Assembly: GCA_002633005.1 (NCBI GenBank)
Contig: NMRA01000142.1
Location: 186,001 to 250,000, forward strand
Source of the DNA: Phoronis australis
Lineage: Eukaryota; Animalia; Phoronida
Reading direction: 5' to 3'
DNA length: 64,000 nucleotides
The notes under the pieces were generated by a model. The model searched no databases. It had not been told where the DNA came from and saw nothing but the letters and a program-made list of their open reading frames with translations. The position numbers were made by a program, and so were the translations under genes. Shown here one piece after another: positions 1-64,000 of this stretch; position 1 is the stretch's first letter; each line of letters opens with the position of its first letter.

Positions 1-729
1 CGCATTTGCAGTAACGAAAATAGCACTTTGTACCCTGTTTCAGTGGCATGCTGAAAATCGCACACAGGCAGTCAGGCCTTAGGGCTTAGCAGCCAACAGC
101 AACGGGCATGCATGTGGGATCAAACAAAAGAATTTCATACATCACTCACATCCCACCATTCCAATCCAATGAATAACCGGTTACGGTTGAATTTCCTTTC
201 AGGAAGCGTTGTTATTTATGTTTCATCGTTTTCAGTCGGTCCCAACTTAGTCCGAGGCGACTCGCCCACGCACTCCGTAATTGTTCCTCTCTCAAAATTT
301 ACAGAGCACAAACCTTGACTTATGTTGTTTGTGAAGACATTGACCGTTTCTTTTATCCACTTTTCCACGAAATATTCGGTCCACTCCACGCTCCACGCAT
401 TTTTGACCGCAGAGTTGCACTATTTGTCACCGCGATTTTATACCAAATGCAGACGCCATTGATGAACCACACTATCCCGTGCACAGGCGCTTGAATTTAT
501 CTATTCCTCGATTGCCTCTGACGTCACTCACTACTAAGAAAGCATGTTTCTTGTATATGTTTACGAGTCATCAGGAAATTCGAGCGCCTGTGATCCGCAA
601 TTACAATTTTCGTTCCTCCGAAACATAAAGAGCAGTTTCTGCTTTTCAAGCCGTCGACAACGCCGCGGTGAGAAACCAATTTGCCGTGATCATTTTATGG
701 CAAATCCAATTTTTTCCACGGAAGTATAA

Positions 730-798
730 CGAAAATACGCGGAGGGAATAAAAGAAAAAAGCGTAAATCCGCGTTTCCGCAGAAAATTCCAAGCCTTG
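730..798. mobile_element. Possible terminus of a hAT-like non-autonomous element
   Basis: aaatccgcgtttccgcagaaaattccaagccttg; a similar end gaaattccaagccctg occurs at about 58552-58567; no TSD confirmed. Confidence 0.3.
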
Positions 799-1085
799 TA
801 TTCAGTTTTATTAGTGAGTGTGTGTGAGTTAATGTTTAAAGCTTCAATTAAATATTGTTTCTTTTAACATGGTTCTCTTGAACTGTCTGGTTGAAGTCAC
901 GTCATGACACAATGTTTTATTTACCGTGAAGTCTTCACTAATGCTGTAACTGATCTGCTCCTCACTAAATGATCTTAGATGCTCGTAGGTGATAAGCAGG
1001 CCTCTTGATGACACCGGGACTAGCACAAATCTAGTGACAAAGTACAACATGCTGAGACAGGGGCTGAGTTTCTAATCCTACAAAC

Positions 1086-1274
1086 CTGAGAATCTGACCA
1101 TATTGGCAGCCTTTGAGGGCTCAGTCGACGTCTTGCCTGGGGCCACAGTCGGAGGGTCATTGGTGGTGTAACTGCGCCGTGTGCGAGAGATATTCACTTT
1201 GACAAACTCAACATTCAGACTCAACGAATCCTTTCGCCCACCATCTTGAAATAGGGAGTTGTTCGAGTCTGCAC
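1086..1274 (-). CDS. BLTP1: BLTP1 exon 48
   Basis: RKDSLSLNVEFVKVNISRTR...VRFS; phase 1->1; the gene continues beyond the window start. Confidence 0.92.
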
Positions 1275-4200
1275 CTGAAAGGTTTTCCCACTACCTCAGC
1301 ACTATATAACAATGATGGTGTTTAACACACTATTCCATACTAAGACTAGTCTCAAGCAAAGAATTGCCACTAATCTTCAGCACCCAAAGCACAGTAATTC
1401 TACTACAGTCAACCAATGATTGGAGACTGCTTTTACTGTCACGGTAAGTGGTCTAAACCAGCTTTTTGTGAAAGAAAGTGATGCAAGTAATATTTAACGA
1501 ATAAGCTAAACACAAATCACTGATCCTCTTTCTCAAAGTCAACATTATGGCATGATTAAAGCCACTACAAAAATGTCTTCAATCAAAAATAACTTCTGAT
1601 ATAAACCAGTCATCAATGAGAAATTGGTCCCAAAATCGCTTGTTAGTAGTAAGGTATTGTGAATTATGTGATCGGAAACAACTGACTGTTCATTATTGCT
1701 CAAGACGAGGCTTTACAAGTTGACTAGCCATGGCGTATCATTTTATTCTCCGAGCATGGTCGCGAGACCAACGACAAGTTCTTCGAAAAACCAAAAAAAC
1801 ACTTCTCTCTGAGTAAGAAATAAGTTAAGACCAATTTTACGGCAGTAGGTGATCTAAAATTAAAAGTTTCTTCACTGCAAAATAAGTTTATAGCCACTTT
1901 AACTAGTCACCTGTGCTGGACGTGCTGTCATTGCGGGGGTAATTGGGTCCAACTGACATCCCAGAGGTCACTTTCTTAAGGTTAGCTCCGCCTCCTCCGT
2001 ACGGGTGAAACACGAATAGCGAGAAATCGGCAAGACAACCGGTAACGCTTAGACCCCCACTGCTGGTGTCCATTACATGGCCCTGACGTTGGTTGCGGAC
2101 GCCACTACTTGACCTTGGTCGACTACCACTGCCATGTCTGTCGCGAACGCCATCAAACGTGTTGGACACCATATTGGCTACATCTGGAAGTGAAAATAAC
2201 AGAAGGACTAATGACAGTGGTGTTCATTAATACAGTAAGATTCCATCCTCAAATACCAAAATCTCTTTTAGCTGACAGCAAATAATTGGCAATTTTCATT
2301 CTCAAATCCAAGTTCATTTGTTTTTCCTGGTAAAAAAACATACGGGTTTACCAATACTGAAGGCGATGCTTAAACAAAAAATCATGAACGATATATACCG
2401 GTTCTGTTCATTTCATAAAAAATGAAATTTATTTTATTTTACTTCTGGTGAAATGGGCCCCACTATGAACTTAAAATGATTCTTTAAATAGTTTCGAAAA
2501 AATTTCCTAGTATATGCCCACATGGCAAATAGAATGACTGACAACCAGGGAGGAGTAGCTATGTTACGTTTGAGACTATTTCAAAAATGACCTAATCATG
2601 TAGGCTCCGCATAAAAAACTAAGAATGCAAGAACAACCGATACTATACCCAACTTTAGATCAACACTCACTTTTGTGTTTTGTTGGCGGCGACTCATCAG
2701 CTGCCTTGAACAAATCGACCTCTGCACGTTTGGTCGAGAAAACAAGGTCTAGCGAGGGCAGACGAAGCAGGCACTCCACTCTGGACACAGGCAGACAGTT
2801 GAAGCGGATGATGGATGGCTGAACACTGACGTAGACTACGATGTCAACAGGAAAGGAGTAGCTTGTACTGGGAGCAAATTGTCCGGAAGTGGCTGACTGG
2901 TCTAGCACCACATTGTCCATGACGTCAGCTGAAAAATATCCATGGATGCGTAAAGTGTTGGAACAACAGATAACAAGCAGTGGCCATACTGTACTCCTCA
3001 ACAGCTCTTTCTCAGGAATTGTTTCAAGGCGTTGCTGACTTCTGTGCAAATAGCTTCTTGTTTAACAATTACTTACGACTTAAATGATCTTGTTTTGGTC
3101 CTTTCTTGAATTAGAAGTAATTTCTGAGCTTCAGCAGAACTGACAGTTCGTTAGTATTCCTTAAGGTAATGCTCAATGCATAGACGACCTGCGAACTTGT
3201 TAAGCATATTCTCAAGAAATAATAAATAGTCGCTTCTACCCAAGCCAAGGAATCTTCAACTATTAGAGCATTCATTAACTTTTAGCTAAAATCACTTTTA
3301 TATGAACATAAACGAGTTTAAGTCTAAAGTTATTTTTCATCACAAAAAGCAGGCGTGTGTCTCATAAAATGACCATCAAATGGCCAGAAAACTCAGGAAA
3401 TATTAACGAGTTAAAGCAAGTGACCACTAATACTTTTGGAAAAAACTCTTTCTCCACAGAGGGAAGCATATCAAACTTTTTGGGCAAAATAGACATTTAG
3501 CAATTATCTGGTCTATGCATTCAGCAGACAATGTTTCATTACAGACAGGAAGTTTAGACGGCACAACCCTAACTACAGGATCACTCTACTCATAGCTTTC
3601 GTAACTACTTCTAAGTGGTTTTAAAAACCTATAAATGAAAAAGAATATTTTTCTAGACACTGAATTTCACCTGGTTTAGTAAGTGAATGCCGGTCAGCAT
3701 TCACAGCATTCATTATCGGGTCTAGTGCCTGCTCCAGGAAATCCAACAGAGCTGGACTTATCTGCATCTCCTGCAAAATAAAATGGTCGGTTAAAACGTT
3801 AATACAATGGTGGCCTTCAGGTAACATTACGGCGTTCTCCGGTTCAGTGACTTTAGCCCAAGTAGAGGGTTGTGAGCATGTGATAACATCTAGCTCCTAT
3901 GTTAACTGCCAAGCACAGTCTTTTGTCTGGTGTGACAACAAGCAGGCCAATTATCTCCCAGGCTTATTACAGACCATGTGTGAACGCAGTCAAACTCAAA
4001 GCGAATTAGAATGTCAGGAAAGAACAGATTGTCGTAACTTCAGTTGTGGGTGGGCGATTTTGGTGATTCAAAAACTAAACATGATCAGCATTTGACGAGA
4101 AATTCAGAAATGCTATTGGTTTATGTTCAAACATGTTATTCATAACTTAACTTTTACTTCTAACAGCACAGCCCAGTCAGGCTAGATATAATCTTATTGC

Positions 4201-7200
4201 AGATAAGAGCAATTATCGAAAAAAAGAGAGCCAGAATGGAGTTAATCAGTCACGTAAGACATTGGCTACAGGGGTATTCTTCCCAACTGGGCTATAGAAT
4301 CGAACAAGTTGGGATCAACAGGAAAACGTCATAGTGATTTTAATGCCCTTAAGTCATGGCTAATGCAGTAATTCAGTAATTGACCTATCGCAAGGTCCGC
4401 CCCTTTGCCTAATGTCGAGTAACAAACAATAAGTTTTACCCAGCAACATGTTGTTTGTCGGGTAAAATGGCGGCTTGGAAACGAAAGTGTGCCAATAATG
4501 CTGCGTTCTAAATGGTCAGTTCAGCTGTCACTCAAAATCCTGGCAATAGGTCAATTGTCCAGCCACACATAAAAGAATCCAGACCAGTGTTCCTGATATT
4601 GAAGGATTCTGTCTACCGTGATCTGTGTACAAATCTTTTGACAAAGTACACACACCGCTGTATGGGCCAAGTTTCTAACGAAGTCGTCACTAACTGCAAC
4701 TGATCTATTCCACACGTCGACATTTCTGACAACGTGGGGCAAAAAAGTACCTCGGGTAATTTCTGCAAGGAGATCCATGCGTAGAGGTCGGCTCTCTTAA
4801 CGGAAGAGCGCTTGTGAATGGCTGCAGACATGATGCTGTCATCTTGCGTTGGACTGGCATCGTGTCCCGAAGAGCTTGATGGACTGTCAACGGTGGACGT
4901 CTTTGAACAATATTGCACCTGAAGAAACGACAAACAGTATCAACACCCGATACAGGAATTGCAACTCAGAAGGACAAATATTTCAAGAATCTGTAAACAC
5001 CATTTCCAGCAAAAACAAGCTTAGCAAATGATCAAATGTCTAATTATGACACTTGCAATCACTGTCTGACAATGAGCTGAAGCTGTCTTTGATTACCGTA
5101 AACAACTTACCGTCAGTGGCTCTTAGTCTGTTTTTTAAAAAAGAAGCGGTTTCTGATGCTGGATAAAGACTGCTCAAGTTTAGAGTTGGTTTGATCGGTT
5201 GTCTTGACTCATCAGGTCACTTCATGTGCCGCTTTCAAGCATTTATTAACCGTGCTCACTACATGTGTCCCATCCAAACAGAGTGAGGAACAGAGATATC
5301 AAACTGATTTTAGAAGAGCAAAATACCTAATTGGATTTTAGTTTTTGGCAAGATAAATGATACTTAAACTAGGACCTTATCAACAAGTCTGCGCATTTTA
5401 AACTGTAGGCTGTAAATCAAAGCATATTATATTTTCTAATAGCAGAAAGCCTGTAGACTTTTAACTTTTTAACATTATACTGTTAATCGAGTCACTTGAC
5501 CATGTATTAAAAAAAAACATCAAAGAAGAAAGGACGGTACATTCATATCTCAGATATTGTCTTACCTTTACATCAACACCAGGTGAGTAGAAGACAGTAA
5601 CGTTGTCACCAGGAAAGGTACTCCCCTTGACTTTGGCACTGCTAGACTCCTGCTTACGTAACTTTTGAGGTAAAAATGGTGAATGTTGATAATCAGAGGC
5701 ACCAGACTTTTCCTTTCTTAGAGGCCTACAAGTTCAAAGTATAGTCATTGATGCTCACACTGGTTTTCAATGAAATAAATTATTCAGGTAACTACGGCAT
5801 TTTTGATCGTGAAAATTCCAGCATGCCCACTCAGGTGGGCCGAAATTTCTGACCAAGCCATAAAGCATGATTGTGAGTATTCCAGCACCGGATGGCCACT
5901 GAAGTAGGTCGATTTTTCTGAGCAAGCCAGAAATCATGCTCTGCTGTCAAACACAACTTTTTTCCTCAGCCGGTTTTGTTCTTTCAAAACAATGTTATCG
6001 TGCCCTTAACCTTTGATCGAATTGAAATTTGCTGCGGATATGAACTGTCAGTCTTTCTCAAGTCCAGAAATCATTTCAAATCTGAGTAAGGAACAATGTG
6101 GGACGGCTTTTACAAACCTTGGTGGCCTAAATAAAACTGGTTTCTGACAGAAGATGCTGTTTTATTATCCCTTTAATAGTCAAAATAAATTATTTCCCAT
6201 TACTTTTTGAAGCCAGCCTGAGAATACTGGCCGGGAGTGTCCTCATCCTTGCTCTCTTTGTCCTTTGGATGCAGCAATATCTCGCCACTGTTTATCTTGA
6301 CCTGAATGTCCATTTGAAGATCAATGATTGGCTCTGGAGCAGGGTTGCTCTTCTGAGAAGTGGGCATGTTCTCCGATATGATTGACATCCTGTGATGGAC
6401 GAATGAAATGAAAGATGTATAGTGTGGTTATGATTACTACCAAAACTGCCACACTATTGTCAGGAGAGTGACAGTGTGCTTTCTCAGACAAACTGAAATA
6501 TTGGAAAATAACAGAAAGTCAGGAAAATGAGAAATTTCAAACCTTTAATGGAACAGTATCTCACATGCTGAATATTTACATAATTCACACAAATGAGCAA
6601 AATTTTTCTCAATTTTAAGAAACATGATACCTGTAATACCTGTAATACCTGTCACGGACAGGATCATTGGGGATATGCTGGTGCATTAATCCCCTCCCCA
6701 GACCATCCCCGTGACAGCAGAAGGCGCAGAGACTCCAGGGCTGACGTTGCCGAAAGAAACATGATTAATCTTTAGTTCAAACCATCCACAAAGCAACAAA
6801 AGATTTAATTACAAAACTTATCTTCAATAATCCCTTACTTGTGAGATGCCTGATTGAGGTATTCTTTCTCAATGTCTGAGTCACTACCCGCCGATGAGGG
6901 AAGGTCAAGGGTCGAAGCACTGTCAAAGTTCACTTCCACCTTCACACCAGAGGGCGTCTGACTCGTGCATCGTCTCAGTAAATCGGCACGGTCAGCAGAC
7001 GACAACAGGTCATCCTTGGCTCTTTCTGGCCTGGAGTTAATAAAGATAAAGACGAATTGTGAGAAGCTAGCATTTTGACAAATGATTCCCAAGATTGACC
7101 TTTTACTTTTTTTCTAAGGCTTGAAACGTGGTCACGAGTCTTCATAATTTCTCAAAACATTATCTGATGTTAACTATGGTATAGAACTCAAAGATGACAA

Positions 7201-10200
7201 AGCAGGTGCCAATCATCCCTTAAGGAAAAGATGAAAAAAGAAAATTTCACTAGTCTGCAATATTGTGACTTTAACTGGTGAGATTTCACCATAAGTTTAG
7301 CGTCGTGTTAATTGCATTTGAATGAACTACTGGGCTCCAGGCCACGGAGGTACAAACAGAAATAAAGTCCTAAAACAAATGCTTAGCAAAAAGCAGCGAC
7401 TTGCAAATATAATGCCTTGTGCACACTCTTCCAATGTTGTATGGAATCATACAGTAAAGTTTTCAGTTAAGAGTAATCTTTGAATTAAAATGATAAGAAC
7501 ACCATATTTGATTGAAAATATGGAGACTAAATCACACTTGGTATAATTACTAATTTATTTTCATCAAAGACAATTTATACATAAATTATACAAAAATTGC
7601 ATAAAAAGCAGAAAATATATCCATATAAAGTGGTGCATAGTGAAAATATTGCAAAAACAAAATAACATTAATCCAATAATGACATGAGAAAAAATACCAT
7701 AACGTGCAACAATAAAACTATCTACTGACGAGCTAAGGTTCAGACTAATGCAATGACAATTTGCCACTAGAGGACACCACAGTAGTCAGATCAGTTCAAA
7801 AATGAATTACACAGTTGCCACTATCAGGGTTCCCATAACAAAAAATCCAAGTATTGAAGGACTCCTTTAGTTCTTTACCCGGGAAGTCGAAATTTTGCAT
7901 GCTAAGTAATGCCTGAGATTCTCTGGAAAGCAGATGGTTATTCAGCAAATTCTTGTTGTAACAATCTAAAAAATCACTCAAAGCTCACAGCAATTAAACG
8001 AATTGCCATAACATTAACTTTACAGGCATTACTAGGGATATGTAGGCGTACTTTTGGCAAATGTGAGTCTATTTTGACCCAAAAACATACGCTGTGGTCA
8101 ACATAAGATAATTCAAAATTCACTATCAAAACTGAATGAGAAAAATGCAACAGTTGAAATAACCGAATGTTCAGGCACATTCCACACACAGACAGCCAGA
8201 GGGCTTATCGCTGCGGTAAATCAAACACGTAAACAAACTGCTGCACACTTTAAGTGGCCATCCCTAGTAACCTACCCAATTTACAGAAGGACAGAGGGAC
8301 GCTGGACTTCAGACACTGAGTGGAATGATACACAAAACGTACCGAGAGTAGCGTAGATGAAATAATATCCCAAGAGACATTATTACGTGTATCCACCGAT
8401 ACCGAAGTTTATTTATCCCACAGGTTTCGAACTCTAAGATTTTAAATTTTTTCGGCAGATTTTTAAATACGCCACCCAGACTGTTCACGTGGCGCATAGA
8501 GTATGTACTTGCACGATATTAAATTTAAAACGTAATGATTTAACTTGAGAAGAGATAAAGATGAAAACAACAGTAATTCTGCAGTGAATTTGTAACATTT
8601 TTCTGAAAATAACTATACAATTACAATATTTAACATAGTTACCAAGAAATCTGGGCCTGAGACAGAAGTGTTCTATAATTAACAGTTTTGAACCGGATGC
8701 TATGTTTGGGACCCAATTGCATGTTGAGTGTTCTTTATACTATTGCAACTACATTACTTTAACCCATTTTGAAAAAGTTTGATGATCGAGCTGGCTAACG
8801 ACATCGAGTCGACATTGATGCGATACGGAAAACAATACAATATGGCTGTATTTGCACTCAACTTAATCAACGCGTATGGGGTAAATAACATATACATAAA
8901 CTGTGGGAGCGAAAAAAATGCCCCTAGGGGTTACAGACGTAGTCAAATCTGTTCGTAAATTTGCGCGTACACTCCCAGCTATGAAAGGAACGTGTCAGCA
9001 AAATTTCATCACAGTGTTAGAAATACTGCAGCAGACGCCCCAGACATCTACCAAATGGAGAAAGCAATATGTGTCCAGACATGACGTATATGTGAGAACA
9101 TAAAAATGTGCAAAATGAGCAGAAGGAACACTAAGAAACATAAAATACATAATTTTGTGTGCGCGCTTGCAAAATTCAAGAGCTCTGGTACATTCACTTT
9201 GCCCATGTCAATTAAACATGGAAGCAAGAAATAAAAACTGAGATTAAATCAATCTATTAAACAGGGTCCTCGTACATATATCAAGTACAGAACCAGACAC
9301 CACATGCTATATCTTTTTGTTTTCCATTTTCATAATTAACCTCCTTGTTATAAACCAGATGAGGACCTATTGCACACCACAGTATATGTTCCACATGGCT
9401 GGGCATTGATAACATAATACAATATAGTCCTTCAACACTACTTTTTGTACACACAGGAAACTGGGTCATAACCAACCAGATAAGATTTCATGTCTAGGCT
9501 TTTCTAAATGGCTCACTCAAGTGTTCAAAAGTAAACTGACATATTGCCAACAAAAACCTGGCGAGCTGACTGTAAATCAATACTGAGCACAATAAGGACA
9601 CATAGACAGGATATGAAAGAGAAAGGGAAACTCCATCTATTGAGAGATTAATTCTTCATTCTTCAGAAAGGCAGTTGCACCTTGATGGTGAGTCAATGCT
9701 GAGTCATATCCTGGGACAGGCCAGGATTACAAAAAACTTTATGAATCTTCTGATATGCATATAAGTTTGAAATTTTTAACACAAGGATGCAGAAGAGGAC
9801 AAGAATCTACTGAGACAGGTCATATAAAAGTAGACAGTGTTTTGTTAAGGTAAGTTATTACGCAAGACTCTGTTGTGACTTGAGACCACACAAACCAACA
9901 TTCACAACAACTCTGACAAGGTAGAATGGTAACTGATCAACACATCAGTGTTGATCAACAAATTAAAGTACCTGAAACACGGTAATCTTCCTTAATGTTA
10001 TAGTCTTAAGTTGAAACTTTGAATCAGTGTATCATTTCAAAGTGGGAGGACATCTGAACTCTTTATAGACATCCATGGTGGACAAACAACAACTAAAAGT
10101 ATGAAACGGTCTATGTGATTAAACCACATAAAGTAGCTATAGTAAATACGGCCAACCACCTTATATTCAGAAAAGGTTCAGTATCCCAGTTATTCTAAAC

Positions 10201-13200
10201 AGATGATCTTTAACAAATATGCAGACACCTGTACTTATTTTCAAATGCAGTCCACTTAGAGCTCAGTGTCTGTTAGCCATGACTTGAAAGCTAAGCATAG
10301 TAAACCTCATGATGTTCATGTACAAAAAGCAAAGAGAGCAAATAAAATGATATAAGGTTTGTTGTTTTGTCACTTCCTATTTTGAGAAAGAAATTTTTAT
10401 CTGAATTTGACATTCAGTGGTAAACAGCTGGTAGGCTTTCATAATGACAACAGACAAGGTCAGACCTAGATTACTAGGTCAACAAAGGTTTCTAGTGAGG
10501 CACTTACAGTACAAGCCATAAGCATTCTGACAAAATGACTCATAATTCCCCACCATGATGGCTGGGTGGAAGCCAAATTCATCATAAAATGGAAGTCCTC
10601 CCTCATGACCGAGAACTGAATGAAAGTTTGTAAGGTGGCTAAGCCATTTTGTAATTTGAATTTTGCTGCACTGAATGGTTAATTATTACCAGTCATTTTT
10701 GCTGTTAGCAGAATAAATTGCCATGACAGGAAAATGGTATTTTATGTGCTTGCCTTTGTCTTGCATGATATCCTAGAAGTATGGTAAGTTCTCATGAATC
10801 CGGACAAAAATAAATGCCAAAAACGACATCATATCATGTTTCGAGGACTTCTAATACAGTTATAGTCATCCCAATTTTTCAACATGTTGTCAAGTGGCAG
10901 GTACCGTACAAAACATGAACTTGAAAAAGCAGTAATTTGTTGCTAAGTATATTTTGTGAAAAAATCAAGAAAACACAATTTCACTTCTGTGACAGAGTTC
11001 TTATCATTCTTGTTGAGGCCTGACTTCCAATCCTGTGATAGTAGACTGAATATTGCACTACAATACTGGATAGCTCCATCAAATCCAGCCAGGCCATGCC
11101 AGCTGACCATAAGCTACTTTTGAGACGGTTCCAAAAGTACAAAGTCAGTATGGCGAAAACAAGCAGCAAGAGTATTACTATGACAGATGGTATATTCACA
11201 ACAAAAAGTATTTGCAATGAAGTGAAAGTTTCACCCTTACGCAATTACCTCTACACAAAACACCAGCTGCATGTTGCATTGACCATTTATGTAAAAAAGT
11301 TAGAAACACAAAACCCACCAGTTCATAAATCTCAGAGTCTTGTACAATTACTTTTAAAAACTAGTATATTTCAACCCAAGAAAAACTTCAGCATCATCTA
11401 CTTTAGACCAGATCCGCCATGACAGACTCTCTACGACGTGGTTTTGATCATACATTAGAAATACGACCTCAGCTTCACGATACCTTGTGCTTTGTCAAAT
11501 AATAACAACTGCATCAATTGTAACCCATGTCATTATCGTGAATGTGAGTCAAAGTTCCTTTCGATGTGTAAAAGAGTTATCACCACATCAGCAATGACTA
11601 CTCCATAAGAAACTCAGCCTTTTCAGAGCACCTTGTACTTCACCAATAGATCTGTACAAGTTCCATGCAGTCCTTAAGAGGCCAATTTACCATCACGCAA
11701 CAATCACAGTCTTAAAGTTTTATGCAACACAGTTCAAACTGGCATCAGCATTTAGAAAACCCTTTTGTTCTGGAGTTGAAACTGAACATGGCCGACGTTA
11801 ATAATCTTTCCCTGAAATTGTTACTACATAAAGTTGTATTATCAACATGGGTCCTGGGGACGCAGACGACTATTGAACGTTGCGTGATATACCCCCAGAT
11901 CAAGCCTCTCGGCCCATTTATGGACTACGCCAATCCATCGACACATCAAGCTTCATTCACCAATGACCAATGAGTTCATTGTAATTTAGCTCATTGATCT
12001 GATCAGTTCAAACACATAGATACCAATAGTTCTTTTGCATGTTTGCATTCTTATGTTACAGTTACTATCAGTAGTTTTTCGCTCATTTCACACAAAATAA
12101 ATTACATATATTTTCCAATAGTCACGGTGTGTGAAATAAACTCAACATGTAGATTTCATGATTTACGGGAAATTAACTGAGTAACCAAGCATCGCCAACT
12201 GCCCGTGTGCAAATTTCATGCAGACTTAATGGGCTGCCAAATTTATTTCATTTTAAATGTTTGATGGAGCATAAGTCATAGTTAGTATTTTTCGCATTTG
12301 TTTTAGGCCAGAACAGAAGCACGAACTTTAAATTTTAAAGTTCGTAGTTAGTATTTTGTCAATATAGCAAATTCCTGTCTTACGTCTTAAGTCACTTTCA
12401 TGAAACAGGCCTATGGTGCAGTGCAGGATACTTGTTGTTCACAATAATATCAAATGCACAGCGTTGGTCACCGTGTGAATATGTAAAACACAAATATGAC
12501 ACTGTTACGTTTGGGTCGTGATCAGAAGCTTGCAGTCTATTTTAAATGTTTATTAATTAAGCACTAAAGTTCTCGTGTCTTGAGTCCACAGGAAGAGAGA
12601 ATCAAAGGCAAGTTGAAATCGTATCATTCTCCAGTAGAGGAGAGTTATCATGTGGGTATAACTCCATGTGTGGTAAAGCAACAAACTATATAACAAACAC
12701 TTCCACTATAATTTCAGATGGCGAGAAAAAGGATCATTCCAATGGCATTTATACTACTCTGGACCACGTCAACGGGGCTTGCAAGTGCTGCCGCCTACTG
12801 TCCGCAGAACTGCACATGCACAAGCCAGGTGCCACCATTACTACTCTTCTGGCTCCCACAAAGGGCTGTAGCCAACATTCAGTGCCGCATACGAGAAGAT
12901 GGATTCGTGCTTCACGATGAGGTCAAGCACATACTGTCCTCGAGAAACCATACACCACTTCTTTTCTTGGTCATGAAATGTGACAATGGCATCAGAGTTC
13001 AGTGGGATGATGCTAGCTTTCTAGAACGTACCGTGGGACTAGTAATAGGCAGCTGCCGGTTTGACCAGGCAACGGCATTAAAGTTTCCGAACAGGACCAT
13101 GCTGGTACATTTACAACTCCTAAATGTTGGAGAAAATTTCCTTCAGAAAACTTCCTTCAATGGCTTAGAAAACATTAGGACACTACTCGTGGATGGTAAT

Positions 13201-16200
13201 GCTCTGTCAACCATCCCCATCTCACTGAGAAACGCAGCGACGACAATGAAGGATTTATTCCAAGCCGACTTTTCATCAAATCAACTGAAAACATTTGACT
13301 GCAATTTATTCAGACACAGCAGATATCACGGTATTTTGTCGATTTACTATAAAAACAATAGCATGACACAAATTCCGCCGTGCTTTTGCAACACCTCATA
13401 CCTCTCTGTAGATTTTAGTCACAACAAAATTACAGACATCAGTTATTTGGGATGTAGTCAAACGAATAACTTTAATTTGTCTTTCAACAAGATTACGACT
13501 ATACCAAAATTTTACAAAGACAGACTACATAATCTGATGTCTCTCATACTGGATAACAACAACATTTCGGTCATTAAGACTGGATCTTTTGTGCAACAAT
13601 TGCTGTCTTTGCAAACACTCAGCCTTGCAAATAACAAAATTACTAAGATCGAGCACCATGCCTTTGGATCTTTGAACTCACTCGTCAAGCTTTCCCTCAA
13701 TGGTAATCGACTACAGACATTTGACAAAGCAATGGCACCTACGGCAACCATTCATCCCTTTGAGATTGACCTGAGGAACAACACCCTGAAACATCCGCCT
13801 TATGAAAATCATGATTACATTGGCCCGTCAAATTCCGTAACCTTAATTGCCGGAAACCCATACCAGTGTGATTGTGCCATGGGTAGGTTTATAGAAGCCA
13901 TGAAACGCAGCAACGTTATGGACAGACTGAGAGGAGTGGAAAGCGCGATCTGCAAGACTCCACAAGACCTGAGTGGAAGCAGACTAGTAGATCTCAACTT
14001 TAATGAAACCTGTGACTACATTGATGAATGCCCCACCAACTGTAAGTGTGTAGAAAACAAATCAAGCGAGACAGTCGCTGTTGACTGCAGGCAATCTAAC
14101 CTTACATCAATGCCCGATGTCATGCCGGAAGGATTTCTAAAGGTGGACCTCAGTGGCAATGCAATACAAGTACTGCAAAGACGTGAGTATTTGAACAGTG
14201 TGCTGGAGTTAGATTTAAGTCACAATCAGCTAAACCATGTATCTGAGTTGGCAATGCACCAACTGGATAAGATAGCTAAGTTATGTATGGACAACAATAA
14301 CCTAGGCAGACTGCCAAGGATTTTGAGTGATTGGCATCCCATCAATTTAACTTCTCTCCGCCTACACAATAATCCCTGGCAATGCTCCTGCCAGACACTT
14401 TGGCTGAAAACCTGGCTCAGTAGGTTCGGTTCAATTTTGAAAAAACCACAAGAAGTTCGGTGTTACAAAGATGGCCGCTACCAAGCGTCCGTCCTTACTA
14501 CTGCAATCACCTGCACGGACTACAAACTAGAAGCCATCAGCGTGTCCACTATAGCAGCTCTCTGTTTACTGGCGGGTCTGCTGGTCTGGTACTACCGGTG
14601 GGAGATCAGACTTTTGCTACATATGCATCTCAAACGGTATCCTTTTGACGGTGAGAGTGCTCGCCAAAAGACATACGACGTCTTCATCTCGTATTCAGAA
14701 GAAGATGCTCCGTGGGTACGAGAAAGACTCGTCCAGATTTTGGAGAAAGAGCACCAGCAGCCGTTGAGAGTTTGCTTTCATGAGCGTGACTTTATATGCG
14801 GTGCGCCTATAGCCTCAAATATCCAGAGCGCCATTGAAGACAGTCTCTTTGTCATTATTGTGATGTCGCCGGCATTTTTAAGAAGCGAATGGTGCATGTT
14901 TGAGTTCAAATTAGCGCACAATTGCATGTTGAAGAACATCATTGCTAATACGCTTATTGTGCTCAAGGAAATGCCCGACATTCATGGTCTCGACGTTCTT
15001 CTCCGCTCTTACTTTCGCACTAAAGCATACTTGGATGTTAGAGACGATGCCTTCATAAACAAACTGTATGACAAACTTAAAACAAACCGCAAACAAGATG
15101 AGCTACAAGAGTCCCTAAACAATGGTCTTATTGGTGGCGCAGAAGTAGGGACTTCCGGACGTTGCCACTTAATTGGCAGGCAAGAAAATGTAATTTAATA
15201 GACTCTAAATAGACGTCAAGGACCTCCTGCAGCTGCGGATGCATAATAAATATATTGTAGACAGTGTGTTACTGGCTTAACAGACCACGTGCAAGATTGT
15301 TACAACAACAGACAGTAAATACTGACATGCTTTCACATTATGTTGTAATCCTATAAAAATCTTGGAGGTTGCAGATTAATACACTATGTACATGGAATAC
15401 ACACAATAATTGATATCTTGCATTTTTAGTATTTTCTTGTCTTTCTGTGATGGCATCACAGACAGCAACAAATCCACCATCTTAGTCCCAAGCACATGGC
15501 ATATTTGATTACGACTGCACAACAATCGCCTGTTTACACACTGTCAAGTTTAACATTTTTGCATTGCCTGATTCATGTATTGCCTTTATCGATAGGTCAA
15601 TGGCATTTGTGGAGGTGTTCGAGATATTTACAGAGCTCTCCACAAGTAAAAAAATATGTTTCAAAAGTGCGCGAATGCTAAAAACGTGCCCCCTACTTTT
15701 GAAATTTTTTTGATTAAGCGCTCACCGCTCAGGCGAGTGCCAACTCATAATTTGCTTCACAGAATTTGAAAACAGTAAAGTGCGTTTTCAAATCCGGAAA
15801 CTGGGCATACATTCTATAGACACAAGAACCTTGCGAATTCTTGGCGAAGTCTTGGAAACTCTCGCAAGTGTTTTTGCAAAGTTCTCGCATCTATGGAGTG
15901 CATGGCTTACCTGTGACATTCTTTGGTTGCCTTATGTTTTCCATATAGGGCACATAGTCTGTGCCAAGAAGCAAATGTCGGGGACATTTTGCAGATGACC
16001 TATTTTTTTCCATATATGGCATACATTCAGTGCCACGGGAGCAACCTCAAATCATTGAACAAGAGTGTTGAAATGTGCCCACAAATGCATCGCAAACGGT
16101 TTGCTTTTGGATTGTTTATTAGTCATAAAAATGGCCACTACATGGCGCAAAAATGTACAATCCATCCGAAAATGGGAACATGTCATAGCTTTTTTAAAAG

Positions 16201-19200
16201 AAAGCTATTCACCAAATTTCATAGAAATCTGTCATGATGGAACTTCAGAGAAACAAAGGAAAACAGAATAAAATGAAAACTGCCACTAGGGGGCACAGTG
16301 TTCATTGGATCCACCTGAAAGTCGTCATTGTCCGTTGTTATTTTCATATAAATACACTTCCTAAATTTAATAAAGACCCAGTAGTGAGTTTAGGAGGTAC
16401 AGCTATGGGCGCAAAAGAAAACAAAACTACCATAGAGACGCCACAGTAGTCAAAGTCGTCGTCGTCAACCATCCTCTTCACAGAGAGAACATAAACGCCA
16501 ATTTTCAAAACCATCCTTAGACTGATTTGGTTGATAGAGGGGTGGCCGCCAAAAAACAGATTCGAAAACAGCAAAAATGGCCACTAGGTGGCGCAAAATA
16601 CCTTGATTCCTTCCAAAAACGAGAGGATAGCGTCGTCTCACTGAGAGATGCCTGTATTCAAAATTTTATGAAATTCCGTTGAGGACCCTTGAAGATACAG
16701 ACTGAGGTAAATGTAAAATATAAAATTGCCACCAGGGGGCACACCAATAGTCACATCCATCTGAAAGTCGTCATTGTTCTTTGTCAACATCATATAAATG
16801 CACTTGCTAAATTTAGTAAAGATCCTGTAAACCATTTAAGATATACATCCATGGGCGCAAAAAACGAAACTGCCACTAGGAGGTGCCACAGTAGCTGAAG
16901 TCATCGAAAATCATCGTCACCTGTCCACTTCATAGTAAAAACATACATGCCAATTTTCACAATTATCCTGAAAGCGGTTTGGTTGATAGAGGGGTGGATG
17001 CCAAAAAACAGATGCGAAAATGGTAAAAATAGCCACCAGGTGGCGCAAACTAAATTGAATCCATCTGAAAACGGAAAGATAGCGTCAACACACTAACAGA
17101 AGCCTGTACGCCAAATATTTGAAAATACATTGAGGACCTTTGAATATACAGAGGTTAACGCAAAAAAAATTGCCACCAGGGGGCACACCAGTAGTCAAAT
17201 CCGTCCGAAAGTCGCAGTCCTTTGTCAACATCATATAAATGGACTTGCTAAATTAAGTAAAGATCCTGCAGATGGTTTAGGAGATACAGCCATAGGTGCA
17301 AAAAAAACAAAACTGCCACTAGGAGGTGCCACAATCGACGAAATCGTCGGAAAATCATCATCAGCTATCCTCTTCACAGTAAGAACATACATGCCAATTT
17401 CCACAATCATCATAAGAGCGGTTTGGTTGATAGAGGGGTGGACGACTAAAAACATACTCGAAAACAGTAAAAATGGCCACTAGGTGGTGCACATTATGTT
17501 GAATCTATCCGAAAACGGGTGGATAGCGTCATCTCACTAATAGAGGCCTACATGCCAAATTTTATGGAAATACGCTGAAGACCTTTGAAGATATAGAGGG
17601 AAGCGTAAAAACTAAAATTGCCACTAGGGGCAGAACGGTAGTCGAATCCGTCCGAAAGTATGCTCATGCCATCCCATCCATGAAAGGAACACGTGCAAAA
17701 TTTCATGAACATAATCATGTGAAACGGTTTTGGAGTTAGAGTAACGGACGCCTGAAGCCGGACGGACGCCGGACGGACGCCGGACGGACGCCGGACGGAC
17801 GCCGCCCAGACGTACGGATGGAGATGATGGCATAATGCGTCCACATGTAAATAAAATGGAGGGAGTGCACTTACATTTACCCAAGTTGCACCTACATGAC
17901 TTTGATGACATCGTAGGTCAGTCCTAGAAATTTGGCAGACATTTTCTCCTATTTCGAGTTGTATGATACTCTTGCTACTCAAATTCATGTTTTGGTCAAA
18001 GAGCGCTAATAGATGGGGACGCAGCATCAATAGCTTTTGCACAAAACTTTGGAAGTGCCAATCTCAAGAAGACTTTCTAAAGGCATTTATTGGTAGATAT
18101 TGAGTAACCTACAACACAGGTAAAATTATCACGAATACTTGTCAAATTCAGCTGAAAATCAACACCAATGAAACTATCTCTAGAAGGTGCTGCACAAGTC
18201 TATTCCCTTGAAAAAATAGGCAGGCGCTGAAATATCCTACTGACATTACAGCCGTTCAAGACTGCAGAATGCTGTCCATCAACTACACTATCACCATCTA
18301 GCTACAAGGGGTATTTCACCATGTCACTCCTAGACCACAAAATGGCTACCGAGGAAAACAAAATTAAAGAAAATAGTCAAAAGGGAGCAGCACTAGTTGA
18401 ATCCATCCATGAATCAACATCAGCAACCCAACAGCCACACTAATTGAATAAATGAGATAAACAACCAAGAACAAAATAAATGCAGCTATGAACAGCAAAT
18501 TTCATAAGCATCAGAGCCTTGTGCGAGCAACCTAAACAGAGAAATTAACCAGATAGGATGCAAAACCAAGACAACATGCAAGCAAATCAATCATACAAGA
18601 TTGTTCATCATACAATAGGTACATACGGATGATTGAATTCACCGCTCACCACAACAGAGAATCAACGAAATTTAATGCAACTCACTCGAATGCATTGTCC
18701 GACAGGTCGGATAGTGGTCTGTCGGAGGGCAGAGACGTGTCTAGAAGCTGGAGGTGAATGTCAGTGGTGGCCCTGGAACAAGAGTATCATGCAGTCAGTA
18801 GGCTATGGTACTACAAGCAGGTGATGATAGACTATGGGTAAGTTTCACAAAAAGTGCATCAAGACTTAAAGAGGAATGCAAAACCTGTTTTAAAGCAATA
18901 TTTAGTAAGAATACTGATCCCCGGTTATTTTGGGTATCTGCGCTTTCATATAGCAGTTAAAACTGTTGTTGACCTGGCGTGTATTTATCACACTTGGCCC
19001 AATAGAAAGCGTCACAACCGGACAAGGAAAAGGCCAGTGTTTTGGTTCTGCATTCCTTTCATTCAGCAAATGCAATGAACACAGTTTGTGTCGGTCATTT
19101 GTGTTACGAATGGAAGTGAAATGTAGAAACAGAATGAGAGGATTTCGGCCATACACGACACTTTCTTTTGATCCATGCACAGTAAATACACACCTACGGA

Positions 19201-22200
19201 ACAGTAACTAATGGGAAAAATGTCTTGTCGTGAAAAATGGTCGTCACTTTCCCCTTTAAATCAGAAATGGCCTCTTACGCTCCACACCACTACCGGTATT
19301 TCCAAAAATGCTTGAATCTCGCCTCGGCACAGTTCCAAGTCTGAGAAAATACCTATCATTGGCAAATAACGTGTCGTGTAATTAACATTTTGATAAACTG
19401 TGACGTACGAAACCGTACATTGCAAAAGCTGTATTCAGTAACAGTGGGAGCTGGACAAAATTTGTTGTGATTCGAGTCTAAAGTCATTTTTCATGAAACA
19501 GGTCCATGCAACAAGAGATTGGGTGTAGACGCATGCAAACTGCCTGGCAGGGAATTAAAAGTATGGACCTCCAGTACCCTGGGTAAAGAGAGCAGTGAGG
19601 ACCATTCGGTCATAAAAATGATGAGTTGAGCATTCTTGAGAACATTTCGGGCAACAAGCCTTGGTCAGTACAAGGATTTGTGGTGTGATACTGCACCCCC
19701 TCCCCACCTGAGATAATACCGTCGAAAGAACAAAGTAGTGAAAAAAAGCCAAAAACTGACCTGAGACGATACGCATGAAGTCAACTTACCCATTCAAGAT
19801 TACACCCAAGAGAGAAAAATACCTGACAAGTCAAAATACCAAAAAAGATGTCTGAGGGATTAAGCGCTGCCAGTTGCAAAATTCGCATCTGATTTGGCAG
19901 CACTGCCCAACCAGCTCTTCCGAGGTCAAGGCTTTTTTGGTTATGCCATGTATCGCTTAGTTTGACAGACAGTAGCCACTGAGGTAAGGCAAAATCTCAC
20001 CACTTTATAATACAATAAGACAGACAAGTAAACTCTCGTTTTATTTTTCACAAAAGACAAGTATTAACAAATAAACACTTGTTAAGTTATTTAACATAGT
20101 TACCACCAGGCTATGTTTTGAGAAACTCTGGCCATTCGTCACTAAGTCAGAAGCCTGGTTAGAAAAATGGGAAAATGTCAATTTTGGCAAAGTTTTTTGC
20201 TTGAAATTTTGGTGAGATTGTACCATCAGCTTTAAAGCGGCAAGTGATGTATATTGTGTAAGAGTGCGAATAGAACACGATGCAGGGAGAGCTGTATAAA
20301 AGAGAATAATAAGCTTACAGTGACTTCTTCAAGGGTACGCCAGTGATCGCCGATCGGCTTCGCATGTGACCAGACACTGATGGTTTATATCCCAGACCCA
20401 ACTTATCCTTCAAACTGGCAGCCTGCAATACAAACACAATAGAGAGCATTGTTCAACTAGATATTAGAAGAATTAAGTTATCATTCATTTCGAGCACAGT
20501 TCTCCAGGAAGTCACTAGGTGGAGCTTGCATAAACAGGATCACTTAACGTCACAACAAATCTACAATATTCAAGCAACTCTGCACTTTTGTAGCAGATTC
20601 TAAGCTTGTCTTTCTTAAGCACTCTCAATGAGATCGAGTGTACAAAATGTTTACGCACCTTGACCTTTTTGGTCACGTATTCACTAGTTTAATGACAACA
20701 GACTGGATAGAATCATTCATGAATAAGGTTATTTATAGCAGTATAGACATTGATGTTTTACCTTACACTAATATGACATTGACTGGGTCATGTGACCATG
20801 TCTTTTATATAAAATTCAGCAAAAAAGGGGGAAGATAAATTCATAGCAAAACAACTGATTAAGTAACATTGGCCACATTTCATTTGATATCAATGTTCCA
20901 CGATATTTCAAAACACTATTAAATTTTCTAAAATTAGCTTTCGTTTTCATTTTAAGTTTACGTTCTTTCTAATAAAAATCATAAAAGCTTATTTTTGTCT
21001 TAATTTTGTTAGCCCCTGCCTGTATTAGCAGGTCGCTGATAAAGAAATATAATGCTATTTTTGCTACCAGCATTAACTGAAGAATAAAAGAATAGAATGT
21101 TCGCAAACTCAAAATGGATAACTGAAAACTGCCACAAAGACGGAGCTGCAAAAGTTTAGACAATACAAATCGTAATGTTTTGTTTTAAAGAATTACCGGT
21201 CTTCGTAATCTCAATGTTACCCTTATAGCAATTGACCACTGCCGGAGCCTCTCTCACCTGAGCGAAATTTACCTGTGCCACCTAGGAGGCTTTTTTCGGT
21301 ATGGACAAAAAACCCATAGTCACCAACAATTTGAGGGACTGTGTGAGTTAGAAGTGAATTCTAAACCGGAAGGGAATTTTTTAATAATTGAAGGAAAGTT
21401 TTCAGGCGTGGTGAGCGGAATTGCGGGTGATTTTTAAATACTTTTCAAAGGGAAATGGAGCTAATATTTGACTCCAAAATCGAGGCGTCGGGAGCCCTGA
21501 ACTGAGAGGCAACTGAAATCTACAGTTGTTACAAGACAAAAAGTAAACAGACAGAATACTGTCTCCCCACCATGACTGCTAATTCTGTTAACAGCAAAAT
21601 TGATTGGTAATAATAACAAGGGCAGCACAATTCTAGTATAAAAAATGGCTTAGCCACCGTATAATTTTCTCGTTCATTGCTCTTTATTCTCAGACAGGAA
21701 GGAACACTATTCTGACGATGACAGTGGCGTCTGCTCAGACGTCATGACGGTGAATTCTGGGTAATTTTGTCTGAATACTTTTGGTTTATATTGTATCACC
21801 AAACACAGAACAGATACGAGTGTCTGCTGCAAAACTGTACCTTGACGCTCTGAGCCCTGATCTTGCTGACGATATCCCGTCGGAAATCGTGGTACAGAAC
21901 AGCCTCCAGCTCTTGTAGTTTCTTTTCTTCTAAGTCAATGTAAGCATTTTTGGCGCCAAGACTCCTGCAAGTGCAGACTATATGTATAGCAGGTTACTTT
22001 GCAAAGACAGTAAAAATACAAGATACAATGAAAAAATGAAGCGAGGGCAGACAAACGACGAGGCAATGTTTGTAAAAGCCACTTTATTTTTTTTTGTTTT
22101 GGAGCGGAATCCCCCGTTTTGGTTCAAGAATACGCTGATTTAGCATTCCAAATTACACAACCTAAATCAAATGGACTTTGATTGCTTGAATGGATAGATT

Positions 22201-25200
22201 CCCAGTCACCAGCTTAAGATATCCCAGTTTGAAGTAAACACTATTGAATTTGCCTAGTAATTAGAGGCACTTCAACGAACAAAATGTTTTAGTAAGGCCT
22301 TAACTCTCTAATGTCTTCAATTAAAATTTACAACTTACCATGCATGTTTTACCCAAACAATTCATGCGATGAAGACAAAGATTTTCTTCTAAAAGAGAAT
22401 CCAGTATAAATGGCACTCTCACGCATTCAAATCCACACGTAGAATATTAGTTGTGATTTGAATACACATAGAGAAGCTTTTAGTATGGCCAGCTGGATAG
22501 TTCTAACTTTAGAATGTTAAGACTTTGGAATAAACCAATAAAACAACTTTGCATAAGAAAGCGTAGTTTATTTAAATTGCCGAACAGTTTCATTTGACTG
22601 GTAAGTTTGAGGAAGACCTTCGAACAAGACAGTTATAAACATCTACTAGGTATAAAAAATTTCCTGACTGTGAACAACTGAATTCAAGTGCACTCTCTTG
22701 CTTCAATTTAGTTTGAAATTGGTGATTTTGAATTGTCCTAGTGCTGAGAAGCCCATTAAGAGAAACTACACTAAGCTTGCGGATGAAAAAACAAAAAAGT
22801 TACTGACAATTTAGATCTTAAAACTGTACTAGATGAAATTTGGCTGGCAAACCTTCTCCCTGAAAGCCAGCTTCAGCTTAAATGCCCCAGGATACTTGGG
22901 AAGTGATAATAAATATAAACTTTTACGAGCGTCAACACCCTAAATCTAGCATTTGTTCATAATTCCAGAAATCTTTGTCAAAAATACAGACAATTCGTTG
23001 CAGCACAGCCTTTAAAAGGTAAATTTCAGGATTATGGATGTTTTGCCAAACATTGGGGACCTGAAGCAACTTATTTGGATAACCTGCTACCGTTTCGTCA
23101 AAAGTCAAGAATTGTTCACGCCAGAAGTTAACATCACATTAATTCACAGCTCATCTTGTGTCGGACTGTTGTGAAATCATTTTTGTCCCCTGTTTAAGAG
23201 TTTGATTGCCAGACTTTGTAAAAGTCTTCTCACTAATTCCTCAGGACCCCATGACTACTACTTGGTCATTAAATATGATGATGACATCTGTCTTGGCCGA
23301 CTGACCTGGCGGAACCGGCGAAGTCAATTGAAATGTCAGCTCTCGGATTCTGGAATGCTCGATTTTTTGGTAAAAATAGCATCTACTGATAACTCATGAG
23401 TATTTTTAAGCTCTAGCATCTTGCTAAACGTTGAAAAATCCGGGAATTTTTTATTAAGCTTGAGCCACACAGTAGATCCCCATTCTGATGTGTGCGATAT
23501 GCAACGGACTCACTCACTTGAGATCTTGTACAAGGCGAGCCTGTTCGTTCATTTCTCGTTCTATCAACCTCACTCTCAGTTTGGGGTTCATAGACGTGTC
23601 ATAAACAAATGGAGGAAGACTGTCAGACACTTTCACTGACAACAGTGTCGGAGCATCAATCTAGTGTGGAAACAACAAAATATTACTTTACTCACAACAC
23701 AATTTTTTCCTTTAAATGTGATATTACAGAGTCCTGGATGGTAAACATCAATAGGCAATTTCACATCCATAATTGCTATGTCAGAAGTTCATCCCATGCA
23801 CCCATAATTATAATCATTTTTAACAGATAAAACTTAATAAAATGATCCTGAAATTCTTAAATTATGTCAGAAATTTTATGAACATCAAAGTAATGTACAG
23901 ACTAGGTATGTAGTTAAGTGACCACAATGTGTGATTACTTCAAGGGCATCGCAATAACTAACACAGAATATTTGCCAGAAATTTGCAACAATTGTTTTTC
24001 ATTATTCCATAATAATAGAAACTAAATGCAAAAATTTTGTAATGTCGTAAAGCAATGCTTGCTTTATAGCTTTTTTGGTAAACTGTGTGCAGCTCCCTTA
24101 ACTATTTTAATTAATGAAGTTTGCACAACAATAAAGCAGCCTTAAACCCGTGAGGAAAAAAACAGGCTACTTCCGACTTTGAATTGATCTCAATTTTGAG
24201 TAAAAGGATTAGACCTCAGCCCAGCTTTCAAAATTCTCTTCACCTCGTCTTCTTTTTCCTCGTCGTTTGGCTGATCATCAGTGGGCAGTTCCTCATCGCT
24301 GGCCAGAGCGGTCAGTGTCTGACCAAGGATGTTGAGTCGCTGACCGATGTTAGTGTCCAAATGGACGTTGATGCCANTAAAGCAATGCTTGCTTTATAGC
24401 TTTTTTGGTAAACTGTGTGAAGCTCCCTTAACTATTTTAATTAATGAAGTTTGCACAACAATAAAGCAGCCTTAAACCCGTGAGGAAAAAAACAGGCTAC
24501 TTCCGACTTTAAATTGATCTCAATTTTGAGTAAAAGGATTAGACCTCAGCCCAGCTTTCAAAATTCTCTTCACCTCGTCTTCTTTTTCCTCGTCGTTTGG
24601 CTGATCATCAGTGGGCAGTTCCTCATCGCTGGCCAGAGCGGTCAGTGTCTGACCAAGGATGTTGAGTCGCTGACCGATGTTAGTGTCCAAATGGACGTTG
24701 ATGCCATCCATCTCCCACAGAATGTTAAGTACCCACTTAGCAGTGCTGGAGGGGTCTGTAGAAGTAGATTATCTTGTCTTGAGCACTTTTTTAATGATGA
24801 AAAACAGGTAACCGATTTTACGCTTCAATAACCAAGTCTTAACACAATGGTTTTAACAGCCGATAATGTAACAAGAATACAATTAAAAAGTCAGAGAAAT
24901 TAAATTTCTTCATAGTAAACAAAATATAACTAAAAACATTACTCTGTAACAGTTTTGAAATATTTCTTGTCAACTGAAACTATCATATATACAAAGAGCA
25001 TCGACACAAAAGGTCCCTTACCAAAACCATTGCCAACTCGACATAAATGTGCGCAGTGCTCAGTCCTAAAATGGGTGAAAAACAATCCACAATAAGCACA
25101 CAAACCTGAGACAGTATTCACAATTGTTTTTGAGCAAACTTCATAGGTTCCCTGAGGTACGACACAGGCGTTCATGATGATGCCTGCCTCTGGACTTGGA

Positions 25201-28200
25201 CGCCAGTCATCCCAACCCATTTCAAACTCGTCGGCAAATCTCAAGCAGAATCCTGTAACGCAATCAGTTTTTCCTCAGATACGGCACAAATGATCGGACA
25301 AAAACAGGCATCAAGGTGTGCAGACCTTTATGACGTTCCATATTCGTCTAGGTAAGATTTTAAAAGGTCTTCAATGCACTGAGTGTGGCTTGAATAACCG
25401 CATATGACACACCTTCCTTTTCAAAACTTTGTGTTGAGGCAAACAAAAAATATCGAGAACATTTATCAGATGAAGTTTTTATAAGATTCAACCAGAGAAC
25501 AACTCTTTTATTATTTTCACTTCAATTACCATTTCTCATTACCGTAATTATCATTATCATTGGACATTATCCTTATAAACAATATTACCATTTACGCTAG
25601 GATTTAAATTTGATAAAAAGACACAGCGTCATTGTACATGTATCCATCTCTGAAGTAAGAGCGTACTAGGAAGAGTGTAAACACACGACTTCAACAGAAG
25701 TCGCGTTGATAGTTGTAGTTAATACTCTGACTTTTACCTGTGAACTTTCCTTTGCTGACTAAAGAGCCACAAGAACACGCGGAGATCAGTGTATTCTCCA
25801 GAGTCAGACACAACACTGCACCAGGTTCATCGATGGTGAAATGTCTGCCCTGGGAGCCCTGAAATTTTTAACAACATTTTCGAAAAACAATAAGGGGTAT
25901 AAAAATCACTATTGATCTCTGATTATGCAATATGGCTATTAACTTTAGGATATCCAATTTCATGCAATGATAAGCATCTTGACAGAATTATGCAACTCTC
26001 ATCATATTCGTGGTATAAAGGACGCCTTAGTTTTTACCTTAATAAGCCACAGAAACTATATTCTAACTATTTTATGTAATTTTGAAGTTGGACACTTATA
26101 ACCCGCAGAAACCATGCTCAATATAACTATGTGCATTTGGCTCATGTCATCTGGGAGTCAAAATAAATATCTTATGCACTATCCAGATGAAAAAGTCAAA
26201 ACTTAAAAAACTTGCAACAAAAGAATTGCAAAACAACCTTTCTGACTAACACTGCAAACAAAGCAACAATCTTACTGCACAATGTTATATGATTGTACCG
26301 TCATTATCAAGAATCAAATTTCTTATAAATAACTTCTCAAATAAATATTAATTAAGAGTAGACCCAATAAAGCTTTAATTTTAAAATACCCGAAGATCAC
26401 ATCTCTTTTTGTGCACAATTTCCACGAACACATTTTTCCCACGAAACTTACAAATACCGTTTCGTTAATTCCATTAGCTACAAAGCATGTCTGGGATTTT
26501 CTTTTAAGGCTTTTTGCTCCAGAACTCTGTAGTCAAAAAGGGAGACTTCAACAGTCATTGGAATAAACAGAATTGATTTTTGACAGCTGAGCTCAATGAG
26601 CTAAAAGGCCTTAAAAGAAAATCCCAGACATGCTTTGTAGCTAATAGAATTCATGAAACAACAATTTTGCAAGTTCTGTGCAAAAAGTATGTTTCTTGTG
26701 GACCAAAAAAATTTCATGCTTAAAAAATGCATTCCATTACAAAACATCTGAGCCTCTGTACATAGAGATTCTGTGATCGTCAAGGATTTTAAAAATATGT
26801 ACATAATGATACATTACTAATATTTAAAACTTAGTTTAAGATTTTTATATGTAGGCAACATGAAATTCTATCACTATCTGATTTGTTTGCTTGACTGTAG
26901 ACTTGAAAAATGGAAAGCCAGACTAATTCAGTGACTGTCTCACTTTTCCACTACATAAGTCACATACCGTAGCGCCCCCTGTGAGGGGCATGCAGATGCC
27001 AAGGTCGTCAACCGTGAACTGCAGGAAAAGAGTGGTGGGTCTAGAATCTGTCACCGATCCATGTACTGGCAAAAAGTGGTCGTAAACCTGCTGAGTGGCT
27101 GCCAACACCTGTGGAGAAATAGAAAGCATGCTACACGCATATAACTCTTCAGTGTCGTGAGAGCACAAAAAAGCATCTTTCCCTTGACCCACTTTCGTTT
27201 AACCCACTTTTGCCAGGCCTGTTTTCTAGTTCTGGTGTGCAGGAGTTGACAGGAAGGAAACATAATACGCAATATTCGCTTCGTTCACTAACATTTTGAA
27301 TGGATGGACATTTTCAAGTGAATCTTTTGAATATCCCACTGCACAACCGTGGCAATTTGACAGTATGATGGTGGGAAAGAATACATGAAAAACAGAAAAT
27401 ATCCCACTACACTAAATCCATAAGCGAACGCCAAACGTTGTCCACCAACTACCCTATTGCCATCTAGCGACAAGGTGTATTTCATCATATCGCCGTTAAA
27501 ACAAAAATGGCACTTGACACAAAGCAGACATTCAAATATACACCAATTGTGGATTGAGCTCCACATGTAACCACTTGTGATAAGGAATTGTGTCAAGGAA
27601 GTTCAGTTACCAAAAAGAGCACCAGTTAAGAAGAAAGTAATTTATCTCATAGCATTGCTGCGCTGCCATGTAATAACCCAAACAGTGACTTTCACTGGAA
27701 CTAGTGTATGAAGCTAGTTTGCAAATATTTTAGAGAAGACACCGTCACGTGTCTGATACACGGTAATGAAAAGGGGAGACATCAACATGTATGAACAGCT
27801 GAAAAGTACCGCCTGTTGTCTTTGTCAAAGTGTTTTCGGAAAGTGCAAAAAACACCCATCAATTTCATCAGGAATGTCGTTTAGCGACTGTGTATTTGCC
27901 TCTGACATCTTGCTTGTTTGTCGGGTGTCACGTGACTTTTCACAAGGAGGCGGAGCTTGCGATAGGTAAATTCCTCCAAATCTTACTTGGGGTCAAATAA
28001 TATACGTTTCGCCTACTATTTAATATGAAAAACATATCAATAACAAGCCAGGTGGACGAAAACATGAAAGCACAGCACTTTACAAAAAGAAGGGTCAAGA
28101 TTCGCATACAAAACAATATGCGTCATACTAATTAGTTTAGTTTGTAGTTGAAATTGTTTATTCGGTGGGCTAAAATCATAAAAGTGTCAAACAGAAAGTA

Positions 28201-31200
28201 GCATTCATTTCACTAGAAATCAATTACCAGGTCTAGATAAGTGAGTGCAGTCTGACAATAGTTTATAGCTTTCTGATGCTGTGTGTGTAATGAACGAAAT
28301 ATAATGCCATGGGTGAACCTGGCTTGGAGTTCACCAGAGTAGTGTGTGCAGTGCAAGAAGTATATTTGGCATCATTTCATGTGTGGTAAGTATGAAGAGC
28401 AGGCATACCTCCGTATTCAGAGCCATCCTCTGCTCACTCCAATAGTCATAGGCGTTCTTGTAGTTCAACCAAACCATGACAGCTGCAATGTCCAATATAA
28501 GACGTATAAAAACTTAGAACAAAAGCAACATAAATTTTATATGCTTTAGGTAAAATATTAATTGACATCAAGCAGTTTTTAAAGACACAAAGACTGCATC
28601 CTTTCCTGATGAATGTCAAGTTTGAATAATGACAAAATTTATTGATCAGTTATGGAATCAATTTAGTATTGTCTCATTGCTGCTAATACTCTCAAAAAGA
28701 ATAAAATAAAATAACCTAAATTCACTTAAAACATACCAACACAAAAGAGAGAGAATAGCATTTTGCCTGGACAATGTCCATCAGCCTAGACAAATAGCAA
28801 CATCTAGATACTAGACGTTTTCAATACAAGACTTGTAACACAAACGCCAGATTGTTCTTAATTCAAAACCGAAACACCCCTTTTCATCAAATCCTAAGCC
28901 ATTGTAGCTATGAAGTGTGTTTAGTCAGTGACTGTCATCTCCTTAAACATGGCAGTGACTGGTAAACTTTCCAAATTTTATTTCAGAAGAGTTCGAAGTA
29001 CCTTTGTCAAACGAGACTGGTTGTACAAGTATGACAGGTTTCTGCAGTGTGATGAGCAAAGCCTCCTGATCTTCTGATTGGCCAGTGATGATCTCATCCT
29101 GAAATACAAATGAATGATGAAGAATGATTGGCCACTGATGACCTCATCCTGTAGCACATGTGCATGATAAAGCATGATTGGCTAGTGATAACCTTATCCT
29201 GTAACACAAGTGCATTATGAGGAATGATTGGCCAGTGCATGACAAACAATGATTGGCCACTGATGACCTGATTCTGAAGCATCCTGGTGGGTGATGATCC
29301 CATTTTGTAGTGACCCAAGCCATAGAATCAGATTTTTGACTGTATACCAATCTGTCACTATTTGTCATGTGATCTTGATAAAAAATTTAGCAAAGAATTA
29401 AAGGTAAATTCATAGCAAAACAGCAGGATCAATAACATGTCTTGTTTGCTATAAATGGTCAATATATATTATCTCAAAACACTGAGGTTAGTTTTCTAAA
29501 TTGTCATTTCGTTTTTGTTTTACATAACGTTAATTTTTTTTTTGTGAAAACATAAAAAATCCTATATTTGATAGCCCCTCATGCAAAAGTGGAACATTTT
29601 AAAAATAATTCCTAACAGTAGAACAGTAGTAGTTTTTGTTAATACGATCCAAAGTTGGCCAAAATTGGACATTTTTCTAGGGACCTACAACAACACTTTT
29701 AAGTGTGATTATAAAGTGGTTTATAATTGAAAAAATAAGAAAGAACTGAATGGTAAGTACAAAAACATAACAGTAACAGAAAATGAGAACATTTACCGCA
29801 GGGAAAAGTGCTTCTCCCTGTGAAAGCAAGTAAAAATTCAAGTTAACACCAAGCACAGAACGCGCTCAGTGTATCAAGAGATAGTAAAGTCTGTAAGCAG
29901 TGTTTAGTACATAGAGCACTTAACAATTAGCATCCTCTTATATGCCATTACATAAGCCTTTTTATAAACAAAGTTGATTAAGTGCTCAGGCGGTGTTCCT
30001 CAAATTTCATTCCAGGGCCATATCTCTCAAAGAGTCTGAAGCCAAAAGTTGATTTTTGTCTCTTGCCTTTGGCTTTCACTCTGCTCGCAAGCAGGCTACG
30101 GATTTCTGTCTTTTGGCTTCAAGTTGTTAACAGAATTTCTGACGTTTAGCCATAACCTGATCTCAAGGAAACAGGCTAAACCATTCGTAGACTGATTTTA
30201 GACAAAAGTCAAAAGACACTTAGACTCTTTAAGAAATAGTCAACAGCTTAAATGTGGGATCAGCCTAATGAGGACATGGAGCTGTAGCAGAGAACTGAGA
30301 GATAACTGTGCAGGGTCTTGAAAATTGAACTTGTCTAGCAACCCTATCATTTTCAGTACTAGTACTTGAAGCACTAGGCGTGAGTACCCACGTCATAAAG
30401 TTAACTTCATCTTCTTCATTTACTGCAGGTGAATTAAACCAAGCACAGGAGATATGGGCATTTCACACCAAATGCAAAATTAAAACGAAACTTAAACAAG
30501 CTGCCTGATGGTTGGTTTTCGGCGGAGGGTTACATTTTGAAGCAAACAAAAAACTTAAGATATTGTTTGATTTAGACATTACAGATCTGGATGCCAATTT
30601 CAAAAGGACGTATTATAAGTAAAACAGATGTGAAAAGGGAAACTCTCACTCATTACAAAGTGAAGGAGAAAGTAGTGCACCTATATGATTAACGTATTGA
30701 ATCTGGAATAAAAATAAATTATAAGCAATGGAAAATGTGTTTTAAGTAATTTTTGGCTCAACGTTCATGTACCCAAAATAACAAATAAGCTCTACAAGAT
30801 TTAAAGCCTTCCTTTAACAGACTTTATATGTATTGGGCTATCCAAATAGTTCTAGTAAATGCTTTAGATTATTACATTTGGCAATTTATGGCATTGGTTT
30901 GCTCAGAACGATGCTCTCAAGAAGTTGCATGTAACAAATTTAAGTGAGCCACCATTCCACGTAGGATTTAAAGACATTACATGGTAAACACTGAATAACG
31001 AAGAATACAAATTTCTTAAAATAAATATTTAATACAATTTACTGTAACTGTAATCGCATAGACAACAGCGACAAACAGCAGATGCGATGACACAACGTCA
31101 TTACAATACAAGAAATAATGGGTTAACTGTTCATTCATGTCAGTGCTCTCCACAACAGAAAATTCCAACTCAAATGGTATAACAAAATTCATGATAGTGC

Positions 31201-34200
31201 TACGTGTTCGAAAGTCCATGTCTATAATGTGGAAAGTTCGTGTCTTTTTCTTGGAATAAATGCATTGAACTGATACCAAAAATCAAAAATGTGCAAATTT
31301 GCTTAGAAATGATTAATCTCCCAATAGTTAAAACTTGACGCATAGGTTTTCAAACTCGAAGCGAGTAAGTCAAACTCGTCACCACAAAACTCAAACTCGA
31401 GGCAGTGACAAGTCAAAACAATTTGTGAAAAACACTGCATGTTAAAGACACTCAATTTATAGAAACTGTATAATTATGAACGTTCAGTTATGACGTATCT
31501 GTCACTATTATGACATAATTTGGACCCAAAAATGGGAATAGAAATGTCACATCATTTTGCAAAATATTGCAGGTCTTGGATTTCTTCCTGTTCAGGTAAC
31601 CCCAGTTTAGCACACAATTATGTGTTTGGATTAATCAGTGCGTTCTAACAGTTGCACCCATCGCATGTTCCTCTGGAGTTGAGAAGAATTAATATTGACC
31701 AGGTCCATAGCCAGGTGATAATTTTTGAAGAGCTTGGCAACTTACAAGGCTACATAAATCTGGCCTTACTTAATGTTCTTTTTGTTCTTAATTTTAGCAC
31801 GATTTTAATTATTATTGGACTGAGTCCGAAGTATCAAAATACTGCCATACTAAACAAGCAAATAGTGTATGACACAACACGAAATTGGATGTTCTAGTGA
31901 TAAGTTTATTTTATAACAATGCTGTGGCCAAAAACTTTTAATCTTAATCTCAGACATCTTTTGATTTAGACCACTCACAGTCTGTATTACTGTTGAAAAA
32001 TTAATCTTGACTTGTTCCTTACTCAAATATGGAGCGATTCCTCATCTTGGAAAAAATTGACAGTTAGTAGTTACATTAATTTAGACCAGACTCAACAAGA
32101 TGGCTTCTCATGGAGTTTTTATTATATGGCCAACAGGTGGCGTGCAGAGTTTTTATTCAGCTTTATGCTTTCAGCATAGGTTCAAGCACTAACAAACTGT
32201 CTGACCCAACCAAGTTCAGAATCCTCATTTCATCAGAGTAAAGGAGAAGTTGAGAACAGTTAAGAGGTCTAAATCAGAATCAACAGTTTGATTCTTTGAC
32301 GTAACACGGTGTTTATAACAGTGCTGCTTTTAAGTTCTGTAGCGGACTGAATTGACGCATATTATTATATTTAAATGTGCAATTAAATGCTGGTATTAAA
32401 ATACCAACATTTAATTGCACATTTAAAGCTCATGCAAATAAAATTTGACCCAACAATGACCTCGCAACTGAGTTAACCTTACCGGCAATGCATTGCGGAT
32501 ACTGATCCTGGTCTTGAAGAAAGACAGAGTCTGAAACTCAGGCTCGGCTTCCTCAAACATGGGATTCTTGATCAGCTGACCTAACGACACATTTAAGTCA
32601 ACTTGGGCTTTGGCGAACAACTTGAAGTTCAAGCCTAGGAAAAAAATAGATCAACCATTTACAAAAAATAAAATGTTCACCACTGCAGTGATATAATCAT
32701 GAGACACTGGTCAGGAATGATTGTCATTTTTTGAGGTATTTAAGGTGTTGTAGCAATGCATCCTTTGGCAGCCAAAAAGTCATCATAGCATTTGACTAGT
32801 GAAGAACAATCAACACTGAATGTATAATACGGTATTTCAAACTAAGAATCCTGGCCAATTGTTCGCAAAATAGGCGGACAAGAAATCTTTCTTTGACAGC
32901 TATTTGTGACTTTATTTAGTCTTGATCTGTCAGTTATTTTGTAGTCTCACTATTTATCTCGAATCAAATATGGTACACACAATCATTATGTAATTACAAG
33001 GTAGTTCATTTATCAAAATCATCAACAAAGTAAACATGTCAGGAAGAAAACTATTCGCCCGGTTTATTTTGTACAGCAGTCATCAACAAAAACATAATAA
33101 CATTGATGCACTGAGCTTTTGAAAAAAGGCAATTTTGGCAATCAGGGAAGTGATTGGAAACCCAGACATAATGGGAAAGGTTTTCCGGCAATAAGTCTTA
33201 CAACAGAATTGTAAAAATTTTAACTGCTTAGCTCAAAGTTGGAGCTTGTACCAAATTTTAGAAATTATAGGAAATATTGAACGTCCGACATCTAAGAAGT
33301 ATGAAAAAGATTGCAAAAATTACCCACGTCTGAAATTTTGGAAATGGTACGGTACCAGCTACACATATTTCAATTTTGCGGTTGCTCTTTGTAATATGTC
33401 ATCAATCAGAAACATTCCTGACTTTCAGCATGAATTTAAGACTCAGTCGACACAAAGTGCAGTGCCCGCTATTGGAGAAATATAGTGATGAATACCAAAA
33501 TGGCCCATGTGCCAATCTTCAGATCAAGGAAATTGAATTTTTGCGAGAATTTCAGTGCTCCAAATTTTAGAGATTTCTCCAAACTCAAGAACTTTTACAA
33601 TAATTGTAACATGGAAAATAAAGCTACTGAATTACGCAAACTTTGCCTTACTTTCTGCCAGTGTCTTCTCATGGGCTGATTTACTTCTGACCCGATTGGA
33701 CAGTTCTAGGTCAATGATGCCAGTTTCTAGTCGTACTGCACTGAAAGTGGGAGTCGTGGCAGTGATCTGGATACACTGTAAGTGGAAGGGAGATCTTCTA
33801 GTGACCAAAACACAATTGAAAACAAGAGCAACACAGAGCACTGATATGTGCCCACCGTCGCATACAGCACAGATACAAGGGATGACCATGATTTTAGAAA
33901 TTACCACTAGTGGAAGCAATTAAACATTTAAAGTAAATTTCAGATAGCCTCTAAGGAACACTAACCAATTCAGCCAGAATGCTCTCCTCAATAGGAAAAC
34001 GCTTTACCACCTTTCATCGGGATACTTCAACTAGTCTGACGAATAGCAATGCAGACACAAAACAGACACAAAAATAATGAAAAGTCACACTAGGAGGTAG
34101 AATGTAGGTCAACTCCATCTGAAACGGGCAAGGTGCCACCATCTTTTTGATAATAAACTTATTTGCCAAATTTAATGAACATCCATCATAGAACTCCGTA

Positions 34201-37200
34201 ATATAATGAAAACCAAAACTGCCACTAGAGGACTCCACAGTAACCAGGCTTGTCTGGAAATTAACACCACACAAGTTCTCCCCAGTAGAAATGTTAATTT
34301 TCAAAGACGTAAGGACGCCGAATGGACAGATGCCAGACAGAAATAACACCAATGTGATGACATACACATACGTGCACACATAAAAACAACACATAACATT
34401 AAAAAAGAAAATAATTAAATGTTTAAGCTACAGACAATGAATAAGAGAAAAAAGGATTCAAATCATATCTGATGTAAAGTGTGCAACTATGATTAAGTTA
34501 AATAAAGACCACCAGGGGGCTCCAAAATGTTCTCTGGCTACCTCCAATCTGCTTTTTTCCTACTAAATTTCCCATCAAGTAGAAACACACCCACACATGT
34601 TGAAACTTAAAATAACTTTACAGAGCACCGAATTCAGACAAAAATTGTTAATTTTCTTCAATGCTTAACTGCTCATTTAAGACGCACTCAAGTTGCAGTG
34701 ATACAATCTTACCTTAAGTCTGACGATAAATGAATAGAGCAAAGGTTTTGGTGCTGCACCCGACCCTCCATCAGTCCACAGGGGCACCGGCTTCTCACCA
34801 CCAGACATTTTCTGAAGAACTTCATTGATTTCCTGTGGATAACGTTACGTAACATTGAAATGATCCACATGTAAATTCAACAATTAAAATGTTAATAAAA
34901 AAAAATTATTGCGGGCAGTCTGGTACAGGTTGTACCAGATGTACTCAGGCTGGTCAGGTTGATCCATTGCACTGCACAACTGGAACCATCATTATGCTTT
35001 TAGTTAAAACTGAACTGAGGAACCAGAGACCTGACTCAAGGGACTAGCAGCGCGCCCTAGTGGGACTAAAACCCACAACCTTGGGTGAAGGAAGGAGACA
35101 CTTATTCTTTGAAGCCACATTGCCTTCTCTATACATTAATTACCTATTATAATAATTATACAACTTTTAATGTAACCTACAATTTTTAGATAATCTGTTC
35201 AATCACACGGGAATACATTCAAGTACTAGGACCAAGTCCTGTACAGTTGTATAATGTGTATTTTATGCAGACTATTAATAAGTGTAAAAACTAATAAGGG
35301 CTGTTCCAGTAAAATCCGTGTGGGGGGAAGGCAATTGAAATAAAAATTTATGGGTGGTTGTGTTTCACTTAAATTCAAAATGGCTGGTGGTCGTACTTCA
35401 AAAAAATAAAAATTTACAGGTCGTTGTTGTTTCATTGGGCCATAACTTTGATGGTGGGTAATTTCAGTAACTGTTATAAACAATCCGCACAGAATCAACA
35501 ACTAAAACGAAAACGCAACTTGCAAAGAGCTCCGACTTTTTCACTCCCTCCGATCTCCCCTTTTGGCATGCCCATAACACCAGTCAACCACAGGCGCCCG
35601 AATTTCTCCATGGCTAATAACCATATATAAGAAACATAATTATCTTTTCTTAGTAATGAATGACGTCAGTGGTGAACGAGGAACAGATAAACTCAAGTGC
35701 CTAGTGTGCAGTCAACCACAAGAACAACAAAAAATTACGGGTGATTGCATTTCAAACTTATAAAAAATTACAGGTGGTGGGCTGAAGAAATAAATGAAAA
35801 ATATGGGTGGTGGGTGCGAAAAAAAGTGCCTTCCCCCTCCCATACAGATTTTACTGGAACAGCCCAAAATATTGAATGAGCATAAACTAAAAATAAGCCA
35901 TTTAAAACTGAAGGCAAAAAGAACAACCCTAATAATGATTATGACTATTCAAATTGTCAACTCAAGGAAACTATTATTCAGAGAAATTCCATTAATACAT
36001 AAACAGTTATAAAGCCAATCAAATTTCAACATTTTTCTAGTGTTCTACATACCCTTAACAAACACACCATCCCATAATATTACCTTCATGAACACTTTCT
36101 GGGCAAACACCAGGTGGTTTAACAGGTCAGTAGTCAGCGTGTGCTCAAAGGCGCCCACCTCAGCCATGGCATATAGATAACTCCCCTCCTGCAAAACAAG
36201 TCCCTCAGCAGGGACATCCCCCACATCGCTGGTGCCGTCACGGGTGACGTGGGTTAGTACGGCGCCGGCGACATGTACGGGAGGCAGGTCAATACTTGCC
36301 GAGGAAGGTACGTTGGGAATGTCTCGTTCAGGAACCTTAACAGTAAAACAAGAGTAGAGTGTTAAAAATAAAAACAAATGAGGTGTAAAAATGAAAAATA
36401 ACAATAAGACAATTTTACAGGTCCACGTTAGTGTTGTTGAAAATCACCCAACTTAATGGTTGATAGCTTTAGTCGAAATCTAATTTGTAATCACCATAAC
36501 TTCAAGTGGTCGCTGTTGGATCGATCATGTGACTGACGGCAAATATAAGAGGAAGGAATTCTAGCATTTTAATTTGAACTTCAAGTTTTTTGGTCTATTT
36601 GGCATATTTTACTAACTACTCTGAAACAAATGTTGAGCCTTTGCTGTCAATTTTGTAGCAACGAAAATAACTCCAGCATCTTCAAACCAGGGGTGTAACA
36701 TGAGCAAGTAGCATCTGCATGTTGCGGTGGCTGAATCGCAGGTTGTATTAGTTTATATACGACTGCTTCTGCCATCACTGCTCATGTCAAATAGCAAGTT
36801 CTTAAGTGTCTCAAAAAGTCATTAGAAAGTGAAAGAACACATCGTTCTCAGACAGACTGACATTTTTGAAACTACACTTTGAGGAATTGCTAAGTTTTAA
36901 AAATTTTACTCGACTAAAAACATTCGAAATACCTTTCATAGTCTATAGATGTGACGAGAAATGCCTCCATGTTGCCCTTTAACAGACAAGGAGGAGCTGA
37001 ATAATCATCTGACTCATACTTTGCATTATAGACTGCGAGTAGGAAATATTCTGACCCTTAAATTGAATTTGTCAACAGACCGAAAACTGAGACTAACCTT
37101 TGAGTGAAAGCTGAGAGAGTGTGAGGGTAAGTCTACAGTGAAGTTAGCTTGATCTCCAGTGATGCCAGAGGCGGTCACCTCACCAATCTGAAAATAAGGG

Positions 37201-40200
37201 AACATATTAAATCTGTTCAACTTTTTACCATGCGCTGGCAAGTTTTATCGGGTACCTTCCACAGGGAACTCCACAAAACTATGAAGTATTATGAAGGTGA
37301 ATAAATTTCAGTTTCTGGTGAAATCAGCGTGCAACAGATTCTGCGATTTCTTAAAATTGTTGAGGATAGACATTCATTAGACATTTTCGACCACATGACC
37401 TCTTCTTTAGCCAGCCACAGAGTAAATTGACTGAGAACTAAATTCAAACACCTAGTTTTTCTTTGTTTTCATCAAAAATACTAATCCTAAGTTATCTCAG
37501 CGACATGGATATTTCAAAGTATAACCATATTCCTATTGGGCTTGCTCAATGAAAAGGAATGCAGAATCGTGTTACCACGGGAACAGCAATTAAAGCCGAG
37601 ATGGATCTCTGAGCTTGAGACAACTGGGATTTGTCAGAATTGAAAACTATCATAAAATTGCAGGTGAATATTAAGATATTTTTATAAACTGCTGTCAATG
37701 ATCTTTTTGAAAATTGTGAATTGTCACTGATGTGAAGCCATCTGGACATTACCGAATCACCCATAAATGTTGAATATAGTATGCCAGTAAACAAATTGTC
37801 ACAAAGTGGCCTGCTTTATTCCATTTAAATACTTACAGTCTTTACTAATCTCAACAGCGTGCGCTTTGAGACCAACTTCTACTAATGAGATCTAAGCGAT
37901 TGCAAACAAGAATTACTCTCCACAACAAAACAATTGAATGACGGAAGTGTTTAATAAATAAAAGAACTAAAAAATCGCACGCTAAACATTAAGTAGTCAG
38001 AATGCAACTAAATGTGGATGCCTGAAAGTGGAATTTCATAAAATTTGAAAGTGGATATTAAGCCGAGTATGGACATTAATGACAACAGATATAGAAAGAG
38101 ACTGTCCACAAAACAGACAAAAACCAAAAACAAACCTGATACGATGCTCTCAATGAAGGTAACAAGGAGGTGCCCACAGCGAGACCACGTAGAACACCTT
38201 TGATTCTGACCACCAGGGGCGCCACTGGAGCCGTCTCAGGGATGGGTTCCTCCATGACTTTAGTGTTGTGTGAGCCTACAGATGCCTGGGCAGCCGAGGG
38301 AATGTCACCGACACTGTCTGATGACCTAGAAGTTTTGAATTACGGCAAGTGGGGTCAGTAACACAGAAATACGACAGTCAATTATAAAACGAAAATGAAT
38401 GAGGATAATTAAACAAATTGAAACAGCATTTTTGACACATCATCTTGAACGTTCAATAAATGCAAAATTTGGTCAGACATGTTATTTATACCGTTGCTTT
38501 GATATGAATGTACTTCTATTTTCTGTGAAATCTTAATAAAAGTACATTGTCACGTATATTGGCATAAACAGCTGCAGTATTCAACACAGAAACGGGGGGA
38601 GCCAAACACAAAACAGTTGGTGATGGCAGAGAAGGGATGAAATGAGAGGCAACTTCAAGTGGCACTTGTTAACGAACGGGAAGAGGAGGTACAATACAAA
38701 ACTGAAATTAGTTTAGACCGGACTGAGGGTTGTACTTTTAAAAACTTATAACGGTTCGAATCACGGTATAATTTGTACATATTTCAATAGATTAAATGCA
38801 CAGGTTTGTCCATAAGGTTCTTTACACAATAGTCCAATATAGTTTTATAACACGTTTGTCCACGTAACGTTTTATCGCTTCATTTTTGGTTTTCTCACAA
38901 CAAACAGTTACACAAGAGATGACGCTACGTGATTTGCTGGAAGTTATTTGCAATTCCTCTCACATTTCGGTCACGTGTCAGACTCGCCATACGTATGAAG
39001 AATCATGCCAGACTGATCATGGGGACGATGACAGCAACAAAGAAATCTTTCTTTGGAAATTTGAATCAATAAGAATTCCAAATCTTGTCAATGCGACAAT
39101 ATTGCATTGTTTGAGCAGACGAAGGCAGGCAAGACAGAGAGTGCATTTGACTATTTACTATTCTTCAGAAAGAACACAATTTATGTTTTAACACCACCTT
39201 TGGCAACAAAAGTAAATAAACATATAACTACAGGGGTGCGTTCTGCAGATGCAAAAACCACAAGACCACTCAGGAACACACACGTGAAAGACGAGGACTT
39301 CATGACTGTGCTTGAAATTTTACTAGATTGGCGTACTCAAGATGAAGAGCAGCCCAAGTATCATGGGCCTACAGAACGCATCCCAGGTAACAATCAAGAA
39401 AACAACAGGAAACCAGGAAAAACTCTAAAGGTGGTGCTGGTGAAAACAACACACCACTGATATAAATGCATGCAATCGGCGTGTAGTTACATAGGTTGAA
39501 CAAATATCTGTTCACAGTTTACACAATTCAGTATGCGATAAATGCACACAGAGGAATTCACCATCGCCACCTAGTGGCATCTCGCATTCTGAAAACATTG
39601 AAATATAAAACAGACAAAGAATTTCAACTGCAAGCTTTGAACACATCATGTGATAATTAACATCAAACTATACCTCGGAGAAAGCGCAGGGATGAAACAG
39701 TACATCAGGTTTTGGGCAGTGCTCGATTTTCTTTAAAACAATGTACTGGGATGATAAGTCAAATTCAACAAACGCACATTCAGTAAACGCAGTCATTACG
39801 AACACAAACAATGAATCCCACAATGAAACAAAAACCAGTGAAGAAGATGAAGTGTCCATTTCATAAAAAATAACTTATGACTTTTAATTGTGACTTAAAA
39901 GTCACAAATGTTGACTAATACTCTCACTTCAGAATTACCAAATGACATTTTATCATTTACTTGTTAGCGCATCACAGTTAAGAAATAACTGATGAAAATT
40001 ATCTGAGTGACCACCACTTATCAGTGTGTTCAGAAAACTTCAACTTTAAATTTGCTGTGAGGTAAAAATGATATTCGGAGATAGTTGTGAGGAGCATAAA
40101 ACCAAATTTCCGATTTTAATATATAGTCACTTTTCGTGAAACAGACACCAGGGTAAAGAGGAAGCACAAAACTGCTCGTCAACGAACGAGTCGTACATTA

Positions 40201-43200
40201 TGTGACAATTTATCAATCTGTGCTCAATTGACCTATCGCCAGGACTTTAAGTGATGGCTTAAGTGACCAATCAAAACGTAGCATTCTTGACACACCTTTG
40301 TTTCCAAGCGCCATTTTACTTGACAAACAACACGTTGCCAGGTAAAACTTATTGTTTGTTTGTCAACATTTCACAAGGGGGCGGAGCTTGCGATAGGTCA
40401 ATAGGTAACATGCAACACCAGTCACGTAATAACTCAACGCATTTCTCAACAGGTGCAAATCAGACGGGCAGGGGTTGATTACTGGATGAAAGTCAGATAT
40501 TAACTAGGAGGACTCTAGTAACTAGTAAACACTTCAGCATCAGGCCCCATTTCATCAATTTGAAAACTTGTAGCTAAGAACACCTTAGTCACGGTTTTTA
40601 CAGACAAGCAGTTTAGTATCGATTACGAAGAGGGCCATTAGGTGAGAATAAGGTGTACGGCAGGGTTATCATTAGTTCAATGTTACGTTTCAATGACAAT
40701 CACAGAGCCATGTTAGCAATCATATCCCTACAACCTTCTTAGCTAAAATCAAGTGTATTATGATCTTTGATGAAACGGGAACCCAAGACTCTTGTGAATG
40801 ACAGTGACTATAAGGGCAATTTTTTAAAAGATGTAAATTAAGAATTTCAGTAGTGTCAGGCACCAAGGTTTGCCATCCTCCAAACCATGACAGACTGTTG
40901 GAGCACATGGGTTACTAGTTTAGACAAACATTAGACAAGCAAGACTGGAGAACACATTTCGTGGCTTTTTTTCTGATTGTCAATTGAGTTTCTGAACTAA
41001 TAACTGTGAATGCAACTAATTAAAAAAATCCTCACTCGCTGCATTCCCTAAAATAGACAACTTGAAGTGAGCCCCGAAGCGTGTCACAGCTGAATATCTC
41101 AGACTTGGATCCAGATTCATGACCAGAGAGTCTGGCAATGCGCAAACATTCTAGGAAGTAGGTATGGAAATATGTTGCCAACATTTAAGTCTTGCCAGCA
41201 CGCCATCTTTTGGTCACATCATGTGACCTATGAAGTACTTTTAATTGTCTCCATTGTGGCAATACAAATATGGCCGAGCATTGAGTCTCAACCCATTGGA
41301 CCCCCCCCCCTCTCCGCCATTGCTGGATTTGAGTCTATCGCTGGAATGGTCTGGAAGGAAGGGCAGCGTTGAGTAGAGTCAACAGGAATTCGTGCAGGGC
41401 AGAACATTAAGGGAACAGAAACCAACTGAACAGTGGAGCAATCTACCTCATGGGAGTGTCATATATCAGGTCCTTCTGCACAGGCAGCTGTAGAGCACTG
41501 ACAACAGGAAACACTACAATCAACTACAGCCATGTGACAAGAAAGATAACGACTCATTCAAGACATGATAACGACTGGAGCTGAAATGGTCCACACGTTT
41601 TTGGTTGCGGCTGATTAGTCAAAAGAGTCGATAAAGAAGAAAGCTTCTGCGTAGCAAGGTAAATCAACAGTGGACTTCATTTTTGTCATAAAAACCTGTC
41701 ATAAACATGATTCATTTGTTATACTCAGTAATTCTGGTAAATAATAAAACATGGTTAAAACAACTGAAATTACAACACTTTTACGGCACTCTGATGTAAC
41801 CATTTCGGCCCCTAATAAAACATGCAGATCTAGGTCAAACAAGCTGACAAAACTACATGGTTACGGTTAACAAAAAGCTTAGTACCGCTATTTTGTTTGC
41901 ATTACTGCCCAGCTTGTCCGCAAGTTAACCTGAATGAAACTAAAATAATTCAAAAGAAAGCAAAGACTGACTCAGAGGAAGCTTAAGTTGAAAGGAAACA
42001 ATTTTTATGGAAACCCGACATCGGGTGAGATTCCTACCTGGTAGGAGGTGGCGTCAGCGTGGAGCGCTGCCAGAACTCCTGCAGTGTGGTCGATATCCGC
42101 TTGGTGCTGCGTGTCACCATTCCATGAAGAACAACAGGGTGCTGGGGGATGTCAATGTTGACCATCCCCACGGTGACCAGCAGTGAATTGAGCTCTCGCA
42201 CCTGCTTGCGTGTCTTACGCAAGTTGGAAAAGAGGCACTCCGATTGGTCGACACTTACCGTCACCACGGTTCTAGAAAGAAATAAGTTGGCACTTTAATA
42301 CGAGCAGATCATGTTGACATAGCACTGGACACTCCTGCGGCAAGAAAACCGTCAGCTTACTTTGTGTATTGGTCAAGCAATTATTCGGCAAAATGGCCAG
42401 TGCAAATGGACACAAATGAATGAAGTCCTCTTGATAAGAAATGTTGTCAATCCTCTCCTGTTGCTATACAGCACATGTTCTTCTCTGTCGTGAATTCAGA
42501 AAAGCGGCATCTAACAATTGGAGTGTGTGATAATTCTGTTAACGATTCATTTACCAACACATATTGAGGTAAAAGGCTTCATGGATCTTTACACAATGCA
42601 GTTTGAGCAAACATAATCAACAACAGATTGAAAATAATCAACAAATACATCCACGTGTTTTCAACGAAGTCTTAGGCAGTATCACTTACTGTGTCTTATT
42701 GCGTGCAGCGCCCTCAAGTAATTTTATTGTACTACTATCCATATGAGCAGTTACTGACATTTCTTTAGATTTCCTCTTGCCAACTCCTAAGAAGAAAGTA
42801 ATTGTCATTAAAGAGGAATTTTGACAGCAGCAACAATCAAACTGGCACAGTTCATATGATTTGCCATCAATGGAAATGATGTAAATAAACGCTGTTCCTC
42901 AGTCCCATTGAAGCAAAATGGAATAACATTACCATCACATTCAAATAATTTATTATGTTAGCCTGTAAGAAAGGGGAAGAGGTTAGCATTGAACCATACA
43001 TGATTGTCAATACCTAAGACAACGAAACAGACTATGACTGAACACAAATGGGAATTAGTCAAACTTTCAATTTCTCTAGCAAGCAATCACCTTGAGTTTG
43101 TACTAGGTGTGCACTGAGTGACAGGTACTTGCTGACTGGTGGTACAGACTTTTACTGACAGTAAACCAAGAGTTCCAAATAATGGAGCACTGACACAAAT

Positions 43201-46200
43201 TTGATTGAGAAAACCATGTAGTTGCGGGCATAAAGTCAAATTTTTTCGGGTAAAAACTGGGCAGCTTCCAACATGCTGGTGTGCGCTATGAACTTTGGGC
43301 CATATTGAATGGCAAACATATGACATTTCAAATTTAAAGTCTGCTAATACTTCATTTTTTCTGGAAAGATGGGGAGTGTAACAAAGAAGCATCACAAATG
43401 TCACAGAAACTGACTAAACAACACCAGAAGTATAAATTAAAAGTTTGTACGCCACCAATCTAAAAGTGATGACGCATACAAGGTCCTCATCTTGCGCAAA
43501 CATACGTAGATTTAGGGGAGGCAAGTTGCCCCCATACAGAAACGATAAAAATTTGTGCCCGCATGACATTTTTGGGTGGTACGAACATTTGTTCTTCAAA
43601 AACTCTGGTTGAACCCCACTGCAACATCCTAGATCGGACGTGTGTCCACAAAACCATTACACAATAAGGTGCCGGTAAGTGAAGCATAAGAGATTGATTA
43701 CCTTTGCTTTTTTCTTTCATTGACATACTACCCTGAATGTTCTTGACTTCTGACTCCAAGATCAAGCCACTAAGAGAGGCTACTATCTTGGTGGTGTTGA
43801 TTTTAGCCATGCCAAATATCACTAAAGGAGTCGACTCTCCGATGTAAATGCCTAAAAATGAAATTGTCATAAAAGAGCTTTTCGACGGTTTACACGGAAC
43901 TGTTCACAACACATTTATTAAAGACTTAAATATTGTTAAACACAAAAACTACGACCTAAAGTGAATCGATATCAAACAAATCAAGAAGTTTCTATTGATT
44001 TTAGGATTACGTTCATACACTCATACCTCAAGTGTTAATGAAAAACACAAGATCCACATTTTTTGAAAACTGACTTCAAGACGTGTCATCATAAGAATAT
44101 ACGAGACTGACACAGCATATTCGAAAAGAAACAAAAAAAATCTCTCTGTTTATCTTTTCCTAATACCATACTTAGCTGCCTACCAAGTCAACAACTAATG
44201 CGTGCACTTACTGTGTCGGAACGTCCCATGCTGAACGTTTTTACCACCCGGCTGCGAAGGGCCTTCCCCTGAATCCCGTTTAGCTTGTCCCTCTTCAGCC
44301 ATCTTGAACGACTGTCGTGGACTGTGCTTAAGGTCGTCCTCATGCTCCTCACCAATAATTGGCAGCCTACGTAGGCTAGCGTACTGAGTCAACATTCTCG
44401 GCTCCGTCTGACGAGGGTACAACTCCAGGAGGTGGTAAAGGGTTCGCCAACACTTGGGCGTATTCTCACGGATCTCATCCACGATAGTCTTCTGGTCAGC
44501 CATTGGTGATGTTGGCGTCGGTGACTCGTGATGGAGCACAGTCATGTCATCAAAGCTGCGACTGGCAAAGAAGTCAAAAGTCGTGGTTGTCTTGCGACCA
44601 GGGGACATCAGCAGTTTGTTTGGACGACGAGAAGATGTGCGACTTGACTTCAGCCGTGGACTGGGATAAGAAATGGAGGCATCCATCTTGCTATAAGTCT
44701 CTGGAGACATTGGCTGACCACGTGCCAAGTCCATCTGCTTGAAGCTGTGAGTGTCAGTGCTCGAAGAAGAATCATGCTTCCTGTGCGTGCGGAAAAAGTC
44801 TTCGCTGTGAGCTGGACGAGCCTGTTTCAGAACATCGTGTGTCTCGCTAATATTCATCACAACACGAACCATCTGATTGACTAGACGAAGCAGAGGCATG
44901 TTCACAAACTGAGTGAGCGAGGAGACGTCAATGCCAAAGTAGATCTGAGTCGTCACTGGTTTACGTTCCAGCATATCCATAAGCCGTCGGTTGCGTTTGG
45001 AATAGTTTCTGTCGAAAGAGTTGGTGGACGAATCTTTATCGAAGTCGACTATATCCTTGACGGCTAAACTAACACTGAAATCCTTACACACAAAGGTTGG
45101 AATTTCCTTCTTCTGGTCTAGGTAGTTTGAAATTTTCCTTTTGATGTTTCTGCCCTTTGCTCTGCCCTTTGATGACTTCTCCGCGGAGTCAATGATTTCA
45201 ATTCTGAGAGTGTGCAGTTCACCCTTGATGGCGACGTTACCACCAAGTTTCTGAATGAACGATGATGGGTTGATGCCATCGGGGTGAATGCCCAACTTGT
45301 TCAGCATCGGCTTGAACAGAATGTGTGCATCGGGAAGCACGGGGGCGTACATGGCTACCGTCTTCACGTCTCTGCTTACGTTGTCTTGTGTCAGTTCACT
45401 GATCATTGTGTTCAGCGGAGGCATATGTTGTGTCGAATGATAGAAGTTGCGGAAACGTTGGTCTCGTTGTTCCTGTTGACGAGCCATCCAACGATACAAG
45501 TCTTCGTCTTCATCTTGCTTCTTATCCAGCTCCGCAAGGATTTTCGACACACCTTTAGCAGGTGTTTCGAGCGGCGACACATAATTAGCATCGACCACAT
45601 CCTCTGCCACGGACTTAGTTTCCTCATCCTCCTGTTGAGGCTGGAGGTTGTGAGCCCCTCCTGACTTGTGCTGGCTCCTGGTGGCAATATCAACCTCAGG
45701 AAGTAGTGGCGCATGAAGTGGTGACTGGCTCTTGGACAATGATTCGCGTTTTTCGGGGAAACTTTCATCATTCAATACAACCATTGGAATAGCACCTTGC
45801 AAGCTCTCTTGAAGACTACGCAGGCTTCTGGACAGGTGCTTCAACGGACTTGTAACAGATTCAGCAACACTCTCACGAACAGCACCTTCCATTGCCACAC
45901 GAGCTTCTTCTGGTTCATACTTGACACTTTCAGCATCTACATTTTCCTCATCATCATCTATTTCGTACGACACAATTTTGGGTATGAAATTTTTAGTTAA
46001 GAACCCTTCCTCTGCCAGTAATGGCATGTACAACTGATTCTTCCATTGTCGCACTGCAGCCAAAATCCCCTTCTGTACTGTAATGTGCTGGGGAACTGTA
46101 TCCGAGGAGACGAATGTTTCCACGGTAACGACGCCAACATGCTGTACATAGCGCCTCATGACAGTAAACAGTTGACAGGAGGGGTCCTCCTGGAGGGTCT

Positions 46201-49200
46201 TGGACAGAAGCGTGAGTTTGTTATATTTCTTCTACAAACAAAACACAATACGAAAAGTGTCAATTGGACAAGTCATACATTATCTTTTGCTATAAAGACA
46301 CATTTTTGAGAAATACTAAATAACTCCAGAAAAATTTGACTGGCCTTCATTTACTGCACAACAAACACAGAATGATGTAATCATAATTTGCTGAAAAATT
46401 CACATTTGGAGTGAGAAAATCCCAATCCGAGTCAGAAAATATTTTCAAACTTCGGCGAATGGCAACATCACATTCTCAAAAATTCCAAATTTTATTTTTT
46501 ACCTTTGGAGGCATCTGAATGCTCGGCATGTCAAGAGCGTCTGTCATCATACAAGCGAGAACAGCACAAAGTCGACGATTTCTGGCCTCAGAGAGACACG
46601 TGAACTCCTGCGACAGTCTGTCGGCAGTGTTCAGCCAGGCATTAATGGCTGGAGTAGCCGTGCTAAGCAGGTTCCAGTCCAATCTGAAGCGACAAAACAG
46701 CAGTCAAGTCAAGCAACGATATATGAATCAGAATGGTAACTCAGCCTTGAACAACTCAGTTTTGGTATTTTAATAATATTTAGCATAGTTCCTTTCATTC
46801 AGTACGTGTGTACCGACGTCATTACGAGCCTTGAGTGGTTTAAGCGGCAATTACACAAAAGAGAATCATTGCATGACCGCGAAATAAATAATCACCTTGT
46901 GAAATCCAGCTTCTTATTATGCTTCGGAGGCGGGGGCGCTGCAAAGTTGAACCAGACGGTACTGATTTCCACTACGGCGTTAGATCCATTCCTTTCTAGC
47001 TTAGAGTCAGCACCATCTGCCAGCAGTGAACTCTCATCCTCAGAAGAGTGAAATGAGATTCTCGATGGTGCCCATGATGACCGTTGGCTGTCCTCGCCTA
47101 CACTGGGCGTTTTGGAGACACGTTTACCACCAGATGCACCAGCACCCGCTGCGTCTAATTCTGGTTTCACGGAGTCCTGACGCAGTAACTTTGTTGGCAG
47201 CCTAGGGCTTACCGGTTTGATCACTGAAATCTCAGCTTCATTTCTCGATGGCTCTCGGCTGATAAAAAACTTCTGCTTAAACGAGGGAGTAGTCGGCTTG
47301 GCGGGTGTAGGTGGCTTTTCTTCGTCGATTACATCATAAGTCATCATTTGCTCTTCAAACTCTTTCTGCTGTTCTTGCAGCCGCTGCAGACGCTCTGCCA
47401 TTTCCTGGAAGCCACTGCGCTTGGCGACTTTAAAGTCAATGGTTTCAATCCCCATTTCAAACATAATTAAGTTTCCCTGGCAGGTATTGCCATCACGTTT
47501 AGCATACCCACTGGCTTTTACACCACTCTCCCTATAATGCGTGGAGCTGGACCGGCATCCACTACTTCTACCGCCACCTGTAGTATTAGACATCACTGGA
47601 AACATGAAGTACTCTTCATTTGGTTCTGGCTCAAAGAAGAACAGCACCTTTGACTGGTTGCTGGGGATGGCCGTGAGTATGACATCATTGCCAATACTTC
47701 CATGTTTTTGCAGCCGCTGCAGTTGACAATGGATTCGAGCTATGTGCAGGTTGCCGATGACTTCCTCAGTGTGAAGCTCTGTGTCTTCATCATAATCAGT
47801 TGAAATCCCTCGCTGCATTGACTTCTTCTTTTTGCGGCTAGGAATTTTCCCCGAGAAGAGGACAGAAAGCTTCTTCTTGGGTGTCTGCCTTTCAGTATCC
47901 TTTCTGGACTGCGTTGGCAAATCCAGGATCTTCTTGGACTGATTGTTGGCTAGATACTGACAGGAGATGTTTTCAAAACACACGGCCAGGACAGAGACAC
48001 AGGTGAGCTCTCGTGGACTCGCCAGTGCAGAAAAGCTGATAGTCTCTTCAACTATGGAGGCTTGTAAGAAGGCGACGTTGATCTGAAAAGAACCAAGCAT
48101 GGCATTTGTGAGATTCCCAATGTGGTTTCATTGTGCTGTGATCAGGAGGAGGAAATGATGCCACGCCCGTACCTCTAAATTTGAGTTTCAAATCCATTAA
48201 CTCCAGTCCTCGAGCAGCAAACACCAAATTCGCAGGACAAATTCCATACCTACGTCTCCCTAAACTCTACACACATACCCAAAATATTCCATTTCCGGAA
48301 ACCAAACTCCATACACGGAGATCATACTCAAGACTAAGATGCCTAAGTAACATTTGGAGGTGCGGGAATGGAGTTTGTGTCAAACAATTTGTCCTGATGG
48401 TCAGGGACTGGAGTTTAGGGGATTTGAGTGGCCATGGACTTTTTTCCACCATTTTGCTATAATTGTCAACTTGCGTGATGACAAACCTGGCATAAGTTGG
48501 ATATGCACAAGTCAGATTTTCACTCAACTCAGACAAAGTGCCACCGCATACTTATTCGAGTTCCTAAAACTCCACCCTTCATATATTAAATCAGATTTCG
48601 TATTCCTCAAATTAAATCTCTCAATCTGGTTTGATGCGACATACGCAAGTTTTTACTGTACATGAAAACGATTCACAAAATAAATTCAGAAAGGACAAAT
48701 GTCTCACGATTTCCCAAGTGATTTCATTATAAGACACTTCAGTGATGTCCCCAAATCAACAAATTTGGTCCAGGTTAAGAACATAAGACTCAAATACATG
48801 CTGGGACATTATTGCCAGCCACAAACACTAGATGTAACCATATTCAGTTCGAGTAAACATAAAAATTCATAGACACTCTTAATAAATTTCAAGTGCTTAG
48901 TGCCTCCCTTGCGCTCTAATGGTGGGCCATGATCAGCCTCCATGTTCCTGGTGGTAAATGACAACAATAACTACTAGACAATATACTATTTTCTTAACTT
49001 AAGTTACGAAAAGTTGTTAACTAATCTTGCAATGAGCACAGATACCTGATTCAAAGACCTTATTAACGCTCAATAATTAATACCTCTTTGAGTGAAAATA
49101 GCACTTGAAACCTTGACGACTTCCATCGCTCTTTCTCTTTTGGTTTACATGAACCTGTAGGAATTGAAGCATTCAACTAATGAAACAGTCATCAATACTT

Positions 49201-52200
49201 AAAACTACACTTTAAAAAAGGATTTTGACTATGAACTGTAAATTAACATTGACTTCACACGAACAAAAATAGTTGTTTGTAGAGCTTCGCCAGTCCTCAA
49301 AACTTTGATTCAAATCCAACAATTCCTTAAAAAATGTGACGTCGCAAGCAACAGTGCTGGTTGCGGCTTTTGAAAAAGATCACAGATCTTGAGCACAGAG
49401 AATATAATAACAGAATTGGCAGTCCATGCACTGCACTACAGCCTATGGTCTGATGAATAGTGACAGTCAAAACTTGAGCGCGTACCGCTAAGAGGCATAG
49501 TCACGTTGGCTTCGTCGCGCTGTGCTGCCTTTTTCAGTCTGTTCTGTGACTGTACAACGTCAGAGCAACAGATGTGAAGAGTGTCCAGCACTGCAGATGG
49601 GTGCACCTTACTCAGGCTGGGGGTTAACGCTTCAACATACCTGATGAAGCAATGTTTCACGTCAATAAAATACAATTTTCACAACACGAACTGACAGTCA
49701 TGCTTGACGAGATCAACAAGAACTACAGCTTGAAGAGATGGAACGCAACTTATTTTTAAAGGTGATGTAAGACTTTATCAGGAAGTCTGTGTATTCAGTC
49801 AAATATCTACAAATTAAAAGCATGAATTTAATTCAGTAAAAGCCTATTGTGAATGCAAAAGCCTATTGTGAATGCAAAAGCCTATTGTGAATGCAAAAGC
49901 CTATTGTGAATGCAGGAAGAAAGTAGAATTTGTTTTTGAGTTTAATTATAGCAAACTGCAATTAATTGGGTCACATGACCATTTGCCAATTTGACTTACT
50001 TTAAAAGGGAAGTCTTTATCAAGTACTTCACAATTGAAAAATATTCATTTTACAATAATCTAAAATTCGATACTTTAGTAACAGTACTTTTATTTCGAGG
50101 CAGTTTATTTCTTCTGAGTTGTAAATGACCCCCAGCACAAGTGTGCACATGCATAAGTATGTATGCGGGTATGAATGTTTTCTGGTCTTTTCATTTTCAG
50201 AAGTTTGTAAAAAGTATTATTTTGATAAAAAGTCAACAATAAGCAAGAGTGATAAAAGTGTTCATGACAATGACTATCGTCACAGTCTTGTGTAATTGCT
50301 TAGTACCTTGTTGCTGACTCAATAGAAAGAGGTGATACAAGGATATCCACTGATCCAGTCAGCTTGATGACTGCAGTTGTCTTGGACGTCTTGTCTTCAA
50401 CTTTAAATGCAGTGTCAGAATCTGAAGAAGTGATCGCAAAATTTGCGTAAAGTTAGCCTTAAAGCCATCAAATGAATGTAAAATCTCAATTGAACAGAAG
50501 AGTGAAAATGGATTCAAAAGCGAATGAAACAACTTCCACAAATTTTAAAATCACCACATATGTAAACAATGACATGTGCGCTGATTTTAAAGTTCGTACT
50601 CGTATTTTGACCAAAAACAAATGTGACCAAGCTCTAGCAATTCACATGCCTGAGTAAACAAATGTCATAAACCTGAGAGCAAAAGGTATTTTGAAGGTAT
50701 TTTGCTGAATCAAGAGGATAGCATAGTGAATTAAACATAAGAAAAACCTTGGGATGTTGAGTTGTTGTCCAGGTTGCTTGTGTTCTCATTAGCTGCAGCC
50801 GAATCTACTTTATCTTTCATCGACGTCTTATGTGCCATGAGTTTGGTGCTGAATCCCTGTCGCGTTGTTACAAACTGCGGAACGTACGAAGTTAACAACG
50901 TTTTTGGCCACTGTGGCGTTTCGTCATCCATGAATAGGAATGGAGCAGGTGGTGGTTTTAACCAGTTGTCGCACTTGACGTGAGACAAATGATTCAAATA
51001 ACATGACATCAGGAGAGGAGACTTAGTGATTGGCTGATTGAACTGGCCATGGAGGTCGATCATGGCGATTTGATCGAGGTCAGAGTTCGCAGAGCAGAAT
51101 GATGCGTTTGAGTTGGCCGTGGAAGTAGAGCTATCCGAGTCCGTGTCCGGTGCAGCAGGAATGACTGTAGGTGGCGTCTTACCGATCGGCGATTCCTCGT
51201 TCAAGTACTGAGAATCAACAAGAGCCTGTGTAGGTGTTTTGTTGCCATCACCATCGAAAACCCCATCTTGCAAGCTTATGAATGAACCGTGGTCCGACTC
51301 ACTCATTTCCTCATCAGCCGAGTAGTACATTTCGCTTCCTGTGAGAGAGTTGACAGAACTGAGGTGACGGAACGACCTCTGGGACTCTGGTGATGCTACG
51401 ACAGAATGGCGATGCAGGGCAGGACTTTGTGGCAGGGAGGATTTAGACCCAGACTGAGATGACAGCTGTCTGGAGATTTGATGCTTGACTGTGGAAATGG
51501 GTTCGGAACCTGTCTCAGTAGACGGCTGATCACTGGAATAAGCGCCGTCGCTCAGTGAGCGACTGTGGCGATTGCTAGAGCATGGATCCACAGGTGTTTC
51601 CCTTTGCGGGTGACTCATCTGGTCACCAGACTCTGGGCTCGACTGTGAACTAGCATAACGGTCAGTGTCATAAGCATCAGGCATGGAATCATTGGGCATG
51701 AACTCATCATTGTCACTGACAACAACATTCGCAGGAGGATGGCTCATTTCAGAGAGTGGCCTTGCCTTTAATGTACTTTCTGACCCAAATTGGTTAAAAA
51801 GACCGAATTCTTCCCCAGCAACCTCAGATGCATTTTTGGCCTCTGCCAGTGTCAAGTCTGAAATATGAAAATCGTCTTTCTCAGGAATTGCAATCACCAC
51901 ATCATCTCTCATGGTGAGATCCTCCGTTACTGTAGATTTTGTCTCGTTGGCACCAGATGTTGTCGACCATTGCCTGTTTTGAAACTTGGCTGTGTGAACA
52001 CTTATGTGATCACATATCATCCTATTTGGATGCAGCAAACTTTGGCCATAGCCAAGGTCTGTCCCTTGGGGATTGAGCTGCGGGACAGCCCTGACCCGAG
52101 ATACGGGCAGGTTGAAGAAATTGATCCCGTTGGCATTGGTCCCAAAGAATGTACAGCCTCCCAGACAACCACATTTGTCAGCCACGCCTGAAACAAAAAA

Positions 52201-55200
52201 GGGGATGTCAATAGAATTTTCAGGGAGATGTTATGTTTTCGTCGTTAATAACTAATTAAAGTTATTTCATAAAATTGTTTGAAGTCATGATAACAGAAAA
52301 TTTATTCAGAAAAATTGAGACAACCTGAAATCACAGTACAGCCAACCAACATTAAGGAATGAACTGAATTATGGACAGTGAATTTCAATACATAAACTCA
52401 GAATGTTGCTAGGTAGTTAACAACAAAGACTATCCTGTCAACTAACAGACAGTGCATACTCACCTGAATTAATTAACAAAACATCCATCGGCCACAAGAA
52501 CCAAAGCCGTCTAGTCAAGTTGTCATGTTTTTTCAAAAACAATTCCTGAATCTCTTGATACTCAGGAGTGGGCAGGGCAATAGCAGCATCCACATTCAGG
52601 GGCCCTAAAGACAACCCTCCTGCCTCTACCCATGGATTGGATGTCTCAGAATTGGTTGATATGCTACTCTGAATGAATTGGCGTAGCATGATCTTATCAA
52701 TCAATGCCGTGACACCTGCTTTGTTGTCGTTGCCATGGAGATTACACGTTGCCAAGTGAACTGGCTTGACCTGAAAGCATCAGATTTAGCAAGATCTTAA
52801 CATAAATCAAAAAATTACACAGGGCTTACAAAGGATTACCATTGGAAACCATAAGATTAAAATTCACACAGTTAATTTGCAATATTCCATCAGTAAATTT
52901 TGCTGTCGTGCGAAGTTACAATCTTCTTGAACAGTATTAGTCCGGGAACAAAATTTATAGTCACCAACTAACAAAGCATGGTTTAAACTCAGAAGACAGG
53001 TGTTTTAGGTAAAAACAAAATGAAATTGAAATTAAATTTCGAACTATGACACGCAATGCCACCCACCAGAAGATTTAACGCACTTCCTTCTTCGACCACG
53101 TATACATCAACGAGATCCACAGACACCCTAGTCAGTCTGTATTTTATTTCCTCAGTGGTCGGACACGGAAATGGATAAACAGCTAGATCGATGCAGTCTG
53201 CCTGCGGTCGGCCATGTTGGCAAAATTTATACGGAAGAGGATGTTGTAGTTCGTTCTCTGTGTCCTCTACTTGGAACACAAAGGTGCGCAATGCTTCAAC
53301 GATTTGCTGGAGCTGAGGTGCTGTCAGTCGGCCAGTGATGTCACCTATAGTGGCCTCGATCAGCCAGGCGTACTCCAGTGTGTCCTTGTCCAGGGGAATA
53401 CCCACATTTGAGAACATGGCATGGCCACGAACTTGTAGGGAGCTGAGCGCCAAATGACCGTTTATGGAATCTGACCTCTAGAAGATTAAAAAGGGATGGG
53501 GAATACATGGACTGAACGTCAACACGTAAGAAAATCAAGGCCAAGAGAGAGCCCATGAAATCTAACTTCAGGAAGTTCAGAATGTTATAAATTGACTAAA
53601 GGAATGGTGAATGTTTGAAAACAAAAGACAACCATAGCCATAAAACTTAATAAACGAATGTCAAATCTGTTCTCTCTGAAATGGAAGCGCATGAAGATAA
53701 GGAAAAGGGCATTATGATGGAACTACCGTGAATTTCCGGAAATAGGCCCATGGGCAGATATTCAGAAAACGACCTTTCAAAAACATCAAATGAAACTGAA
53801 TATACACCGTCCCGTAGGAATTTTCAGGAAGAGGAGGGTGCATTTTTGGAAACTGTGTCAATCACTTTGTTTTGCAGTTTTAAAGTTAATTATTCATTTA
53901 AGATTGTTTTCAAATTACATATGTTACCAACAAAGTCACCTGTTAAATGACAGTCATTTGAGTGAAATCGCAATATCTAAATACAATATCTTGCCATAAT
54001 AAACAAAATTTAACACCAAAACATATACTTTACATACTTAAGAACAATTTATCAGATTTTCAAAATATGCAAACAGTTTCCTAAAATACAACCATATGCG
54101 TAGTTTTTGGTGGGTCTATTTTCGGAAATTCGTAGTAGTTGTGAGTTGGTGGAAGTAAGCATCCAACAGTATCAAATATCACCACTAAAGGGTAGGCTGA
54201 ATTCAAGAACAACGACCTTATGTTAAAAGCTTGTCTCCTCTTTGAAGATAATATCAAACATTACAACAAATTATTTCAAAGTAATAACAATAAGAACGCA
54301 GTACATATGAAACCAGCAAGTCAAAAAAATTGATCGTACTACTGACCCAGTCAGTAACAAGATAATTATCAGTAAAATATTTTAATATACCTGCACATTA
54401 TCCTTCGCCACGACAATGATTGGCGCCACCAGAACTTGCAACTTTGTTTCTCTATACTTTTTGTCCAGTTCGAAACCAATCTGGTCGACAAATATACTGG
54501 GACAAGGAGGATCATTTGGACTGCAATGCTACAAAATAGACGGCAATGGTTCAAGAAAAAAAAGACCACGTCTCAACACAGCTGAAATATCCACAACGAT
54601 AATGACAAGCAGAATTAATAGCTTTCATTTTGACCTTTCACCCACACACATGTCAAACAATTGCCAAACTTGATCGCACAAAGCTCCCAATACACACACG
54701 TTCCTCGAAAACACCAGTTAGAAGAAAAGAAGCATAATTTTAGCCACAACTACCAGAATTGGTTGGATAAAATATGCAAAGTCATGATTACATAACACTT
54801 AAACGGTGTGATTTGAAATCGTGCATTACTTTGTTTTTTCGAGATAATTTAATAGCTTTCTAGAGCTATGGAGACTGAGGACTAAGTATAACATCGAATT
54901 CAAACTGCATACCTTGAAGATATTGTTCCTTATTAAGACCCCAAGCAACCTTACTGAAGGAGCGTGTTCTGAGAAGTGCTGCTGATTTAAATCACTACAC
55001 ATTGACAACTGATTAGATTTTTACTGTTAATTACCCGAATAAGATGCCCTTGAATATCACGAAGAGAAATGGACAGGGTCAATGCCATTGGTCGATATTT
55101 CCTCGGATCAAATGGACCATCTTCTAAAACACTTTCTGGTATTAGAGTTTTGTTCAGGAATGACTTCTCGAGTGATGAAGGCGAACTTTCAACGTCTATA

Positions 55201-58200
55201 AACTTTTGATCTTCACCAAAGTAGTTTTCCTGTAAAGAATTTCAGAAAATTTGATTTAAACGCTGGTCATAGAATCACAGCACACGTGGCATGCATAGAA
55301 CAAGACAGCTGTGTTAAACCAACTGACAACTCCCTGGCAAGGTCAATTATAAAATGCTGGTAAACTAATTATGAAAATAGGTAACAGTTTTTTAAACACA
55401 TTCGAAACAACACTGAAAATAAATTCAATGTCACAAAGCTAGAATCAATTAAACATTTCCAACTCCTGAAAAGATTTCCAAAAAATCAGTAGCACTGAAA
55501 AAATACCTTGAGATGAAGGAAATTCCTCAGCAGGGTGCCATAAACACAGACTGTGGTTGGACCTACATTGAGTACAACCTCAAACAGATCAGGGTCGAGA
55601 CTTGTTGGATCAAAGCTTTCAGAACGGACGCTGCTAAGACGCCTCGTTGGTTTCAGGGGCAGGAGAGGTACAAGAAGACGATCTTCCAGCTCGGGCGTGG
55701 TCATACTGAAGTCCTCCTCCCCCAGTTCCTGCAGGTTGGGTGTGGGGTGGTAGGTGTAGATGAGATTCAGGGCCACAATAGGGCTGGAGATGCAATCAAT
55801 CCAACCCAAACTGTAACAAGTAGCGGACCATAGTACAAGTAGTTGGGTGGCAACAGGGACACAAAAGTGATTACATCACACCCCTAGCAACTGCTCCAAA
55901 GTGGAGACGAACCATATGGCAGTGGCCCATTCCCTTGCACTAAACACTTTTGTTCAAAACACCAAAATTCAACAAAATTAATTATTATAAAATCTGAAGC
56001 TCATGCCACAGGAACTGTGAACCGTGCAGACTAGCTTACGAAGCACATAGTTATGTGCTAAAACAGAGTATAAATGGTGATTTTTCAGTTACAAATTTCC
56101 ACCTAATGTAATTTCCTCCAGAGAAGTGGTAAAGGTTGGAACCAATTTGGTGAAATCTCCTAGACTACCCGAGCATGGTGGCGTCACACTTTCCGTCCAT
56201 ATGGGGTTAACAAAAAGGCGTTCCTGTCCAGGTCACAACAAGAGGTATAGAACAGTACTTAGAGGGGTGAATGTACGACCATAATTTTATAATCTAAATT
56301 GGACCTCAAAAGTTTGAAAACAGGAATAGGAAAATGGAGTATTGAGGGTACCGTAAAAACACACTCACAGCTATACTCAAAGGAGACACGAAAATTGGAA
56401 GAACTCTAACACAAGCGACAACAGGGAAGACATTTAATTTGCAGTTCTCAAAAAATAGTCATAATTGTCTGCTTGGTAAAAATCACTATGTTCTGGATCA
56501 AATTTTCATCAGTCTAGTTTCTTTTCACCATAACTTCACAAAACAAGGACCAACTATGAGAAGATCGTATCATTGATGCCATCAACTGCATTACGTACAC
56601 AGGAATTTTCTGCACTTGATTTCATCTACTTACCTCTTCTTTGTTACTCTCCTGAATTGGTGGTCTCGATCACTACCATAGGGTCCTTCTTGCACTTGGC
56701 CATTTCTGTCAATTATCTTCATGTTTTCCGACAGTGCCAATATCATCTGAGACGTTGTGTTGGTCTCAGGGAGATGTATGCGCACATCCACATTCTCCGC
56801 CTAGTGAAACAAACAGAAAAATTGTGTGTCTCCTGTACATCATTTCCCTAATGCGGACATGTTTCTACAGTCAGTGTAAAAAAATCGGGAAGAGTTAGTT
56901 TGTACAAACCTTAGAGTCAAATTACTTAAATCTACACCATTTTTTTCTATTGGCAACTTATGAAAGGTGTGGCAAGGCAAAATCTCCTAAACGAAAACCG
57001 TACAAAAAATATAAAATAAAAGCAAAAAATATTCAAGAAGAACTATTGTGTAGTACAAAGAGTGATCACACTGGATTGAAATATGAGCCGTACTTACCTT
57101 GATAAGGAGCGTCATAGCAACCATTGGTGGGAGGAAATCATCGTAGGGAAGGGTCAACGAAACTTCAAGAATTTCTCCACCAGCAGCAATATGGGCTATC
57201 AAGGACAAAACGTGAATCTGTACCATCTCATACAATCACCTATCATCAGTACATTTAATATGTAATTTCTTACTGTGTTCTCAGTGTCCATGTTAATTGT
57301 TTTTCATCCAAGTTACGTTAAACTTGAGGAAAATATCTCGATATGCAATGTTCAAGACAACCAACAACTCGTACTAAGTAATCGGCTACTGACACTTTTC
57401 TCGTTCAATATCCGATCCATGGTGATAACAATGGGCCACTCACTGTTCACTTGGTGGTGCCAATAAATAAAGGTCGCTCTGTTTGACGTGTGAGCAGATT
57501 GAGAGCAGAAAGCAATTCACCAGCATGTAGGTCTTTGGATGATAAAGGATTCACGCGTTTTACATGTCAATTTGAATTTAAGCATTTCCATGGGAGGGTC
57601 CATTGCTTCGCTTGCAATACCTTGAGAATTTTAAGTATTCGACTCTATTTACTTTTTTTTTAGGAAAATCATTTTTTTAGATTATGACATGCAGTGCTAT
57701 AATATATAAGGACAATAAAAATGTGCCTGCATTTTAGCTGACATGAATTCACATCAGGATTTAGTCGGTAAACCAACACTTAAACAGGGTTGGAAGTCCG
57801 CGCAGTGAAAGTGTAGAATCAAATGCCACACACACATCACACTCGAAATGAACATCGAATATTAACCTGCACACGTCGAAACTTAGATTGTATGAACACA
57901 TTTATCTTCAGAATTAATTTCGAATATAACTTTACAGAAATCAAGCACTTCGAAAGAACTTATACACTCGAAGATTCGACTTTTTACTATTTGCTTATCA
58001 CTCAGTCTGCAATTTGCATTTTTGTGAACTTGTGAACTGAAGCAGTCACTTGCCCGACAGGCTGGCATTCGAGTCACTCACTGAATGATGTAATTAGGTC
58101 AAAAACTAAAGGTTACACGATTTGATTCATTGTTGTTAGAGAAAGGTAAAAAGAGGCAAAATATAACCGGTAAGACTGTTTACGGTTTTCTAAACGTGTC

Positions 58201-61200
58201 AAGGGATTTTGATTTGGTTTACTTAGTACTTACACACTGAACAAGAATTTTCCTACGGTGATTCTTTTGATTTATATCTATTTCACCAAGGGGTGAAAAG
58301 CCCTCCGGTGAACCTGCAGCTCTGTTTAAGGATTATGACAAATGAACAACAGTCTAATATCAGGGTGATCAACATCCACAGCATTGTTCATGGAAATTTT
58401 CTTTTTATCATTCATCGTTGCTCATTTCTTAAAATGTTTTTGGCTGCATGAATTAAGTCAAAATAATGATAAAAAGAGCCTAAAAAGAGGAAACTGGAAA
58501 TCGAAATGAAAGAAAATCAAACCAAAAAAGAGGAAATCCTCTTAAAAGAGAGAAATTCCAAGCCCTGGTGAAAAAATAATCAACCAAAATCGTGTATGGT
58601 AACCCATTTCGTATTAACATTTAACAAGTTGTTACTATGGATTTCATCCTCTTAAAATGAGGCTCTAAGACTCCGCCCCTATATGAATACACTACCATTC
58701 TCCTGATTGGTTGAGGTGCAGTCTATCCAGTTGTACTCATTGGTGAGGGTGACCAGTTCAAACTCTTGCAGTGTAATGTTTAAACGCCAAGTGTAAGGTA
58801 CGAAGCTGTAGATATCTGGCACCGACTTACTCGACCAGTCTTCTATCATGTCTAATAGAAAGCAACAAGATTAAATGCCAACGAAACAACTATACACTTC
58901 TATTTCTACTAGGCCTACATTAAAATTAAGTTTGACCTCTCGTAACCAGCTGTATATTACATGCCCCAAAGTATTTTAAATGTAAAGGGGAATCATTTTT
59001 TGGATTAAAAAGAAAATATTTCAGCAACAATACTGTTGTTGAAATATTTGTACAACTTATAAAATATTGCACTCTGGCAATTACTCTAGAGCAGACAGAA
59101 AGCACACTTAATCAGCCAAACATAATCTAATCATTACCAATAGAAAAGCAGCATCTACAACATATTTAATACATATTTTACAACTTAATATTCAGACATT
59201 TATATGAGTGCAGACATTAAAAAAATCGCCATGGCGAGTCAGTGAAATAATCATCTTCCTTCATCAGTGTACAATTGTTGTTCAGTAGGAGTCAGTGAAA
59301 TAATCATCTTCCTTCATCAGTGTACAATTGTTGTTCAGTAGGAGTCAGGACAATAATCAATACTCATTGCATTAGTACTACGTGTTAACGTTAGAATCTC
59401 CAGCTTATTGGCATGGCTCACACTGTAGGAAAACTTTGTGCTGAAATATAAACTGCAAGGTAGCCTTGCAGCCTTTCAGGTCAACCTGCCAATCTTGTAG
59501 ACTATTCCATTCTCGTGGGTAGTGAATATTCAGGTCAAACTGCAAAGAAACGTTAAATATCATCACAAACGAATATCAATTTACTGACCAAAATCAACCA
59601 AGCAAACAACCTTTTCTAAATTCATTGAACAAAAGTTAGGTTACGGTTAAGTTCCAAGACATAAATCTGCACAATTTGACTTAAAACAATTAAATTGAAA
59701 TGCAAATTAAAATTGAGAAGCAAAAGCACCCATTATATTGAATGGAATTCAACCGTAACTAACAGACTGTAGATGCTTGACATTTTTACGAAAAAATGTA
59801 TGTTGGAAGACAATTACCTTGCTCTACATTGAGGGAATAATTCAAAATCAAAAGATCAACTCCAATTTTCAACTAAGGGAGTATGATAGACTAAATACTA
59901 TATACTAGGCACACATTAAGGCGAATTCCATTTGCTGAAAGCCTTTACCACAGCATATTAGTCCTTCTACATTCCATGATGTACAATTTTAACTGGTGAG
60001 CAACTTATCATATTTTAATCATACACAGGATTCAATAATTGACGAAAGAACTTAGTTTTTGTGTGAATCAATGTTATTAGCATTTAATAATTAATTCTTA
60101 TTTGGAGGAGTGATTGAAATTTATTTATGGTACTAACATTTTTTTTGAAGCACAATTTTACATCAGAAGCCTCTACCATTCCCTAGTTTTGATCTGAACA
60201 GACATTGAAACAAGTTGCACTTCAAAACAAACAAACAAAAATTCTCAGGATGAAAATCTAAACACACCTCCAAAGTCTCTGAGTGAAGAAACTCCCTGAA
60301 TTGCATACTGGTAGTACCGTCAAAATGTAGCAACTGTCCGTAGACATGGGTGGTATAGCCTTCCTGTTGAACCACATACGGTATGATGGCTTCTACATAG
60401 GAGGCCGGGCCACAGTTCAAATGGATAGCCTGAGTCTCCTGAAGCGAGATTATTGATGAAAATGAGGTAAATGGTTAGCAGTGAATAATTCCACTGTAAC
60501 ATGCATCATTCTACAGTGTGTCAAATTGATTCTAATTTTTAATTTTTAATTGACAGACTCTAGCCTTTCTGTAGCATATAGGTTATAACATTTTATCTAT
60601 TAGAGAAAAATTTCATAAAACATGCGGAATGTATAATCTAAAAATTTTTTGAAATGCAACATGACTAACTAGGCACTTAGATAAATTATCGACAGTTGTC
60701 TAATGCATATTATGAGGAAAATTCATACATAGACATTCGGCCAGGGAGCAAAATTAAATATACTTACTGAATTCATTGTAAACAATATGTCTATAGAAGC
60801 GTCGGCCAATATATTCATTCTAAAATCAAAGCTGCGGAACTGCCTCTTTTGCCCAGGTTCTGGTACCTTAGACACTTCCATGGTCTGATAGTCGGCAGGG
60901 TAAAAGAACTTGTACAACTGTTCCCTGCAAAGAACGAAACATTATAATTAAGGCAACGATAATTGTGATAGTATAAAAACAATGGAAATAAAAGCAGTAA
61001 TACCGGAATTTTCTGTAGATAAGCCCATCTGATGAAAAGCCCATGAGCTTTTATTCGATGTTACAATTTCGGGTGTCTAGTGTCCAGATAGTGGGACGCT
61101 TATTTGCAAAATGTCCTCTTAAAAGGCCACTCAGCATTGACTTTTAGCCACAAATTCAGTATTGTAGAACATTTGTCACTTCATAAAATGAATAAAGTGT

Positions 61201-63702
61201 TAGCGAACTATGCATTTATTAACTTAAAATCAAAAAATACAGTTTTATGCAAAAAATGCTGATATTTTCATATCAGCCGAGGCTATGACTTTCCATTTAC
61301 ATGTCCCCCTTCCGAATCAACATCCGGGCGTTTATTTGGTGTTACTGAAACGCCTGAAAATTTTCTTGTTCCAAATACATGCCCACGGGCTTATCCACGG
61401 AAAATCCCGGTAATAACTATAACACTCATAATTACTAAGAATCTTAAATTGCAATCCACACATAAATGTGTTATGACCACTTAACCTTGAAGTGACCTTG
61501 AGCTATCAGTTGTGCATAAAAAATGTCACCAAGTACAAGTTTTTACAAAAATTTCACACAGAACTGGTCAAGTAACCTCACTTGCCCACTCAAGTTGTAA
61601 GCAAACCAATCAGAATCCAGCAAATGGTGCTGAGGTCTCAGCTGGAAAAAGTATAACATACACAGCAGAGAGGTCAAGGATGCAATTTTCCGTCTTGGTT
61701 GTAAAAAAATATCAGTAGAGTTTCTTCTCAATTCTGCCATCCCTTCATCGATGAGATAAGTGCTGACTTAAACAAAGAAGATGTAACAAAGAATTCTAAG
61801 AGCTGTAATGCAATTGTCTCACTTCAAATGGGTGTTCTCAGTACACTCTTATGTATGTTGTAAATATCTACCAGCAGGCATGTTAGAAGCCTTTGACAAT
61901 GAAGGAAGTCACTGTAATTAATGATAAAAATTCTTCAATTTGAAACAAAAAATTGCTAAAATCAGCATTTTCTAATTTTCAAAGACGACATATTCGCTGC
62001 AAATGCTCAAAATTTCACTAAATGCTCCCTGGTGACATCTGTGCTATACACAACATGCTGACAACAAAGCAATTTCTTAAGTGTTACTCTGCTGAGAAAT
62101 CGGACAAAACTAAATTCTACTAGTCCACAATATTGTGTCCCAAACCGGAGAATTTTTACAGAACTATACCTTTGCCTATCAGCCCATGGTCCATAACTAA
62201 TATTTGTCTCCTTGCCATACTTCACGTCGGTACTATGGCCACACTTAATGTCCATGCCCCAACAAGGATACGTCTGCCTGACGACCACGTCACCGCTGGC
62301 CATCTGCAGTACCTGAGGTTCGTACGGTACTTTGCCCGGCTCATCGAAGTAGTAGATAATATCCACATAGTTCGACTGCAGGACAACGAACCCTTCCCCC
62401 ATGTAACGAGGAGGTCTACAAAAGGTAATGACAATTACGACTATCTTCAAACAAAGGCATGCCATACTGCGGACCAAAAAACCTAAGTTTAACACCAGTT
62501 AGCAAAAATAACACTTTTGGCAATGAAACATGAGAAAATATTTGTTACAAGGGGCATAGAACATCTGTCGCATATTTTTTTGTTTCTGTATAACGTTTTT
62601 TTATTTATTGCCCATGGAAATTTCTTGTTTCAAAAGGCCGGTGGCCTACAAAATAAACATATGGATAATGAAGCTTCCCTGCCTTGAAACAGCTTCAGAA
62701 AGTGTTTCTAAAGATAACGAATACGCGTATGATACTTTACTACTTGAATTTACCTGCAAGGCAAACAGATTACTTGAGAAATTACTTACTCGTCCTTTGG
62801 TCCAGTGTATCGAGGGCTGGGGACCAACATAACGCGTACATTTTCAGCTTCACATTTAGTGACATGCATGAATGTATCGAACGGCGTTGACGCAGGCTTC
62901 GTGGTGTATAAAAAATGACCATCGTCGAATCCGATTGACAACGTTGAAGGCACGAGATGATTTCCGAATACAAACTTCCCCTAAAAGATGCAAGGAAATG
63001 TGTAATGATAGAAAATGTAGGATGGGGAAATGTTATAAACTTTCCGTGAAAAATATTTGGTTTTCGTCAGTGCTCGCTTGTGTCATTGTTGAAGCTATGC
63101 ACCGCAACTTAAAAACTTATAAAGAAAAATGCACACCTGCATCACTTTTATAGAAGATATCAGGGGAATTTTTTTGAAACCAACAAAGTGTCAACTAAAA
63201 ATGCACCGCATCTTTAAATGAACCGCAGACAAGATAAAATGCTTTTTAGACCTTAGGATACACACTAATGCCTTGAAGACAAGCATCTCTTCCATAACAC
63301 ATGACTTAAACACTTTTTGACAGGGATACTGACACAAGAGGGAATGTGAAGGTGAACTGAAAGGACACCTACAGTCAACTTTCTGGTGACAAGTTTACCC
63401 CCTCCATACAAGCAGACATACGCAATGTTGATAGCATCAGAATTTTGCAAAGTGTGAAAAAAATGACTTCCCAAAAGTAAAGCACCTGGAGAGAATACCA
63501 CTGACTAAATGAAAATTTAATATTGTTGCCATGACGTTTCGATGTCAAATTATGCAATAATTTTACACGCAAATCAAAAATATAACAACAATGAATATTT
63601 TTTATATTTTTTTCTCATTGACACAAAGGACATACCACAGACACACGGAATTTGATGACTGGTATCAGGTCTCTCCACTGAAGCCAATTGGCTGACTCTT
63701 CA
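1086..63702 (-). CDS. BLTP1: Bridge-like lipid transfer protein family member 1 (BLTP1/KIAA1109/tweek) ortholog, multi-exon, partial (both ends outside the window)
   Basis: 48 GT-AG exons join in a consistent phase (~12,050 nt). Peptides such as WRDLIPVIK, PPRYMGEGFVVLQSN, YGPWADRQR, LEYAWLIEATIG, HDNLTRRLWFLWP, KCGCLGGCTFFG, IPQHPVVLHGMVTRS, EQRMALN, QPSIIRFNCLPVSRVECLLRLPSLDLVFST and RKDSLSLNVEFVKVNISR match my recollection of KIAA1109/BLTP1 in the same order. Confidence 0.96.
1911..2183 (-). CDS. BLTP1: BLTP1 exon 47
   Basis: GGLSVTGCLADFSLFVFHPYG; phase 1->1. Confidence 0.92.
2671..2928 (-). CDS. BLTP1: BLTP1 exon 46
   Basis: SFPVDIVVYVSVQPSIIRFNCLPVSRVECLLRLPSLDLVFSTKR; phase 1->1. Confidence 0.94.
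3671..3770 (-). CDS. BLTP1: BLTP1 exon 45
   Basis: EMQISPALLDFLEQALDPI; phase 0->1. Confidence 0.92.
4378..4556. mobile_element. ~180-bp MITE, family A (TIR ATTGACCTATCGC)
   Basis: aattgacctatcgc ... gcaataggtcaatt; internal sequence is the reverse complement of 40227-40402. Confidence 0.8.
4751..4918 (-). CDS. BLTP1: BLTP1 exon 44
   Basis: VQYCSKT...KRADLYAWISLQKLPE; phase 0->0. Confidence 0.92.
5566..5725 (-). CDS. BLTP1: BLTP1 exon 43
   Basis: PLRKEKS...VTVFYSPGVDVK; phase 2->0. Confidence 0.9.
6204..6389 (-). CDS. BLTP1: BLTP1 exon 42
   Basis: EPIIDLQMDIQVKINSGEILLHPK; phase 2->2. Confidence 0.9.
6839..7030 (-). CDS. BLTP1: BLTP1 exon 41
   Basis: PERAKDDLLSS...RRCTSQTPSGVKVEVNF...; phase 2->2; gtaagg donor. 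Confidence 0.82.
8905..9106 (+). mobile_element. Degenerate 3' remnant of the same Helentron-like family as 16057-17850
   Basis: gcccctaggggttacagacgtagtcaaatctgttcg...atgaaaggaacgtgtcagcaaaatttcatc...cccagac aligns by eye with 17620-17810 (gccactaggggcagaacggtagtcgaatccgtccg...atgaaaggaacacgtgcaaaatttcatg...cccagac). Confidence 0.65.
9615..9856 (+). promoter_or_regulatory. Candidate inducible promoter and non-coding first exon of the nested TLR (IRF/NF-kB/AP-1 cluster, TATA-like elements, splice donor)
   Basis: GAAAgaGAAAggGAAA (9615-9630) overlapping GGGAAACTCC (9625-9634); TGAGTCA at 9689 and 9700; catataag 9758 and TATAAAAG 9823; AAG|GTAAGT donor at 9850; tttcag acceptor directly before the TLR ATG at 12718. 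Motif matches only. Confidence 0.45.
12718..15198 (+). CDS. Toll-like receptor, multiple-cysteine-cluster (mcc/protostome-type), single-exon CDS, nested antisense in a BLTP1 intron
   Basis: 826-aa uninterrupted ORF: signal peptide; LRRNT (CPQNCTC); LxxLxLxxNxI repeats; LRRCT (GNPYQCDC); second LRRNT (CPTNCKC...VDCRQSNLTSMP); LRRs; LRRCT (NNPWQCSC); TM (ISVSTIAALCLLAGLLVWYY); TIR (YDVFISYS, CFHERDFICG, SPAFLRSEWCMFEF). Confidence 0.96.
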   Translation: MARKRIIPMAFILLWTTSTGLASAAAYCPQNCTCTSQVPPLLLFWLPQRAVANIQCRIREDGFVLHDEVKHILSSRNHTPLLFLVMKCDNGIRVQWDDASFLERTVGLVIGSCRFDQATALKFPNRTMLVHLQLLNVGENFLQKTSFNGLENIRTLLVDGNALSTIPISLRNAATTMKDLFQADFSSNQLKTFDCNLFRHSRYHGILSIYYKNNSMTQIPPCFCNTSYLSVDFSHNKITDISYLGCSQTNNFNLSFNKITTIPKFYKDRLHNLMSLILDNNNISVIKTGSFVQQLLSLQTLSLANNKITKIEHHAFGSLNSLVKLSLNGNRLQTFDKAMAPTATIHPFEIDLRNNTLKHPPYENHDYIGPSNSVTLIAGNPYQCDCAMGRFIEAMKRSNVMDRLRGVESAICKTPQDLSGSRLVDLNFNETCDYIDECPTNCKCVENKSSETVAVDCRQSNLTSMPDVMPEGFLKVDLSGNAIQVLQRREYLNSVLELDLSHNQLNHVSELAMHQLDKIAKLCMDNNNLGRLPRILSDWHPINLTSLRLHNNPWQCSCQTLWLKTWLSRFGSILKKPQEVRCYKDGRYQASVLTTAITCTDYKLEAISVSTIAALCLLAGLLVWYYRWEIRLLLHMHLKRYPFDGESARQKTYDVFISYSEEDAPWVRERLVQILEKEHQQPLRVCFHERDFICGAPIASNIQSAIEDSLFVIIVMSPAFLRSEWCMFEFKLAHNCMLKNIIANTLIVLKEMPDIHGLDVLLRSYFRTKAYLDVRDDAFINKLYDKLKTNRKQDELQESLNNGLIGGAEVGTSGRCHLIGRQENVI
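15245..15250 (+). promoter_or_regulatory. Candidate polyadenylation signal of the TLR
   Basis: AATAAA 47 nt after the stop codon; other, more distal signals are possible. Confidence 0.4.
16120..17710. repeat. Higher-order satellite: ~450-bp trimer of ~150-bp monomers, about 3.5 copies
   Basis: Anchor atggccac/atagccac at 16131, 16577, 17029, 17473 (spacing 446/452/444); gtttggttgatagaggggtgg-type segment recurs with the same period; GCCACYAG core every 140-161 bp. Confidence 0.92.
17757..17804. repeat. 11-bp tandem repeat (GCCGGACGGAC)x4
   Basis: gccggacggac repeated four times. Confidence 0.95.
18686..18772 (-). CDS. BLTP1: BLTP1 exon 40 (symmetric, possibly alternative)
   Basis: ATTDIHLQLLDTSLPSDRPLSDLSDNAF; cag/gtgagt; phase 2->2; low conservation. 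Confidence 0.7.
20319..20422 (-). CDS. BLTP1: BLTP1 exon 39
   Basis: AASLKDKLGLGYKPSVSGHMRSRS; phase 0->2. Confidence 0.9.
20785..21016 (+). repeat. Old dispersed repeat, copy 1 (second copy at about 29365-29579)
   Basis: Shared gtcatgtga...aaattcatagcaaaaca...caaaacact...ttttctaaa...tttcgtttt...tagcccct. Confidence 0.65.
21841..21964 (-). CDS. BLTP1: BLTP1 exon 38
   Basis: SLGAKNAYIDLEEKKLQELEAVLYHDFRRDIVSKIRAQSVK; phase 2->0. Confidence 0.92.
23518..23660 (-). CDS. BLTP1: BLTP1 exon 37
   Basis: IDAPTLL...LPPFVYD...RLIEREMNEQARLVQDL; phase 0->2; gtgagt donor. Confidence 0.9.
24048..24706. other. 329-bp direct duplication across a single N (24377); probable assembly artefact
   Basis: 24048-24376 and 24378-24706 are identical except for two substitutions I could see; the junction is exactly at the N. 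Confidence 0.85.
24574..24755 (-). CDS. BLTP1: BLTP1 exon 36
   Basis: AKWVLNILWEMDGINVHLDTNIGQRLNILGQTLTAL; phase 1->0. Confidence 0.92.
25106..25252 (-). CDS. BLTP1: BLTP1 exon 35
   Basis: FCLRFADEFEMGWDDWRP...MNACVVPQGTYEVCSKT; phase 1->1. Confidence 0.93.
25738..25858 (-). CDS. BLTP1: BLTP1 exon 34
   Basis: GSQGRH...AVLCLTLENTLISACSCGSLVSKGKFT; phase 0->1. Confidence 0.92.
26406..26710. repeat. Foldback/palindromic element (long inverted repeat)
   Basis: 38-bp perfect arm attagctacaaagcatgtctgggattttcttttaaggc (26473-26510) with its reverse complement at 26608-26645; imperfect pairing extends outward. Confidence 0.85.
26968..27108 (-). CDS. BLTP1: BLTP1 exon 33
   Basis: VLAATQQVYDH...TLFLQFTVDDLGICMPL; phase 0->0. 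Confidence 0.92.
27912..27972. mobile_element. Terminal fragment related to MITE family A
   Basis: tttcacaaggaggcggagcttgcgataggtaaatt matches the end of the 40227 copy. Confidence 0.6.
28409..28482 (-). CDS. BLTP1: BLTP1 exon 32
   Basis: VMVWLNYKNAYDYWSEQRMALNTE; phase 1->0. Confidence 0.93.
29002..29098 (-). CDS. BLTP1: BLTP1 exon 31
   Basis: DEIITGQSEDQEALLITLQKPVILVQPVSFDK; phase 0->1. Confidence 0.9.
29075..29280. repeat. 50-bp tandem repeat overlapping the BLTP1 exon 31 splice acceptor
   Basis: Units begin tgattggc at 29075, 29125, 29175, 29225 (partial) and 29250. Confidence 0.9.
29365..29579 (+). repeat. Old dispersed repeat, copy 2
   Basis: Aligns by eye with 20785-21016. Confidence 0.65.
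30021..30238. repeat. Degenerate inverted repeat / MITE remnant
   Basis: tatctctcaaagagtct...tttttgtct versus agacaaaagtc...agactctttaagaaata. Confidence 0.5.
32483..32634 (-). CDS. BLTP1: BLTP1 exon 30
   Basis: LNFKLFAKAQVDLNVSLGQLIKNPMFEEAEPEFQTLSFFKTRISIRNALP; phase 1->0. Confidence 0.93.
33652..33775 (-). CDS. BLTP1: BLTP1 exon 29
   Basis: CIQITATTPTFSAVRLETGIIDLELSNRVR...; GTAAGG donor; an in-frame alternative donor gives a boundary at 33685. Confidence 0.87.
34130..34386 (+). mobile_element. Degenerate copy of a related Helentron-like element
   Basis: aaaactgccactagaggactccacagtaa monomer core, ggacgccg/ggacagatgccagacag microsatellite-like tract and cacataaaaa end. Confidence 0.5.
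34713..34832 (-). CDS. BLTP1: BLTP1 exon 28
   Basis: EINEVLQKMSGGEKPVPLW...LLYSFIVRLK; phase 0->0. Confidence 0.92.
35030..35124 (-). mobile_element. Degenerate tRNA-derived SINE head
   Basis: Minus strand: ggcaatgTGGCttcaaagaataag (A-box-like) ... gttgtgGGTTttagtCCCac (B-box-like) ... gtcccttgagtcagg; too degenerate for a functional tRNA. Confidence 0.4.
35298..35865. mobile_element. MITE with ~35-bp TIRs, PIF/Harbinger-like (GGG...CCC ends)
   Basis: gggctgttccagtaaaatccgtgtggggggaaggca ... tgccttccccctcccatacagattttactggaacagccc; flanked by taa/aaa. Confidence 0.8.
36084..36335 (-). CDS. BLTP1: BLTP1 exon 27
   Basis: VPERDIPNVPSSASIDLPPVHV...FEHTLTTDLLNHLVFAQKVFMK; phase 0->0. Confidence 0.93.
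37098..37187 (-). CDS. BLTP1: BLTP1 exon 26
   Basis: IGEVTASGITGDQANFTVDLPSHSLSFHSK; phase 0->0. Confidence 0.92.
38136..38325 (-). CDS. BLTP1: BLTP1 exon 25
   Basis: SSDSVGD...PLVVRIKGVLRGLAVGTSLLPSLRASYQ; phase 2->0. Confidence 0.9.
40227..40402. mobile_element. ~180-bp MITE, family A, inverted relative to the 4378 copy
   Basis: attgacctatcgc ... gcgataggtcaat perfect 13-bp TIR; shares ggtaaaacttattgtttgtt and ccaagcgccatttt-type internal segments. Confidence 0.82.
42038..42271 (-). CDS. BLTP1: BLTP1 exon 24
   Basis: TVVTVSVDQSECLF...IDIPQHPVVLHGMVTRSTKRISTTLQEF; phase 2->2. Confidence 0.93.
42690..42786 (-). CDS. BLTP1: BLTP1 exon 23
   Basis: VGKRKSKEMSVTAHMDSSTIKLLEGAARNKT; phase 1->2; gtaagt donor. 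Confidence 0.88.
43702..43851 (-). CDS. BLTP1: BLTP1 exon 22
   Basis: IYIGESTPLVIFGMAKI...LSGLILESEVKNIQGSMSMKEK; phase 1->1. Confidence 0.92.
44212..46231 (-). CDS. BLTP1: BLTP1 exon 21 (2020 nt)
   Basis: KKYNKLTLLSKTLQEDPSCQL...RQWKNQLY...QFVNMPLLRLVNQM...TPKCWRTLYHLLELY; phase 0->1. Confidence 0.93.
46503..46683 (-). CDS. BLTP1: BLTP1 exon 20
   Basis: LDWNLLSTATPAINAWLN...AVLACMMTDAL; phase 2->0. Confidence 0.93.
46896..48082 (-). CDS. BLTP1: BLTP1 exon 19 (1187 nt)
   Basis: INVAFLQASIVEE...LTAIPSNQSKVLF...VWFNFAAPPPP...LDFTR; phase 0->2. Confidence 0.93.
48190..48425. repeat. Degenerate inverted repeat / MITE remnant
   Basis: aaatccattaactccagtcc...caggacaaatt versus aatttgtcctg...ggactggagtttaggggattt. 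Confidence 0.55.
49084..49154 (-). CDS. BLTP1: BLTP1 exon 18
   Basis: SCKPKEKERWKSSRFQVLFSLKE; needed to bridge phase 1->0. Confidence 0.8.
49486..49640 (-). CDS. BLTP1: BLTP1 exon 17
   Basis: YVEALTPSLSKVHPSAVLDTLHICC...; phase 2->1. Confidence 0.85.
49838..49913. repeat. 19-bp minisatellite x4
   Basis: (aaaagcctattgtgaatgc)x4, perfect. Confidence 0.95.
50307..50421 (-). CDS. BLTP1: BLTP1 exon 16
   Basis: SDTAFKVEDKTSKTTAVIKLTGSVDILVSPLSIESAT; phase 1->2. Confidence 0.88.
50748..52187 (-). CDS. BLTP1: BLTP1 exon 15 (1440 nt, Ser-rich disordered insert)
   Basis: KCGCLGGCTFFG...QPITKSPLLMSCYLNHL; ORF 50731-52185; phase 1->1. Confidence 0.9.
52464..52770 (-). CDS. BLTP1: BLTP1 exon 14
   Basis: VKPVHLATCNLHG...WVEAGG...HDNLTRRLWFLWP; phase 0->1. 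Confidence 0.93.
53067..53477 (-). CDS. BLTP1: BLTP1 exon 13
   Basis: GHLALSSLQVRGHAMFS...LEYAWLIEATIG...CPTTEEIKYRLTR; phase 0->0. Confidence 0.93.
53724..54137. mobile_element. Tc1/mariner-type (TA-flanked) MITE
   Basis: taccgtgaatttccggaaataggccca ... tgggtctattttcggaaattcgtagta. Confidence 0.7.
54391..54528 (-). CDS. BLTP1: BLTP1 exon 12
   Basis: HCSPNDPPCPSIFVDQIGFELDKKYRETKLQVLVAPIIVVAKDNVQ; phase 0->0. Confidence 0.92.
55035..55229 (-). CDS. BLTP1: BLTP1 exon 11
   Basis: ENYFGEDQKFIDV...DPRKYRPMALTLSISLRDIQGHLIR; phase 0->0. Confidence 0.92.
55507..55810 (-). CDS. BLTP1: BLTP1 exon 10
   Basis: LGWIDCISSPIVALNLIYTYHP...YGTLLRNFLHLK; phase 2->0. Confidence 0.92.
56634..56800 (-). CDS. 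BLTP1: BLTP1 exon 9
   Basis: AENVDVRIHLPETNTTSQM...QFRRVTKK; phase 0->2. Confidence 0.9.
57098..57195 (-). CDS. BLTP1: BLTP1 exon 8
   Basis: HIAAGGEILEVSLTLPYDDFLPPMVAMTLLIK; gtaagt donor; phase 1->0. Confidence 0.9.
58696..58851 (-). CDS. BLTP1: BLTP1 exon 7
   Basis: MIEDWSSKSVPDIYSFVPYTW...NEYNWIDCTSTNQEN; phase 1->1. Confidence 0.92.
59236..59348. repeat. 53-bp perfect tandem duplication
   Basis: gagtcagtgaaataatcatcttccttcatcagtgtacaattgttgttcagtag x2 followed by gagtcag. Confidence 0.93.
59422..59539 (-). CDS. BLTP1: BLTP1 exon 6
   Basis: FDLNIHYPREWNSLQDWQVDLKGCKATLQFIFQHKVFLQ; phase 0->1. Confidence 0.9.
60268..60438 (-). CDS. BLTP1: BLTP1 exon 5
   Basis: ETQAIHLNCGPASYVEAIIP...GQLLHFDGTTSMQFREFL; phase 0->0. 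Confidence 0.92.
60768..60924 (-). CDS. BLTP1: BLTP1 exon 4
   Basis: EQLYKFFYPADYQ...FRMNILADASIDILFTMNS; phase 2->0. Confidence 0.93.
61001..61412. mobile_element. Tc1/mariner-type (TA-flanked) MITE
   Basis: taccggaattttctgtagataagccc ... gggcttatccacggaaaatcccggta. Confidence 0.75.
62170..62415 (-). CDS. BLTP1: BLTP1 exon 3
   Basis: PPRYMGEGFVVLQSNYVDIIYYFDEPG...YGPWADRQR; phase 2->2. Confidence 0.93.
62790..62980 (-). CDS. BLTP1: BLTP1 exon 2
   Basis: GKFVFGNHLVPSTLSIGFDD...YTTKP...ENVRVMLVPSPRYTG; tttag/gtaagt; phase 0->2. Confidence 0.93.
63636..63702 (-). CDS. BLTP1: BLTP1 exon (window exon 1)
   Basis: EESANWLQWRDLIPVIKFRVSV; GTATG donor; acceptor position less certain. Confidence 0.8.
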
Positions 63703-64000
63703 CTGGAAAATGAAATTAATCAAATCATACACTTTATTGGACATGCAATATCTATGCTAACTGGCCAATATGAAACATGACATTTGCATGAATTGTTTTG
63801 TAATGTAAGACCTGAGAAAATTTTCAAATTTGGCTTTACAGTTGAACATCATATCTCAGAAATAGATTTAAATTAAGTGGTACTTTATGCACTGCTCTTA
63901 AAAACGAGGATGTCAAATATTGGCACTTTCAGAAATCTTATGAAAAGTTACATTGCTTTTAAAAACAAAAACAAAAAGATAAAATACACATCATCTTGTT

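What the first reader, a model, noticed from the sequence alone, without database searches (positions are those of the whole stretch)
7031..18685. Self-contained antisense immune module (mcc-type TLR) nested in the largest intron of BLTP1
Seen: an intact 826-aa single-exon TLR ORF lies on the opposite strand inside the 11.65-kb intron between BLTP1 exons 40 and 41; every other traced intron is under 4 kb. Established: nested genes are usually antisense and often intronless, and lineage-specific TLR expansions are common in invertebrates. I do not know of a TLR nested in BLTP1/KIAA1109. Inference: the TLR was inserted (retroposition or DNA-mediated capture) together with regulatory DNA, and its induction could interfere with host transcription or splicing in a region of BLTP1 made of symmetric phase-2 exons.
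Basis: partly seen in the sequence, partly recalled or inferred. Interest (0 to 1): 0.75.

Follow-up and report, generated by a model that had tools for sequence, protein, structure and literature searches.

The report
Immune receptor nested in BLTP1 intron
A complete, transcribed Toll-like immune receptor gene, with its own spliced leader exon and a predicted immune-responsive promoter, lies backwards inside a long intron of the lipid-transport gene BLTP1 in what is likely a horseshoe worm; both genes are spliced normally, so this is a real but likely ordinary nested gene.

Summary
The nesting is real. Stranded RNA reads splice BLTP1 across the 11,655-nt intron (18686/7030; 5 and 2 reads in two of three runs) and across its neighbours. 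The 826-aa TLR (12718-15198, +) is transcribed at 11-17x from the opposite strand. One correction: only its coding region is single-exon. A non-coding leader exon ending at 9849 splices over 2,868 nt onto the ATG. The transcript ends near AATAAA at 15245, 3.4 kb short of the next BLTP1 exon. A tight IRF-like/NF-kB/AP-1 motif cluster (9615-9706) sits at its 5' end, the only one in the window (post hoc test, binding untested). The receptor is a short multiple-cysteine-cluster TLR. Its closest relatives seen are published phoronid clade-alpha TLRs (about 59% TIR identity, counted by hand), so the duplication is old. No poly(A) tract or target-site duplication supports retroposition. No exon skipping, antisense read-through or short host isoform was seen, and the two genes are co-expressed. 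Immune challenge and synteny could not be tested. Antisense nested LRR genes are a known layout (LRRTM in alpha-catenin). Verdict: new member of a known kind, low-to-moderate interest.

The parts
7031..18685 (-). BLTP1 host intron, 11,655 nt, GT..AG, phase 2
   Evidence: junction reads 5 (X6), 2 (X7), 0 (X8); no N
18686..18772 (-). BLTP1 exon before the intron ('exon 40'), 87 nt, symmetric phase 2
   Evidence: upstream junction 4, 10, 0 reads
6839..7030 (-). BLTP1 exon after the intron ('exon 41'), 192 nt, symmetric phase 2
   Evidence: downstream junction 11, 12, 0 reads
20319..20422 (-). BLTP1 'exon 39', 104 nt, phase 0 to 2, conserved anchor
6204..6389 (-). BLTP1 'exon 42', 186 nt, symmetric phase 2, conserved anchor
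9615..9706 (+). Predicted immune-type promoter cluster: tandem IRF-like GAAA repeats 9615-9630 overlapping an NF-kB consensus 9625-9634, AP-1 consensus sites at 9689 and 9700
   Evidence: consensus motifs recalled, binding untested
9680..9849 (+). TLR non-coding leader exon (5' end approximate; a contig of run X5 reaches 9480)
9850..12717 (+). TLR 5'-UTR intron, 2,868 nt, GT..AG, acceptor directly before the ATG
   Evidence: 3 (X6) and 4 (X7) reads, 6 reads of a variant allele in X8; contig 10 of X5
12718..15198 (+). TLR coding exon, 826 aa: signal peptide, LRRs, internal LRRCT+LRRNT (aa about 380-470), LRRs, LRRCT (552-599), transmembrane helix (about 604-626), TIR (653-777)
15199..15270 (+). 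TLR 3' UTR with AATAAA at 15245-15250 (end approximate)
   Evidence: depth zero in bin 15472-16025
15680..17853 (.). High-copy repeat block, with a 3 x 444-nt tandem array and an 11-nt microsatellite (HINE/Helentron-like), bearing CTCF-like motifs

Best explanation
A functional short multiple-cysteine-cluster Toll-like receptor gene is transcribed from its own start inside a BLTP1 intron, on the opposite strand, and likely arrived there long ago as a DNA-level duplicate of a phoronid clade-alpha TLR, with its promoter likely switched on by NF-kB, IRF and AP-1 and with likely little effect on BLTP1. Shown: transcription from about 9.7 kb, splicing of a leader exon onto the ATG, termination near 15.27 kb, and normal removal of the whole 11.66-kb intron from BLTP1 RNA in the same samples. 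Inferred from family knowledge: the protein is a type I membrane receptor whose LRR ectodomain binds a microbial pattern or host cytokine and whose TIR domain signals to NF-kB, which would feed back on the kB site in its own promoter. Inferred: the opposite orientation hides the TLR's splice and poly(A) signals from the host transcript, which is why the insertion was tolerated.
For: Stranded depth 14.5x, 16.6x, 11.3x over the TLR coding region, all but traces on one strand. Five of five BLTP1 junctions in the stretch are seen in X6 and X7, host exon depth about 4-14x. No TLR-strand reads in bins 15472-16025 or 18242-18795. 25 listed coding variants: 12 synonymous, 13 missense, none nonsense, pN/pS 0.32-0.43, p 0.005-0.03. 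Motif cluster unique in 64 kb; 0 of 20,000 150-nt and 2 of 6,000 500-nt simulated bins hold all three motif types. TLR unit (5.8 kb) plus repeat block (2.2 kb) leave 3.7 kb, the size of the next-largest introns. Published phoronid paralogues share its unusual ectodomain. Host-strand AATAAA density in the TLR unit (0.69/kb) is no higher than in other introns (0.84/kb).
Against: The mode of arrival is not shown: no parent locus, no synteny, no genome held. The motif test was post hoc. The big-intron junction has fewer reads than the others (7 against a mean of 14; p 0.08 on reads, 0.12 on distinct starts, and counts are overdispersed). BLTP1 is nearly absent in X8 while the TLR is expressed. The TIR BB loop has Cys694 where a published paralogue has the usual Pro, so canonical adaptor binding is not assured. 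About 300 nt of repeat (7860-8155) between exon 41 and the TLR promoter is not bridged by a listed DNA contig.
Confidence: 0.68

Rival explanations
1. Old retrocopy: a TLR mRNA was reverse-transcribed into the intron and later recruited an upstream promoter and a 5'-UTR intron. It works the same way today, only the origin differs.
For: The splice acceptor lies directly before the ATG and the 3' UTR is short. Single-coding-exon nested genes are presumed retroposed in the LRRTM/alpha-catenin paper (PMC3933685, passages).
Against: No A-tract after the poly(A) signal and no flanking direct repeat around the coding region. Unbroken coding regions are normal for TLRs in mussel and sea urchin. A bare retrocopy would have had to gain an immune-type motif cluster afresh.
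Confidence: 0.17
2. Functional coupling: immune induction of the TLR promoter changes BLTP1 output in cis, either by polymerase collision that lowers full-length BLTP1 or by divergent firing that makes a short BLTP1 RNA from exon 41 onward.
For: The promoter lies 2.6 kb from exon 41, back to back with the 3' part of BLTP1. The nested ceh-10 gene induces a short polq-1 RNA in C. elegans (PMC12274878, abstract and passages). Junction 41-42 has 23 reads against 7 for 40-41. An in-frame Met opens exon 42.
Against: No host-strand reads in bins 8824-9931, where a new first exon would lie. Junction 42-43 is low as well (6 reads in X6+X7), and downstream versus upstream junction counts do not differ (p 0.37). 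No 39-to-41 skip among the 15 of 25 joints listed. The run with least BLTP1 also has the least TLR.
Confidence: 0.1
3. Assembly error: the TLR block was placed into the intron through flanking repeats.
For: Repeats flank the TLR unit on both sides, and no listed DNA contig spans the whole intron. A duplication around an N at 24377 shows the assembly has local faults.
Against: No N in the intron. DNA contigs at single-copy depth cover 6887-7859, 8156-12196 (three overlapping pieces) and 12377-15947, and RNA splicing links 9849 to 12718. Only the 300-nt link at 7860-8155 has to hold for the TLR to be intronic. X1 may be the source of the assembly, so it is not independent.
Confidence: 0.05

Closest known systems
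Phoronid clade-alpha P-type TLRs Pau-TLRalpha3, alpha4, alpha5 and Pps-TLR4 (PMC8609888, supplementary file 3; rows cut at about 360 residues)
   Same: Short mcc architecture; by eye the same cysteine pattern and degenerate LRRs in the N-terminal half (alpha3, alpha4, Pps-TLR4); 54 of 91 identical residues in the first part of the TIR with alpha5, counted by hand.
   Different: This protein is not among the 24 P. australis rows as displayed, and six probes found no hit in the held text. It has Cys in place of the BB-loop Pro. The table gives no genomic context.
Oyster sPP-type TLRs, mussel SPP mccTLRs (PMC4346834, PMC10279657; passages)
   Same: Short protostome-like TLR with an internal LRRCT-LRRNT pair; coding region in one exon in mussels; putative IRF sites reported in the promoter of one oyster TLR.
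   Different: Those genes are described mostly as tandem arrays (57 of 83 oyster TLRs); this one stands alone in the window. Orthology to sPP was not tested.
LRRTM1-3 nested in alpha-catenin introns (PMC3933685; abstract text and passages)
   Same: LRR transmembrane gene on the opposite strand of a large host intron, nearly all coding sequence in one exon, small first exon. The paper notes that 12 of 19 lost nested structures held LRR genes.
   Different: LRRTMs are synaptic adhesion proteins without TIR, the nesting is conserved across jawed vertebrates, and the introns are 50-450 kb. Conservation here is unknown.
Opposite-strand nested gene pairs of Drosophila and C. elegans (PMC5174743, PMC12274878; passages; PMC13343718 abstract)
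   Same: Opposite-strand nesting is the majority layout (71.3% in D. melanogaster; 567 pairs in C. elegans).
   Different: No BLTP1/KIAA1109/tweek/lpd-3 host with a TLR turned up.

Membership tests
Toll-like receptor | LRR ectodomain + one transmembrane helix + TIR domain | tested here: met
   Pfam LRR_8 E 6.5e-20, TIR_2 E 3.8e-18; hydropathy peak at 604-626 and at the N terminus
Toll-like receptor | Ligand binding and TIR signalling through MyD88-type adaptors | not testable with these tools
   No assay; BB loop has Cys694 where Pro is usual (role of the Pro recalled)
mcc / P-type TLR | Two or more LRRCT clusters, commonly with an internal LRRNT (definition from PMC8609888) | tested here: met
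   Cys 384/386/412/432 and 556/558/582/599; LRRNT 438-470, Pfam E 0.0036, below its cut-off
TLR clade alpha | TIR groups with insect Toll and other mcc TLRs | tested here: inconclusive
   Joins the Toll-containing group at 96/87 but on a long branch, midpoint root, 39 rows kept of 86 given, no clade test run. Similarity to published Pau-TLRalpha rows is by eye
sPP-type TLR (molluscan term) | Short length with LRRCT-LRRNT in the ectodomain | tested here: met
   826 aa against 1,000-1,380 aa for most Toll hits; definition
sPP-type TLR (molluscan term) | Falls in the molluscan SPP sequence cluster | not tested
   No identified SPP sequence was in the tree
Opposite-strand nested gene | Whole transcription unit inside one host intron | tested here: met
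   Reads span about 9.5/9.7 kb to 15.3 kb, inside 7031-18685
Opposite-strand nested gene | Host exons on both sides are spliced into one mRNA | tested here: met
   7 junction reads in 2 of 3 runs; frame open
Retrogene | Genomic poly(A) tract and target-site duplication | tested here: not met
   such marks decay with age
Retrogene | Loss of introns relative to a parent gene | not testable with these tools
   No genome held, no parent locus
Transcriptional-interference pair | Nested-gene activity changes host level or splicing in cis | tested here: inconclusive
   No sign in three bulk runs of unknown condition

The most novel reading that the evidence does not exclude
An NF-kB/IRF/AP-1 promoter planted inside BLTP1 wires a bulk lipid-transfer gene into the immune response: infection fires the TLR and, in the same nucleus, either throttles full-length BLTP1 or drives a short C-terminal BLTP1 isoform from exon 41/42, while the neighbouring CTCF-motif repeat array shields the 5' part of the gene.
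Probability: 0.08. Interest if true: 0.65.

Novelty: new member of a known kind. Interest (0 to 1): 0.27.

Why it matters
It adds an expressed TLR that is missing from a published phoronid TLR list as far as I could read it, and shows that TLR counts made from gene models may miss genes hidden in introns. The compact IRF/NF-kB/AP-1 cluster is a ready reporter construct for asking whether such enhancer logic operates in a lophophorate. The locus could serve as an inducible test of host/nested interference, but nothing seen so far says the pairing with BLTP1 has a function.

Tried and rejected
No whole genome is held, so paralogue loci and synteny could not be searched. Protein searches found no close relative: best identity about 25% full length, and 1 hit among 470 candidates for the TIR region, 39% over 58%. 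The ESM Atlas gave only generic Toll/TLR clusters, and PDB only distant LRR and TIR chains. A single-sequence AlphaFold model had mean pLDDT 33.5 and was not used. The run search listed no indexed holder on record as RNA; expression rests on laying raw reads of runs added by species label. A candidate host exon at about 6656-6745 was dropped: reads join 6839 to 6389 directly and that stretch is a repeat. Composite-transposon capture: related repeat pieces lie on both sides (7757-7805, 8914-9009, 16123-17853), but they are high-copy and differ from each other, so I do not take them as ends of one element. The automatic gene model missed three exons and took in a duplicated one; it was used only for intron sizes. 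The phoronid genome paper cited in PMC8609888 is not held and was not read. Literature searches for a TLR nested in BLTP1 or for nested TLRs in general gave no relevant paper in the listings; the library lacks most subscription journals.
Full report
Observation. The window holds most of a BLTP1 (KIAA1109/tweek/lpd-3) gene on the minus strand: 8 of 9 minus-strand ORFs scanned hit Pfam BLTP1_N, _M or _C, and full-length homologues align collinearly from 63.7 kb down to 1.1 kb. Among 15 homologues scored, the limpet Patella protein P0167 scored best (3,024 bits). The window covers about residues 177-4183 of its 4,863, so the gene runs past both ends and 'largest intron' and the exon numbers refer to the window only. 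An approximate automatic model gives 45 other introns, median 655 nt, largest 3,712 and 3,384. The 826-aa ORF at 12718-15198 on the plus strand is open and carries LRR, LRRNT and TIR domains.

The host is one gene across the intron. In stranded RNA runs X6, X7 and X8 (one study, about 18-19% of each run read), junction reads were 6/7/0 for 21841-20422, 4/10/0 for 20319-18772, 5/2/0 for 18686-7030 (11,655 nt skipped, GT..AG on the minus strand), 11/12/0 for 6839-6389 and 4/2/2 for 6204-5725. The six exons join in one frame without stops. No skip of exon 40 appears among the 15 of 25 joints listed. The intron has no N. DNA run X1 gives contigs at 42-58x over 6887-7859, 8156-12196 and 12377-15947, so the TLR looks single-copy; X1 may be the source of the assembly. 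The 300-nt repeat at 7860-8155 is the one link that no listed piece bridges and that the nesting depends on.

The TLR is a two-exon, expressed gene. Reads come from the strand opposite to BLTP1, at mean depth 14.5, 16.6 and 11.3 over the coding region. A leader exon ending at 9849 splices to 12718, directly onto the ATG (3 and 4 reads in X6 and X7; 6 reads of an allele with a different sequence near the donor in X8; also contig 10 of X5). Coverage fades between 9717 and 9687, while an X5 contig reaches 9480, so the start is only approximate. Coverage ends near AATAAA at 15245 and is zero in 15472-16025. I took the 25 variants inside the coding region from the truncated lists (40 of 765 and 40 of 104 rows shown; non-coding rows dropped): 12 synonymous, 13 missense, none nonsense, pN/pS 0.32-0.43, p 0.005-0.03 against neutrality. 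One of them (13761) also shows in the DNA run and may be an assembly error. None of the three indels listed lies in the coding region. This is polymorphism, not dN/dS, but it fits a gene under purifying selection.

Promoter. I noticed by eye, and then tested, a cluster at the 5' end: tandem IRF-like GAAA repeats (9615-9630) overlapping an NF-kB consensus (9625-9634), and two AP-1 consensus sites (9689, 9700). None of these motifs is enriched in the window as a whole (18, 7 and 69 of 100 shuffles reach the counts). Their co-occurrence is unusual: this is the only place in 64 kb with all three within 150, 300 or 500 nt, and 0 of 20,000, 0 of 10,000 and 2 of 6,000 simulated bins of those sizes hold all three. 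Twelve motif classes were scanned, so allowing for 220 possible triples the 500-nt figure rises to roughly 0.07. The consensus motifs are recalled from vertebrate and insect factors; binding is untested. Putative IRF sites in an oyster TLR promoter are in print (PMC4346834, passages).

What kind of TLR. It has an N-terminal hydrophobic leader, degenerate and then regular LRRs, an internal LRRCT-LRRNT pair (about 380-470), three to four more LRRs, a second LRRCT, a transmembrane helix and a TIR. That meets the mcc/P-type definition (PMC8609888, passages) and the short form called sPP in oyster. Databases gave nothing close. A TIR tree of 39 rows (of 86 given; the rest lacked an alignable TIR) places it with the Toll-containing group at 96/87, on a long branch. 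I then read the phoronid rows of supplementary file 3 of PMC8609888 (35 rows, most cut at about 360 residues). Pau-TLRalpha3, alpha4 and Pps-TLR4 share its unusual ectodomain by eye, and the fragment Pau-TLRalpha5 matches 54 of the first 91 TIR residues by hand count, against 39% for the best database hit. The organism is therefore likely a phoronid, and the subfamily is present in at least two Phoronis species. The protein itself is not among the rows as displayed; the cut parts could not be seen. These paralogues are too distant to be a recent parent. The BB loop has Cys694 where alpha5 has Pro.

Origin. Removing the TLR unit (5.8 kb) and the repeat block (2.2 kb) leaves 3.7 kb, like the next-largest introns, which fits an insertion into an ordinary intron. 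There is no A-tract after the poly(A) signal, none of 7-9 nt direct repeats flanking the coding region, and only one 10-nt chance-level match around the whole unit. [quoted passage not shown] I favour a DNA-level duplicate that kept its promoter, but this is inference.

Interference. BLTP1 exons are covered at about 4-14x in X6 and X7, close to the TLR, so the genes are co-expressed in bulk. X8 has almost no BLTP1 and the lowest TLR level, which is not the inverse pattern, though three runs of unknown condition say little. The big-intron junction is somewhat low (7 against a mean of 14; p 0.08), but so is the 42-43 junction, and counts are overdispersed. No TLR-strand reads lie over exon 40, and no host-strand reads lie in 8824-9931, where a divergent short isoform would start. 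Host-strand poly(A) hexamers are not enriched in the TLR unit. Interference and induction of short host RNAs are both documented for other nested pairs (PMC5174743, PMC12274878; passages), while a 2026 analysis found nested genes no more likely to diverge in expression (PMC13343718, abstract).

Comparison and verdict. Opposite-strand nesting is the common layout (71.3% in D. melanogaster; 567 pairs in C. elegans), and LRR genes nested in big introns are known (LRRTM/alpha-catenin). Seven unchecked notes of this scan describe TLRs nested in other hosts in other invertebrates; they are leads only, but they fit TLR nesting being recurrent. Searches found no paper on a TLR in BLTP1. The locus is real and probably undescribed, but of a known kind. 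The most useful additions are the hidden leader exon, the promoter cluster and the link to phoronid clade-alpha TLRs.

Noticed in passing
window 16123-17853: High-copy HINE/Helentron-like element (3 x 444-nt tandem array, 11-nt microsatellite; anatomy compared with PMC7492417 passages). It carries 7 of the 11 CTCF-like motif matches in the window, all in one orientation (0.21 expected by chance; consensus recalled). It lies between the TLR 3' end and BLTP1 exon 40.
   Followed up: partly
window 24048-24707: 330-nt tandem duplication, 99% identical, with the window's only N (24377) between the copies; it repeats the 3' part of a BLTP1 exon. Likely a scaffolding artefact.
   Followed up: yes
window 14797-14799: TIR BB-loop codon gives Cys694 where the published paralogue Pau-TLRalpha5 has Pro; may change adaptor use.
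   Followed up: partly
window 9833-9849: Run X8 carries an allele with a different sequence just before the leader-exon donor, yet still splices to the ATG (6 reads).
   Followed up: no
window 9480-9849: The leader region holds eight upstream ATGs with short frames (5-82 codons), which could dampen translation.
   Followed up: no
window 5500-22100, run X8: BLTP1 junction reads total 2 in X8 against 30 and 33 in X6 and X7, while TLR depth falls only by about a quarter; cause unknown.
   Followed up: no
window 13761: All three RNA runs, X5 and DNA run X1 read A where the window has T (Phe348 to Leu); likely an assembly error or a private allele.
   Followed up: partly
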